NCBI RefSeq assembly: GCF_963921235.1
Contig: NC_086097.1
Span: 163,744,001-163,808,000, forward strand
Length of the DNA stretch: 64,000 nucleotides
Direction of reading: 5' to 3'
From: Mobula hypostoma
Taxonomy: Eukaryota
Shown: positions 1 to 64,000 of the stretch, piece after piece
Position numbering within the stretch: position 1 is the first letter of the stretch
How the letters are laid out: every line of letters begins with the position of its first letter
Notes under the pieces: model-generated
The model's database searches: none
What the model saw: only the letters and a program-made list of their open reading frames with translations
Told to the model about the DNA's origin: nothing
Translations under genes and position numbers: made by a program

Positions 1-2742
1 TTGGCTTTGAGGAAATCCTTTGGGTAATGCATAATTTTCTTCATATTTAAAAAAAATACACTGTCTTGCACTGGAAGACCTTCTGAGATCGCCTACGTTA
101 ATTCTGACACTGCGATTGTTTGATGTAGCCTTGGACACGTGCTTTTGGAGAATACACTGTGGAATTACACACACAGTAATCAATATACATTCATTCTTCC
201 CCCCCACTTCCCCTTCTACCTATTCATCTTTTTGTAATTCTCCTTTCTCTCAAATCTTCTAACATTTTTAGCCCTCATATGCAACCATTTTTCTGACCAT
301 CAATGTTATAATTTCAAATTTAGTTTTTAAGAGAATCAAACAGCATAGAAGTAGGCCATTTATGTCAACTCATCCATTGGCACCTTTCCTTATAAATCCC
401 ATCTCCCAGCACTTGGTTAATAGACTTAAACCATTCAAGTGTGCATTTATACACCTCTTAAATGCAATCAGTGATTCAGTTCCATTCATTTTCAATCACT
501 TTCTCAGGTGGTGTATTCCAGGCATTTATCATTCTTTATCTGAAGAAGGGTCCTCCTCGGATCACCTCTGAATCTTTTCCCCCGACCCTAAACCTACAGT
601 ATATCCTTTAGTTTTATCTACCCCTGGTATACGGGATAGTGTCCTGCTATCTACCCGGTCTGTATTCCTCAGAATTTTATTTCTTTCAGCTATATCCTTA
701 CTTGTAACCTTTTCTGCTCCTGCTTCTCCAGCCTCTCTTCATAACTGAACCATTTCATTCCAGTCAACATGTTGGTGGATCTTCTCTGCACCCTCTGTCA
801 CATCCTCCATATACCATTGTTGTGACTGTTTCTTGAACGAGGGTTTCCTGAGGCAGGTAAATTGCACAATGTATTTATTCATCCTAAGCAGATTTTCTGA
901 TGTATCTCTTTCTCCTCCATTGTCATGCAAGAATGCAGTGATGACTTATACTTTTTACATACAAAGGTAACAATATACAATTAAATACTGTTTCCATGGA
1001 ATAATTACTTATTTTAACATTTTGAGTGTTGACAAGTAACCTTGCAGAATAACATGGCTACAATCAAAGCACATCCCAAATAGCAGAATTCCTTTGAACA
1101 TTCAAATACCATTGGCTGGTCCAATGTCTGCTGAGCACCAAGCACCCAATCCTCAGAATATACTCATTTGTCACAGTGTTGAGGGTTGGTCTGTTGGATG
1201 TATAAAACATAGGCAAAACAGACAATAAATTGTGTATTAAATAGCAGGAATATGTGTTTAATCATATATGTATTAATGCAGGAGATGTTCACATAATGCC
1301 CTCCCCGATCTCATGACAGATGATTCAATATGCGCTGGTTAATATAAATGTTTACTTATTGCCTTCCCATGTGTAATTGCAAAGGTGCAGAATTGGGATT
1401 CCTGCAAACAATGGCTGATTTTGATGGTCTTAAAGTATCATAAGATGTCACATTGTTTGACAAAATATCATTGTACAAGTGCCAATAGAAGCAAATTTCT
1501 TAAATGTCCTCCTGTCATTAGCCAGCAGCCTGTGATCTGTAACAGACAATGGTGTCTGTTTTGAATAGTATGGAGAGGTTACAAAACCTTTTTGAAGATT
1601 GGTTTGCATTTGAATTAACTAGCTGCCATCTTCATTCCATAACTTATGAAAATTGCCCCATAACTAACAGTCATAGAGTTACAGAGTCCTACTGTGCAAA
1701 AACAGACCATTCGGTCATCTAATCACTGCCTAGTTGCATTGATTCACAACTGGACTACAGCCTACCATACCCCTCCCATCCATGTATTATTCAAACTTCT
1801 CTTGACTTTTGCAATTGAATCCACACTCGCACCACCCTTTGAATGAAGAAGTTCACCCTCAGCTTTCCCTTAATTATTTCATCTTTCACCCCTAACCTAT
1901 GACCTCTAGTTCCAGTCTCACACAACCTCAATGGAAAAAAGCCTAATTATTTACCCTATCTATACTCCTTATAATTTTGTATGTTTCTTTCAAATCTCCT
2001 CTCATTCCCTTACGCTTCAAGGAAAAAAAATATCCTAAGCTATTTGATATTTTCCTATAACTCATTCTTTCCTCATTCTCCCCATGTATTTCATCTTATC
2101 TTTAACTCTCTTTACTTTTCTAATCCTCCCTCCTACTTCTTTCCAAACATATTTTCTTTACCCCTTTTCACCATCCTTCCATGTTTTCATCCAGAAACAT
2201 CTTGCTCTGAGCCAGTTTCAGCATCTCTAGGTTTTAACTTTGTGATTTTCTCCCAAAGAACTAAAGCAACAGCTCCAAATAATGATGTTTTCAATGGTGG
2301 AGGAGTTTAGGACCAGAGGGCACACCCTTGGAATAGAAGAAAACCTTTAGAACACAGTTGAGGAGGAACTTCCTTAGCCAAGTGGTAATGAATCTGTGGA
2401 ATTTATTGCCACAGATGGTTGTGGAGGCCAAGTCATTGGATCTATTTATAGTTGAGCTTATTAGGCTCTGGATTTGTAAGGGTGTCAAAGGTTACAGGGC
2501 AAAGGCAGGAAAATGGGGTTGAGAGGGAAAATAAATAAGCCATGGCTTAATGGTGGAGTTGACACAATAGGCCAAATGGCTTAATTTTGTTCCGATGTCT
2601 TGTGGCTTTATGGTCATATGGTCAAGGATCAGCTCAGCTATAACCGCAGGTTTCTACTGGAAGACTCCATCCTAACAGAGCCTTGACTGTCTAATGAATC
2701 TGACCTTGCCAGGTTGACCCTTAGACAAGTCATGGACAAGTC

Positions 2743-2842
2743 TAGTCCTGGCGAAGGGTCTCGGCCCGAAACGTCAACTGCACCTCTTCCTAGAGATGCT
2801 GCCTGGCCTGCAGCGTTCACCAGCAACTTTGATGTGTGTTTC
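2743..2842 (+). mobile_element. Isolated Penelope 3' terminal fragment with a mutated hammerhead core
   Basis: TAGTC-CTGGCGA-AGGGTCTCGGCCC-GAAACGTC-AACTG followed by GATGCTGCCTGGCCTGCAGCGTTCACCAGC, matching 14794-14890. Confidence 0.8.
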
Positions 2843-3358
2843 ATCGAACATTCATTGATTTATTGCTGCTCTGTGGCTTCGATGTTTATCTAGGAGTAGA
2901 AAGTAACTTTCCTGTAATTTTGATTGAAGTTTAAATGTATGAATTCACAAAACTGTTACACCAAAATGTGAACATTGATTCAATGGACAGTACTTATCTG
3001 GAGGTACAGCTATGTACATTGTTACATTCTTACTCTGCCTGATCTTTAATGATAAATGCCCCTGGTGCTGCAGTACAAATGATTCATGGATACAGGTGTG
3101 GCAGAGTTCCTTTTAGTTGTGTTTTTCTCACTACTGCAGATGTTTGTAATTTATTGTGTTAATCAACAGTGTGTTACTGAGGGAAGAATATAAATTGAAC
3201 AATAGCCAAAATACTGAGGATGGTCGAAATCAGAAAAACAATCTGAAAATGCTGGAAAGCACTTGGCTTGTACTTAATTGAAGTATTGAAAATTGCAGTG
3301 CTATATTGCAAATGTTTTTATCCCAGATCATTTACTATTTCTTTTTTCATCATTGTAG

Positions 3359-3474
3359 CGAAAACTCCCCACTTCCTACGCCTGCAGAATGTAGAGGTTA
3401 ACGCGGGGCAGAATGCTACCTTCCAGTGCATGGCCAATGGGCAAACTTCCTTCACTGACAAACTTTGGCTTCAG
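3359..3474 (+). CDS. PTPRT: Internal coding exon (116 bp) of a type IIb receptor-type tyrosine phosphatase; N-terminal part of the Ig domain
   Basis: Pyrimidine tract and AG at 3357-3358; donor GTAAGA at 3475. Translates (A)[38 protein letters not shown], recognisable as the PTPRT/M/K/U Ig-domain start. LRLQNVEV and DKLWLQ favour PTPRT; the paralogue call is less certain than the family call. Confidence 0.85.
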
Positions 3475-4179
3475 GTAAGAAAAAAATCATAAACCAAGAA
3501 CACAAGAACGAAAGAATGAAACCAAAGTACTCAGCAGGCCAGGCAGCATCTATAGACAGAGATAGACAGAGTTTCTGGTCAATATGCTTTCATGAGAAAG
3601 TTGTAATGGAAGGTTGTTACTTAAAATTCTTTATATTTTTCTCTATTCCTCATATGCTGCCTTAGCTGTTTCACATTTTTAACATTTTCTCTTTTTCTAT
3701 TAAATTCAGCAGAAGTCACTACATTCATTGTTATTTAAATATGTTCTCCCAGCAGGTAATTCTTTGTATTGTTTCTACAGAATGGCTTTTGGTAGTTATG
3801 CAGGCTCAGAAGTTGAGAGTCTCACAGCTAAGTACTGCTGTGAGTTTCTGTACACATGCTCTTTATTTCCTAATAATTCTTACAAGAAATGTGTTGCATC
3901 TGAGCCACTTCCTACGGTACTGGTCTCTTAGAAAGATGACCGTCAGTCTCAACTTCCTGAGCAATACAGCATGTATTTTTGACCAGAGCAATGACAGCTC
4001 AGAAGGTGACTCAGCAAGTTTCCAGCCTTTGCTGAAGGTGGAATTTGCTTCATCTCAAGCACAGCTTCCAAGTCTGGAAGCCCCTCCCGTCAGTAAAAGA
4101 ACATCAAGTAAGCTAGAGCTTTCAATAAAATAACAGCAAAGATAGCATGAGGAACAATTTCTCTCAGTTCTGTTAATTA

Positions 4180-4640
4180 CTACTCCCTCCCTCTTCTTAT
4201 GCTTCCCATTCCTTATTCTGGTTTCCCCTTCACCCGTTCACCACCTTACTTGCCCATCACCTCTGAGGTGAGTTACCCTCCACCTTTCCTTTCTTCCATG
4301 GTCCTCTGTTCTATCCTATCAGATTCCCAAATTCCTTCTCCTTTAGCCCTTTGCCCTTTACCTTTTCCACCTATCATCTCTCAGCCTCTTATTTTATTCC
4401 CTGCTCACCCACCTACCTTTCCACTCACCTGGATTCAACTACCACCTGCCAGCTTGTACTCTTCCCCCGTGCCCACCTTCTTGTTCTGGCTTCCTCCTTC
4501 TTTCTTTCCAGTCCTGATGAAGGATCTCAGCGCAAAACGTCAACCCTTTATCCTCCTCTATAGATGCTGCTTGACTTGCTGAGTTCTGCCAACATTTTGT
4601 GTGTGTTGCTCAAGATTTTCAGTATTTGCCATATCGCTTG
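4180..4640 (+). mobile_element. Penelope-like 3' region (older subfamily)
   Basis: Pyrimidine-rich tract, then CAGTC-CTGATGA...AAAACGTC at 4509-4541 and the GATGCTGC...TGCTGAGTTC tail. Confidence 0.7.
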
Positions 4641-6969
4641 CATCTAGAGATGGCGTTGGTCTTTTTTTAATTGTCTAGATATGGGTTTTATTTGATTCCA
4701 ATGACAAGCCAGGAAAATTTTGCCACTTGATTTGAGTCTTAGAATATTGAAGCTGTATCTGAGCTGAGTTTTGGAAAGTTCTATATAATTGATCCTATTC
4801 TTTTACTTTTCCACAGAGTACTGCTAATATTCACTCTTCAGTGTAGATCCATTTTCTTTTGATAATTACATTAGAATTTGCTTCCTGTACTTTTACTATC
4901 TTGGATTCCAGACTATAATAACACAGTGAGTAAAAAAAAATTCTCACCTCTCCCAGAACTTATTTCTGATTATCTTAAGCCTCATCTCTATTACACCCTT
5001 TGCAAGTGAAAATCATTTTATCTAGCTACTTAGAAACAATCTTCATCATTTTGAGTACCTTGTTAAATCTATTCTTCAGGAAAATTGTCCCACTAGCTCC
5101 AGTCTTTTCATATGACAGGAACCTTTGATCCAGCACCATTGTTATAAATGTGCAATGTCTATTCAGCAGGGACACTGGAGTGTTGTGGCCAAAGGTTATG
5201 GAGCATTGTTAGACCGTGTCCTAGCAACAAATCCATACCTTCAGGAGAGGAAGCAGTGGGAAGAAAACAATTCAAAACATCAGTCAGCATTTACACTTAA
5301 AATATAGCTGTCACAACAGAAGTACATATGCCTACCATTTTTGAAATAAATTGGATTTAATTGTGACCATTGTGCTTCTAACAAAGATATATTTTAAATA
5401 TTTTAAATTGCTAGTTTAAATATTTTAAACTTCATAAAATTATCTTTCTTAAAATATCAACTGGTAGAAATTTTGAAAATTGGCATTTAAGTCAGTCCCA
5501 GAGCATTGGTAATCAAGAGTAATGAAGCAGTTGCTACAGCCTCATTACATAAAATGTCAATCTGATGCACACTTTTGAAGCAGCAAGTGGCTGATAATCA
5601 TTGAACAGTGTTGAAAGAAGCACAGAGAGAAACTAGCAGGAAAAGGGGAAAGTAACTGGTACTTTGCTCTTAAAATCTATTTGGTACAAGTAGCCATTTT
5701 GTTGCAAGGGTCGATCCAATTTGTGTAAACATAAACTTTAAAAAATTATTTATGTGCTTTTGAAATTCTTTGAGTCCGTTTGCAGTACATTCATTCAATT
5801 TGTCTATTAGATTCAAGTTTGTCTTACATTAAAGATCTATGTCAATGTTTAAAATTCATGTAAATGGGTTCTATTGCTGGTAGCAACATACAATTGTCTG
5901 AAGGAACTCAGCAGGTTGATCGTCATCTGGGAGGAAAGGACATGTCAATGTTTCAGACTGAAACACTGTATCAGGACTGTGGATGCAGAGTTTTGACTTG
6001 AAACATTAACAATAGCTTTTCTCTCACAGATACTGCTTGACCTGCTGAGTTTCCCTAGCAGATAGTTTGTTGCTCCAGATTCCAGCATCTGCACCCTCTT
6101 GTGTCACTATATTTGGTAGGCTCTGAGTTAATTTCATTTCCTTTGAGTTAAGGAAAGGAAATAAAACAAAAGATTATTCCAGGTAACTGTACATTCGCAT
6201 CTATTGGTAAAGGATTTACATTTGCGATACTCCCATTGCAAACACAGTTATGCAGAATTGGAATATTATCAATGATGCAGTTTAGAAACAAGGGCAGCTC
6301 AAGCAGGAGTTCACAGAGAGAGAGGTCAGGGTGGGGTGGGGAAGCATGAGTTTAGTTACTATCTGGACTGCTGAGGAATTTAAATTCAAGTAGCTAAATA
6401 AAAGTCTCAGTACAGCACAAAGTAGCCCTCAATACCTCGAGATTCAGGAGACAGATGATGGAATCTAGAGCAACAACAACCTGCTGGAACTCAACAGGTA
6501 CAGCAGCATCTGTTGGGGGAAGGAGCTTTTAGCAGTTTAGGTCAAAACTCTGGTCTGGTCTGTAAGTGACTCTAGCCTCTTAATGTGTTTATTACCTGGC
6601 TCAGTTCAGTAGTGGTAGAGATGAAGGGTAAATTCAGGACGTGTAGCTATGTTCATGTTCTATAATTTAATAACTAAATGAAATTTTACTTCCTGACTGT
6701 AAACTGTGAACATTACTTAAAAAGTACAAAGAGCATCTCCCTTCCAGTCAATAAGGCCATGAAAGAGAAGCACAATCTCACTGTTTTTCACTTTACTCCT
6801 TCAATGCCAACACTTGCCACCAATTCATCATAGTCCTTGAACTGGTTGGCTTATGAGTCTATATCAGAGGGCAAATTATTTTGTTGCTATAGGTTTATTA
6901 TTATCACGAGTACCAAAATACAGTGAAACGCTTGTCTGCATACAGTCAATACAGATCATATCACTGGTT

Positions 6970-7315
6970 AAACAGCTGACGTTTCTAGATGAGACCATAC
7001 TTCAGGACTTGAAAAGAAGGGGAATGAAGTCAGAATGAAAAGATGCAGGGAGGGGAAAGAAGATAGCCAGAAGGTGATTGGTGAAGCCAGGGGAAGGGGG
7101 AAAGGTAAAGGGCTGGTGAAGAGGGAATCTGATAGGAGAGTAGACCATAGGAGATAGGGAAGGAGGAGGGGACCCAGGGGAGGTAATAAACAGGTGAGAA
7201 GAGATAAGAGGCTAGAGTGGGCAATATAATAGGAGGGGAGGAGGAAGAAATGTTTTTTACTGGACAACAAAATCTTTATTCATGTTATCTGGTTGGAGTC
7301 TACCCAGACAGAATA
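6970..7315 (-). mobile_element. Penelope-like 3' region
   Basis: Purine-rich on the + strand; degenerate hammerhead at about 6973-7010; GIY-YIG C-terminal remnant near 7280-7310. Confidence 0.65.
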
Positions 7316-8400
7316 CATTTGAATGCATGTTGTATACAGGATAAGGTAAATGATCTTGCAGCACATTAGAGATGGGCAGGAATGATGTTGTGGGCATCAC
7401 TGAGTTGTGACTGAAAGAAGATTATATTTGGGAGTTTAACATCCAAGGATATACATTGTATCAAAAGAAATGGCAGGTAAGCAGAGGGTATCGTGTGGCT
7501 CTATTGATTGAAAAAAAATGAAATCAAATCCTTAGAAAGAGGTGGTAGAGTATTAGAAGTAGATCCTTTGTGGATGGAGTTAAAAAACTGAAGGGGTAAA
7601 AAGACCCTGATGGGAATATTATTCAGGCCTCTAAACAGTAGTCAGGATGTGAGCTACAAAGTACAATGGGAAATAGAAAATGTATGTCAAAAGGGCAATG
7701 TTGTGATAGTCATGGGGGATGGATTTCAATATGCAAGTAGATTGGGAAAATTATGTTGGTACTGGTTTTGGATCCCAAAAGAGAGAATTTGTAGAACGCC
7801 TATGAGATGGCTTTTTAAAGCAGCTTGTGTTTGAGTGTACAAGGGGATCAACTGTCCTGGATTGGGTGTTGTGTAATGAACTGGATCTGATTAGGGATCT
7901 TAAGGTAGAAGAACCATTAGGAGGCAGTGATCATAATATGAAATAATTCACCCTGCAATTTGAGGGGGAGAAGCTAAAATCAAATATATCAGTATTACAG
8001 TGGAGTAGAGGGAATTACAGAGGCAAGAGGGAGGAACTGGGCGAAGCTGACAGGGAGAGGACGTTAGCAGGAATGACCACAGAGCAGCAATGGCTAGAGT
8101 CTCTGGGAGCAATTTGGAAGATGCAGGATAGATAGCTCCTAAAGAAGAAGTAGTATTCTAAAGGTATAATACTTAAGAATGACTGACAAGGGAAGTCAAA
8201 TTCAAAAGAGATGACTTATAATAGAACAAAAATTACTGTAAAGTTAGAAGATTAGGAAGCTTTAAAAGAAAAAACAACAAAAGACAACTAAAAAGCCATA
8301 AGGAGGGAAAATATTTAAACTTAATTTAAACTAGCTAATAATATCAAAGAGGATAACAAAAGTTGTTATCAGATTTATGAAGAGTAAAAGGCAAGTGAGA

Positions 8401-10790
8401 AGGTTACTGGAGAAATTCAGACATGGCAAAGCATTGGAACCCCTAGGTTGTGAAGGAGTATGCTGAGTAGCTGTGTGGAGTTCTCCAGCACATTTTCAAT
8501 CTGAGTCTCAACCTCGAAAGGGTCCTGACTGTGTGGAAAAATATCATGTGTGATTGCAGTCCCCAAGAATGGCCAACCAAAAGTCTTGAATGACTACCGT
8601 CCAGAGGCCCTGACCTCACACATCATGAAAACCCTAGAGAGGCTGGTCCTGGCTCACCTCCGACTCCTGGTCAGATCAACCCTCAACCCCCTGCTGTTTG
8701 ACTACCAGGAGCACCTTGGGCTTGACGATACTGTCATCTACCTGCTGAACAGAGCCTACTCCCATTGGGATAAGCAGGGCAGCACTGTGAGGATCATGTT
8801 TTTTGATTTCTCAAGTACCTTCAATACCATACAGTCCTCGTTGCTGGGAGAAAAGCTCCATTCAATGCAGATTGGCTCTTCCATTATATCCTGGATAATG
8901 GACTACCTGACTGGCAGACCACAGTTTGTGCAGCTTCAGAGTTCTGTGTCTTACATGGATATAAGCCGCACTGGAGCCCCACAGGGGGACGGTATTGGCT
9001 CCCTTCCTGTTAACCCTGTATACCTCAGACTTTAGATATAACACTGAGTCATGTCATCTGAAGAAATTCTTTGATGACTCAGCAATAGTTGGGTGTATAA
9101 AGGGAGAAAGGAAGGGTGAATACAGGGCCCTGTTGGAGGACTTTGTCAAATGGTACGAATAGTCATACTTTATTGATCCCAGGGGAAATTGGTTTTCGTT
9201 ACAATTGCACCATAAATAATAAATAGTAATAGAACCTTAAATAGTTAAATACTAATAAGTAAATTGTGTCAGTAAATTATGAAGTAAGTCCAGGACCAGC
9301 CTATTGGCTCAGGGTGTCTGACCCTCCAAAGGAGGAGTTGTAAAGTTTGATGGCCACAGGCAGGAATGACTTCCTATGACGCTCTGTGTTGCATCTCGGT
9401 GGAATGAGTATCTGGCTGAATGTACTCCTGTGCCCACCCAGTACATTATGTAGTGGATGGGAGACACTGACCAAGATGGCATGCAACTTAGACAGCATCC
9501 TTTTTTCAGACACAACCGTGAGAGAGTCCAGTTCCATCTCCACAACATCATTGGCCTTACAGATGAGTTTGTTGATTCTGTTGGCGTCTGCTACCCTCAG
9601 CCTGCTGCCCAAGCACACAACAGCAAACATGATGGCTCTGGCCACCACAGACTTGTAGAACCTCCTCAGCATCGTCTGGCAGATGTTAAAGGACCTCAGT
9701 TTCCTCAGGAAATAGAGACGGCTCTGACCCTTCTTGTAGACAGCCTCCGTGTTCTTTGACCAGTCCAGTTTATTGTCATTTCGTATCCCCAGGAATTTGT
9801 AATCCTCCACCATGTCCACACTGACCCCCTGGATTGAAACAGGGGTCACCAGTACCTTAGCTCTCCTCAGGTCTACCACAAGCTCCTTAGTCTTTTTCAC
9901 ATTAAGCTGCAGATAATTCTGCTCACACCATGTGACAAAGTTTCCTGCCGTAGCCCTGTACTCAGCCTCATCTCCCTTGCTGATGCATCCAACTATGGCA
10001 GAGTCATCTGAAAACTTCTGAAGATGACAAGACTCCGTGCAGTAGTTGTGAATCATCTGCAGCTCAACATCAGTAAAACAAAGGAGATGGCGATGGACTT
10101 TTGAAAGACTAAGCCTACACTGCTCACTGTCATTATTGATGGTGAGGACATGGATCTGGTGAGGACCTAAAGGTACCTGGAGATGCATCTGGATGGCAGA
10201 CTTGAGTGGAGCACCAACGCAGAGGCTGTGTACAAGAAGATCAAAAGTTGCCTCTGCTTCCTGAGGAGACTGAGGACCTCTGGAGTATGCAGGTCTCTCC
10301 TTCATATGTTCTACTAGTCTGTTGTCACCAGTGCAATCTTCAGTGTGCTGGGGCAATGACATCACATGGGTGATGCCAGCAGCTCAATAAACTAATTAGA
10401 AAGACTGGCTCTGTTATAAAATTCAAACTGGACACACTGGAGTCTGTGGTAGAACATAGGACCCTATGGAAAATCATGGCAATTCTGGACAATGTTTCTC
10501 ACCCTCTGCATGCCACCTTGGCTGAGCAGAGGAGCACTTTTCGTAATTGACTAAGATAACTGTGCTGCTCCAAAGGGCGCTGTATGAGGTCATTCTTACC
10601 CTCAGCCATTAGGCTCTATAATGAATCAACCTATAGCCGGGGAAGTGATGACCTCTTCCTATTAGACTGATTGAGGTAGCTTATTTTTTTTATTCTTTCT
10701 TACTTCTCTTCTAATATTTGTATATCCGTGCACTTGTAATGCTACTGTGACCCTGTAATTATCTTTATGATCAATAAAGTATCTATCCAT
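8401..10790 (+). mobile_element. Rex1/Babar-like non-LTR element (pieces about 8401-9154 and 10049-10790)
   Basis: VPKNGQPKVLNDYRPEALTSHIMKTLERL and RIMFFDFSSTFNTIQ; 3' AATAAA plus short-repeat tail at about 10774-10790. Confidence 0.8.
9155..10048 (-). mobile_element. 5'-truncated Rex1/Babar-like element nested in the opposite orientation
   Basis: Open frame HLQKFSDDSAIVGC...KKGQSRLYFLRKLRSF...PVAIKLYN (9301-10047); the host Rex1 frame resumes at AATCATCTGCAGCTCAAC. Confidence 0.85.
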
Positions 10791-12180
10791 CTGTATCAAA
10801 CCACTGGAAAATGAAGTTGGAGAGGTAGTAATGCGGGACAAGGAAAAGGCAGACAGCCTAAATAAATATTTTGCATCAGTCTTCACTGTGGAAGATGTTA
10901 GCAGTATGCCAGAAGTTTGAGAGTGTCAGGGGGCAAAAGTGAGTGCAGCTGCTATACTAGGGAGAAGGTTCTTGGGAAGCTGAAAGATCTGAAAATAAGC
11001 CACCTGGAATAGATGGACTACACACCAGGGTTCTGAAGGAAATAGCTGAAAAGATTGTGGAGGCATTCGTAATGATCTTTCAAGAAACACTAGAGCCTGG
11101 CATGGTTCTGGAGGACTAGGAATTGCAACTAGCAAGAATCGCTGGAGGCAGAAAGAAGGAAATTGTAGGCCAGTTAGCCTGACCTCAGTAGTTAGAACAT
11201 ATTGGAGTTGGTTGTTAAAGATGAGGCTTTGGGGTACTTGGAAGCAGATGAAAAAATGGGCCAAAGTGAGCATTGGAATTCTTTGAGGAAATAACAAGAA
11301 GGATAGACAAAGGAGAATCAGTAGATGTTGTGTATTGGAATTTTTAAAAAGCATTTGACATAGTGCTGCACATGAGGCAGCTTAGCAAGGTAAGAGGCCA
11401 TCGTTTTGCACAAGAGATGCTAACATGGAAAGAACATTGGTTGATTGACAGGAAGCAAAGAATGGGAATAAAGGGAGCCATTTGCAATTGACTGCCAGTG
11501 GCTAGTGGTACTCCGCAGGAGTCGATGTTTTTATGTTGTATGTCATTGACTTGGATGATGGAATTGATGGCTTTGTGGCCAAGTTTGCAGACAATACGAA
11601 ACTAGGTGGAGGGGCAGGTAGTTTTGAGGAAACAAGGAGGCTGCAGAATGACTCAGACAGATTAGGAGAATGGGCAATGGACTGGCAGATGGAATAGAGT
11701 CAGAAAGTGCACTTTGGTAGAAGAAATAAAAGCATAGATGATTTTGTATAAGAGGATAAAATTCAAAAATCTGAGGTGCAAAGAGACTTGGGAGTCCTCG
11801 TGAAGGATTCCCTGAAGGTTAACTTGCAGGTTGAGTCAGTGGTGAGGAAGGCAAATGTAATGCTAGCATTTATTTCAAGAGGACTAGAATATAAAAGCAA
11901 GGGTGTAATACTGAAGCTTTATAAGGAACTGGTGAGGTCTTATTTGGAGTACAGTATTGTGAGCAGTTTTGGGCCTCTTATCTAACAAAGGATGTGTTAA
12001 CATTGGAGAGGGCTCAAAGCAGTCTAATGAAAATGATTCTGGGATTAAAAGGCTTATCATATGAGAAACATTTGCTAGTTCTGGGCCTGAAGTCACTGAA
12101 ATTTAGAAGACGGTGGGGGGGGGGTCTTATTGAAAACAATCGAATGTTAAAAGGCTTATATAGAGTGGATGTAGAGAGGA

Positions 12181-13390
12181 TCTTCCTTTTCGCAGTGGGA
12201 AGCTCGGGTGAACATGGGTGTTGGGGAAATGGAGGAGGTGCAGGTGCGGGCAGCATCAATAGTGGAGGAAGGGAAACCACGTTCTCTGAAGAGGGAGGAC
12301 CTGTCTGATGTCCAGGAAAGGAAACCCATATCCAGGAAACAGGTTGCAGCAGAGATGAAAGAACTGAAGAAAGAGAATAACATTTTTATAGGAGACAGGG
12401 TGGGAAGGGGTATAGTCATGATAACTGTGGGATTCAGTATGCTTATAAAAGATGTCAGTCGACAGCTTGTCTCTTGAGATTGAGACAGAGAAATTGAGAA
12501 AAGGGTGGGAGGAGACAGAAATGGGCCAAGTGAATTTATGGACAGGATGGAAGTTGGAGGCAAAGTTGATGAAATTGATGAGCTCAGCATGGGTGCATGA
12601 AGCAGCATCAATGCAGTTGTCACTGTAGCAGAGGAAGAGTTGGGGAGCATTACTGAGGAAGGCTTGGGACATTGACTGTTCTACATACCCAGTGAATAGG
12701 CATGCATCCCTGGGGTCTATCCTGGTGCCAATGGCTACCCCTTGAGTCTGAAAAAAGTGGGAGGAGCCGAAGGAAAAATTGTTGAGAGGTGAGGACCAGT
12801 TCTGCCTGTTGGTGATGGATGTGTTGGAAAGAAACTGGTTGGTTCCTTTATTGAGAAAGAACCAGAGAGCTTCAAGCCCTTCTTATTGGGGATAAAATTG
12901 TATAGAGACATGATGAAAAGGAGGCAGTCAAGGCGAGGGAAATGCAAGTTAGTGAGGAGATGGAGACCATGAGGGGTGTTACGGATGTAAGTGGGAAGGG
13001 ACTGAACCAAGAGCGATAGAATGGAGTAGAGATAAGAGGACACAAGTTCAGTGGGGCACGAGCAGGCAGAGAGAATAGGCCTATCTGGACAGGCAGGTTT
13101 GTGGATCTTGGATAGGAGATAAAAGTGAACAGTGTGAGGTAAGGGAACTATGGGTTTGGTTGCAGTAGATGGGAGTTCTCCAGTGTTGATAAGGTCACTG
13201 GTGTCAGAGATGGTTTTCTGATGGTCTGGAGTGGAGTCCCCTTCAAGGGGTAGGTCTGAGGAGGTGTCTGAGAGTTGCTGCCTGGCCTCCACAAGGTAGA
13301 GATCAGTGTGCCACACTACAACAGCACCCCACTTTGCGGGTTTGATGGTCAGGTTGGGGATTGATGCAGAGAGAGTGGAGGGCAGGCAAT
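12181..13390 (-). mobile_element. Degenerate Penelope-like RT fragment inserted in a CR1
   Basis: Minus-strand ORFs with KIHKPACPDRPILSACSCPTEL and FINFASNFHP, homologous to the 26677 ORF. Confidence 0.85.
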
Positions 13391-13697
13391 TTCTTGCGAC
13401 AGGTGGTTAGTTTCTGCCTAGAGGGTTCTGAAGGCTAATACATTAGATATATTTGGAGTGGAGCAAGATAATGGGGTGGGGGGTGCATGGAGGCTCTGTG
13501 AATCTGCCATGAAACAGGAGTTGAAGCCTTGGCTAGATCAGCCATGATCATAGTGAATGGCTAGACAGGTGTGAGGGGCTGAGTGGTCTACTGCTGCTCC
13601 TATTTTCTAGCATTTTTGGAAGAGAGGGACAGTAGACTTCCTTCACTCAAAAACGAAATGAGTTTTTACAAGAGTCTGGTGGCTTCCAGATTACCAT

Positions 13698-14925
13698 TAT
13701 TCCTCCGTCTCTGCCGCATCTGCTCTCAGGATGAGGCTTTTCATTCCAGGACGAGGGAGATGTCCTCCTTTTTTAAAGAAAGGGCTTCCCTTCCTCCACC
13801 ACCGACTCTGCTCTCATACACATCTCCCCCATTTCAAGCACATCTGCTCTCACTCCATCCTCCCGCCACCCCACTAGGAATAGGGTTCCCCTTGTCCTCA
13901 CCTACCACCCCACCAGCCTCCAAGTCCAACATATTATTCTCCGTAACTTCCGCCACCTCCAACGGGATCCCACCACTAAGCACATCTTTCTCTCCCCCCC
14001 TCCCCCCGCTTTCCGCAGGGATCGCTCCCTACGCGACTCCCTTGTCCATTCGTCCCCCCCAACCCTCCCCACCGATCTCCCTCCTGGCACTTATCCTTGT
14101 AAGTGGAACAAATGCTACACATGCCCTTACACTTCCTCCCTTACCACCATTCAGGGCCCCAAACAGTCCTTCCAGGTGAGGCGACACTTCACCTGTGAGT
14201 CGGCTGGGGTGATATACTGAGTCTGGTGCTCCCGATGTGGCCTTCTATATATTGGTGAGACCCGACGCAGATCGTTTCGCTAAACACCTACGCTCTGTCC
14301 GCCAGAGAAAGCAAGATCTCCCAGTGGCCACACATTTTAATTCCACGTGCCAGTCCCATTCCCATTCTGATATGTCTATCCACGGCCTCCTCTACTGTAA
14401 AGAGGAAGCCACACTCAGGCTGGAGGAACAACACCTTGTATTCTGTCAGGGTAGCATCCAACCTGATGGCATGAACATTGATTTCTCAAACTTCCACTAA
14501 TGCCCCCCCCCCCCGTACCCCATCCCTTATTTATTTATATACACGTTCTTTTTCTCTCTCTCTTTTTTCTTCCTCTGTCCCTCTCACTTTACCCATTGCC
14601 CATCCTCTGGGTTTTCCCCCCCTCCCCCTTTTCTTTCTCCCTAGGCCTCCTGTCCCATGATCCTCTCATATCCCTTTTGCCAATCAACTATCCAGCTCTT
14701 GGCTCCATCCCTCCCCCTCCTGTCTTCTCCTATCATTTTGGATCTCCCCCTCCCCCTCCCACTTTCAAATCTCTTACTAGCTGTTCCTTCAGTTAGTCCT
14801 GATGAAGGGTCTCGGCCCGAAACGTCGACTGTACCTCTTCCTAGAGATGCTGCCTGGCCTGCTGTGTTCACCAGCAACTTTGATGTGTGTGGCTTGAATT
14901 TCCAGCATCTGCAGATTTCCTCGTG
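13698..14925 (+). mobile_element. Penelope-like element 3' portion (same family as 26694-28656), frameshifted
   Basis: Close nucleotide similarity to about 27460-28656; GIY-YIG remnants; same 3' terminal region. Confidence 0.9.
14794..14831 (+). ncRNA. Minimal type I hammerhead ribozyme motif (intact core)
   Basis: TAGTC-CTGATGA-A-GGG(TCTCGG)CCC-GAAA-CGTC^GACTG: stem I TAGTC/GACTG, conserved CUGANGA and GAAA boxes, stem II, loopless palindromic stem III (ACGT), GUC cleavage triplet ending at 14826. Confidence 0.8.
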
Positions 14926-15209
14926 TTTACCATTATTCCCAGTAACTTTTTATTGTGCATTTATTTAGTTAATGGTGTTTACGTTTCTCAGGTGTCATGC
15001 TGGGCTTTGAACAGAAATTTAGTCTGGATTCAGATTACAACTGCTGCTCCCCAAATGATCTCTGCTGAGCCAAGACCAGAGCACAATTGGTCATTTCACC
15101 GCATCACTGCACCTTAATGGCATTTGCACTCACTGTACTTAAAGGCAGGAATGAGAACTGTGATAAATTTTGAAGGCTGCATTTACACTTACAATACAAT
15201 GGTCACAGA

Positions 15210-15520
15210 CTGATACCAGATGGAAACAGGCCCTTTGGCTCACCACATCTGTGCCAGCCGTTAAGTACCACTTTACATTAATCCTACCTTATGCCATTTT
15301 TTAAAATTCTTACAACACTCCCCTTGGATTTTGCCATCTATTCACACACTAGGAGCAATTTAGAATGATCAGTTGATCTACTAACCACACACCTTTGGGA
15401 TTTGGGAGAAATCCAGAGTACACAGAGAAGCCCAGTGAGAACATGCAAACTCCAGCAACCTGAGTTGAGAATTGAACTCAGTTTACTGGAGCTATGAGGA
15501 GGCAGCTCGACCATCCACTG
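15210..15520 (-). mobile_element. HE1/V-SINE-like tRNA-derived SINE, degenerate
   Basis: Minus strand has GGAGTTTGCATGTTCTC...TTCTCCCA...AAATTGCTCCTAGTGTGTG core and a CR1-like tail. Confidence 0.6.
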
Positions 15521-15814
15521 TGCAATTCCTGCTTCCCTCTGAAAGTGCGCTCACTCACTGGCAGTAATTTTAACATGAGGTTTGGAGTAAAGTACTTGCA
15601 GTGTTGAGTTATAATTGCTAACGTAACTCTCAATCATGGTAAGGATGATACAATTTGCCCCACTCTATCAATTACTTGATGGCAAACTTGGTTGAAGTTG
15701 ACTATCACTGATCTCAGAAGTTAGCAATTTCTCCTTAGCCTTGAGTATCATTGGTGTATGGCTCTCTCTGGACTAAGCGTTTAATGTGTTACTTTTTACT
15801 GTTGTCCTCTTCAG

Positions 15815-15989
15815 CGGCACAATGGACATGACACACCTGTGAAGGAGACCAAAGTGTTGAACCACCGTCGATTCGTAGCTACCTTCATGGTGGCTAACAC
15901 CATTAAGAGTGACAGTGACCGCTATCGTTGTGTGATTGAATCAGACAGAGGCTCCGGGGTGTCCAACTATGCAGAGTTAATTGTGAAAG
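15815..15989 (+). CDS. PTPRT: Next coding exon (175 bp) of the same phosphatase; C-terminal part of the Ig domain
   Basis: Acceptor ...gtcctcttcAG at 15813-15814; donor GTTAGT at 15990. Phase 0 join with the previous exon gives [58 protein letters not shown], with the NHRRF, YRC and [13 protein letters not shown] motifs. Not present in the supplied ORF track. Confidence 0.85.
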
Positions 15990-16559
15990 GTTAGTTTACA
16001 TTTATGTTCCTTTCCTCCTCTGCTGTATTGTCCATAAGGAAAATTGTTACGCTGGATGGAAGAGTTTAATATCGCTGATGAAGCAGTGAAATCATTTTCC
16101 ACAGAGATTGCTAAGAAAATAATCAGAGCGTTGCCATTGCTTGAACAGAGTTTTTGTCAAAACACGGCTATCTTCAGTGTTGTCCTTGAAATCATGAATG
16201 TGATGAAAGGGCAAAGGATATTAAATATCCTTCCATTTGAACCCAGTAAATGTGGTAAGTTTTGGGAAAGATCTGAAGTGTGAAGGAGGATGTAAATCAG
16301 CACCAACATGAAGTCGGAAAACTAAAGAAATAAAGCTTGGAGATATTCAGCAGGTTATCCAGCATCTAGGGAAAAGGAAACAGACTTAACGATTAGAAAC
16401 ATTCACTGTTTCTGCCTCCACAGATGCTGCCTGACTTGTTGGCTGTCTTCATTGTCTGCTATAATCCCAATATAAAAAGTAGTGGTTGTCACTCATCATT
16501 GCATAGTACTATAGAAATATATCTCAAAGGAGTCCATCTGATCCCGGTCTGTCAAGCTT

Positions 16560-19250
16560 CAAGCCATTTCTCAGTTCTTTATTTATTATCACTGTCATAT
16601 GTCAAGGAATTTGTTGCTTATGGAGAAAGTACAGTACAGCATGTAAAATGTTATTGCAAGTTACAATGAATAAAAAAGAACAATAGTGAGGTAGTGTTCA
16701 TGGGTTCATAGATCATTTAGAAATCTGGTGTTGGAGGGGACGAAGCTGTTCCTAAAACATTGAGCGTGCGTCTCAAGGTCCTGCACCTTTCCCTTGCAAC
16801 CTGGATGGTGATGGTCCTTAATGATGGATGCAACCTTCCTGAGGCATTGCTTTGTGAAGGTGTCCTCAATGGTGGTTATGTTTGTATGATGAGCAGTACT
16901 ACTTCCACCAGCCTTTCAGCTAGTGTATTCCTGACTCCAACCCACCCTGAGTGCAAACATTCCAAATTGCCAATTTACTGCTACTAGCATCCCAAAATAT
17001 TTCCCAGTATCTTCCCTTGGTTATTGACATTTTTGCTCATGGTATATAGCTATCCTGTGCGTATTTTTTCCTATCAGCCATTATTGTATGCATCATAATT
17101 GCTTTCAGTGATCCCTGTAGATCTCTTCCAAAAGAAAAACAAACACCTGTTTTTATTTTATGTTGCACATTTTCAGAAACTGAGTTATAGTTTACCACAA
17201 TTTTCTTCTGTAGTGATAGCCCAGGAACTATACTTAGACGTGGATTAGTTGTTTTGTATATCAATAAAGATTGTGCAAACAGCCAGAGAACTGTAATTGC
17301 GCATTGCCAGCTTTCAATGTTATTTCTTTCACACAATCAGCAAGAACCACAACAGAATAGAACATCCCAAAATGCTACACACCGATGCATCAGTAGAATC
17401 GGAATCAGAATCAGGTTTATTATCACTGGCATGTGTTGTGAAATTTGTTAACTTAGCAGCAGCAGTTCAATGCAATATGTAATATAGAAAAGAGAAAAAC
17501 AATTAATAAACATATAAGTAAATCAATTACAATATACGTATATTAAATTAATTAAAAATCATGCAAAAACAAACGTGAGGTGGTGTTCACTAGTTCACTG
17601 TCCATTTAGGAATCGGATGGCAGAAGCTGTTCCTGAGTCACTGAGTGTGTGGCTTAAGGCTTCTGTATCTCCTGCCTGATGGTAACAGTGAGAAAAGGGC
17701 ATGCCCTGGGTGCTGGGGGTCCTTAATAACGGACGCTGCCTTTCTGAGACACCGCTCCTCGAAGATGTCCCGGGTACTTTGTAGGCTAGTGCCCAAGATG
17801 GAGCCGAGTAAATTTACAACCCTCTGCAGCTTCTTTCGGTCCTGTGCAATAGCTCCCCTTCCCCCCCATACCAGTCAGTAATGCGGCCTGTTAGAATGCT
17901 CTCCACAGTACATCTATAGAAGTTTTTGAGTGTTTTTGTTGACATATTAAATCCTAATGAGGTATAGTCGCTGTCTTGCTAACGCTTTACATCATGCCTC
18001 CCAATCTAATTTGGAAGCCACAAGCTATCAGAACTGCTACCTCATAAACATGAGACCTGTGCTCAACCCTTTCTGTGGGTGCTGTCACAGTTCAAAGTAA
18101 ATGATTATTTAAGTACATATATGTCACCATATACAACCCTGAGATTCTTTTGTTTTGCGGGATACTCAGTATATCCAAGAATTGTAAAAGAATCAATGAA
18201 AGACTACACCCAACAGTACGGAAAAACAACCAACATGTGAAAGACGACAGACTGTACAAATACTAAAGAAAAAAACAAATAGTAATAATAAATAATTAAT
18301 CAATAAATATCAAGAACATGAGATGAAAAGTCCTTGAAAGTGAGTCCATATGTTGTGAGAATAACTAAATGATGGGGCAAATGAAGTTCAGTGAATTTAT
18401 CCCCTCTGGTTCAAAAGCCTGATGGTTAAAGGGTAATAACTGTTACTTAACCTGGTGCTGTGAGTCCTGAGGCTCCTGTACCTTCTTCCTGATGGCAGCA
18501 GCAAGAAGACAGCATGGCCTGGAAGGTGGGAGTCTCTGATGATGGATGCTGCTTTCCTATGAGAGTGCTCCGAGTAGATATGCTCGATAGTGGGAATGGC
18601 TTTACCTGTGATGGACTCATCTGTTTCCATTACTTTTTATAGGACTTTCCATTCAAAGGCTTTGCTGCTTCCATACCAGGCTTTGATGCAACCTGTCAAT
18701 ATTCTCTCCACTGCACATCTAAAACATCTATAAAAGTTTTTCAAAGTTTTAGAAGTCATGCCAAATCTTTGCAGACTTCTGAGAAAATAGAGGCACTGCC
18801 ATGCTTTCTTCATAATTGCACTTACATGCTGAGCGCAGGAAAGGTCCTCTGGAATGATAACATCAAGGAATGGCTCACGAATGACTGGTTTCCTCCTCCT
18901 GAAGTCAATAATCAGCTCCGTGGTCTTTCTGACAATGAGTTGTTGTGATACCACTCAGCCAGATTTTCAATCTCCCTCCTATATGCTGATTCACCACCAT
19001 TTTTTGATTGTGTCAACAACAGTGGTGTCATCAGCAAACTTACATATGGCATTGGAGCTGCGCTTAGTCACACGGTTATAAATGTGAAGCAAATAGAGCA
19101 GGAGCCTTGTCATACACCAGGCTGATGGAGATTGTGAGGAGATGTTATTGCCAATCCAAGCTGAGTGGGGTACGTAAGTGAGGAAATCAAGGATCTGATT
19201 GCACAAGGACAGATTGAGGCCAAACTCTTAAAGCTTATTGATTAGTTTTG
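16560..19250 (-). mobile_element. Cluster of Rex1/Babar-like 3' fragments (about 16560-16900, 17395-17980, 18090-19250)
   Basis: KFADDTTVV, LYFLRSLQRFG and HPGHA..LLPSGRRYRSLR-type translations; (GATTCT)n and AATAAA tails on the minus strand. Confidence 0.7.
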
Positions 19251-19259
19251 AAGGAATGG

Positions 19260-19510
19260 TAAAGTGTGCAAGTTTCCCTCTGACCATGTGGTTTTCTTCT
19301 GGTGTTCTGACTTCCTCCCATAACTCAACCAAATGTGGGTTGATATTGGTCATGGTAAGTGCCCTGAGTGTGTAGTGAGTGGTAGAATTTGGTAGTTGAT
19401 GGGAATGTTGGGAGAATAAAAGATGATAAAAATATGGGATTACTGAAAATGGAAGTTTAGTGTTCAATGACCACTTGATGAGTTGAAAGGCCTTTTCCGA
19501 TCCTGTTGAA
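19260..19510 (+). mobile_element. HE1/V-SINE-like SINE fragment
   Basis: CTTCCTCCCA...GTGTGTAGTGAGTGGTAGAAT...GGGAGAATAAAA shared with 22020-22190. Confidence 0.55.
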
Positions 19511-20482
19511 TAATAATGTGGTCAAAGTGGTAGTTTACTTTTATAAAATCTTTTGTAGAAGAGGACATCAAAGGAACAGAATGTTTTAGAATGGAAATTT
19601 TACAGCATTCGAGGTATGACCATCTGTGAGAAAGTGATGGAATGTTTGACAGTCTGTAAGATGGAAGACAATAGTATAGTGTGCCATGGCAGAAATATAT
19701 TGTCAAGAAACCTTTGTTAGAAACAATTGGTGTTGTTTGTTTTGACAGCACTTTGTTTCTGGTGGTTATTGCTCTCTTGAATGTCAGAAATAATTTGGTT
19801 ATTTGACTAAGAATTTGGGACATGCTGTAGGAGTGGCATCAAAATGAATGGTAGAATCAAGTATTATTGTACATTGGATCATTGGGAATTTATTTCAACT
19901 AAATTGAGGATGCCCACCCTTGGTGCTGATCAGCATACATCACAAAATGGATTTGAGATAGCTTTTAAACATAGCCGCTGCTAGACCTCGTGGTGCTTTA
20001 TAAACACGGTACACCGGCATTGTACTTGATTGCTTTCATTCTTCTGCATCTCATTTAGCTGGGGTGGGGGGAGCAGGGAGGCGGGTGGCCTGCAGAAGTC
20101 ACTTAACCTCTGCTTCATCTTGGCCTTCACATTTCTGGATGGAAGAAGCATGTTTTATATCCAAAGTGTGTATCAATGGAGGTTTGTGATGGAAAATGTA
20201 TAGAGCTGCACCATGACGAAACCCATTTGCACAGACTAAGCTCCTCCCTCGGTTGGCTTTTTATTGTGGGGATGGTTAAGAGGAAGTTGGTGGTAGAGAG
20301 AAGGGAGGGGAGAGGAGATTGGTGGTGGAAAGGAACATGACACTCCACTTCTATGTAGAGCAATATTCCTCTTCTGTAATGCTACAGTGCAGCTTGTGGA
20401 GCTACTGCCTCAAAGCTCCAGAGACCCAGGATCAATCCTAACCCAGGTCTGTGTGGAGTTTGAAACTTCTTCCAAAAGCTGC

Positions 20483-20696
20483 CACGGTTGTCTCCCACTT
20501 AAAATCTATAAGATACAGCAGCAGAATTTGGCACTTCAAGTGTGCTCCGCCATTTAAACATGGCTGATTTTTTCACCCCCATCTCCTGCACGGTTGTCTC
20601 CCATTTAAAGTCTATAAGATACAGCAGCAGAATTTGGCACTTCAAGTGTGCTCCGCCATTTAAACATGGCTGATTTTTTCACCCCCATCTCCTGCA
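20483..20696. repeat. Tandem duplication, 2 x 106 bp
   Basis: Units begin CACGGTTGTCTCCCA at 20483 and 20589; two substitutions seen. Confidence 0.9.
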
Positions 20697-20858
20697 TTGT
20701 TCCCCTAACCTTTAAGCCCCTCACAATCTTGAACCTATAAATTTTTACCTTACATATTACCAATGACTTGGCTGCATGTTCCTTTTGTGGTAACAAATTC
20801 TACAGATTCAACACCCACTGGATGAAGAAATACCTCCTAATCTCAGTTTAAATGGGAA

Positions 20859-21625
20859 GTAATACACACAAAATGCTGGAGGAACTCAGCACGCCAGGCA
20901 GCATCTATGGAAAAGAGTAAACAGTCAATATTTCAGGCTGAGACTCTTCATTAGAACTGGAAAAAGAGAGATTAGAAGTCAGAGTAAGAAGTTGGGGAAG
21001 GAGAGGAAGTGTACAAGGTAGTAGGTGATAAGTGAAACCTAGAGAGGGGGAGGGGTGAAGTGAAGAGCTGGGAAGTTGACTGGTGAAACAGATAAAGGGC
21101 TGGAGAAGTGGGGACGTGACTTAAGAAGATTGAGGCCATGGAAGAAAGGGAAGGAGAGGGAGCACCAGAGGGAGTTGATGGGCAGGTAGGGGGATAAGGT
21201 GAGAAAGAGGGAAATGGGAATGGCGAATGTTGAAGGAGAAGGAAGGGGGCAATTGCCAGAAGTTCGAGAAATCGATGTTCATGCCATCAAGTTGGAGACT
21301 ACCCAGATGAAGTATAAGGTGTTGCTCCTCCAACCTGAGTTGGCCATATCGCAACAGTAGAGGAGGCTGCTGGAGGAGCAACACCTTGTATTACGCCGCG
21401 ATGAGGCCACACTCAGGTTGTACTTCTCACACTACCTTGTACTTCTTCCTCTCCTCCCCCCACCTTCTTACTCTGACTTCTAATCTCTTTTTCCCAGTAC
21501 TGATGAAAGGTCTTGGCCCAAAACATTGACTGTTCACTCCTTTCCATAGATGCTGCCAGGCCTGCTGAGTTCCTCCAGCATTTTATGTGTATTACTTTGA
21601 TTTCCAGCATCTGCAGATTCTCTCT
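20859..21625. mobile_element. Penelope-like element with inverted terminal duplication
   Basis: About 165-bp inverted arms (about 20860-21022 and 21430-21597), each with a degenerate hammerhead; minus ORF RLEEQHLILHLGSLQLDGMNIDFSNF. Confidence 0.8.
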
Positions 21626-23844
21626 TGTTTTTAAAGAGAAGTGCCTTTTATTCTGAGGCTATGCCTGTTCTTATAATGGAAACATTTTCTTCACATCCAC
21701 TTTATCCACGCCCTTCAATATCTGAGAGGTTGCAAAAAGATCCTCTCCTCACACTTCTGAACTCCATTGTGTACAGGCCTAATGGCATCAAATGGTCCTC
21801 ATTTGATAAGCCTTTCATTTCTGGGATCATTCTTGTGAATCTCCTCTGGACCCTCTCAAGGGCCCGTTTTCTCGGATGCAGAGCTCAAAATTGCTCACGA
21901 TCTTTCAAATGTGGTCTGACCCATGCCTCATGAAGCCCAGTAGCACATGTTCCATTCCTCTCACAGTCAATGCTAACATTGCTTTTGCCTTCCTTACTGC
22001 AGTCACAGCCTGTAAGTTATGTGGGTTGGCAAGTTAACTGGTCTCTGTAAACTGACCCTAGTGTGTAAGTGACTGGTGGAATCTGGTGGGAGTTGATGAA
22101 AATATGGCGAGAATAAAACGGGGCAAACATAGAATAAAAGTAAGTGGGTATTTCACAGTCACTGCGTACTCAGAGACCAAAGGGCCTGACTAGGAGATGG
22201 AAGATTGTAATGGTAATGGGAGAAGCCTTGGTCTTTCAGTGAAGCAAGAAGTGTGCAACAAACAAGACAGGTATAATGCTAACCTTCAGCTCACAGCACT
22301 GGAGACTATTGCTATTAACAGGGGCCAGTAATATAATTGACATGATTGTAAACAGGCTGGTGCATGTGTTCCATAATGGTGACCTGCCAGTATGTGGGGT
22401 GTCTATAACTCATTCAGATACTTAGAATACTACATGTATTTAAACAATGTTGAGAGAGCTCATTTATATATATTGATGAGAGACAAAATGTGTATCCCAT
22501 ATTAAGTCAGTCTGATTGGGAGCTGTTGGAATGGATTGAAAACTTGGAATTTTTGCACGAAGTTCTGACTAGTATATCTCCAGTCTCTCTGACTTAACCT
22601 GTTAAAACTCTCAATCTTGTCAAAGTCAAAATCGAGTTTACTTTCAGCAGCATCATAGGCACAGAGTAACATATAAGAAAAAATATAAAATAAATATAAA
22701 TTATGCACAATTTTTACAAGAAGGAACGTATTTAGAACAAACAAAAGGAAGTCCTCAGACATATTCAACTTCAACTGCAGAAATGAAAGGTTGAATGACT
22801 GTAAATACACCAGCACAGATCTTTAGTACTCTGTCAGATATGCTGCATACACTAGATGCCTTTCATGGATTCATTCTCTTGAATGATGCCCAGGTGTTGG
22901 CTTCAGAGACTGAGATTACAGGGTCGTCTGGAGATGGGGATCTTGTGTGGGTGTGTCATAGTTCTTCTCATCAAAGCATACATAATCGGCTTATCTGCAA
23001 GTGATGGATTGTTACCATTTATATTCGAGTCATGGAATCATCAATTGTGGAAACAGGCTTGTCAGCCAGCTGAGTCCACACTATTTCTACACTAACCCTA
23101 TCTGATTCTCCCCACATTCTCACTAACTCCTCAAATTCCACCATTCGCTACCACAATTGGGATAATTTACAGTGGCCAAATAATCCACCAATCTGTATGT
23201 CAGAATCCAAATTAGGGTTATTATCACTGCATTTGTCATGAAATTTGCTGTTTTGGGGAAGCAGTACAGTGCAAGAAATTATTGTAACAATAAAAGAGGA
23301 ATGTGCCAAGGATGAATAATGAGTTGGTATTCATGGGTTCATGTGCCATTCAGAAATGGCAGAGGGGAAGAAGTTGTAACGTAAATGTTGACTGTGGGTC
23401 TTCTGACTCCTGTACCTCCTTCCTGATGGTAGTGATGAGAAGTGGGCATATCCCAGGTGGTGAGAGTCCTTAATGGTGGATGCCAGTTTCTTGAAATAGC
23501 CTCTTTTGAAGATGTTCTCAAACCCATAGTTTTACAGGATGTGTTGTTTGTGAAAGTATCTTGGGATATTTGGCTTTGCTAAAAGTGCTATATAAATGTG
23601 TGTTGCTTGGAATTGTTTTCAGTGTATTTGATTTCACAGAGTTAGTTACTATTCTAAAGGTGGTTTAGTGAGAACATAAAATCTATGCACCTTTGAATCA
23701 CTTAATGGGCTAAGTGCAAAATGCAAATTAGCATTAATTTTACACAAGTCACATTTTCATTGAGATGATAGATTGTACTTCCTTTTTTATAACATTATGT
23801 GCACCTGGAAAGGATTTCTTTGTAATGTACCTTAAACATAAATT

Positions 23845-24550
23845 TCCGGGACAAGATGGCGCCAGCGAACGACGCAACCAAGGGCGACCAGGTGGTCCAT
23901 GAAACTACTTTTTTCACTTCTTTTACATCTTCATTTTCTTTCAAATGTGGCTCTGTTATTGTTGGAGTCTCTGATCTGCTTTTTGGTGGTGTGTTTTCGA
24001 GCTGATTGAGCAATCTGGCGTTTGGCTGTCTCTGAGGAAGTTCGGTGAGACATCAAGCAAAGCATGTGGCCTCAAGGCTAGGAAGCCTGGACATGGGGTG
24101 TGAGCCTATGATCAACCCCCATTTCTCACTGATCTCACTAATGATCTCTCCCCCCCTCTCCCCCCCCCCCCACCCCACTCCCCTAGTGGAGTCTTGGGCA
24201 AAGTTTCATCAATGCAGTTTGTGGATTAGACTCTGTATTTCATGTTATGATGTGTTTCTGATTTTTGTTCCTACTTTGGGCAACTTTGATTGGTGTGGCC
24301 TGCAGATAACGAGCAACACAGCACTAGATTGAACTGAACCAAATATGCCTGCACTTTTTTGATTTTGTGTTTTATATTGATTCCGTTCATTTTTTCTGCC
24401 GTTTGTATGATTTGATTTTTTTGTGTGTTGGGGGATGGGGTGAACGGGTTCCATGGTCGCCTCTGTTTTGTGGCTGACTATGAGAAGGTGCATCCCAAGT
24501 TTGTATACTCCATACATACTTGGATAATAAATATACTTTAAATCTTTGAA
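23845..24550 (+). mobile_element. Non-coding short interspersed element starting with CAAGATGGCG
   Basis: CpG-rich head GGACAAGATGGCGCCAGCG; T-rich body; AATAAA plus short-repeat tail near 24525-24550. Confidence 0.5.
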
Positions 24551-24829
24551 TTTATCTTCTGGTTTCTTTGTTCTGTTGGGGTGGAGTAGATCATGAATAT
24601 TGATGTTTCCCCTTTGCTGGAATAAACAATGGTCCTGATTGCCACCCCGTGTCTACAGATGGAATGAATATGTCTGAGGATGCCAGATTGCAAATGAGTG
24701 TTATGCCAAGTTGCTTGCCATTTCTCTATCAATGTGTTCGTTAGAAGGCAGCCAATGAGTGCTAGAGGGCAGTGATCAGTGGGTAGAGGTTCCCTTACTG
24801 CATTTGGTGCATACAGTCTGGTCTTCACT

Positions 24830-25345
24830 GCAACCAGACACAGGCCGGGTGACTGTCTTGCAGAATACCTCAGTCAGACTGCAAGTTCCAGTCTCCTGAC
24901 TCTTCAATTCTACGTTCCACTTTATTCTGTTCTCTTGGTTGTCAGCCTCCTCCAGTGTTCTGATGATGTCAACTGTCAGCATCTCATCTTCAGTACATTG
25001 CAGCCCTTGAGAATAAATATTGAAGTTAGCAATTTTAGTTGGCTATTTTTGTCCCTCTCCCTCCACACATGAATATTTGTCAACTTCAATTTGTTTCTTT
25101 TTCTCTCTTCTGTCTCCTATGATGAATTTCATAGTAATTGTCACTTTGACATCTTTGGTTGTTACCTGTCAAAGATATTCCCACTGTTGTATCCATTGCT
25201 AGAACAGTAAACATGCTTGCTTTCTTAATTTTTCATTTTTAATGAAGGCTCATCCACCTGAAATGATTGCTCTGTTTCTCACCCCATAGATGCTGTTTGA
25301 CCAGCTGAGCATTTTCATTTTTGTTTGGATTACCAGCATGTGCAG
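24830..25345 (+). mobile_element. Old Penelope-like 3' fragment
   Basis: Translation DCLAEYL...QHLIFSTLQPLRINIEVSNF resembles the GIY-YIG C-terminus; GATGCTG...GCTGAGC tail near 25290. Confidence 0.6.
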
Positions 25346-26693
25346 CTTTTTGCTCTAATTGCAGCTTGCATGATGTGTTTACCTTCTCATTACAGGGAGG
25401 AGAATTTTGTTTTTCCTATACTTTGAGGATGTTCTCATCAAGTGAAAAGAAAACAAAGTAATTCAGAAAATAAAAATAGTGGGATAATCATCATAATGGG
25501 AGTGCTATATTACCCAATCAAAATGTTCAAAATTTTAAATGTGATATTATAAGGTGATTTAGAAAATAGAAGCTAACATGGATAATTAACTTCAAGGAGG
25601 ACTTTATATTACCCGATCAAAGTGTGAAAAAATGCGAAGGATAATGAACTGCAAGGAGAGAAGCCATTAAGCTGGAAAGAGTGCAGAGGAAATTAATGAG
25701 GATATTGCCAGGACTCAAGGGGCTGAGTTATGGAGAGAGCTTGAGTAGGTTGGGACTTTTCAGATTGGAGTGTAGGAAAGTGAGGGATGATCTTAAGAGG
25801 AATATAAAATTATGAGGACATAGATAGTGATTCTACACAATCTGCTTTCAAGGGTTGAGGAATCAAGCACTAGAGGACATGAATTTAAGGTGGTAATACC
25901 CAGCAAGTGGTTAGTATATGCAATGAGCTGTCAGAGGAAGTGGTTGAAGCATGTGCATTAACAACATTTAAAAAGGTAGTTGGACAGGTATAGGGATAGG
26001 AAAGGTTTAGGAAGATATGGGTCAAATGGGAATAGGTTAGAGTGGAATATTGGTCAGCATAGACCAAAATTTATAATCAAAGGAGGTAATTTATGTGTCA
26101 CCATATACTGCTCTGACATTCATTTTCTTGTGGGCATTCACAACAGAACAAAGAATAACAAGCAACCAGTGTTCAAAAGAAGTCAAACTGCCCCAAAGCA
26201 GTAAATAAATAAATAATGCTGGAACATGAGTTGTAGAGTCCTTGAACATGAGTCTATTGATTGTGTTCAGTCATCAGTTCAGTATTGTGAGTGAAGTTGT
26301 CCACGTTGGTTCAGGAGCCTGAAGGTTGACAGGTAATAACTGTTCCGAAACCTGGTGGTATGGAACCTAAGGCTCATGTTCCTCTTTCTGATGGTAGCAG
26401 TGAAAAGAGAGCATGGCCTGGATGGAGGGGTTCCTTGATAATAGATGCTGCTTTCTTGTAGCAGGAGGGCTTTTTTTTGTGATAACCTGTACTGTAAACA
26501 CCAGTTTTTATACACTTTTTCATTCCTGGGTGCTGGTGTTTCCATCCTAGGCTGTGATACAGCAAGCCAGGATATTCTTCTCAGCCATTCTGCAGAAGTT
26601 TGTCTAAGTTTTTGATCCCATGCTGAACCTTTGCAAACTTCTAAGAAAGTAGAGATGCTGCTTTACCTTCTTTGAAATGACACTAATGTGCTA

Positions 26694-28656
26694 CCTCCTA
26701 CCCAAGATCCACAAACCTGCCTGTCCTGGCCGACCTATTGTCTCAGCTTGCTCCTGCCCCACCGAACTCATTTCTGCATACCTCGACACTGTTTTATCAC
26801 CCCTTGTTCAATCCCTTCCGACCTATGTTCGTGACACATCTCACGCTCTTAAACTTTTCGATGATTTTAAGTTCCCTGGCCCCCACCGCTTTATTTTCAC
26901 CATGGATGTCCAGTCCCTATATACTTCCATCCCCCATCAGGAAGGTCTCAAAGCTCTACGCTTCTTTTTGGATTCCAGACCTAATCAGTTCCCCTCTACC
27001 ACCACTCTGCTCCGTCCAGCGGAATTAGTCCTTACTCTTAATAATTTCTCCTTTGGCTCCTCCCACTTCCTCCAAACTGAAGGTGTAGCTATGGGCACCC
27101 CTATGGGTCCTAGCTATGCCTGCCTTTTTGTTGAGTTTGTGGAACAATCTATGTTCCGTGCCTATTCTGGTATCTGTCCCCCACTTTTCCTTCGCTACAT
27201 CGACGACTGCATTGGCGCTGCTTCCTGCACGCATGCAGAACTCGTTGACTTTATTAACTTTGCCTCCAACTTTCACCCTGCCCTCAAGTTTACCTGGTCC
27301 ATTTCCGACACCTCCCTCCCCTTTCTAGATCTTTCTGTCTCTGTCTCTGGAGACAGCTTATCCACTGATGTCTACTATAAGCCTACTGACTCTCACAGCT
27401 ATCTGGACTATTCCTCTTCTCACCCTGTCTCTTGCAAAAACGCCATCCCCTTCTCGCAATTCCTCCCTCTCCGCCGCATCTGCTCTCAGGATGAGGCTTT
27501 TCATTCTAGGATGAGGGAGATGTCTTCCTTTTTTAAAGAAAGGGGCTTCCCTTCCTCCACTATCAACTCTGCTCTTAAACACATCTCCCCCATTTCACGT
27601 ACATCTGCTCTCACTCCATCCTCCCGCCACCCCACTAGGAATAGGGTTCCCCTGGTCCTCAGCTACCACCCCACCAGCCTCCGGGTCCAACATATTATTC
27701 TCCGTAACTTCCGCCACCTCCAACGGGATCCCACCACTAAGCACATCTTTCCCTCCCCCCCTCTCTCTGCATTCCGCAGGGATCGCTCCCTACACAACTC
27801 CCTTGTCCATTCGTCCCCCCCATCCCTCCCCACTGATCTCCCTCCTGGCACTTATCCGTGTAAGCGGAACAAGTGCTACACATGCCCTTACACTTCCTCC
27901 CTTACCACCATTCAGGGCCCCAAACAGTCTTTCCAGGTGAGGCAACACTTCACCTGTGAGTCGACTGGGGTGATATACTGCGTCCGGTGCTCCCGATGTG
28001 GCCTTTTATATATTAGCGAGACCCGACGCAGACTGGGAGACCGCTTTGCTGAACATCTACGCTCTGTCCGCCAGAGAAAGCAGGATCTTCCAGTGGCCAC
28101 ACATTTTAATTCCACATCCCATTCCCATTCTGACATGTCTATCCACAGCCTCCTCTACTGTAAAGATGAAGCCACACTCAGGTTGGAGGAACAACACCTT
28201 ATATTCCGTCTGGGTAGCCTCCAACCTGATGGCATGAACATCGACTTCTCTAACTTCCGCTAAGGCCCCACCTCCCCCTCGTACCCCATCTGTTACTCAT
28301 TTTTATGCACACATTCTTTCTCTCACTCTCCTTTTTCTCCCTCTGTCCCTCTGAATATACCTCTTGCCCATCCTCTGGGTCCCCCCCCTTGTCTTTCTTC
28401 CCGGACCTCCTGCCCCATGATCCTCTTGTATCCCCTTTTGCCTATCACCTGTCCAACTCTTGGCTCTATCCCTCCCCCTCCTGTCTTCTCCTATCATTTT
28501 GGATCTCCCCCTCCCCCTCCAACTTTCAAATCCCTTACTCACTCTTCCTTCAGTTAGTCCTGACGAAGGGTCTCGGCCTGAAACGTCGACTGCACCTCTT
28601 CCTACAGATGCTGCTTGGCCTGCTGCGTTCACCAGCAACTTTGATGTGTGTTGCTT
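26694..28656 (+). mobile_element. 5'-truncated young Penelope-like retroelement (RT + GIY-YIG endonuclease)
   Basis: Open frame to 28263 with RT motifs (MDVQSLYTSIP, GVAMGTPMGP, RYIDD) and GIY-YIG-type endonuclease (GVIYCVRC..C.LLYISET...RFAEH...GMN); 11-bp TSD CTAATGTGCTA at 26683-26693 and 28657-28667. Confidence 0.92.
28555..28592 (+). ncRNA. Minimal type I hammerhead ribozyme motif (intact core)
   Basis: TAGTC-CTGACGA-AGGGTCTCGGCCT-GAAA-CGTC^GACTG, about 290 nt after the Penelope ORF stop; predicted cleavage after 28587. Confidence 0.8.
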
Positions 28657-28904
28657 CTAATGTGCTAGTCCTAAGATAGACCCTCTGACATGATAATGCC
28701 CAGGAATTTTAAGTTAGTATTCCACCTCCAATTCTCTAATGAGCACTCGCTTATGAACCCCTGATTTCTTCCTCCTGCAGTCAATAATTAGCTTTTTGGT
28801 TTTGCTGATGTTGAATTGAAAGGTTGTTGTTCTGGTACCATTCAACCAGATTTTCAATCTCCCTCCTATATGCTGAATCTCACCATGTTTAATTTGGCCA
28901 CAGC

Positions 28905-29135
28905 GGTTTCAGCCCAAGACTCTTCATCAGGACTGTAAAGGAACGGGGAGGAAGCCAGAATATGAAGGTGGGGGAAAAGGGAAGGAATGCAAACTCGAAG
29001 GTGATAGGTGAAGCCAGGCAAAGGGGGAGGGAGCATGGAGGTGATAGGTAGAAAATGTGAATGGCTGAGCAAGAAGGAACCAGATAGGAGATGAGAGTCG
29101 GCCATAGGAGAAAGGGAAGGAGGAGGGGCATGATC
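28905..29135 (-). mobile_element. Penelope-like 3' fragment
   Basis: Minus strand CAGTC-CTGATGA-AGAGTCTTGGGCT-GAAA at 28907-28935, truncated just after GAAA. Confidence 0.65.
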
Positions 29136-30992
29136 CAGACTTTTAGCATCAAATGAGAGGGTAAAATGTAGAAAGTAGTCGTGCTTCAAGCAAAACTTGA
29201 AATTAGAAGGAATTTTAAACAAATATGTATGGAACAAAAAAAATGTAAAGTACTGGAAGATATCCAGAAGGTTTTCTGCTGAGAGAACAGGGCTAACAGG
29301 GCAACAGAGAACAAGAGAGAGCTTTGGGTCAATGACCTTTCACCCTGAAGACATGGAATAGATTTTCTGGCTGAATAAAATGTTACTGTTACATAATTTA
29401 ACTCATTTTTAAAAATTAAATTTGAGGGATGTGATTAAGGAGTATTAGCAAAGTTAGAATAACTGGAAGCTGCCTGTGGCATCCTGACTCCATAGAATTA
29501 ACAGACCTATGGGAAGGGTTGGAACATATAATGAAAGATAAATGTTATCATGGTGTTTTGAGTAATCAAAAAGTGGAGCTTGCATCCAGAGGGAAGAATA
29601 TAGTCGACATGGGCATGTAGGTTTAAGGGGCTGTTTCTGTGCTAAGTGACTCCATGATGAGTGAAAGAGGGTGCAAGTTACCTTGAAAAAAGTAACAAGT
29701 TATATGGGATTACACTTTGAAATAAAATGCCAAGAGAGGAAAAGTTATGTTGGATATTTTTGGTAACTGCATCTGTGACTCTATTAATACAAAATAGAAG
29801 TAAAATAGAAAATGCTGGATGTACTCAGGAGGTCAGGCAGCATCCAGGCAAAGAGAAATTATGGTTAGGTTGAAGCTTCGACAGAAGGATCTTTGATCTG
29901 AAGCATTAACTAGATGCTGCCTGAACTGCTGAATATTTCCACCATTTTCTTTTAGAATTTCAGACTTCCAGAATTTGCATTTTTTTCTCATATTTTAATA
30001 TGTTTGAAATTGTTTTTCTGTTTCCATTGAAGAAATAGACTTTTCCAATTCCTTGTTTAAACTGTTGTAATAGAGAAGTGCCTGGGAACATTGTGTGGTG
30101 GGTACTGATCTGAAGATAAGGAACAAGATGAATACCTCTCAAAATAAGATGATTTTCACTATCTTCCAGGTGTGGTACTTGCCAATTTTGTAGTCTGCCA
30201 AGTTACCGGGGAATCTTTCATTGCACTTCATTTAAGTTGATTATATACCTCATGGATGGTGTTGAAAGACTAAATGTGCAAAGATGTAGATCTGCAAGTT
30301 AACATGTTATGATGGAGGAACAACCTCTAAATAGAAAGAGGAATACGGTATATATTGTGTTCCACTGTCAGCCTCGGTGAACACTCGCAATTTATGTGAG
30401 GATAACAGTCATCATTATGTAAAAAAAGAAGTGGTACTTAGAGTTTATTCAATGCAGACAACAGTAGTATTCCATAAAGATCACTGATATTACACGTAAT
30501 TTCTGTAAATGATTTGGATATTGGGGTAAATAAATTAGTATCTCAGTTTGTTGATGATGTCAAGCTAAGAGACTCAGCTAATACTGAGGAAGAATAGAAT
30601 ATAATTAGGAAGCCTATAGATAGCTAATAACGTGGGAAATTAAGTTCACCATTGAAAAAGGTGAGATAATAAGATAAATAGAAATGTCAGCTGAACTTCA
30701 TAAAATAAAGAAAGATCAAATAGGAAAGAAGAGCAAACGGTCCAATGTGAATTTATGAACAAATTATTAATCGTAGCAGTGCTGAACAATTTAAAATGGT
30801 AACAAATTATAGGGGATTACTCCAAGGAATGAAGTGTCCAGAAAGGAAAAAATTATGTTGGACACTTTTCGTAACCTCATCAGGTTAAGTAATCTGCATG
30901 GTTCCCATTTCCGTGGCATAAATAAGAATGTAGAAATACTAAAGAAACCGTGGAAATAAATTTACAGGAATGGTACTGGTATTTTAATTATA

Positions 30993-31561
30993 CAGTTTTG
31001 TATGAAAGTCTTAGGCACATATACTGTATATAGCTAAGATGCACAGTACTGTAGTAATTCTATGTATTCATCTGCACTGCTGCTGCTGCAAAAAAAATTC
31101 ATGGCATATACAAGTGATGATAAACCTGATTCTGATATGGGTCTCTATTGTGGAAGGGGTCAGGGAGAGCGGAATCATGGTTGGGAAAATTGGAAGTGAG
31201 CGGGGAGGGAGTGTGAAGCACCAGAGAGACATTCTGTAAGATCAACAAACCAATTGTTTGGAATCAAATGTCAAACTCGCTCTGCACTCCATGTTGACAA
31301 ATACAGTACTGCACAAAAGTCTTAGGCACATATACAGTACATAGCCTGTAAAATATACTAAAATTTGGCAGGAGGAAAGGATGTTGGGAATGGTGAGAGT
31401 GGGTTTAGGATAGGTGGCAGAGAAGGAATGCCAGGGATGGTGGATGGCACACCCAGCCCTGAGACACCAAGCAAAGTCATTTGATTCCAAACAATTGTGT
31501 AAAAGTCTCAGGCACTCTAGCTATAAACAGTATGTATGCCAAAGACTTTAGCACAGTACTG
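30993..31561. mobile_element. Tc1/mariner-type non-autonomous element (MITE-like)
   Basis: Several copies of CAGTACTG(T/C)GCAAAAGTCTTAGGCAC-like termini (30993, about 31304, about 31495) and reverse copies ending GCACAGTACTG (31051, 31561); TA precedes the first copy; perfect internal 20-bp inverted repeat at 31251-31270 / 31478-31497. Confidence 0.6.
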
Positions 31562-33231
31562 GAACTGTTTGGAGAATTAAGAGATTGGAATCCTTTCCTA
31601 TAGAAAATAGGAGAAATGGCGGACTTTTGACACAGGCATATTACCATTATGAATGTGTTAGATGTTTCTTCACAGGAGAATCTTAAAAGCAGGGACAATA
31701 AACAATGGGAGCTACATATTGGGGTCAGTATGAAGCACTGAGGTGTTATGGACTCTGTTATATTAATTCACCCTAGAATCAGAGCATAAAGCATAGAACA
31801 ATACGGTAAAGAAATGGGCGCTTTGTCCCTGATGTTTGTGTCGAACAAGATGCAGAGTTAAACTAAAGTCCTTCTGCCTGCTGATGATCCATATCCCTCC
31901 ATTCCTTGCATATTTTATCTAAAAACATCATAAAAACTACTGTGGCTGTGAGACTAATAAATATCCTGCCACCTCCACCACTTCATCACTAGGACGGCGA
32001 GCAGGTTACTGTTTAGTTTTGTGTGCTGAGCACTTTGCGTTATATTTTGTTAACGTTTGTAATAATATTTTAATTTATTTGCTATGTGTAATATATGTAT
32101 TACGGGATGTTGTTTTATTTGGGTGTACATATGTACAGACAGATAACAATAAACTTAACTTGAACTGAAGGCTATTTCCTTTCACCTTGGCAGCCTGTTG
32201 TGGGCAGCTGTGCTTTCTGAGTTCCTCCAGCACTGTGTGTATTGCTCAGCATCCTGGCCTATACCCTTTCCTAAGTGTCCACATCCTTCCTGTAATGGAA
32301 CAGATTCCTAGAATAGCATGGAATCATCGAGTCAAACAGCAGAGAAACACACCACCAGAGCACTGCAAATTCATTCCCTTCTGACACTAATCTAACTCAC
32401 TTTTCATTGTTACAACTAAATCAGCTTCTGCTGCTACTCCTGGCAATGCATTCCAGACTCTATAACAAAATTCCTCTTATCACTGTTGGGTTTTTGCCAA
32501 TTTTCTCCATTCTATATCCCTAAACTCTTGACTCCTCTGCCAATGGGTGTGAAGATAAATCCCCCTCAGATCTGCTCTGAACATCCAACCTTAAACCAAT
32601 GCCTATAAAAAAAACTTTTTAAAATCTTGGCATTTTATCACAGATTATAAGGTAGACATGACTCAGGTAACTTGTTCAGCAGTGTGACCTAGCCATTAGC
32701 AATTCAGCTACTCCTCAAAAAACAAGAAGTTTAAAATCAATAATCATGTATAAAGTGTAGAAGTGCAAATCAGCTTACAAATTCTGTGCTGATTTGTCTT
32801 AGTGAAGATTACAACTGTGCAGGGGATCAGGTTACCATTGACATCAACTTCTAGATTTCCAGAATTCATTGTGGCAGATGTTGTTGTCAGTATTAACAGC
32901 AGTGATGGTGGGCTGTCAGTTTTAGTGTCAATATGACTGCAAGTTCTAGGCCAAGGTATTTAATAATAAATCCAGTAGGGAATAAACGTTTTATTTTATT
33001 TATTGATTGTAAATAAGTTGGTTTTAAAGAACGTAGTTAAAATACAACAATGAGCTCAAAATATCTCAGCCTGGAATTTAGTCTGCCTGTAGCTTTGATA
33101 TGAAAATACTTTGTAGAGACTTCTTATTATTTTATTCAGTTTCATTTCACCAATTCCACTGTTTCTGATATTCAATTCCTATTGTATGGCCTGTAAAAAT
33201 TTTATGTTTGAACAAAATGTAATGTACACTC

Positions 33232-33912
33232 TGGGAGGAGGAGAAGATGGTGGTGTGACGGCAGCGCGTGCAGCCTCTCCGGTGAATGAATGATATCTGT
33301 AATCTGTCAAGTAGGGGACCGTGCACAATTCTGATTTGATGGAGACGGACGTGAGAGTATGGAGGAACATCTGGAAAACTTCCGAAATGCCCGCTACTGT
33401 GTGGTTAACCAGAATCTCTGGAGCAGACGGACCCAAATCCTTGGCTTTGCTTGATTTAGCGGCTGGGGCGAGGTCGAAGGCGCTCGGCAGAGGATATCGC
33501 TCGGGAGACTGTATCGGGGGGGCTGGTTGGAGGCTCGAAGTTTTCAGACGGACGGACGGACTCAGTGTCGACTGCGGTCGGCTGCTTCCAAGGCATCGGC
33601 AAGTTGACGGTGCCTGGAGGTTTATGGCAGGGAGTTTCTCACTTTTGCTGCCGCTATCGGGGACTCGGGAGTCGATCGACTCGGGGACTTTGAGACTATT
33701 TTTACCGTGCTCATGGTTTGTTCTTCATCAAATTATGGTATTGCTTTGCACTGCTGTAATTATATGTTATAATTATGTGCTTCTGTCAGTGTTAGTCTTT
33801 GGTTTGTCCTGTTTTCTGTGATATCACTCCGGAGAAACATTGTATCATTTCTTAATGCATGTATGCATTTCTAAATGACAATAAAAGAGGACTGAGTGTT
33901 CTCATAATCTAA
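33232..33912 (+). mobile_element. CpG-rich non-coding retroposon with GGAGGAGGAGAAGATGG head
   Basis: Sharp GC/CpG contrast with flanks; 3' AATGACAATAAA and (TAATC)-type tail; the 166-aa ORF has no recognisable motif. Confidence 0.55.
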
Positions 33913-34539
33913 TGTGTTAAGCTTTTGGGACAAATATGAATAAATAACAAGATGGTAAATGAATGTTAAGATCCTCAAAGCCAAGCTTCATGCTGTGTTT
34001 TTATTAAGGAAAGTAAACACCAGCTGCGTTGTTCAATACATATTCAATTTCTTCCTGGACCATAATAGTTGAAATATGCAGCCATTGTCTTTCCTCTAAG
34101 ATTTATGTATGTTATTGTTTCAAATGTATACATAGAAGATCACAGAGGAATCAATATGTATGGTGTGGCTGGTCAACACCGTGTAATACACCAGCTGTTA
34201 CACTTTTAGCATGGTAATATTTTTCTCCCCCTCTCTCTCTCCACCTACTCTCTGTTATTAGATCTTTCCACTATGGTAAATTCTTTTCTTTCCTGCGATA
34301 TTTTGTCCTGTATCTTAGTTTTTCTTTTTTAATTTTTCTTTTTTTTTAGTTTTTCATTTAGTCTTCTTTTTCTGTCCCTTCAAACGTCTTTCTTGGGCTG
34401 AAACGTCTGGCAGGAAGTTCTGATGCTGGGTTTCCACCCAAAGCGTCGGCAGTTTCTTTACCCCTGTAGTTGCTGCTCAACCTGCTGAATTGCTTCGGAG
34501 ATTGCCACCCTGAATGTCTTCCAAGAAAATGATTCAGAG

Positions 34540-35290
34540 TTTAATCCAGGCAAGAGTGAAGTGTTGCACTTTGGTAAGTCAAATAAAAGGGGACGGTGCA
34601 AAGTTAATGATAGGCCCCTAAACAGCTTGGAGGTACAGTGAGAGCTTGAGGTTCATGTCCATAGTTCATTGAAAGTAGCTATGTAATGGATAAGGTGGTG
34701 AACAAGGTGTATAACGTGTTTTCCCTCATTAGTCAGTATGTTGAATATCGGAGTAAGGAAGTCATGCTACAGCTACATAAAACTTTAGTCAGACCACACT
34801 TGGAGTATTGGTGTGGTTTTGGGTCCTTTATGGGAAGATACAAAAGAGGTTTACCAAAGACATTGCCTGGATTAGAGGGTATGAGCTACCAGGAAAATTT
34901 GGACAAATCTTAGGTTGTTCATCTCAGAGTGATGGAAGCTGAGGGAAGCTCAGACAGATGTTTTTATAATTATGAGAGGCATAGATAGGGTAGACAGTCA
35001 GAATCTTTTCCCCAGGGTAGAAATACTAACCACCAGAGAACATGTTTTAAGGCTAGTAAGGTGAAGTTTAAAGATGGGGTGAAAGTTTTTTACGCAGAAA
35101 GTGATAAGTGTCTGTAATGTACCGGGGTAGTAGTGAAAGCAGGAAGTTTGGAGTGTGAGGCTTTTAGGTAGACATATGAATATGAAAGGAATGGAAAGAT
35201 ATAGATAAAACAAAGGAGGAGGACATATAGTACAAATTAGCAACAAGGTAGGCAGAATATTGTGCTGTTCTGTTCTGTGTGCTATGAGAT
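34540..35290 (+). mobile_element. CR1 3' fragment
   Basis: VEYRSKEVMLQLHKTLVRPHLEY; CR1 3' tail. Confidence 0.75.
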
Positions 35291-35759
35291 CTGATTGCAA
35301 CATTGACAGAATTGTCCTCCTTGGCGGTACAACTGAGCAGTAGATTTCCAATAGAATATATGTACTTTGCCCTGAGAACTCAACTACCAACAGGGAGTAT
35401 AAAAATACATCTCAGGGTCAATGACAGGACTGCAAGGAATTCAGAACGATGTAAAAATAAGATTGTGGTGTCCATCTCTTTAAAAGTGGACTTATTAGCC
35501 CTATTTCCATGTTTCCACTTACAACACCTCCAGTATTAACCTGTGGAATTTATTTCATTCTCTTGTAGACTGACAAGGGTAGAATGTTTATGTTGTTGCT
35601 CTGTCATCATAAATTGAGTAGCATTTAAGGTGAATAAGTGGGGCCCAGTACATCTTCAGGGATAGCTACAAATCCTGAGGATTGGATTTGCATTTTACTT
35701 ACAGTTGAAGAAGTGATATAAAATTTTCTTTCAAGTGGCCAAGGCAAGCCCCATTAAGA

Positions 35760-36115
35760 AAGAATCAGAATCAGGTTTATTATCACAGGCATGTGTCATG
35801 AAATTTGTTAACTTAGCAGCAGCAGTTCAATGAAGAAGAAGAAAAATAATAATAAATCAATTACGGTATACGTATATTGAATAGATTAAAAATCGTACAA
35901 AAACGGAAATAATATATATTTAAAAAGTGAAGTAGTGTTCACGGGTTCAATGTCCATTTAGGAATTGGATGGCAGAGGGGAAGGAGCTGTTCCTGAATCG
36001 CTAGTGTGTGCCTTCAGGCTTCTGTATCTCCTACCTGATGGTAACAGTGAGAAAGGGGCATGCACTGGGTGCTGGAGGTCCTTAATAATGGATGCTACCT
36101 TTCAGAGTCACCGAG
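35760..36115 (-). mobile_element. Rex1/Babar-like 3' end
   Basis: Near-copy of 17395-17760 with GAATCAGAATCAGGTTTATTATCAC tail. Confidence 0.7.
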
Positions 36116-36939
36116 GACAGGTACAGGTTAAAGTTAGATGTTGAGGTTTGATAGTAATCCATTGCATACAGATTTCGGGTCAAGCTTGCAATGTACAGTC
36201 CCTCAATGACAGCACCTCATTGTGTGCACTGGTGACCAAGGCCAGGGTGTCCCATCGGTTTTATAGATGGAACAGCTTCAATATTCATGACCAATGTGGT
36301 TCAATATTTATACCTGGAATAAAATGTTGTGATTTGCTGACAAGTAATATAAGCTAATGTGAGAGGTAAGGACAGGGACTCCAAAATTGGTAACTCTCTT
36401 TTTATTCCCCACTTGTTTGATAAAATTGCTCAGGAATGCATCCATTAGGCAAAGGACACACTGCTATTCCTCGGACTTCTGTTGAGCTTTGTAATTCAGT
36501 TTAAGATTCCACTGGGTTCATCAGCTGATTGGTGTTTATTTTCAGCTTAGCCTACAGAGAGAAGCATTCATCCAACAATCCCTGGAGCCCCAGTAGATAT
36601 CATTAAGATAATATAGTCATTTTATTTCAGACTGAGGCAAAAGGGAAGTAATCAATTTGGAGCAAAGATGTGATAGGCAAATTGCAATTACATTTTTTTA
36701 AAATCAGAACGATGAAATAAAGGTAGAATCCTCCCCAGGGTGTGTTATGTCTGATTTCCAGGTAATTAGTTAGGGCGCCTCTTTCTGAAAACCTTGATGC
36801 AAATTAAAGGAAAGAGAAAATAAATGGATATTACAGAACAGGTGCAAGTTTGACAGTAAATCCACAGTAGATTAGAGAACAGTTAAAATGTGTGGAAAGA
36901 TTTTCCAGTGGGACACTTAATCAAGAGTTATATCACAAT

Positions 36940-38130
36940 ATGTTCCCGTTCTAATTAAAAGGGCCTATGTAAAAATTGCCGTGTAGCTGAAGACTGCAGT
37001 GAATGGTGTAATGTATGGATCTGTTTCCTTTAGAGTAATTACCCCCCTCGTAGCACTTCATATTCATTGGTTGCCTGCACATATGCTGTTGTCTACGCAT
37101 GCACATTGTTCTCTCTTTCAGCAATGTAAACACACTAGTTAAAGCCATCTCTCGCATATGTACTTTTATTTAATTGATATACAGTTGTGAACAATCACAG
37201 CAAATCAGCAACGAGTATGAAGCTGAATGTCTGAAAATATCACGAACTGCACCGACGGTTCTGGCACAATTACGAGACGAGACAGCGAGGGAAGGCTGTC
37301 ACACATGAGTAACAGTGAAAGACGTAGCTTCAGTCAGCAAAGTTGATGAACTTAATAGTGCTAATGAAGGCTGAGAATTGTATGTTGAGAAGGTTGGACT
37401 GTATTGTAATATGAACAACATGTAGAAGCAGAAGAAAGCCCCTGCATTTGTGGCTTAATAGGTGCAAGAACGTACAGTCTCTTACACAATTTAGTAATCC
37501 CTGAAAAGCCAACAAGCAAGATGTTCGGTGAAATTGTTACAATTTTAAAAAATCCCTTGAGCCCTAAACCACTGGTAATAGCTGAGAGATTTAAATTTTA
37601 TAAAAGGAACCAGTCAAAAGGTGAAAGACTTTCTGAATACATTGCAGAAATGCACAAACTTTCTGTCACTTTTGAGATGTACTTTCTGATGGATTAAGGA
37701 AGAGGCTTATATGTGGCATGCATAGTCAAAGCACTCAAATAAGATTACTGGCTGAAAGAAACCCAACCTTAGAACAGGCATTGGCCAGCACAAGGTGGAC
37801 AACTTTCTTTATGTATATTGGAACTCTGTTGATGCACCAACAAATGAAATACCTACAATAGTGTTCATGAGCAGGCATCTTAGATCTTGCATTGGCCTCC
37901 TGAAACCAAACCTCCAGAGGGAAGTACAGAATAAACAGTTCAGCCAGTTGCCACATGAAGCAGCAAGTGATTACTGAAAAGACAGGTGGACACCCAGTAG
38001 GAGAGCTACAAAAACCAGACCACTGATGTACACAATGGATGTTCATAATCAGACATGCAGACATCATGTGGGCCAAACTGAAGAGTACCCCTGAGTCAAT
38101 TGAATCCAACAAGACAGAAGCAGTCTGACA
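36940..38130 (+). mobile_element. Degenerate, internally deleted Mag-type Gypsy LTR element relic
   Basis: About 37490-37785 translates LLHNLVIPEKP...LSPKPLVIAERFKFYKRNQSKGE...LICGM...LLAE..PTLEQAL (gag); then DNFLYVYWNSVDAPTNEIPTIVFMSRHLRSCIGLLKP (integrase C-terminus). The upstream LTR-like portion is less certain. Confidence 0.65.
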
Positions 38131-38369
38131 AATGCCAATGCATTACATCCTTGCATTTATATTCGATTCGTCTCAAAATGAATGCTAACATTGCACTTAC
38201 CTTCTTCACCACTGACTGACTTTGGCCTATTTTATCATGTGCCATCATGTTCTTCAGGCAAAATGGTGCCAGTGTTACAAAACTACTTCTTAGAGTCATG
38301 AAGTCATAGATTTATAGAAAAATAAAGCACAGAAACAGGCCTTTCCTCCCAACTAACCGTGCCAAGAAA

Positions 38370-39480
38370 GTTACTAGCATGGTTAAAGCATTGAGTGATT
38401 GATAGGAGGGAGCAAATGGGAATAAAAGTATGCTTTTCTGGTTGGCAGCCTGCGACTCGTGGTGTTCCACTGGAGTGGGTGTTGGGACTACTTCTTTTTA
38501 TGCTGTATACCAATGACTTACATGATGGAATAGATGTCTTTTTTGCCAAGTTTGCAGATGATGCGAAGATTGGTGGAGGGGCAGATAGTTTTGAGGAAAC
38601 AGGAAGGCTGCAGAACGGCTTAGGTAGATTAGGAAAATGGGCAAGAAAATGGCAAATGAAATACAATGTTGGAAAATGCATGGTCATACACTTTAGTAGA
38701 AGAAATAAATCTGTAGACTATTTTCTAAATGGGGAAAGAATCCAAAAATCTGAGATGCAAAGGAACTTGAGCCCTTGTATGGAACATCCTAAAGGTTAAC
38801 TTGCAGGTTGAGTCAGTGGTGAGTAAGGCAATTGCAATGTTAGCATTGATTTCAAGAGGTCTAGAATATAAGAGCAGGGATGTGTTGCTGAGGCTTTATA
38901 AGGCACTGGTGAGGCTTCACCTTGAGTATTCTGAACAGCTTCGGGCTCCTTATCTAAGAAAGTATATTTTGGCATTGACGAAGATTCAGAGGAAATTCAC
39001 AAGGATGGTTCCAGGAATGAAAGGGTTATCATATGAGGAACATTTGATGGTTCTGGGCCTGTATTCGCTGGAATTTAGAAGGATGAGGGGGGATCTCATT
39101 GAAACCTTTCGAATGTTGAAAGGCCTAGACAGTGTAGATGTGGATAGGATGTTTTCCATTTTGGAGGAGTCTAGGACAAGAGGGCATAGCCTCAGGATAG
39201 AGGGGTGTCCATTTAAAACAGAGATGCAGAGAAATTTATTTTGCCAGAGGATGGTGAATTTGTGGAATTTGTTACCACAGGCATCTGTGGAGGTCAGGTT
39301 GTTGGGTGTATTTCAGGCAGAGATTGATAGGTTCTTGATTGGACATGGCATCAAAGGTTACAGGGAGAAAGCCGGGAAGTGAGTCTGAGGAGGGGAGAAG
39401 AGGATGAAACATAATTGAATAGCAGAGCAGACTCGATGGGACAAATGCCCTAATTCTGCTTCTATGTCTTACGGTCTTAT
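38370..39480 (+). mobile_element. CR1 ORF2 3' part
   Basis: GVPLEWVLG, KFADDAKIGG, LYKALVRLHLEY; one frameshift; 3' tail (TCTTA)n-like. Confidence 0.9.
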
Positions 39481-40330
39481 TTAAACTGCCTACTCCCATC
39501 AACTTGCACTGGGACAATCAACCTCCATACCCCTACAATCTATGTACTCATCCATCGAGCTAGCATGCACCATTTGCACTAGCAGTTCGTTCCACACTCT
39601 CATGACCCTCTAAGGAAAGAAGCTTCCCCCTCCTGTTCCCCTTAATCTTTTCACCTTTCACCCTTAACACATGACCCTAGTTGTAGTCCCACTCAAGCTC
39701 AAAGGAAAAAAGCCTGCATTTACTCGATCTATACCCCTCATCATTTTGCATACCACTATCAAATCTCCTCTCAATCTTCTACATTTCAAGGATTAAACTC
39801 CTAACCTATTCAACCTTTCTGTATAACTTGGGTCATCCAGTCCTAGTAACAACCCTGTAAATTTTCTCTGTACTCTTTCAACCTTATTTACATCTGTCCT
39901 GTAAGTAGATGACCAGACCTGCACACAATACTCCAAGTTAGGCCTAACCAAAGTCTTCTACAACTTCAACATAACATCCCATCTCTTGTACTCAATGCTT
40001 TGATTTATGAAGGCCAACATGCCAAAAGCTGCCTTTATGATTGTATCTACCTTTGACACCACTTTCAATGAAATATGGACCTCTATTCTAGATTCCTTTT
40101 TTTTCTACCACACTCTTCAGTGCCCTACCATTCACTGTGTAATAACTACCCTGGTTGGCCCTACTGAAGTGCAACACCTTGCAGCTGTCTGCATTAAATT
40201 CCATCTGCCATTTTTCCTGCTAGTCCAGATCACACTGCAAGCCATGATAGTCATCCTTGCTGTCCACTACACCCCTAACCTTGGGGCATCTGCTATTTTG
40301 ATGATCCTTTTAACCATGTTATCATCCAGA
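39480..40330 (-). mobile_element. CR1 3' fragment
   Basis: Reverse complement of CR1 RT/C-terminal sequence; related to about 1670-2060. Confidence 0.7.
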
Positions 40331-41540
40331 TAGACAAAGGAGAATTGATGTTGTGCACTTGGATTTTCAGAAGGCCTTTGACAAGGTGCAGCACATGAAA
40401 CTGCTTAACAAGTTAAGAGCACATGGTATTTCAGGGAAAATACTAGCAAGAATAGAGCATTGGCTGAGTGGCAGGAGGGCAGGAGTGGGAATAAAGGGAC
40501 CCTACTCTGGTTGGCTGCCAGTGACTAGTGGTGTTCCACAGGGGCCTGTGCTGGGACTGCTTTTTACGTTATATGCCAAGATTTTGAATGATGGAATAGA
40601 TGGCTTTATGGCCAGGTTTGTAGATGATACAAAGATAGGTGAGAGGCAGTTATTTTTGAGGAAATTGAGAGGCTACAGAAAGACTTGTACAGATTAGGAG
40701 AATGGGCAAAGAAGTGGTAGATGGAATACAGACTCAGGACATGTATGGTCATGCACATTGGTAGAAAAAATAAAAATGTAGACTATGTTCTAAATGGAGA
40801 GAAAATTCAAAAATCTGAGGTGCAAGGGGACACGGATGTCATCATGCAGGATTCCTAAAAAAATAATTTGCAGTTTGAATTGGTGTTGAGGAATGCAAAT
40901 ACAATATTGGCATTCATTTCAAAAGGACTAGAATATAAAAGCAAGGACATGATGTTGAGGCTTTATAAAGCACTGTGATGCCTCACTTGGAGTCCTGTAA
41001 GCAGTTTTGGGCCCCAGATCTAAGAAATGATGTGCTGACATTGGAGAGTATTCAAAGGATGTTCATGAAAATTATTCCTGGATTGAAAGACTAGTCATAT
41101 GTGGAGCAATTGATGGCTGCAGGCTCTGCTCACTGGAATTCAGAAGAATTAGAGGTGACCTCATTGAAGTCTATCAAATGTTGAAAGGCCTCGATTGAGA
41201 GGATGTGAAGAGGATATTTGCTATGGTGGAGGTGTCTAAGATCAGAGGACACAGCCTCAGAACAGAGGAGTGTCATTTTAGAATGGAGATGAAGTGGAAT
41301 TTCTTTAGCCAGAGAGTGGTGAATCTCTGAAATTCATTGCCATGGGCAGCTGTGGAGGCTAAGTCATTAGGTATATTTAAGACAGAAGTTGATAAGATTC
41401 TTGATTAGCCAGGGCATGAAAGGGTAAAGGGTGAAGGTAGGAGATTGAGGCTGAGAGGGAAAATGGATCAGCCATGATGAAATGGTAGAGCAGACTTAAT
41501 GGGCCAAATGGCCTCTTTCTGCTCCTACATCTTTTGGTCT
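40330..41540 (+). mobile_element. CR1 ORF2 3' part, degenerate
   Basis: [31 protein letters not shown]1 3' tail. Confidence 0.85.
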
Positions 41541-41632
41541 TATAAAGTCAACTAAGCACATTAGCTCTGTTTAGGACCCATTCTGAGAAAACACTGAAAT
41601 ATATATACGCGGCAGAGTGACAAGGCAATGTT

Positions 41633-41650
41633 TGTGTGTGTGTGTGTGTG
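41633..41650. repeat. (TG)9 microsatellite
   Basis: Read directly from the sequence. Confidence 0.9.
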
Positions 41651-43749
41651 TATAAAGCGTGTGTTTAGCGAGTGCTCCATGTCACAGTCCTTTTCTGGTC
41701 AAGTTTGGCTAGCTCCTCTCTCGTATCTCTGCAATTCCCTTTTTTTCACTGCAATACTGATACATTTGATTTAACCTTTTCCCTCTCAAACTGCGAGGTG
41801 AATTCTATCATATTATGATCACTGTCTCCTAAGGGTTCTGTTACCTTAAGCTCCCTAATCAAATCCATATCCTTCTACAGTATGGCAACCAGTACAGCAC
41901 ATAATACTCCAAATATAGTCTAACCAAAAGTTTTATAAAGTTGTGACATGACTTTCTAACTTTTATACTTGATGCCTCAACCTTTCACATGCCACATACC
42001 TTCTTTACCAGTCCATCTACCTATGTTGTAACTTTCAAGGAGCTATGGATTTGTACCCCAAAACTCCTCTGCACATTGGTGCTTTTAAGAGTCCTGCCTT
42101 TTACTGCATGCTGTTTTCTTGCAAATGATCTCCCAAAATATGTCATCTCACACTTGTTTGGATTAAACTCCAAATCTCTCCTCCCAATTTTCCAGCTGAT
42201 CTATGCCATGCTCTATACTTTGATCATCTTCCTTGATATGCACAGCTCCAGCAATTTACAAATCATTTCCCAAAATTCCAAATTGTCATTAAGTTTCCAG
42301 CATTCCTCAGTATCAGAATACTGCTTTCAGTAAACTAATTTAAACCCTCAACACATTTGTTGCTTCTTTACCTAATCATCAGTAAGTATCTTAAATGCTG
42401 TCATGTTACATCCAGTCATCTTTTTTGTTCCAACCATAGGAAGATTATTACAATTTTAGTGTCGGGAATGCGTGCCGTTTCTATCGCACCAGAAACTAAC
42501 AGAGTAGCAAAATCTAGGACAAAGGACAGATGTCAACAGTACAAATCCATTTCTGAAAGTGGCTCTTACTGTGAAAACCAATTGTCTGCTGCTTGGATGA
42601 ACATTTCAAGATAGATGGTTTCCTTACCAGGATATAACCCTTTGGGAGACAATGTGTTTTTGCAACAAATTGAACACTTTTGCCTGAAGGTCTCTGTTCT
42701 TGCTGGTGTCTCATAGATGCTTTATCCATATCGTGGTAGAGGCAATGATTGCTTCACATTAGCAGGAAATAAATCTTCTCAAAATAACCAGTAAACAGTG
42801 TAATGCCCTTTGAAAGGAAGATAGCCCTCAATCCCCCGGAGACAAGTCTAGTAAGCAAGAGAATGGGTCTGAAGGGTCATTTGGAATTAGGTACAGATAC
42901 TAGAGGTTTACAGAAGCGTGATCTTGAATACCTAAGGCTCCTGTAACTGTATGTATCAAGAAATTCATTATAAAAGGCTCTGCTTCTGCAAACATCATGG
43001 AACCCAAATGCACAACAGAAGCATATAAACCAGTACAACATTCTGCTAAATAAAAAAATAACTTAAAGAGACTTTATTCTCCAACCACTGTTTACTGGAA
43101 ACTTTAGGTTGGTCTTATTTTCTGAACTGTTTGGCAAAGGAAATAAAATTTTATTTTGATATCGTAGAGCTTAAAAGATTAAATGATAGACACTGGTAGC
43201 AGAAAGTTTACTTGTATTCGCTTGAGTTTAGAAGCTTGAGGGAAGATCTAATTGAAGTGTATAGTGTGATTAAGTAGCAGAAAGAAAGGAACTGTTTGCA
43301 TTGGCCTGCTGTGTTCACCAGCATTTTTTGTGTGTGTTGTTTGCATTGGTAATGGGTTCTACAAAAATGCTAAAATCACTGTTGAGCTATTTAGGAGTGT
43401 GGACAGTGTGGCCAGTCACATTTTGAATGGAGGAGGTAGGGGGTTCTGAAACCGGTTCTTTCTGTACCTCAAACCTATCCAACCAAACTGACTCAGGGTA
43501 CACGGCCAATTTGTTTTGAAGACAAGGAAGAGAAACTTAGACTGAATTGCAAAGGAGTGTGTGGGAATTTAGATTTTACTTCTTGAAAAGCTTTGGTGCC
43601 AACAAATGATAAGAATTGTTTGTTTCAGAAACATCCGACTAATTGAATTAACAAGTAAATTCAGCAAATAGCCTGTAGTCTTTCATTTCACATTCACCGT
43701 GCTTGCTTCAGAATTCCCTCAGGGTGTTTTTACATAAGACATTAAAAAG

Positions 43750-43860
43750 GAGAAGGACTTGCATGTATGTTGTATATTTCACATCTTCAGGATGCCCCAG
43801 GTGGTTTATGGACGATGAAGTGCTTTTGAAGCAAAGTCACTTTTGAATGTAGGATCCAGT
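43750..43860 (-). mobile_element. Possible old L2-tailed SINE 3' end
   Basis: ACTTGCAT...TTTCAC..CTTCAGGATG.CCCA...GATGAAGTGCTTTTGAAG..AGTCACT resembles elasmobranch Deu-type SINE tails, recognised from memory only. Confidence 0.35.
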
Positions 43861-45240
43861 GTTTGGACAATTTAAATGTGGGCCAGATAGATAGGAAAGG
43901 CAAGGTGTCAGGACTGGAAGCGAGCGCTGGGCCGATTTTGCTCGCTCTCCCATGACGTTCACTCCTCTCTCGGTGACCCTGAGGCTATGAGACTGCCCCG
44001 GCTTCCTGTAGTTTGTGTCTGCGAGCTTTGCAGCAATTTGCCCCATTGATATGATGAACTGAGACCAAGGTTTCGGCGTACTCCGGGGATAAGAGTTGAA
44101 GGACTCAATCTGGTTCAGAATGCTGTTTCTCGCTTTTATTGTTTGCACGATTTGTGTATTTTCCTTTTTCTCTGCGTATTGGGTGTTGGTCCTTTTTTTA
44201 AATTGGGTGCTTTCGAGTTTCTTGCTTTGTGGTTGCCTTTCATAGAAACATAGAAAACCTGCAGCACAATTCAGGCCCTTTGGCCCATAAAGCTGTGCCG
44301 AACATGTCTTTACCTGAAAAATTACCTAGGGTTACCCATAGTCCTCTATTTTTCTGAGCTCCAAATACCTGTCCAGGAGTCTCTTAAGAGACTCTGTAGT
44401 ATCGCCTCCACCACTGTCACCGGCATCCCATTCCACACACTCACTACTCTCTGCGCAAAAAACTTACCCCTGATATCTCCTCTGTACCTACTTCCAAGCA
44501 TCTTAAAACTGTGCTCTCTTGTGCTAGCCACTTCAGTCTTGGGGAAAAAGCCTCTCACTATCCACACAATCAATGCCTCTCATAATCTTATACACCTCTA
44601 TCAGGTCACCTCTCATTCTCTGTCGCTACAAGGATAAAAAGCTCCTTCCTGCTAGCCTTATAATCTTCTAGCTCTCTACCATTACCTAGCTTTTTGAACC
44701 TTTCGTTAGCTCTTCTTTTCCTCTTGATTAGATTTACAATAGCTTTTGTACACCACAGTTCCTGTCCCCTACCATCCTTTCCCTGTCTCATTGGAACGTT
44801 CCTATGCAGAACTCCACACAAATATCCCCTGACCATTTTCCATACTCCTTCGGTACATTTCCCTGAGAACATCCATTTCCAATTTATGCTTCCAAGTTCC
44901 TGCCTGATAGGCTCATATTTCCCCTTACTCCAATTAAATGTTTTCTTAACTTGTCTGTTCCTATCCCTCTCCAATTCCAGGGTAAAGGAGACAGAGTTGT
45001 GTTCACTATCTCCAAAATGCTCTCCCACTGAGAGACCTGACACCCGACCAGGTTCATTTTCCAATACCAAATCAAGTACAGTCTCTCCTCTTGTAGGCTT
45101 ATCTACATATTGTGTCAAGTAACCTCCCTGAACACACCTAACAAACTCCATCCTATCCAAACCCCTCACTCTAGGGACATGCCAATCAATATTTGGGGTA
45201 TTAAAATCTCCTACCACAACAACCCTGTTGTTATTACACC

Positions 45241-46100
45241 TGTTACGTACCCCGTAACTGGGTTGCCAAACCAGCAGAAATGGATCACTCAGTTGGAGTC
45301 TGGAGTACTAGAACTAAGAAAGTTTTATTAAAGAAACAAGCAACACAGTAATCGAAAGGATAATAAATGCAACAATTCAACAATGATAACCACACATGTG
45401 CACAGAATTAAAATAACAGCATCAATCAAGCTCTATCGTTGTCTAGGGGTAAATCACCAATTTCAAAATGACTCAAAGTTCAGTCCAGTTAGTAGTTCAG
45501 TTCGCAGTAATCGTTGCCATGGCGATGGACAAGGTGGGGGAAGAGAGACAGAGAGAACAGGAACAACTCATCATTCAGCACAGCTTCACTCACAGATCAG
45601 CGGGATGGCTCACAAGCAACTTTTGGGCGGGTCCTTGGTGATGTCACCTGAGGTCACCGACTGTGACCCCTCCTCCAGATGCGGTCGATCCTCTGCAGTG
45701 AACCCGGCACCCAGGCAAGGGCGGACACACACCGGGTTCCCGCTGATCGTACCTTTCCACCCTTGTCGTTGTCTGGCACTTCTCACCCACTCGTGAGAGG
45801 CGCACCGCTTCCAGGGTCTCGTTACCTCGGGTGGCGTGTGTGTCGCCTTAGCGAACCTGTCCCTTTTTATCCCCCTGCTGGGGTATCGCCTGTCCATCAC
45901 TTCAAACAGTTCAAGGTTCAAAGAGGGGAGCCGCTCCAGACAGCTCTCTCTCCCACATCCCTTCATTACACATCTCCAGACGCTGCTCCATTGTTCCTTA
46001 TCTCTCCTTCCCCTGAGGGCAGGTGGCAGACCAACTGCTGATGCCACTGATGCTAGCCCAGGCCAGCAAACATCTTAATTTTATGTGTATTCTCGTAACA
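45241..46100 (-). repeat. 3' LTR (860 bp)
   Basis: Direct repeat of 49240-50101; adjacent to the polypurine tract; minus-strand AATAAA at 45324-45329. Confidence 0.95.
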
Positions 46101-46112
46101 CTTCCCCCCTTT
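46101..46112 (-). promoter_or_regulatory. Polypurine tract
   Basis: Minus strand AAAGGGGGGAAG directly abuts the 3' LTR. Confidence 0.85.
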
Positions 46113-46272
46113 AAGGATTTTTACCGGGAGGTAAAAATTACAAACATGACTACATTATTTGATACATACACAATGTACATCTTTAACAGTTATTTAGCTA
46201 ATACAGAGAATTTGAAGCTGTCAACACCTTGACAGACAGTCATCATATTTTCTGTTCCTTTTACACGTGTTA

Positions 46273-49140
46273 TTAATAATCCCTTAGACCAGGCTCCAAC
46301 TCAGCAAACTTCATAGTGGCCAAAAACACTGATGAATTGCGACCAATGTAACCTCTCATTTGGTTTTGTCCCGGACCACAATAACAAGGGTCGTCCCATT
46401 CCGACTCAGTTTTCTCTCGCAAGGGCTTAGTAGGAGGGGGACGGGTATTGACCGCAGAGTTATTGCAAAACTTCCTGCAGTACCCCACCATCTCCAAAAG
46501 CCTTCTGAGGGCCCTCTTGTCTGTCGGGGTTGGGAGGTCAGCGATAGCCTGCACTGTAGCTTGCATCACTACCAGCTGCCCCTGTGTCACCACAATTCCC
46601 AGGTAAGTGACCTTTGTGTGGCCGAATTCATTTTTTTCAAGGTTCACTATCAAACTGGCTTCAGACAGCCGTATTAAATTGCCAATACACACCTCTGTGT
46701 TCATCAGCCCTTTAGTCACTGAATTACTCAAAAAATATGGGTGTTGTTTACTTGGCCGCCCTATTGTAACCACAATCACCCAACGTCCCAGTTCTTTGCA
46801 TTTCCTCGGGACAATCAAACACATGGGTGCGAGTCGTTTAATTACTCCTTCGGGGATTAAGGGAGAGACCTTATCAGTAGACCTGGCCAAAACAATAGCC
46901 TTCTCCCATCTGACCGATCCCATCCTAATCTTTTCAAAATGGTTTTTTCCTCTTAGCAGGGGGCCCCTAGCTTCATTGATTTCCACGCTAACACCGACCA
47001 GGTTTGTTAGCATATCAAAAACCGGTGACCGTCTCAGTTCGCGTCGGTCATGATCAATAACATTTTTCCCCCTGGGCAGCCGGTAAATCTCTTTCATGAT
47101 TCCACCAACTGTTTCCTCCAGCACCGCAAAATGTCCACCGGGGGGTACCTCGTGGGCCATGTTAAAAACCTCATCCCCATAACTCTTTTGCACCACCCCC
47201 CACTCCTCATCTGCGGATACTGTCCTTGATTTCCCTTTCTTCCTTAGCACTTCCTCATCCGCACAATAGCCTACTAGTTCCCTTGTCAAGGCTGTGTCAG
47301 AGAGAGCGGTCTCTGCCAAAACCATCAGCCCCTCGTCTCGCTCCTGCGTCTGCACAAATTCTTTCCTGGCTACTGCTACGTCTGTCCCAACTCCCTCACT
47401 ACCACTTGTCTCACTACCCTCTTTCTTTCCATTTTCTACCCCCTTCTCGTACAAGGTTGGCAAAAATGTTTCAGCTAAATTCACTATCGCGGGCGGGGCC
47501 TCAATGCTGGCAGGCTGACCTGTCAATCTCACGACTGGGAACACGATTCCTCCGGCGATGTCATTACCGAGCAAGACTTCCACGTCTTTCATCGGTAATT
47601 CGGACCTCACCCCGATCGTGACTAGTCCAGAGACCAGGTTGCTCTGTAAATGTATCTGGTGCAAAGGGACTGACTCTGTCCCTTCCCCAACACCTTTGAC
47701 CTCTACCTCCCCAGTCTGGGTCTCTGAGCTAAACTCTAATACACTCTTCAGTATTAGTGACTGACACGCTCCCGTGTCTCTCCAGATCCGCACTGGAACT
47801 GGTTTTAACCTCTCCTTCACTGACACCAGTCCGGCCGAGATAAACCTCTCGCGCCCTTCCTGGACTTTTTCAGACCTGTCCTTCCCTAGCGGTTCGCTTA
47901 ACAGCTCAATACAGCCATTCAAAATTTCCGCTTTTCCTTTCCCCGTCTCCTTCCTTGGGGCAAAGCACCTGGACGCAAAGTGTCCGACTTTCCCACAATT
48001 ATAACAGACGACCCCAGGAGACTTCCTACCAGACTGCTCCCGGTCTACCTTATCCTTTTCACTAGTCCCCGGCTTACTTTCTGACTTTTCCGGCGGACTC
48101 TCCCCGCCGTCCTGACTACCCTTCTGGTAGCCTTTACTCGGGGCAACCTTCATTTTATGCGTCAACGCATACTCATCCGCTAACTTAGCAGTTGCGGCTA
48201 ACGTGGCTGCCTCTTTCTCATCGAGGTAGGGTCTCATACCCTCAGGGACACAACCTTTAAACTGCTCAATCAGAATCAGTTGCAGCAGTCTGTCATAATC
48301 CCCCTCTACCCCTTTCGAGGCGCACCAACGCTCACAATATGTTTGCATCTCACGAGCAAACTCCAAATACGTGCGGTCCCACCGCTTCCTCGCATTCCGG
48401 AACCTCTGCCGGTATGCCTCCGGGACCAACTCATAAATCCTGAGGATGGCCTCCTTCACCACCTCATACTTCTGGGCATCTTCCGCGGATAAAGCTGAGT
48501 AAGCTTGTTGGGCCTTCCCTTTCAGTACACTCTGAAGTAAAACAACCCACTTATCCCTCGGCCATTCCTGACTTATAGCCACCTTTTCGAAGTGGAGAAA
48601 GTACCGATCCACATCGGTATCGTCAAATGGGGGAACCAGCCTAACCTCCTGGGTCGCCCGGAACCCTCCACCTTGGTTCGGCACGAGCCCCTGCTCGGCC
48701 CTTATCTTTAACTTCTCCAGCTCAAATTCCCTTTCCCTCTGTTTCTCCTCTCTCTCCATCTGTCTGTCCCTCTCTCTCTCTTCTCTCTCCAACTGTCTTT
48801 CTTTCTCCTGCCTTTCTAACTCTCTCTCCTGCCTTTCTAACTGCTTCTCTTCGTGTTCTAACTGCCGTACCCGGAACTCGTGCTCGAGTCTCAGTTTTTC
48901 AAGCTGTACCTGTACCGCGTCTCCAGCAGGTTTTTCAATAGACACCTCCCCCAGCTCACCTTGGGGAAACACACCTTTAGATACATAGTGCTCTACAATA
49001 GCTCTGTGTATCTCCTCTCTCCTCATTGTCGACTTCACCTTGGCAAGATTCAACCGTTTGGCCACAGCTATCAATTCCGATTTCCTGGCATCCTCTAATG
49101 CCTCCAAGGTCGGCGCCTTTATAAATTCCTCAACCTCCAT
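46273..49140 (-). CDS. 955-aa Gag-protease polyprotein fused in frame to degenerate integrase and RT remnants
   Basis: Coiled-coil E/R/Q region; SCAN-like capsid (VPPFDDTDVDRYFLHFEK...YELVPEAYRQRFR); zinc knuckle CYNCGKVGHFASRC; aspartic protease RDTGACQS...LLGND; integrase N-terminal remnant AHEVPPGGHF; RT C-terminal remnant VTYLG...ALRRLLEMVGYCRKFC. No YxDD, DDE core or RNase H recognisable. Confidence 0.88.
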   Translation of the reverse strand: MEVEEFIKAPTLEALEDARKSELIAVAKRLNLAKVKSTMRREEIHRAIVEHYVSKGVFPQGELGEVSIEKPAGDAVQVQLEKLRLEHEFRVRQLEHEEKQLERQERELERQEKERQLEREERERDRQMEREEKQREREFELEKLKIRAEQGLVPNQGGGFRATQEVRLVPPFDDTDVDRYFLHFEKVAISQEWPRDKWVVLLQSVLKGKAQQAYSALSAEDAQKYEVVKEAILRIYELVPEAYRQRFRNARKRWDRTYLEFAREMQTYCERWCASKGVEGDYDRLLQLILIEQFKGCVPEGMRPYLDEKEAATLAATAKLADEYALTHKMKVAPSKGYQKGSQDGGESPPEKSESKPGTSEKDKVDREQSGRKSPGVVCYNCGKVGHFASRCFAPRKETGKGKAEILNGCIELLSEPLGKDRSEKVQEGRERFISAGLVSVKERLKPVPVRIWRDTGACQSLILKSVLEFSSETQTGEVEVKGVGEGTESVPLHQIHLQSNLVSGLVTIGVRSELPMKDVEVLLGNDIAGGIVFPVVRLTGQPASIEAPPAIVNLAETFLPTLYEKGVENGKKEGSETSGSEGVGTDVAVARKEFVQTQERDEGLMVLAETALSDTALTRELVGYCADEEVLRKKGKSRTVSADEEWGVVQKSYGDEVFNMAHEVPPGGHFAVLEETVGGIMKEIYRLPRGKNVIDHDRRELRRSPVFDMLTNLVGVSVEINEARGPLLRGKNHFEKIRMGSVRWEKAIVLARSTDKVSPLIPEGVIKRLAPMCLIVPRKCKELGRWVIVVTIGRPSKQHPYFLSNSVTKGLMNTEVCIGNLIRLSEASLIVNLEKNEFGHTKVTYLGIVVTQGQLVVMQATVQAIADLPTPTDKRALRRLLEMVGYCRKFCNNSAVNTRPPPTKPLREKTESEWDDPCYCGPGQNQMRGYIGRNSSVFLATMKFAELEPGLRDY

Positions 49141-49210
49141 TTCTGCTGTTTGTCTTTTCTTTCTTTCGGGAATTTTAACCCAATCAATTTACTCCGTCCC
49201 AAATTTAGCG

Positions 49211-49235
49211 TTCAAAATCGCGGACGAGAACCCCA
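49211..49235 (-). promoter_or_regulatory. Primer-binding site resembling tRNA-Pro complement
   Basis: Minus strand reads TGGGGTTCTCGTCCGCGATTTTGAA, starting after a 4-nt spacer (TAAG) next to the 5' LTR; an imperfect match to the canonical PBS-Pro TGGGGGCTCGTCCGGGAT. Confidence 0.75.
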
Positions 49236-49239
49236 CTTA

Positions 49240-50101
49240 TGTTACGTACCCCGTAACTGGGTTGCCAAACCAGCAGAAATGGATCACTCAGTTGGAGTCT
49301 GGAGTACTAGAACTAAGAAAGTTTTATTAAAGAAACAAGCAACACAGTAATCGAAAGGATAATAAATGCAACAATTCAACAATGATAACCACACATGTGC
49401 ACAGAATTAAAATAACAGCATCAATCAAGCTCTATCGTTGTCTAGGGGTAAATGACCAATTTCAAAATGACTCAAAGTTCAGTCCAGTTAGTAGTTCAGT
49501 TCGCAGTAATCGTTGCCATGGCGATGGACAAGGTGGGGGAAGAGAGACAGAGGGAACAGGAACAACTGATCATTCAGAGCACTGCTTCACTCACAGACTG
49601 GCGAGATGGCTCACAAGCAACTTTTGGGCGGGTCCTTGGTGATGTCACCTGAGGTCACCGACTGTGACCCCTCCTCCAGATGCGGTCGATCCTCTGCAGT
49701 GAACCCGGCACCCAGGCAAGGGCGGACACACACCGGGTTCCCGCTGATCGTACCTTTCCACCCTTGTCGTTGTCTGGCACTTCTCACCCACTCGTGAGAG
49801 GCGCACCGCTTCCAGGGTCTCGTTACCTCGGGTGGCGTGTGTGTCGCCTTAGCGAACCTGTCCCTTTTTATCCCCCTGCTGGGGTATCGCCTGTCCATCA
49901 CTTCAAACAGTTCAAGGTTCAAAGAGGGGAGCCGCTCCAGACAGCTCTCTCTCCCACATCCCTTCATTACACATCTCCAGACGCTGCTCCATTGTTCCTT
50001 ATCTCTCCTTCCCCTGAGGGCAGGTGGCAGACCAACTGCTGATGCCACTGATGCTAGCCCAGGCCAGCAAACATCTTAATTTTATGTGTATTCTCGTAAC
50101 A
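49240..50101 (-). repeat. 5' LTR (862 bp)
   Basis: Direct repeat of 45241-46100; followed on the minus strand by the primer-binding site. Confidence 0.95.
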
Positions 50102-50936
50102 CACCTTTCCAGAATCTGTCTCCCTATCTGCTCCTCGATGTCCTTGTTATTATTGGGTGGTCTATAAAAAAAACACCGAGTAGAGTTATTGACCCCTTCC
50201 TGTACCTAACTTCTACCCAGAGAAACTCCGTAGACAATCCCCCATCTTCCTCCTTTTCTACGGCCGCAGCACTATCTCTGATCAACAGTGCCACGCCCCT
50301 GCCTCTTTTGCCTCCCTCCCTGTCCTTCCTGAAACATCTAAAGCCTGGCACTCGAAGTAACCATTCCTGCCCCGAGCATCCAAGTCTCTGTAATGGCCAC
50401 AACATCATTGTTCCAAGTACTGATCCACGCTCTAAGCTCATCCACATTGTTCATAATACTCCTTGCATTAAAATAGACACATCTTAAACCATTGGTCTGA
50501 GCATGTCCCTTCTCGATCACCTGCCTATCCTCTCTCTCACACTGTCTCCAAGCTTTCTCTATTTGCAAGCCAACCACCTCTTCCTTCGTCTCTTCAGTTT
50601 GGTTCACACCCCCAGCAATCCTAGTTTAAACTCTCCCCAATAGCCTTAGCAAATTTCCCCGCCAGGATATTGGTCCCCCTGGGATTCAAGTGCAAGCCGT
50701 CTTTTTTGTACAGGTCATTCCTTCCCCAAAAGAGGTCCCAATGATCCAGAAATCTGAATCCCTGCTCCCTGCTCCAATCCCTCAGCCACGCATTTATCCT
50801 CCACCTTAATCTATTCCTGTACTCACTGTTACATGGCACAGGCAGTCATCCCGAGACTACTACTTTTGTAGCTCTGCTTCTCAACTTACTTCTTAACTCC
50901 CTGTAGTCTGATTTCAGGACCTCCTCCCTTTTCATA

Positions 50937-52191
50937 GAAAACATAGAAATCATAGAAAATAGGTGCAGGAGTAGGCCATTCGGCCCTTCGAGCCTGCACC
51001 GCCATTTATTATGATCATGGCTGATCATCCAACTCAGAACCCCGCCCCAGCCTTCCCTCCATACCCCCTGATCCCCATAGCCACAAGGGCCATATCTAAC
51101 TCCCTCTTAAATATAGCCAATGTACTGGCCTCAACTGCTTCCTGTGGCAGAGAATTCCACAGATTCACCACTCTCTGAGTGAAGAAGTTTTTCCTAATCT
51201 CGGTCCTAAAAGGCTTCCCTTTTATCCTCAAACTGTGACCCCTTGTTCTGTACTTCCCCAACATCGGGAACAATCTTCCTGCATCTAGCCTGTCCAATCC
51301 CTTTAGGATTTTATACATTTCAATCAGATCCTCCCTCAATCTTCTAAATTCCAACGAGTACAAGCCCAGTTCATCCAGTCTTTCTTCATATGAAAGTCCT
51401 GCCATCCCAGGGATCAATCTGGTGAACCTTCTTTGTACTCCCTCTATGGCAAGGATGTCTTTCCTCAGATTAGGGGACCAAAACTGCACACAATACTCCA
51501 GGTGTGGTCTCACCAAGGCCTTGTACAACTGCAGTAGTACCTCCCTGCTCCTGTACTCGAATCCTCTCGCTATAAATGCCAGCATACCATTCGCCTTTTT
51601 CACCGCCTGCTGTACCTGCATGCCCACTTTCAATGACTGGTGTATAATGACACCCAGGTCTCGTTGCACCTCCCCTTTTCCTAATCGGCCACCATTCAGA
51701 TAATAATCTGTTTTCCTATTTTTGCCACCAAAGTGGATAACTTCACATTTATCCACATTAAATTGCATCTGCCATAAATTTGCCCACTCACCCAACCTAT
51801 CCAAGTCACTCTGCATCCTCTTAGCATCCTCCTCACAGCTAACACTGCCACCCAGCTTCGTGTCATCCGCAAACTTGGAGATGCTGCATTTAATTCCCTC
51901 ATCCAAGTCATTAATATATATTGTAAACAACTGGGGTCCCAGCACTGAGCCTTGCGGTACCCCACTAGTCACCACCTGCCATTCTGAAAAGGTCCCATTT
52001 ATTCCCACTCTTTGCTTCCAGTCTGCTAACCAATTCTCCATCCACATCAATACTTTACCCCCAATACCATGTGCTTTAAGTTTTCACACTAGTCTCCTGT
52101 GTGGGACCTTGTCAAAAGCCTTTTGAAAATCCAAATATATCACATTCACTGGTTCTCCCCTATCCACTCTACTAGTTACATCCTCAAAAAA
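50937..52191 (-). mobile_element. Young 5'-truncated CR1 LINE
   Basis: Uninterrupted 338-aa frame (SGVPQGSVLGP, KFADDTKLGG); (TTTCTATGA)-type tail; 8-bp TSD TTTTCATA at 50929-50936 and 52192-52199. Confidence 0.93.
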
Positions 52192-53155
52192 TTTTCATAC
52201 CTGTTGTTGGTACCAATATGTACCACGACCTCTGGCTGCTCTCCTTCCCACTTCACGATATCGTGGACGCAATCAGAAACATCCCGGACCCTGGCACCTG
52301 GGAGGCAAACTACCATCTGGCTTCTTTCCTGTGTCCACAGAATCTCCTGTCTGACCCCCTAATTATAGAGTCCCCTAACACTGCTGCCATCCTCTTCCTT
52401 TCCCTACCCTTCTGAGCCACAGGGCCAGACTCTGTTCCAGAGGCGTGTCCACTGTTGCTTCCCCCAGGCAGGCCATCCCCGCCCCCCCCCCCAACAGTAC
52501 TCAAGCAGGAGTACTTATTGTCAAGAGGTACAGCCACAGGCTGTAGCCTCTGACTCCTGCCTTTCCCTCTCCTGACTATTACCCACTCATCTGTCTCCCC
52601 AGGCCCCGGTGTGATACCTGCCTATAGCTCCTTCCTATCACCTCCTCACTCTCCCTGACCAGACGTAGGTCATTGAGCTGCATCTCCAGTTCCCTAACAG
52701 GGTCCCTAAGGAGCTGCAGCTCAATGCACCTGGTGGAGATGTGGCCGTCCAGGAGGCTGGGTGCCTCCAGGACTTCCCACATCTGACACCCAGCACAGAA
52801 CACCGGCCTCAGACACATACTTCCTGTCTGTATACTACTCAGGCAACCTACCTTGCTTCGACCTCTTAACACTGAAACCCTGTTGAGCCAAAGCCTTCCT
52901 ACTCTGTCTCCCACTACTCCGTTGACCACTCCTCGGATACCCACTCTATTAGACTGTCTCCTTTTAAAATCTTCTTGCTGACGTCCATGCGCTTGCGCAG
53001 TCATACCCCAATCAAACTGCTGAAGAAATAACCGACAAATCTCAGAAAAATTCAAGAGGCAAATCTCAAGGTTGCATAGTTTATACATTCTTCAATACTA
53101 AATGCACTTTGAATTTGGATTTGAAACACCACAGCAAAATTTAATGCAATTTCTA

Positions 53156-53376
53156 ACAGACAACATTGCCTTATGAGCTGAGGTTTTCTGCTGTGCTATG
53201 GGGTTTTTTTTTGTTCTGTGATAAATGTTGGCCAAAACAGTTGAACAAAGATAGTCATATTGGGTACAGACAACATTGCCTTATGAGCTGAGGTTTTCTG
53301 CTGTGCTATGGGGTTTTTTTTTTGTTCTGTGATAAATATTGGCCAAAACAGTTGAACAATGATAGTCATATTGGGT
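53156..53376. repeat. Tandem duplication, 2 x about 110 bp
   Basis: Units begin ACAGACAACATTGCC at 53156 and 53266; differ by two substitutions and one T in a T-run. Confidence 0.9.
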
Positions 53377-54337
53377 TGCAAGTTTATTTACATACACCTA
53401 ACACAATTCTGAGAACATACACTAATAGCACAAGACATCCTCATCATGTTTCACCGGAGGGTTATCAAATTTCTACAGTAAATCAACTCACTACCAAATG
53501 ATTTGACCCCTGACTCACTAGATACTGATTCCTATGCTCCCTTTAACACTCTGGGATCCTAATTCCTGTGCTTCCATTCTGGAGCTCTTATTCCTGTACT
53601 CACTGGGATTATGCTCCCCTTTAGCTAACTGAAGGTCCACTTCTTGTATGGCTTTAAACACTCTCAGCCCCTTCCATGCTCCATTTAAGCTCCGCCGGAC
53701 CACATTTCCAGCTCTTCCTTTAAACTTAACAGGTTTCCTGGAAAATGAAATATACAACAATGTAACCTCCGAAAGAAGATTGAATTAGAAGTCTGTTGGA
53801 CAATTGGAATAATATCTACTAAAAATCTACTAGTCTAACACCACCAATGTCCCAAATATGTATATTGTCATAGTTTCATGATTCTGGGAGTTGGAACAAG
53901 TGGGCAAAATTGAGGTGCAAATTACAAATTTTAATTTAGTTTCATTTTAAAACAGAGCCTTGAGTTAACACACCATCTGAGAGTTGAAAATGTCTGCTCC
54001 CACACAGCCTGTCTGTGTTAAAAGTCAGGCGGTTTTTAATTACTGGGACTGGGTGCTGAGTGTTGCCAGGCCCAGAAGGTGCTATCACAGGGTTTGAGTA
54101 TTACCAGGCAGCACATAATAATTAAAGTGGTAGGCAGTCTCCATGAAGCAGTGATTCACTTGTACATGGACAATATTTGGTGCTTGTCATATTATAAATC
54201 GATTTATTATTGAAGAATGTGTAAATTATGCAACCTTGAGTTGCCTTCTTCAGCACATATTGCCTGCTTTGGTGAGTACTGTGTACTCGTAATTTTTTTT
54301 ATATCAATTGCCATGAATTTAGAATTCACCTTACCCT

Positions 54338-55378
54338 GTCCAAAGCACTGATTTTGACACCGTGGAGAAAATGCTTTCTGAGGCTTTGGAGGGATTAACA
54401 TCCTACTATATAGAAAACTACCTCCACGCAAACCCGTCAAAGACGCAAGTTTGTGCATTCCACCTCAGGAACCGTGAAGCCAAACGACAGCTTAAAGTGA
54501 CCTGGTGTGGAGCAACACTGACACATCGCGAGCACCCTGTCTACTGAGGAGCCACCCTTGACAGATGCCTCACTTTCAAGAGCCACATCAATAAGACAAA
54601 GGCAAAAGTGAGCACACGAAACAACATCCTGAATAAGCTCACTAACACAAAATGGGGAGCAAGCTTGAAAACATTGCGAACCAGTGCACTTGCTCTTTGC
54701 TATTCCACTGCCGAATACGCCTGCCCTGCATGGGAAAGATCTATTCATGCTAAGAAGATGGATGCTGTTCTGAATGCAAGCTGCCGACTTATCACAGGTT
54801 GTTTAAAACCAACAAACACCAATAGCCTATATATCCTGGTGGGTATTACACCCCCTGCTATAAGAAGAACAGTAGCCAGCAAGAAAGAACGACTTCATCA
54901 TACATCGGATGAGAGGCATCGTCTACATGGTCATTCACCTACACCCAGCCGCCTAAAGTCAAGGAAGAGCTTCATGAACAGTGTTGTTTCATTACAATCA
55001 ACCCCATCTGAAGCCTGCATCGCCTTGTGGAAAGACCGGCTCGCCAGTCTCAAACAACCCCCAACGATGGAAATTCCATTGGATGAAAGCCTTCCCGCAG
55101 GAGCTAATTGCAACTGGGCAATCTGGAAGTGCCTTAACAGACTTAGGACTGGTGTAGGTCGTTCAAAGGTTTCACTAAGCAAATGGGGATATACAACCAG
55201 CCCGACAACTTGTAAATGTGAAACTGAACCACAAACCATGCAACTTCTCCTGCAATGCCCATCGCTAGAGGAACCCTGTACTGTTGCAGACCTTAACGAA
55301 TTCAACAACAAGGTGCAAAAATGTGTCCAATTCTGGCTGGGCCATGTATAGACTGTCCGTGGACACAATAAGAAGAAG
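54338..55378 (+). mobile_element. 5'-truncated Vingi/Ingi-like non-LTR retrotransposon
   Basis: NPSKTQVCAFHLRNREAKRQL...LRTSALALCYSTAEYACPAW...RLITGCLKPT...LNRLRTGVGR...CKC (degenerate CCHC); one stop at about 54545; no RNase H; (AGA)n tail; TSD ACCTTACCCT / ACCTTCCCCT at 54328-54337 and 55379-55388. Confidence 0.7.
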
Positions 55379-58300
55379 ACCTTCCCCTCTTCCCAACCTC
55401 ACCCACAGAAGAGTACAAGAGGCCAAAGAAGCAGGCCCTCATCTTTATATTTGGCAAAATACAGCTGTCAGGGCTCAACATTAAATTCAGCATTTTCAGA
55501 TAACCTGTCTTCCATGTTTGTTTCCTGGCAAGACGAGTCCATGAATGGTCATTGATCTGTAAAGTCTATGTTTTCCTTGCACAGATGCTGCCTGACCTGC
55601 TGAATATTCCAAGCATCCTTTTTCAGATTTCTAATGCCACCAACATTGTATAACATGTTTGTTTTTTTCTTTTTTCTTTCTCTCTCTTCTATTTTCTTTC
55701 ATCTCATTCTGTCAACGTGTCCTCAGACAGATCAGCTCTGATGAACAAACTTCACCTCTCTTAGCTGCCATCGCCAACTCCGCTGTTTCTCATGGTCTTT
55801 CCCTATCGTAGATACTCCCAATGTTCACTTTGCCTCCTACTCTGTCTAACCCATTTCTAACTGTCCTCACTTCTGGTGAAGCTGAAATATTATTCTGTTT
55901 CCCTCTCCCCAATTGTTGCTTCTTGCTGAGTATTTCCAAAACTTTCTGATTTTATTTGAAGTTTAGAATTAGTACTTTGTCGCAATTCTGTTCTTTCTGT
56001 TACATTACAACCTGAGTTTGAATCTTGTATTTGTTATTAGGGAAGTACTTATCAAAGGATTTTTGATGCTATGAATCTATGATGAAAAAAGAAACAACTC
56101 AAAATTTTATTTTTCATTTGTAATACATATGTCTTGTGGCTAAAATTTCATTCAACAATTTCTAAAGAACTGAAAATATTGTTCTGCACAGATTGCATGT
56201 TTTGGTGGGTTGCTGTGTGCTCATTGTATTTCTAGAATACACTGAAAATCCCAGCTTCTCCCTTTCCCTCTCCCCAGGTATCTTGCATTGTCTGAGTAAA
56301 AATGGTAATATTCAGCCTCTGAGTCAGAAGTTGGGTATATCTCTCTCCCTAAGTCCAGACAAGTCACAGCAGGTAGAGGGAGCGCTCCAGCTGTAATCAC
56401 TGGATTGATGTCCACTGTGATGTCCAAAAAAGATGGTGAACTGTCTACACCATCCATCACAAAGTACGACTGGTGTTCTTTATTTAGCTTTTGTATAATT
56501 CTTCTGGAATAAAGTACACAAAAGATAAAAAGAAAAGACAAAAATAAATGGAAACTATTTCAACTTCTCATCCCCGAGTAAATGCCCCAGTAGTTTCATG
56601 TACAAAGATTGAATAAGGATTTGGGGAACACAACAGGGGCACAAGTGTGGATAATATGATTCCGGACATTTGACAAAGCTCTATTTCTTCAAACTGAAAG
56701 GGTCAAGTACAGATTATATATAATGTGCATTTTGTCTTAACGACCTTCATCATGATGGTCAGTCATGAACAATTAAATGTACTCTGTTGGTAATCGAGAT
56801 TGACTGAAATATTTCTGGTCTGATTGTCAAACCAATGCATTAAAGCACCTAAAGCATCACTAAACTTCTTTGTTAATTTGTTCAGGCATGTTCCTGCATT
56901 TTTAACTCAGAGGTTTGAGCTGGGCCCCAATTCTAATTTATTTTCATATGTTCAAAAATGCAATGTTTATCAGAAATGCAGAGTAGCTTGCCTCATGAAT
57001 AAACAGTTGGACTGATGTGGAGGAAAGTCACAGTTTAATAGATACATTCTATTTGCTTGACAGCTTGGCATAATACCAGCATTTGTTTTGTTCAAGGATA
57101 ATTCTTTGATAAAAAGACAACTGTTAACCCCGGCTGTCAGACACAGTGTGATGAGGAGATTTTACTATTTGGAAGAACACAGATGCGAATGGAAGAGACA
57201 GACTTAGAGAAGTTGATTCATATTCTTTTGTCTTCACTTTGTTTCCAATGTCCTTCATTCTTGTCAGGTAACCAGATTGAAATGACACTTTTATCTCTGA
57301 CTAATCCAGGTGACTTGTTAGAGCACTCATATAGTTTCTCCTTGTAGACTACCTCTTTGTCTGGTAATGTCACCACCAACTGATTGAATTGAAAGCCATA
57401 ACCCGCAGCTAAGAATTGATTGGGATAGTAGAAATGAATTAATTTAATGAGATCTTGGTGAATCCCTTTCATTTATTAAATATTGTAAAGAACATTTGTG
57501 TATCCTGAAGGTTGTAAGCAGTGGAACAGATGTGTCTATCTAAGAAGGAAGCAGATTAATAGAAGGTAAGCCTGCTTATTAGGTTCAAGGCAGGTAAAGT
57601 TTTGGATCAAATTGTAAAATCAGGGATTAATAAAACAATTCGAGGGTCAGTCCAATGTGGATAAGTGAAGTGCCATCTGTATGGTGAGTAACCCGAACTG
57701 ATCCTATCAGTCCAGCATGAAGATTAGAAGGTAAAGAAGAGTATGATTTACTACATTCAAGGTCTTCAGTGTGAAGTTGTGGAGAAATGAGTTCTTATAG
57801 GTGCAGTTACAACCAGTGTCCTGTTCTGGGTCTGAGCAGTTCACAGTGAGCACCATGAATTGAATAATCTAACTGGCAGTTTGTACTGTGAATGCTGAGG
57901 TGATCAGGACATATGGGCAGCAAGATGGGCAGGTCTGACAACCATCTGCTTAACTCCTAACCTTTCCAATTAAAATACACAGAATAGGGTGGATTAGAGT
58001 CAGTTTGGATCCAGAAAAATAGAAGGAATGACAAAAAAATCAAGAGAAAGTAAGTAATTGAGACCAAAATAAATGTAATACCTTGTGAACTTCTATGCAA
58101 TTCTAAAGCTCCAGTGTCAACGTACCTCATTTGCTGGTACGAGTCAAGATCGTAAATTACCCTTTGATCTCAGATTTTCCTAATGCAGCCACTGTTCACT
58201 ATTGCTTCTTGAGATTTTTACATTCGAAACATCTGGGCACCTTGACTTTCTAGTTAGTCTTTGATTGTTAATTTCTAGCCCGTGGTTGTAAAACACATAC

Positions 58301-59054
58301 AGTACACACATGCCTGTGCATGTGCACATGCACTTAAATCCCCATGCAGGCATTCACATTAGCAACACATATACCCCTTTAGATACAGCTCGGGAAGAAT
58401 GACCTATCAGGGCACAGCTGCAGTAGCTGGGTCAGTAGGACTGTGGCTGGCTCAGAAGCATAGCAGGGAAGGTTAAAGTCAGGCAGAGAAGTAGTGATAC
58501 AAGACTCAATAGTTAAGGAGTTTCTGTGGCTGTGAAAGAGATGCCAAGATCATGTGTTGCCTTCTGGGTGCCAGAGTCGAGAGTGGCTGCAGAACAAACT
58601 CAAGAGGGAGGGTGAGCTGCCAGAGGAAGTTGTGATACAGACTGGAACCAACGACATGTACAGAAACAGAGAAGAGATCCTGTGCAGTGAGTATCGCGAG
58701 TTAAGAAAAAGTCTGAAAAAGTGCAAGGTTTTATTCAGGGCAGGAATAGAAAAAGAGAACAGATGAACGAGGGGCTGAGGAACTGGAGCCAGGGTATTAA
58801 GTTCTTGAATCACTGGAGCAGGAGTGACCTGTACAAGAGGGACAGATTGTGCCTTAACTGAGGGAACCAATATCCTAGTCAGGAGGTTCACTAGTATTAC
58901 TTGTGAGGGTTTAAACTGGTTTGTTAGAGGTATAGAAACCAGAACACCAGGTCAGAAGGCAGAGGGACTGACAGGAACGTAAATGTCACAACTAGTAAGA
59001 ACAGAGTAGTAACGGACGAATGGGATGAACAGGTTGAAGTGTATGTGTTTTAGA

Positions 59055-60040
59055 CAAAGTTAGATATTTATTGATCCCAAAGGAAATTACAGTATCACAG
59101 TAGCATTACAAATTCACAGATATACAATATTACAAGAGAAGTAAGAAAGAATAAAAAATAAATGATCACAAACAGTCTAATGGGAGGGGGTCATCACTTC
59201 CTTGGCTATAGGTTGACTCATTATACAGCCTAATGGCTGAGGGTAAGAATGACCTCATATAGAGCTCTTTGGAGCAGCACCGTTGTCTTAGTCAATAACT
59301 AAAAGTGTTCCTCTGTTCAGCCAAGGAGGCATTCAGAGGGTGAGAAATGTTGTCCAGAATTACCAGGATTTTCCATAGGGTACCTTGTTCTACTACAGCC
59401 TTCAGGGTGTCCAGTTTGACTTCTTAACAGAGCCAGCCTTTCTAATCAGTTTATTGAGCTGTTGGCATCACCCATGTTGATGTCATTGCCCTAGCACACC
59501 ACCACATAGAAGATTGTACTGATGACCAAAGACTTGTAGAACGTGTGAAGGAGCGGCCTGCATACTCCAAAGGACCACAATCTCCTCAGGAAGTAGAGGT
59601 GACGCTGGCCCTTCTTGTACACAGCCTCTGTGTTGGTGTTCCACTCAAGTCTGTCATCCAGGTGCACCCCGAGGTACTTGTGGGTCCTCACCACATCCAC
59701 ATTCTCACCATCAATAGTAACAGGGAACAGTGCAGGCTTCATCTTCCTAAACTCCATCACCGTCTCCTTTGTCTTACTGATGTTGAGCTGCAGATGATTC
59801 AGCTTGTGCCCTGTGTCCATCTGCCTCGCCTGCCCTCCCTTTATACACCCAACTGAGTCATCAGGGAATTTCTACAGATGACATAATTCAGTGTTGTATC
59901 TAAAGTCTGAGGTATACAGGGTAAACAGGAAGGGAGACAATACAGTCCCCTGTGGAGCCCCAGTGCTGCTTATATCCATGTCTGACACACAACTCTGAAG
60001 CTGAACAAACTGTGCTACGACTATTATGGGTGATAAACAG
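59055..60040 (-). mobile_element. Rex1/Babar-like fragment (same family as 8401-10790)
   Basis: LQLNISKTKE...KYLGVHLDDRLEW...KKGQRHLYFLRRL. Confidence 0.8.
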
Positions 60041-60049
60041 TTACAAATA

Positions 60050-60390
60050 TATTAGGCAGGAATGTGTGCGTAATCAAAGGCTTTTTCCTGGGGCTGAAAT
60101 GGTTGCCACAGGAGGACACAGGTTTAAGGTGCTGGGGAGTAGGTACAGAGGAGATGTCAGGGGTAAGTCTTTTACGCAGAGAGTGGTGAGTGCGTGGAAT
60201 GGGCTGCCGGCAACAGTGATGGAGGCAGATATGATAGGGTCTTTTAAGAGACTTTTGGATAGGTACATGGAGCTTAGAAAAATAGAGGGCTATGGGTAAG
60301 CCTAGTAAGTTCTAAAGTAGGGACATGTTCGGCACAACTTTGTGGGCCGAAGGGCCTGTATTGTGCTGTAGGTTTTCTATGTTTCTATGA
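60050..60390 (+). mobile_element. Short CR1 3' end
   Basis: GHRFKVLGSRYRGDVRGKSFTQRVVSAWN; TTTCTATG tail; related copies at about 44240-44620 (-) and 61598-61990 (+). Confidence 0.8.
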
Positions 60391-61389
60391 ACCAGAGAGA
60401 AATAATTGGGAACAGCTATTTTTTGAGCAAGTCCGTATCTGACGTGTAGGGTGTGTTTAAAGAACAAATGCAGAGTACAGGAATGGGTATGTTCCAGTAA
60501 GAAGGATAAAATGGCAAAGTAAAGGAACATTGGATGTTAAGAGAGGTGGCAAATTTAGTCCAGAAGTGAAAAGAGATCTATGTAAAGCTTAGGAATCTAA
60601 AATCATACAGAGCCAGAAAATTTGAGGATTATAAAGAAGGCAGAAAAGAACTCAAGAAGGGGGTTAGGAAAGCCAGGAGGGGCAGTGAAAGGTCCTTGAC
60701 ACATAGGATTGAAGAGAATCCCAAGGCACTCTACAGATATGTACATCAAGAACAAGAAGATAACTGGGGAGTGGATAGGGCACTCAAGGACAAAGAAGGG
60801 AGAACTTGGAGGCAAATGACGTGGGCGAGGTCCTGGACGATTATGTTGCATCAGAATTTACCAAGGAGAGGGATGCAAGATAGGGTGATTCATGTGTGTG
60901 GAATGTGCTAATTTGCTAGGACATTTTGAAATACGGGAACATTGGGTTTCTTAAAGAACATTAAGGTAGATAAATTCCCAGGTCCTGATAGGACATACCC
61001 CAAGTTATTGAAAGAGGCTAGAGATTAGTTTACTGGGGTCTTGACCAATATCTTTATGTCCTCTGTAGCCACAGAAGAGGTCTAAGAGGACTGGCGAGTT
61101 TAGCTCATGTTGCTTCATTATTGAAGAAGGAGAATAGAAATAATCCTGGAAATGATAGACTAGTGAGTCTCACATCAGTGGTAGGGAAGGTACTGGAGAG
61201 AGTTCTTAGGAAAAAGGTTCATGAGCATGTGGAAAACTATTGTCTAATTAGTGACAATCAGGAAAGCTCTGTGCAGGGCAAGTCATGACTGACTAACTTG
61301 ATTGGGATTTTCAAGGAGGTGATAGAGGTGATGGATGAAGGGAGAATTGTAAATGCTTGTCCACAGAGATAAGGCATTTTGACAAGTTC

Positions 61390-62895
61390 GTAGTTCAAAG
61401 AAATTTATTATCGAAGTACATATATGTCACCATATGCTATGCTGAGATTCGTTTTCTTGTGGGGCTTCACAGTAAATACAAAGAAACACAATAGAATCAA
61501 TGAAAAATTATACACAAAGATGGACAAACAACCCATGTGCAAAAGTTAACAAATTATGCAAATGCAAAGAGAAAAAAAATAATAACAGATAAATTGTGCA
61601 TTGGAGAATGAGAGGTGACCTGATTGAGGTGTATAAGATGATGAGAGGCATTGATTGTGTGGATAACCAGAGCTTTTTCCCGGGCTGAAATGGCTAACAC
61701 AAGAGGGCACAGTTTTAAGGTACTTGGAAGTAGGTACAGAGGGGTTGTCGGGTAACTATTTCACACAGGGAATGGTGGGTGCATGGAATGCACTGTTTGC
61801 AATGGTGGTAGAAGTGGATACAAGAGGGTTTTTTAAGAGACTCTTAGATAGGTACATGGAGCTTAGAAAAATAGAGGGCTATGCGGTAAGGAAGTTCGAA
61901 ACTACTTCCAGAGGAGGTTACATGGTCAGCACAACATTGTGGGCTGAAGGGTCTGTAATGTGCTAAAGATTTCTATGTTCTATGTTCTATAAATAAGAAA
62001 TAAGTAATATTGAGAACATGAGTTGTAGAGTCCTTGAAAGTGAGACCATAAGTTATGGAATCAGCTCAGTGCTGGGGTGAGTGAAGTTTTCCACTCTGGT
62101 TCAGGAGCCTGATGGCTGAGAGGTAATAACTGTTCCTGAACCTGGTGGTGTGGGACCCAAGGCTCCTGTAACTCCTTCCTGATGGCAGTAGTGAGTGACA
62201 GCATGGCCTGGATGGTGGGGGTCCTTGATAATGGAAGCTGCTTTCCTGCGACAGCGCTCCTTGTAGATATGTTCAATATCTTTACCAGTGATGGACTGAG
62301 CTGTATCCATCACCTTTTGTATGCTTTTCTGTTTCCATATCAGCTAGTGATGCAACTAGTCAGTATACTTTCCACTGTGTATGTATAGAAGTTATTCAAA
62401 ATTTTAGATGACATGCCAAATATCTGCAACCATCTAAGAAAGTAGAGGCAGTTTTGTGCCTTCTTTGTAATGACACTTGCGTGTTGGACCCAGGACAGAT
62501 TCTTTGAAATGACAATACCGAGGATTTTAATGTTACTGACCTTCCACCTTTGATCCCCTGATGAGGACTGGCTCATAGATCTCTAGTTTCCTCCTCCTGT
62601 AGCTCTTTGGTTTTGCTAATGTTAAGTGAGTTGTGGTGGCACCATTCTGCCAGATGTTCAAACTCCCTCCACGTGCTGATTTGGACTTACAACAGTGGTG
62701 TCGTAAGCAAACTTAAGTATGGTATTGGAGCTGTACTTAGCCACACAGTCATAAGTGTAAAGTGATTAGAGCAGGGGGCCTTGTGGTGCACCTGTGCTGA
62801 TGGAGATTGTCGAGGAGATGTCGTGCCAATGAGAACTAACTGGGGTCTGTTAATAGGAAAATTAAGGATCCAGTTGCACAAGGATGTATTGAGGA
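61390..62895 (-). mobile_element. Rex1/Babar-like fragment interrupted by a CR1 3' end (about 61598-61990)
   Basis: SLCNWILNF, KKAQNCLYFLR and RKAASIIKDPHHPGHA. Confidence 0.75.
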
Positions 62896-63324
62896 CTCTC
62901 ATGAGAGGCTTATCCAGAAGATTAAGATGCATGGAATCCATGGTGCAAGGGCCATTTGGATTCAGAATTGGCTTGCATGTAGAAGATAGAGGGTAGTAAT
63001 CAATGGGGGCTTACTCTGGCTGGAGTCCTATGACTGGTGGTGTTCAGCAGGGATCCAGACTGGTGGTGTGAATAGAGTAGAAAACTGGCGAAGGAGACAT
63101 CAATTGCTGTTATTGGTGGAGAACAGCCGATAGAGTTTAACCCAGCCATATGTGAGGCGTTGCAAATGTAAAGGGAGAATACACTATTAATGGCAAAATG
63201 TTATTAGTGTTGATGTGCAGAGGTCTTGGAGCACAGATCTATGAAAATGACGACACTGGTTGACAGGGATGTAAAAAGGCCTATGGCATGCTCACCTTTA
63301 CTGGTCGAGGAAATGAGAAAACGA

Positions 63325-63800
63325 TTTGGGAAGTTCCTTAGCATTGGCTGCATTGAGCTTCCGTGCACCCTTCATTACACCCTTCAGTACATACACCAGC
63401 ATCCTGGACTGAGCCTGTCTGCAGCTTCCCTTATAGACATCTCGCTGTGTGAGAAGACCAACAGGTTTTGGGCAGGCCAAGGAGCATCCTTCACTGAGTC
63501 GATGTCTCATTGTGTGTCCCTGGGAACAGCCCGAAGATCAGGCTGTTAGACAGCCGCTGAGGATGAACTGGAACACAGACACTTGCTTCCTCCTCCACAC
63601 TCTCTTAGCAAACCCGTAGTCTGCAAAGAGGTGGGTGACCATCTCCAGACGGCAACGTATGCTGGGGGGTGACATGTCATCTGTAAAGGAAGGCACTTCG
63701 TACCACCAGCCTAGTGAAATCTTAGTGCTCGTTGGTTAGATCTGGCAATACGACATTCTGCCAGATGATTTGGGCCGTCTGCTTTGGTGAACAGCATTGT
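63325..63800 (-). mobile_element. Tx1/L1-clade ORF2 C-terminal fragment
   Basis: Minus-strand pieces QTAQIIWQN..PDLTNEH, LIFGLFPGTH and YVLKGVMKG..KLNAANAK resemble Tx1-type ORF2 ends. Confidence 0.55.
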
Positions 63801-64000
63801 CTGTTGAAGGGCCTGTTTCTGTGATGTTCTGTGTTCAACGTATACAATGCACAGCTCACGAGCATTTCCCAACCCTCTTGGCAAAGCCAAAAGGTAAGAA
63901 GATCCACAATATTTATTTCAATAACTGCGAGGTAACGTTGCAGCTCTGTAAAACTCTGGTTAGACCACACTTGGCGCATTGTGCTCATTCCTGGTCACCT

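Follow-up and report, generated by a model that had tools for sequence, protein, structure and literature searches.

The window, by which we mean the whole 64-kb stretch of DNA analysed herein, holds two 5′-truncated copies of a Penelope-like element, each with a minimal type I hammerhead ribozyme motif near its 3′ end (Table 1). At the first of these motifs the letters read as an earlier note on this DNA had claimed, with stem I, the core, GAAA, a palindrome and a GUC triplet, and with the cut predicted after C14826. Specifically, the 5′ strand of stem I (14794-14798) pairs with a 3′ strand at 14827-14831, and the core from C3 to A9 (14799-14805) is followed by a single extra A (14806, between positions 9 and 10.1), stem II (14807-14810 with 14815-14818), G12-A14 (14819-14821), the palindromic A15.1-C-G-U16.1 (14822-14825) and C17 (14826). 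The core C3-U4-G5-A6-N7-G8-A9, G12-A13-A14, A15.1-U16.1 and H17 is complete at 14794-14831, and the type I closure by a helix I of 4-5 bp and the extra base between 9 and 10.1 are present there as well. Stem II had been given as GGG/CCC; its three G-C pairs are in place, and a U-G wobble extends the stem from 3 to 4 bp, closed by a loop of 4 nt. Motif coordinates below take the predicted cut as the zero point, such that +1 is window position 14827 and -33 is 14794.

The motif at 28555, which had also been called intact, differs from that at 14794 only at N7 (14803) and 11.1 (14818), as described, but the word intact needs a qualifier here because the change at 11.1 turns the conserved G10.1-C11.1 pair, present at 14807/14818, into G-U. 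All six degenerate copies named previously were found, with 3 to 11 mismatches of 38, alongside two further ones at 34415 (+) and 5942-5979 (-). A profile search of the window returned 21 matches to the family, 13 on the forward and eight on the reverse strand.

Table 1. Coordinates of the Penelope-like copies, hammerhead motifs and host exon in the window.
Feature	Position	Strand	Basis or remark
Copy 1, 5′-truncated Penelope-like	13704-14926	+	89% identity to copy 2; tblastn: stops, frameshifts
Target-site duplication of copy 1, 13 bp	13691-13703 (left), 14927-14939 (right)	+	Flank sequence
Minimal type I hammerhead motif	14794-14831	+	Sequence, fold, descriptor match; predicted cut between 14826 and 14827
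Optional tail, ~33 nt	14896-14926	+	Two clusters of 3′ ends; not in copy 2
Copy 2, 5′-truncated Penelope-like	26694-28656	+	Open RT-linker-GIY-YIG frame, stop at 28263
Target-site duplication of copy 2, 11 bp	26683-26693 and 28657-28667		Flank sequence
Second hammerhead	28555-28592	+	C7 and G10.1-U11.1 variant, commonest young form
Short young copy	2743-2841	+	Starts exactly where stem I begins; A6G and G1.1A damage the core
Degenerate hammerhead, older subfamily	4509-4546	+	Sequence match
Degenerate hammerhead, older subfamily	6973-7010	-	Sequence match
Degenerate hammerhead, older subfamily	20922-20959	-	Sequence match
Degenerate hammerhead, older subfamily	21495-21532	+	Sequence match
Degenerate hammerhead without 3′ part	28898-28935	-	Sequence match
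Host exon, Ig domain, kappa/mu-type receptor tyrosine phosphatase	15815-15988	+	phmmer: PTPRK E 8e-18, PTPRM E 3e-15

Copy 1 comprises the broken end of an ORF (RT thumb, linker and GIY-YIG), a 3′ UTR/pseudo-LTR, the hammerhead, and the longer (about +102) form of the 3′ end with its tail. Its ORF stop ends at 14500, the hammerhead lying 293 bases behind it, and the broken frame shares 87% identity with the open frame of copy 2 (26653-28263) over the linker and GIY-YIG part. The open frame matched RVT_1/RT (PF00078, E 2e-6) and GIY-YIG (PF01541, E 0.05), both under Pfam's cut-offs; taken with that limit, a single ORF with RT followed by GIY-YIG is the arrangement of endonuclease-bearing Penelope-like elements. 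The motif had been placed at the end of the family; it is not at the very end of the element, as another 65-100 bases lie downstream of it. The 3′ ends of copies fall in two clusters, at about +64 to +69 and +101 to +107, and the optional tail, which is typical of Penelope-like insertions (10.1101/2021.04.23.441226, PMC11167929), has the sequence of the beginning of the next unit in tandem copies.

Among 20 long copies fetched with their flanks, L084, L088 and L071 were partial tandems with two hammerheads, spaced 3508, 3475 and 3044 bases apart, respectively, L071 having an internal deletion. The hammerhead is present in both pseudo-LTRs of these full-length tandem copies, with the likely start codon following the upstream cut by 137-141 bases. 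A 470-nt gap in L071 was considered as an intron and rejected, having no GT-AG ends and a short repeat at its borders. Many other long copies carry an inverted truncated partner. Partial tandems, inverted 5′-truncated partners and an optional tail of 30-40 bp are all encountered in this family, as in endonuclease-bearing Penelope-like elements. Additionally, a C-x4-C-x2-C stretch precedes the GIY-YIG domain in the RT-endonuclease linker, and we take its exact form to be that of the Neptune clade, to which the element, judged from this cysteine motif, likely belongs. An extra zinc-finger motif in the linker is described as a mark of that clade (10.1101/2021.04.23.441226). The assignment of the motif to the dimer-type minimal type I class of Penelope-like elements, made in the earlier note from the letters, is backed by its anatomy, the upstream RT/GIY-YIG frame, the tandem copies with two motifs, and conservation across subfamilies. 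The motif is genuine and its class correctly read, and any cleavage activity is predicted to be weak.

Copy 1 likely sits in sense orientation in the intron before the phosphatase exon. The intact cores at 14794 and 28555 are 13.8 kb apart, both on the strand of that exon, and pairing between them is conceivable in principle if a single pre-mRNA spans both. Back to back with copy 1 is an older, broken Penelope-like RT fragment (12226-13406, reverse strand, 70% identical), which is of a different subfamily and is not the inverted arm of copy 1. A long copy about 59 kb downstream (G000:C1:163829501; L022, L067) is 98% identical to copy 2 and has an identical start; the two are possibly a local duplication. 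Also in the window, on the reverse strand at 46273-49188, is a gag-like frame of 971 codons with SCAN and CCHC zinc-knuckle matches. It is flanked by repeats, at about 45600-46100 and 49600-50100, that look identical and the frames of which are identical; together with these repeats it is an LTR-type element.

The motif is far more abundant than chance. A 28-base core pattern had 56,169 matches in the 3.48-Gb genome, against none for the reversed control. The full structural descriptor had 51 matches in 1.464 Mb of genome versus 1, 0 and 2 in three shuffles, and 38 of the 51, versus none in the three shuffles, were palindromic at 15.2-16.2, as in Penelope-like hammerheads, which form no stable helix III as monomers. 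This sample comprised 140 stretches plus the window and was not strictly random, five stretches being at known matches and 20 flanking the window. It contained 84 young copies, which scales to ~200,000 genome-wide. Within the 64-kb window a loose core pattern was weak by comparison (14 matches against a shuffled mean of 6.8, with 2 of 100 shuffles reaching 14). Rfam returned nothing for the window at E<=1, but as the motif is without helix III, this does not argue against a hammerhead.

Conservation was assessed over five subfamilies defined by upstream sequence (45, 6, 10, 11 and 16 copies), 101 of the 189 copies falling outside them. All five majorities share the same base in 30 of the 37 columns of the motif, compared with 10 of 42 upstream of it, 3 of 16 in the spacer that follows and 34 of 56 beyond the spacer; because this last region is conserved too, conservation is not unique to the ribozyme. 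The catalytic unpaired positions C3, U4, G5, G8, A9, G12-A14, A15.1, U16.1 and C17 are invariant in the five majorities. Differences within the motif are confined to N7, loop II, 11.1 and an A6C change in subfamily S3, plus two more that represent CpG decay in old subfamilies. The excess conservation across copies that the earlier note had expected of a ribozyme is seen at the level of subfamilies, while the 84 young copies have none beyond CpG decay; as these are dead copies, none is expected among them, and the test belongs across subfamilies. Covariation of the stems, expected likewise, did not appear: in 114 older copies there was no two-sided signal (Fisher p 0.085, 0.28 and 0.43, confounded by CpG decay), and stem changes were one-sided only, namely U-G/C-G at the end of stem I and G-C/G-U at 10.1-11.1. 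The G10.1-U11.1 pair is the commonest young form (49 of 76 at 11.1). The change of A6 to C, a departure from the core, occurs in 10 of 10 copies of S3 (e.g., L134:597-700, L174:8504-8608, L183:3422-3527); A6C is a rare natural variant of the hammerhead core that reportedly lowers activity, of which some remains (PMC3088659, PMC7151607). In all five subfamilies two pyrimidine tracts ending in AG (GG in S2), candidate splice acceptors, lie behind the ribozyme, at +6 to +20 and about +75 to +88, in addition to one ahead of it; the +6 to +20 tract directly precedes an ATG, from which the young form reads 16 codons before a stop.

The best predicted monomer fold is an extended inactive hairpin of -11 kcal/mol that pairs G5-G8 with 15.2-17; in the common C7 form this pairing is perfect. 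The active, strand-swapped dimer is predicted at -16.7 kcal/mol for the 14794 form and -11.5 kcal/mol for the 28555 form, against about -22 kcal/mol for two inactive monomers, these being nearest-neighbour energies that leave out the tertiary contacts of the hammerhead core.

We then mapped where copies begin relative to the motif. The 5′ ends of the 84 young copies lie at -661 or further (20), between -616 and -125 (13), and between -71 and +9 (51, two of which are cut by a locus edge). Fourteen copies start at -33 to -31, and none at +1. The finding of 14 out of 43 ends at -33 to -31 has a binomial p of 1.8e-8, but the range was picked after viewing the data, so that the claim is carried by genome-wide junction counts. 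Here, a junction was four non-matching bases followed by 24-30 matching bases, counted at nine positions. For the C7/U11.1 form there were 70 junctions at -38, 337 at -36, 1073 at -32, 1162 at -31 and 310 at -28, and with a downstream anchor 119 at -3, 373 at +1, 157 at +2 and 114 at +4, the two sets having different denominators (about 45,000 and 65,000-100,000, by scaling). The first two paired bases of stem I therefore hold a pile-up of about 1,100 junctions each, against 70-337 nearby. All 20 loci fetched for -32/-31 were true junctions, of which 10 were with unique flank and 10 with an inverted partner. In contigs from 24 sequencing runs, two other organisms had loose ends at this stem I edge (28556-28557; 13, 22 and 3 contigs in the best-supported rows), although contigs are weak evidence that does not reveal where RNAs begin or end or whether they are expressed.

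The smaller excess at +1 is of mixed composition. The first 100 matches listed there included 23 inverted joins through stem I, 15 deletions from one GAC word to the other and roughly a dozen small indels, such that about half of those 100 belonged to microhomology or small-indel classes; the neighbouring positions contain such classes too, and about a twofold excess at +1 is left after the microhomology classes are removed. A separate pattern found 111 copies genome-wide with inverted arms joined exactly through stem I. Among +1 loci hand-picked outside the microhomology and indel classes, 18 of 20 were true junctions (seven with unique flank, 11 with an inverted partner). The deletions between GAC words (about 15 of 100 among the +1 matches listed) cleanly remove 26 bases of the ribozyme core. 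Single-base losses at the predicted cut seem commoner than loss of C+3: among the matches listed, G+1 alone is missing from about 27 of 100 at +2 and C17 from about 7 of 100 at +1, while C+3 has been lost in about 8 of 100 at +4. Such losses could stem from inexact rejoining of cut ends, from CpG repair or from a minor subfamily. Two further signatures were set aside. An extra G before -31, as from a cap, was found in about 55 of 100 matches listed, but also in about 32 of 70 at -38, and was dropped as not specific; AAGG before -31 (16 of 100 among the matches listed), considered as RT slippage, came from the inverted partner or apparently from the target in eight fetched loci. In a search largely outside subscription journals, we found no paper that maps the 5′ ends of copies onto a Penelope hammerhead.

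From these data we consider it probable that the motif is a minimal type I hammerhead, lying in a broken, truncated Penelope-like copy, that cuts rarely, as a dimer formed within a tandem transcript and probably with the aid of the element's own protein. The lone genomic copy is likely inert, since the predicted cutting needs a tandem transcript with two motifs. Within a master element arranged in tandem, a promoter in the pseudo-LTR would start transcription at about -32, around the first base of stem I in the upstream motif. The consensus of initiators is pyrimidine-purine, and the sequence at about -32 fits it. A promoter inside the pseudo-LTR has been shown for Drosophila Penelope (PMC2377424); at +28 to +32 of a start at -32 there was no match by eye to the downstream promoter element motif given in the accessible part of that paper. 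By analogy with PMC11167929, reverse transcription would then begin at roughly +69 or +102. On uncut RNA it would run off the 5′ end after 100-135 bases and give rise to the abundant short copies that resemble SINEs. A smaller share of the RNA may be cut at both motifs; this would create 5′ ends at the cut site and perhaps also circles of unit length or other, longer templates. Long copies, including both in the window, would require a template that extends past the ribozyme in the upstream direction, be it a circle after double cutting, as proposed in PMC4209133, or a read-through RNA.

We infer that the pile-up at the stem I edge reflects transcript starts at the edge of the ribozyme, and the excess at +1 rare cutting; both pile-ups hint at, and do not prove, cutting in living cells. 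More specifically, transcripts may start on the first ribozyme base, making the hammerhead 5′-terminal, and cutting at C17 of a fraction of the RNA in the germ line may have left about a thousand insertions that start at the cut, a reading we put forward only tentatively and with more doubt than belief. If true, it would constitute in vivo evidence of cleavage by a Penelope minimal hammerhead, with short copies derived from uncut linear RNA and long copies from cut and rejoined (circular) RNA. Counting against cutting are the lack of +1 starts among the 84 young copies, the missing two-sided covariation, the unfavourable dimer energies, the frequency of the G-U form and the A6C change of S3. 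The earlier note's reading is supported in part: the class it gave holds, whereas self-cleavage goes further than these data, published minimal hammerheads being inactive as monomers and weak as dimers (PMC4209133) or dependent on the protein of the element (PMC11167929).

The strongest competing explanation, which we nevertheless judge unlikely, is that the motif no longer cuts in this lineage and is kept as a structural or promoter element (a start site or a protein-binding hairpin), the pile-ups being products of RT stopping or folding back on an inactive hairpin. It accords with the inactive hairpin being the lowest-energy monomer, with the wide spread of A6C and G10.1-U11.1 subfamilies, and with the position of the main pile-up at the stem I edge, where cDNA completes an inverted repeat, as well as with the 111 arms joined exactly through stem I and with the success of Naiad elements, which thrive without a hammerhead (10.1101/2021.04.23.441226). 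However, it does not sit well with the invariance of the catalytic unpaired positions over five subfamily majorities, the residual activity of natural A6C variants (PMC3088659, PMC7151607), or the persistence of the +1 excess without the microhomology classes.

Very improbable is a spliceosomal origin of the common 5′ edge, which would then be a 3′ splice site of the kind seen in Drosophila Penelope instead of a transcription start. A pyrimidine tract followed by AG does end at -31 in five of five subfamilies, and in D. virilis an intron ends at the 5′ end of helix I (PMC4209133), but the 20 fetched junctions divide into inverted partners and unique flanks, some with target-site duplications, with no recurring upstream exon among them, and the contig joints shown (contigs being weak evidence) include no GT-AG joint. 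Finally, an independent SINE or retrozyme family that excises itself by its hammerhead and spreads alone is hardly credible: most young copies are 100-135 bases long with a common 5′ edge, and retrozymes derived from Penelope-like elements are reported in one chondrichthyan genome (bioRxiv 10.64898/2026.07.22.740005), but this reading is largely refuted, as the common edge lies at the start of stem I instead of the cut site, the 5′ ends scatter between -616 and +9, the short copies are identical in sequence to the ends of ORF-bearing copies, many are in inverted pairs with one arm tailed and one untailed, as in ordinary Penelope-like insertions (10.1101/2021.04.23.441226), and no head-to-tail arrays of short units are apparent in the sample's general match tables, which do not amount to a dedicated array search.

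Although the motif as such is ordinary, the role of the hammerhead in endonuclease-bearing Penelope-like elements is stated to be unclear (10.1101/2021.04.23.441226), and in the one study of mechanism insertion in vitro went ahead without it and no RNA ended at the cut (PMC11167929). With ~200,000 young copies, template ends can be mapped at single-base resolution, which is beyond the reach of small families, and the activity of the natural variants G10.1-U11.1, C7 and A6C can be compared with the success of each. Moreover, a single vertebrate genome contains tens of thousands of intact cores; many of them are likely intronic and in sense orientation, and two copies on the same pre-mRNA could there, in principle, pair.

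In 2014, Cervera and De la Pena (PMC4209133) described minimal hammerheads in pseudo-LTRs of Penelope-like elements from metazoans, among them the Xena, Poseidon and Neptune elements of fish and those of coelacanth and Xenopus; these were inactive as monomers and of low activity as dimers. The element herein resembles those in the accessible part of that paper in its type I layout, helix I of 4-5 bp, extra base between 9 and 10.1 and palindromic 15.2-16.2 without loop III, in having the motif in both pseudo-LTRs, and in occurring mostly as single, dispersed, truncated copies. It differs in its short stem II (4 bp), its commonest young form being G10.1-U11.1, and in one subfamily being A6C. Its 56,169 exact core matches exceed the 4,000-9,000 copies given for coelacanth and Xenopus, albeit by different search methods, and no shark, skate or ray is named in the accessible text of the paper or its one supplement file searched. 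The start site in Drosophila is well upstream of helix I (PMC4209133, PMC2377424).

The Poseidon element of Anolis carolinensis (Frangieh et al. 2024, PMC11167929) has protein-assisted hammerhead cleavage, and its ribozyme is dispensable for insertion in vitro. As in that element, the hammerhead here lies near the pseudo-LTR/ORF junction, inverted pairs occur, and there are two 3′ ends about 33 bases apart (the tail), matching two internal RT start sites. The Anolis ORF starts inside stem II, whereas here the likely start codon is about 139 bases behind the cut, and the linker here has a cysteine motif, as described for Neptune/Nematis, unlike Anolis Poseidon. Furthermore, the accessible part of PMC11167929 reports no RNA reads ending at the cut in Anolis, whereas the present element has a two- to threefold excess of genomic junctions at the cut site. 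Non-LTR retrozymes share the type I hammerhead and an origin from the pseudo-LTR of Penelope-like elements, but are head-to-tail short repeats with mostly canonical ribozymes (PMC7229834; bioRxiv 10.64898/2026.07.22.740005), while the motif here is at the end of an ORF-bearing element; copy 1 does not have the retrozyme layout of head-to-tail short repeats, each with a ribozyme and without an ORF. The kind of motif is therefore one already known since 2014 and published for vertebrate elements, to which the junction map and the subfamily variants are an informative addition.
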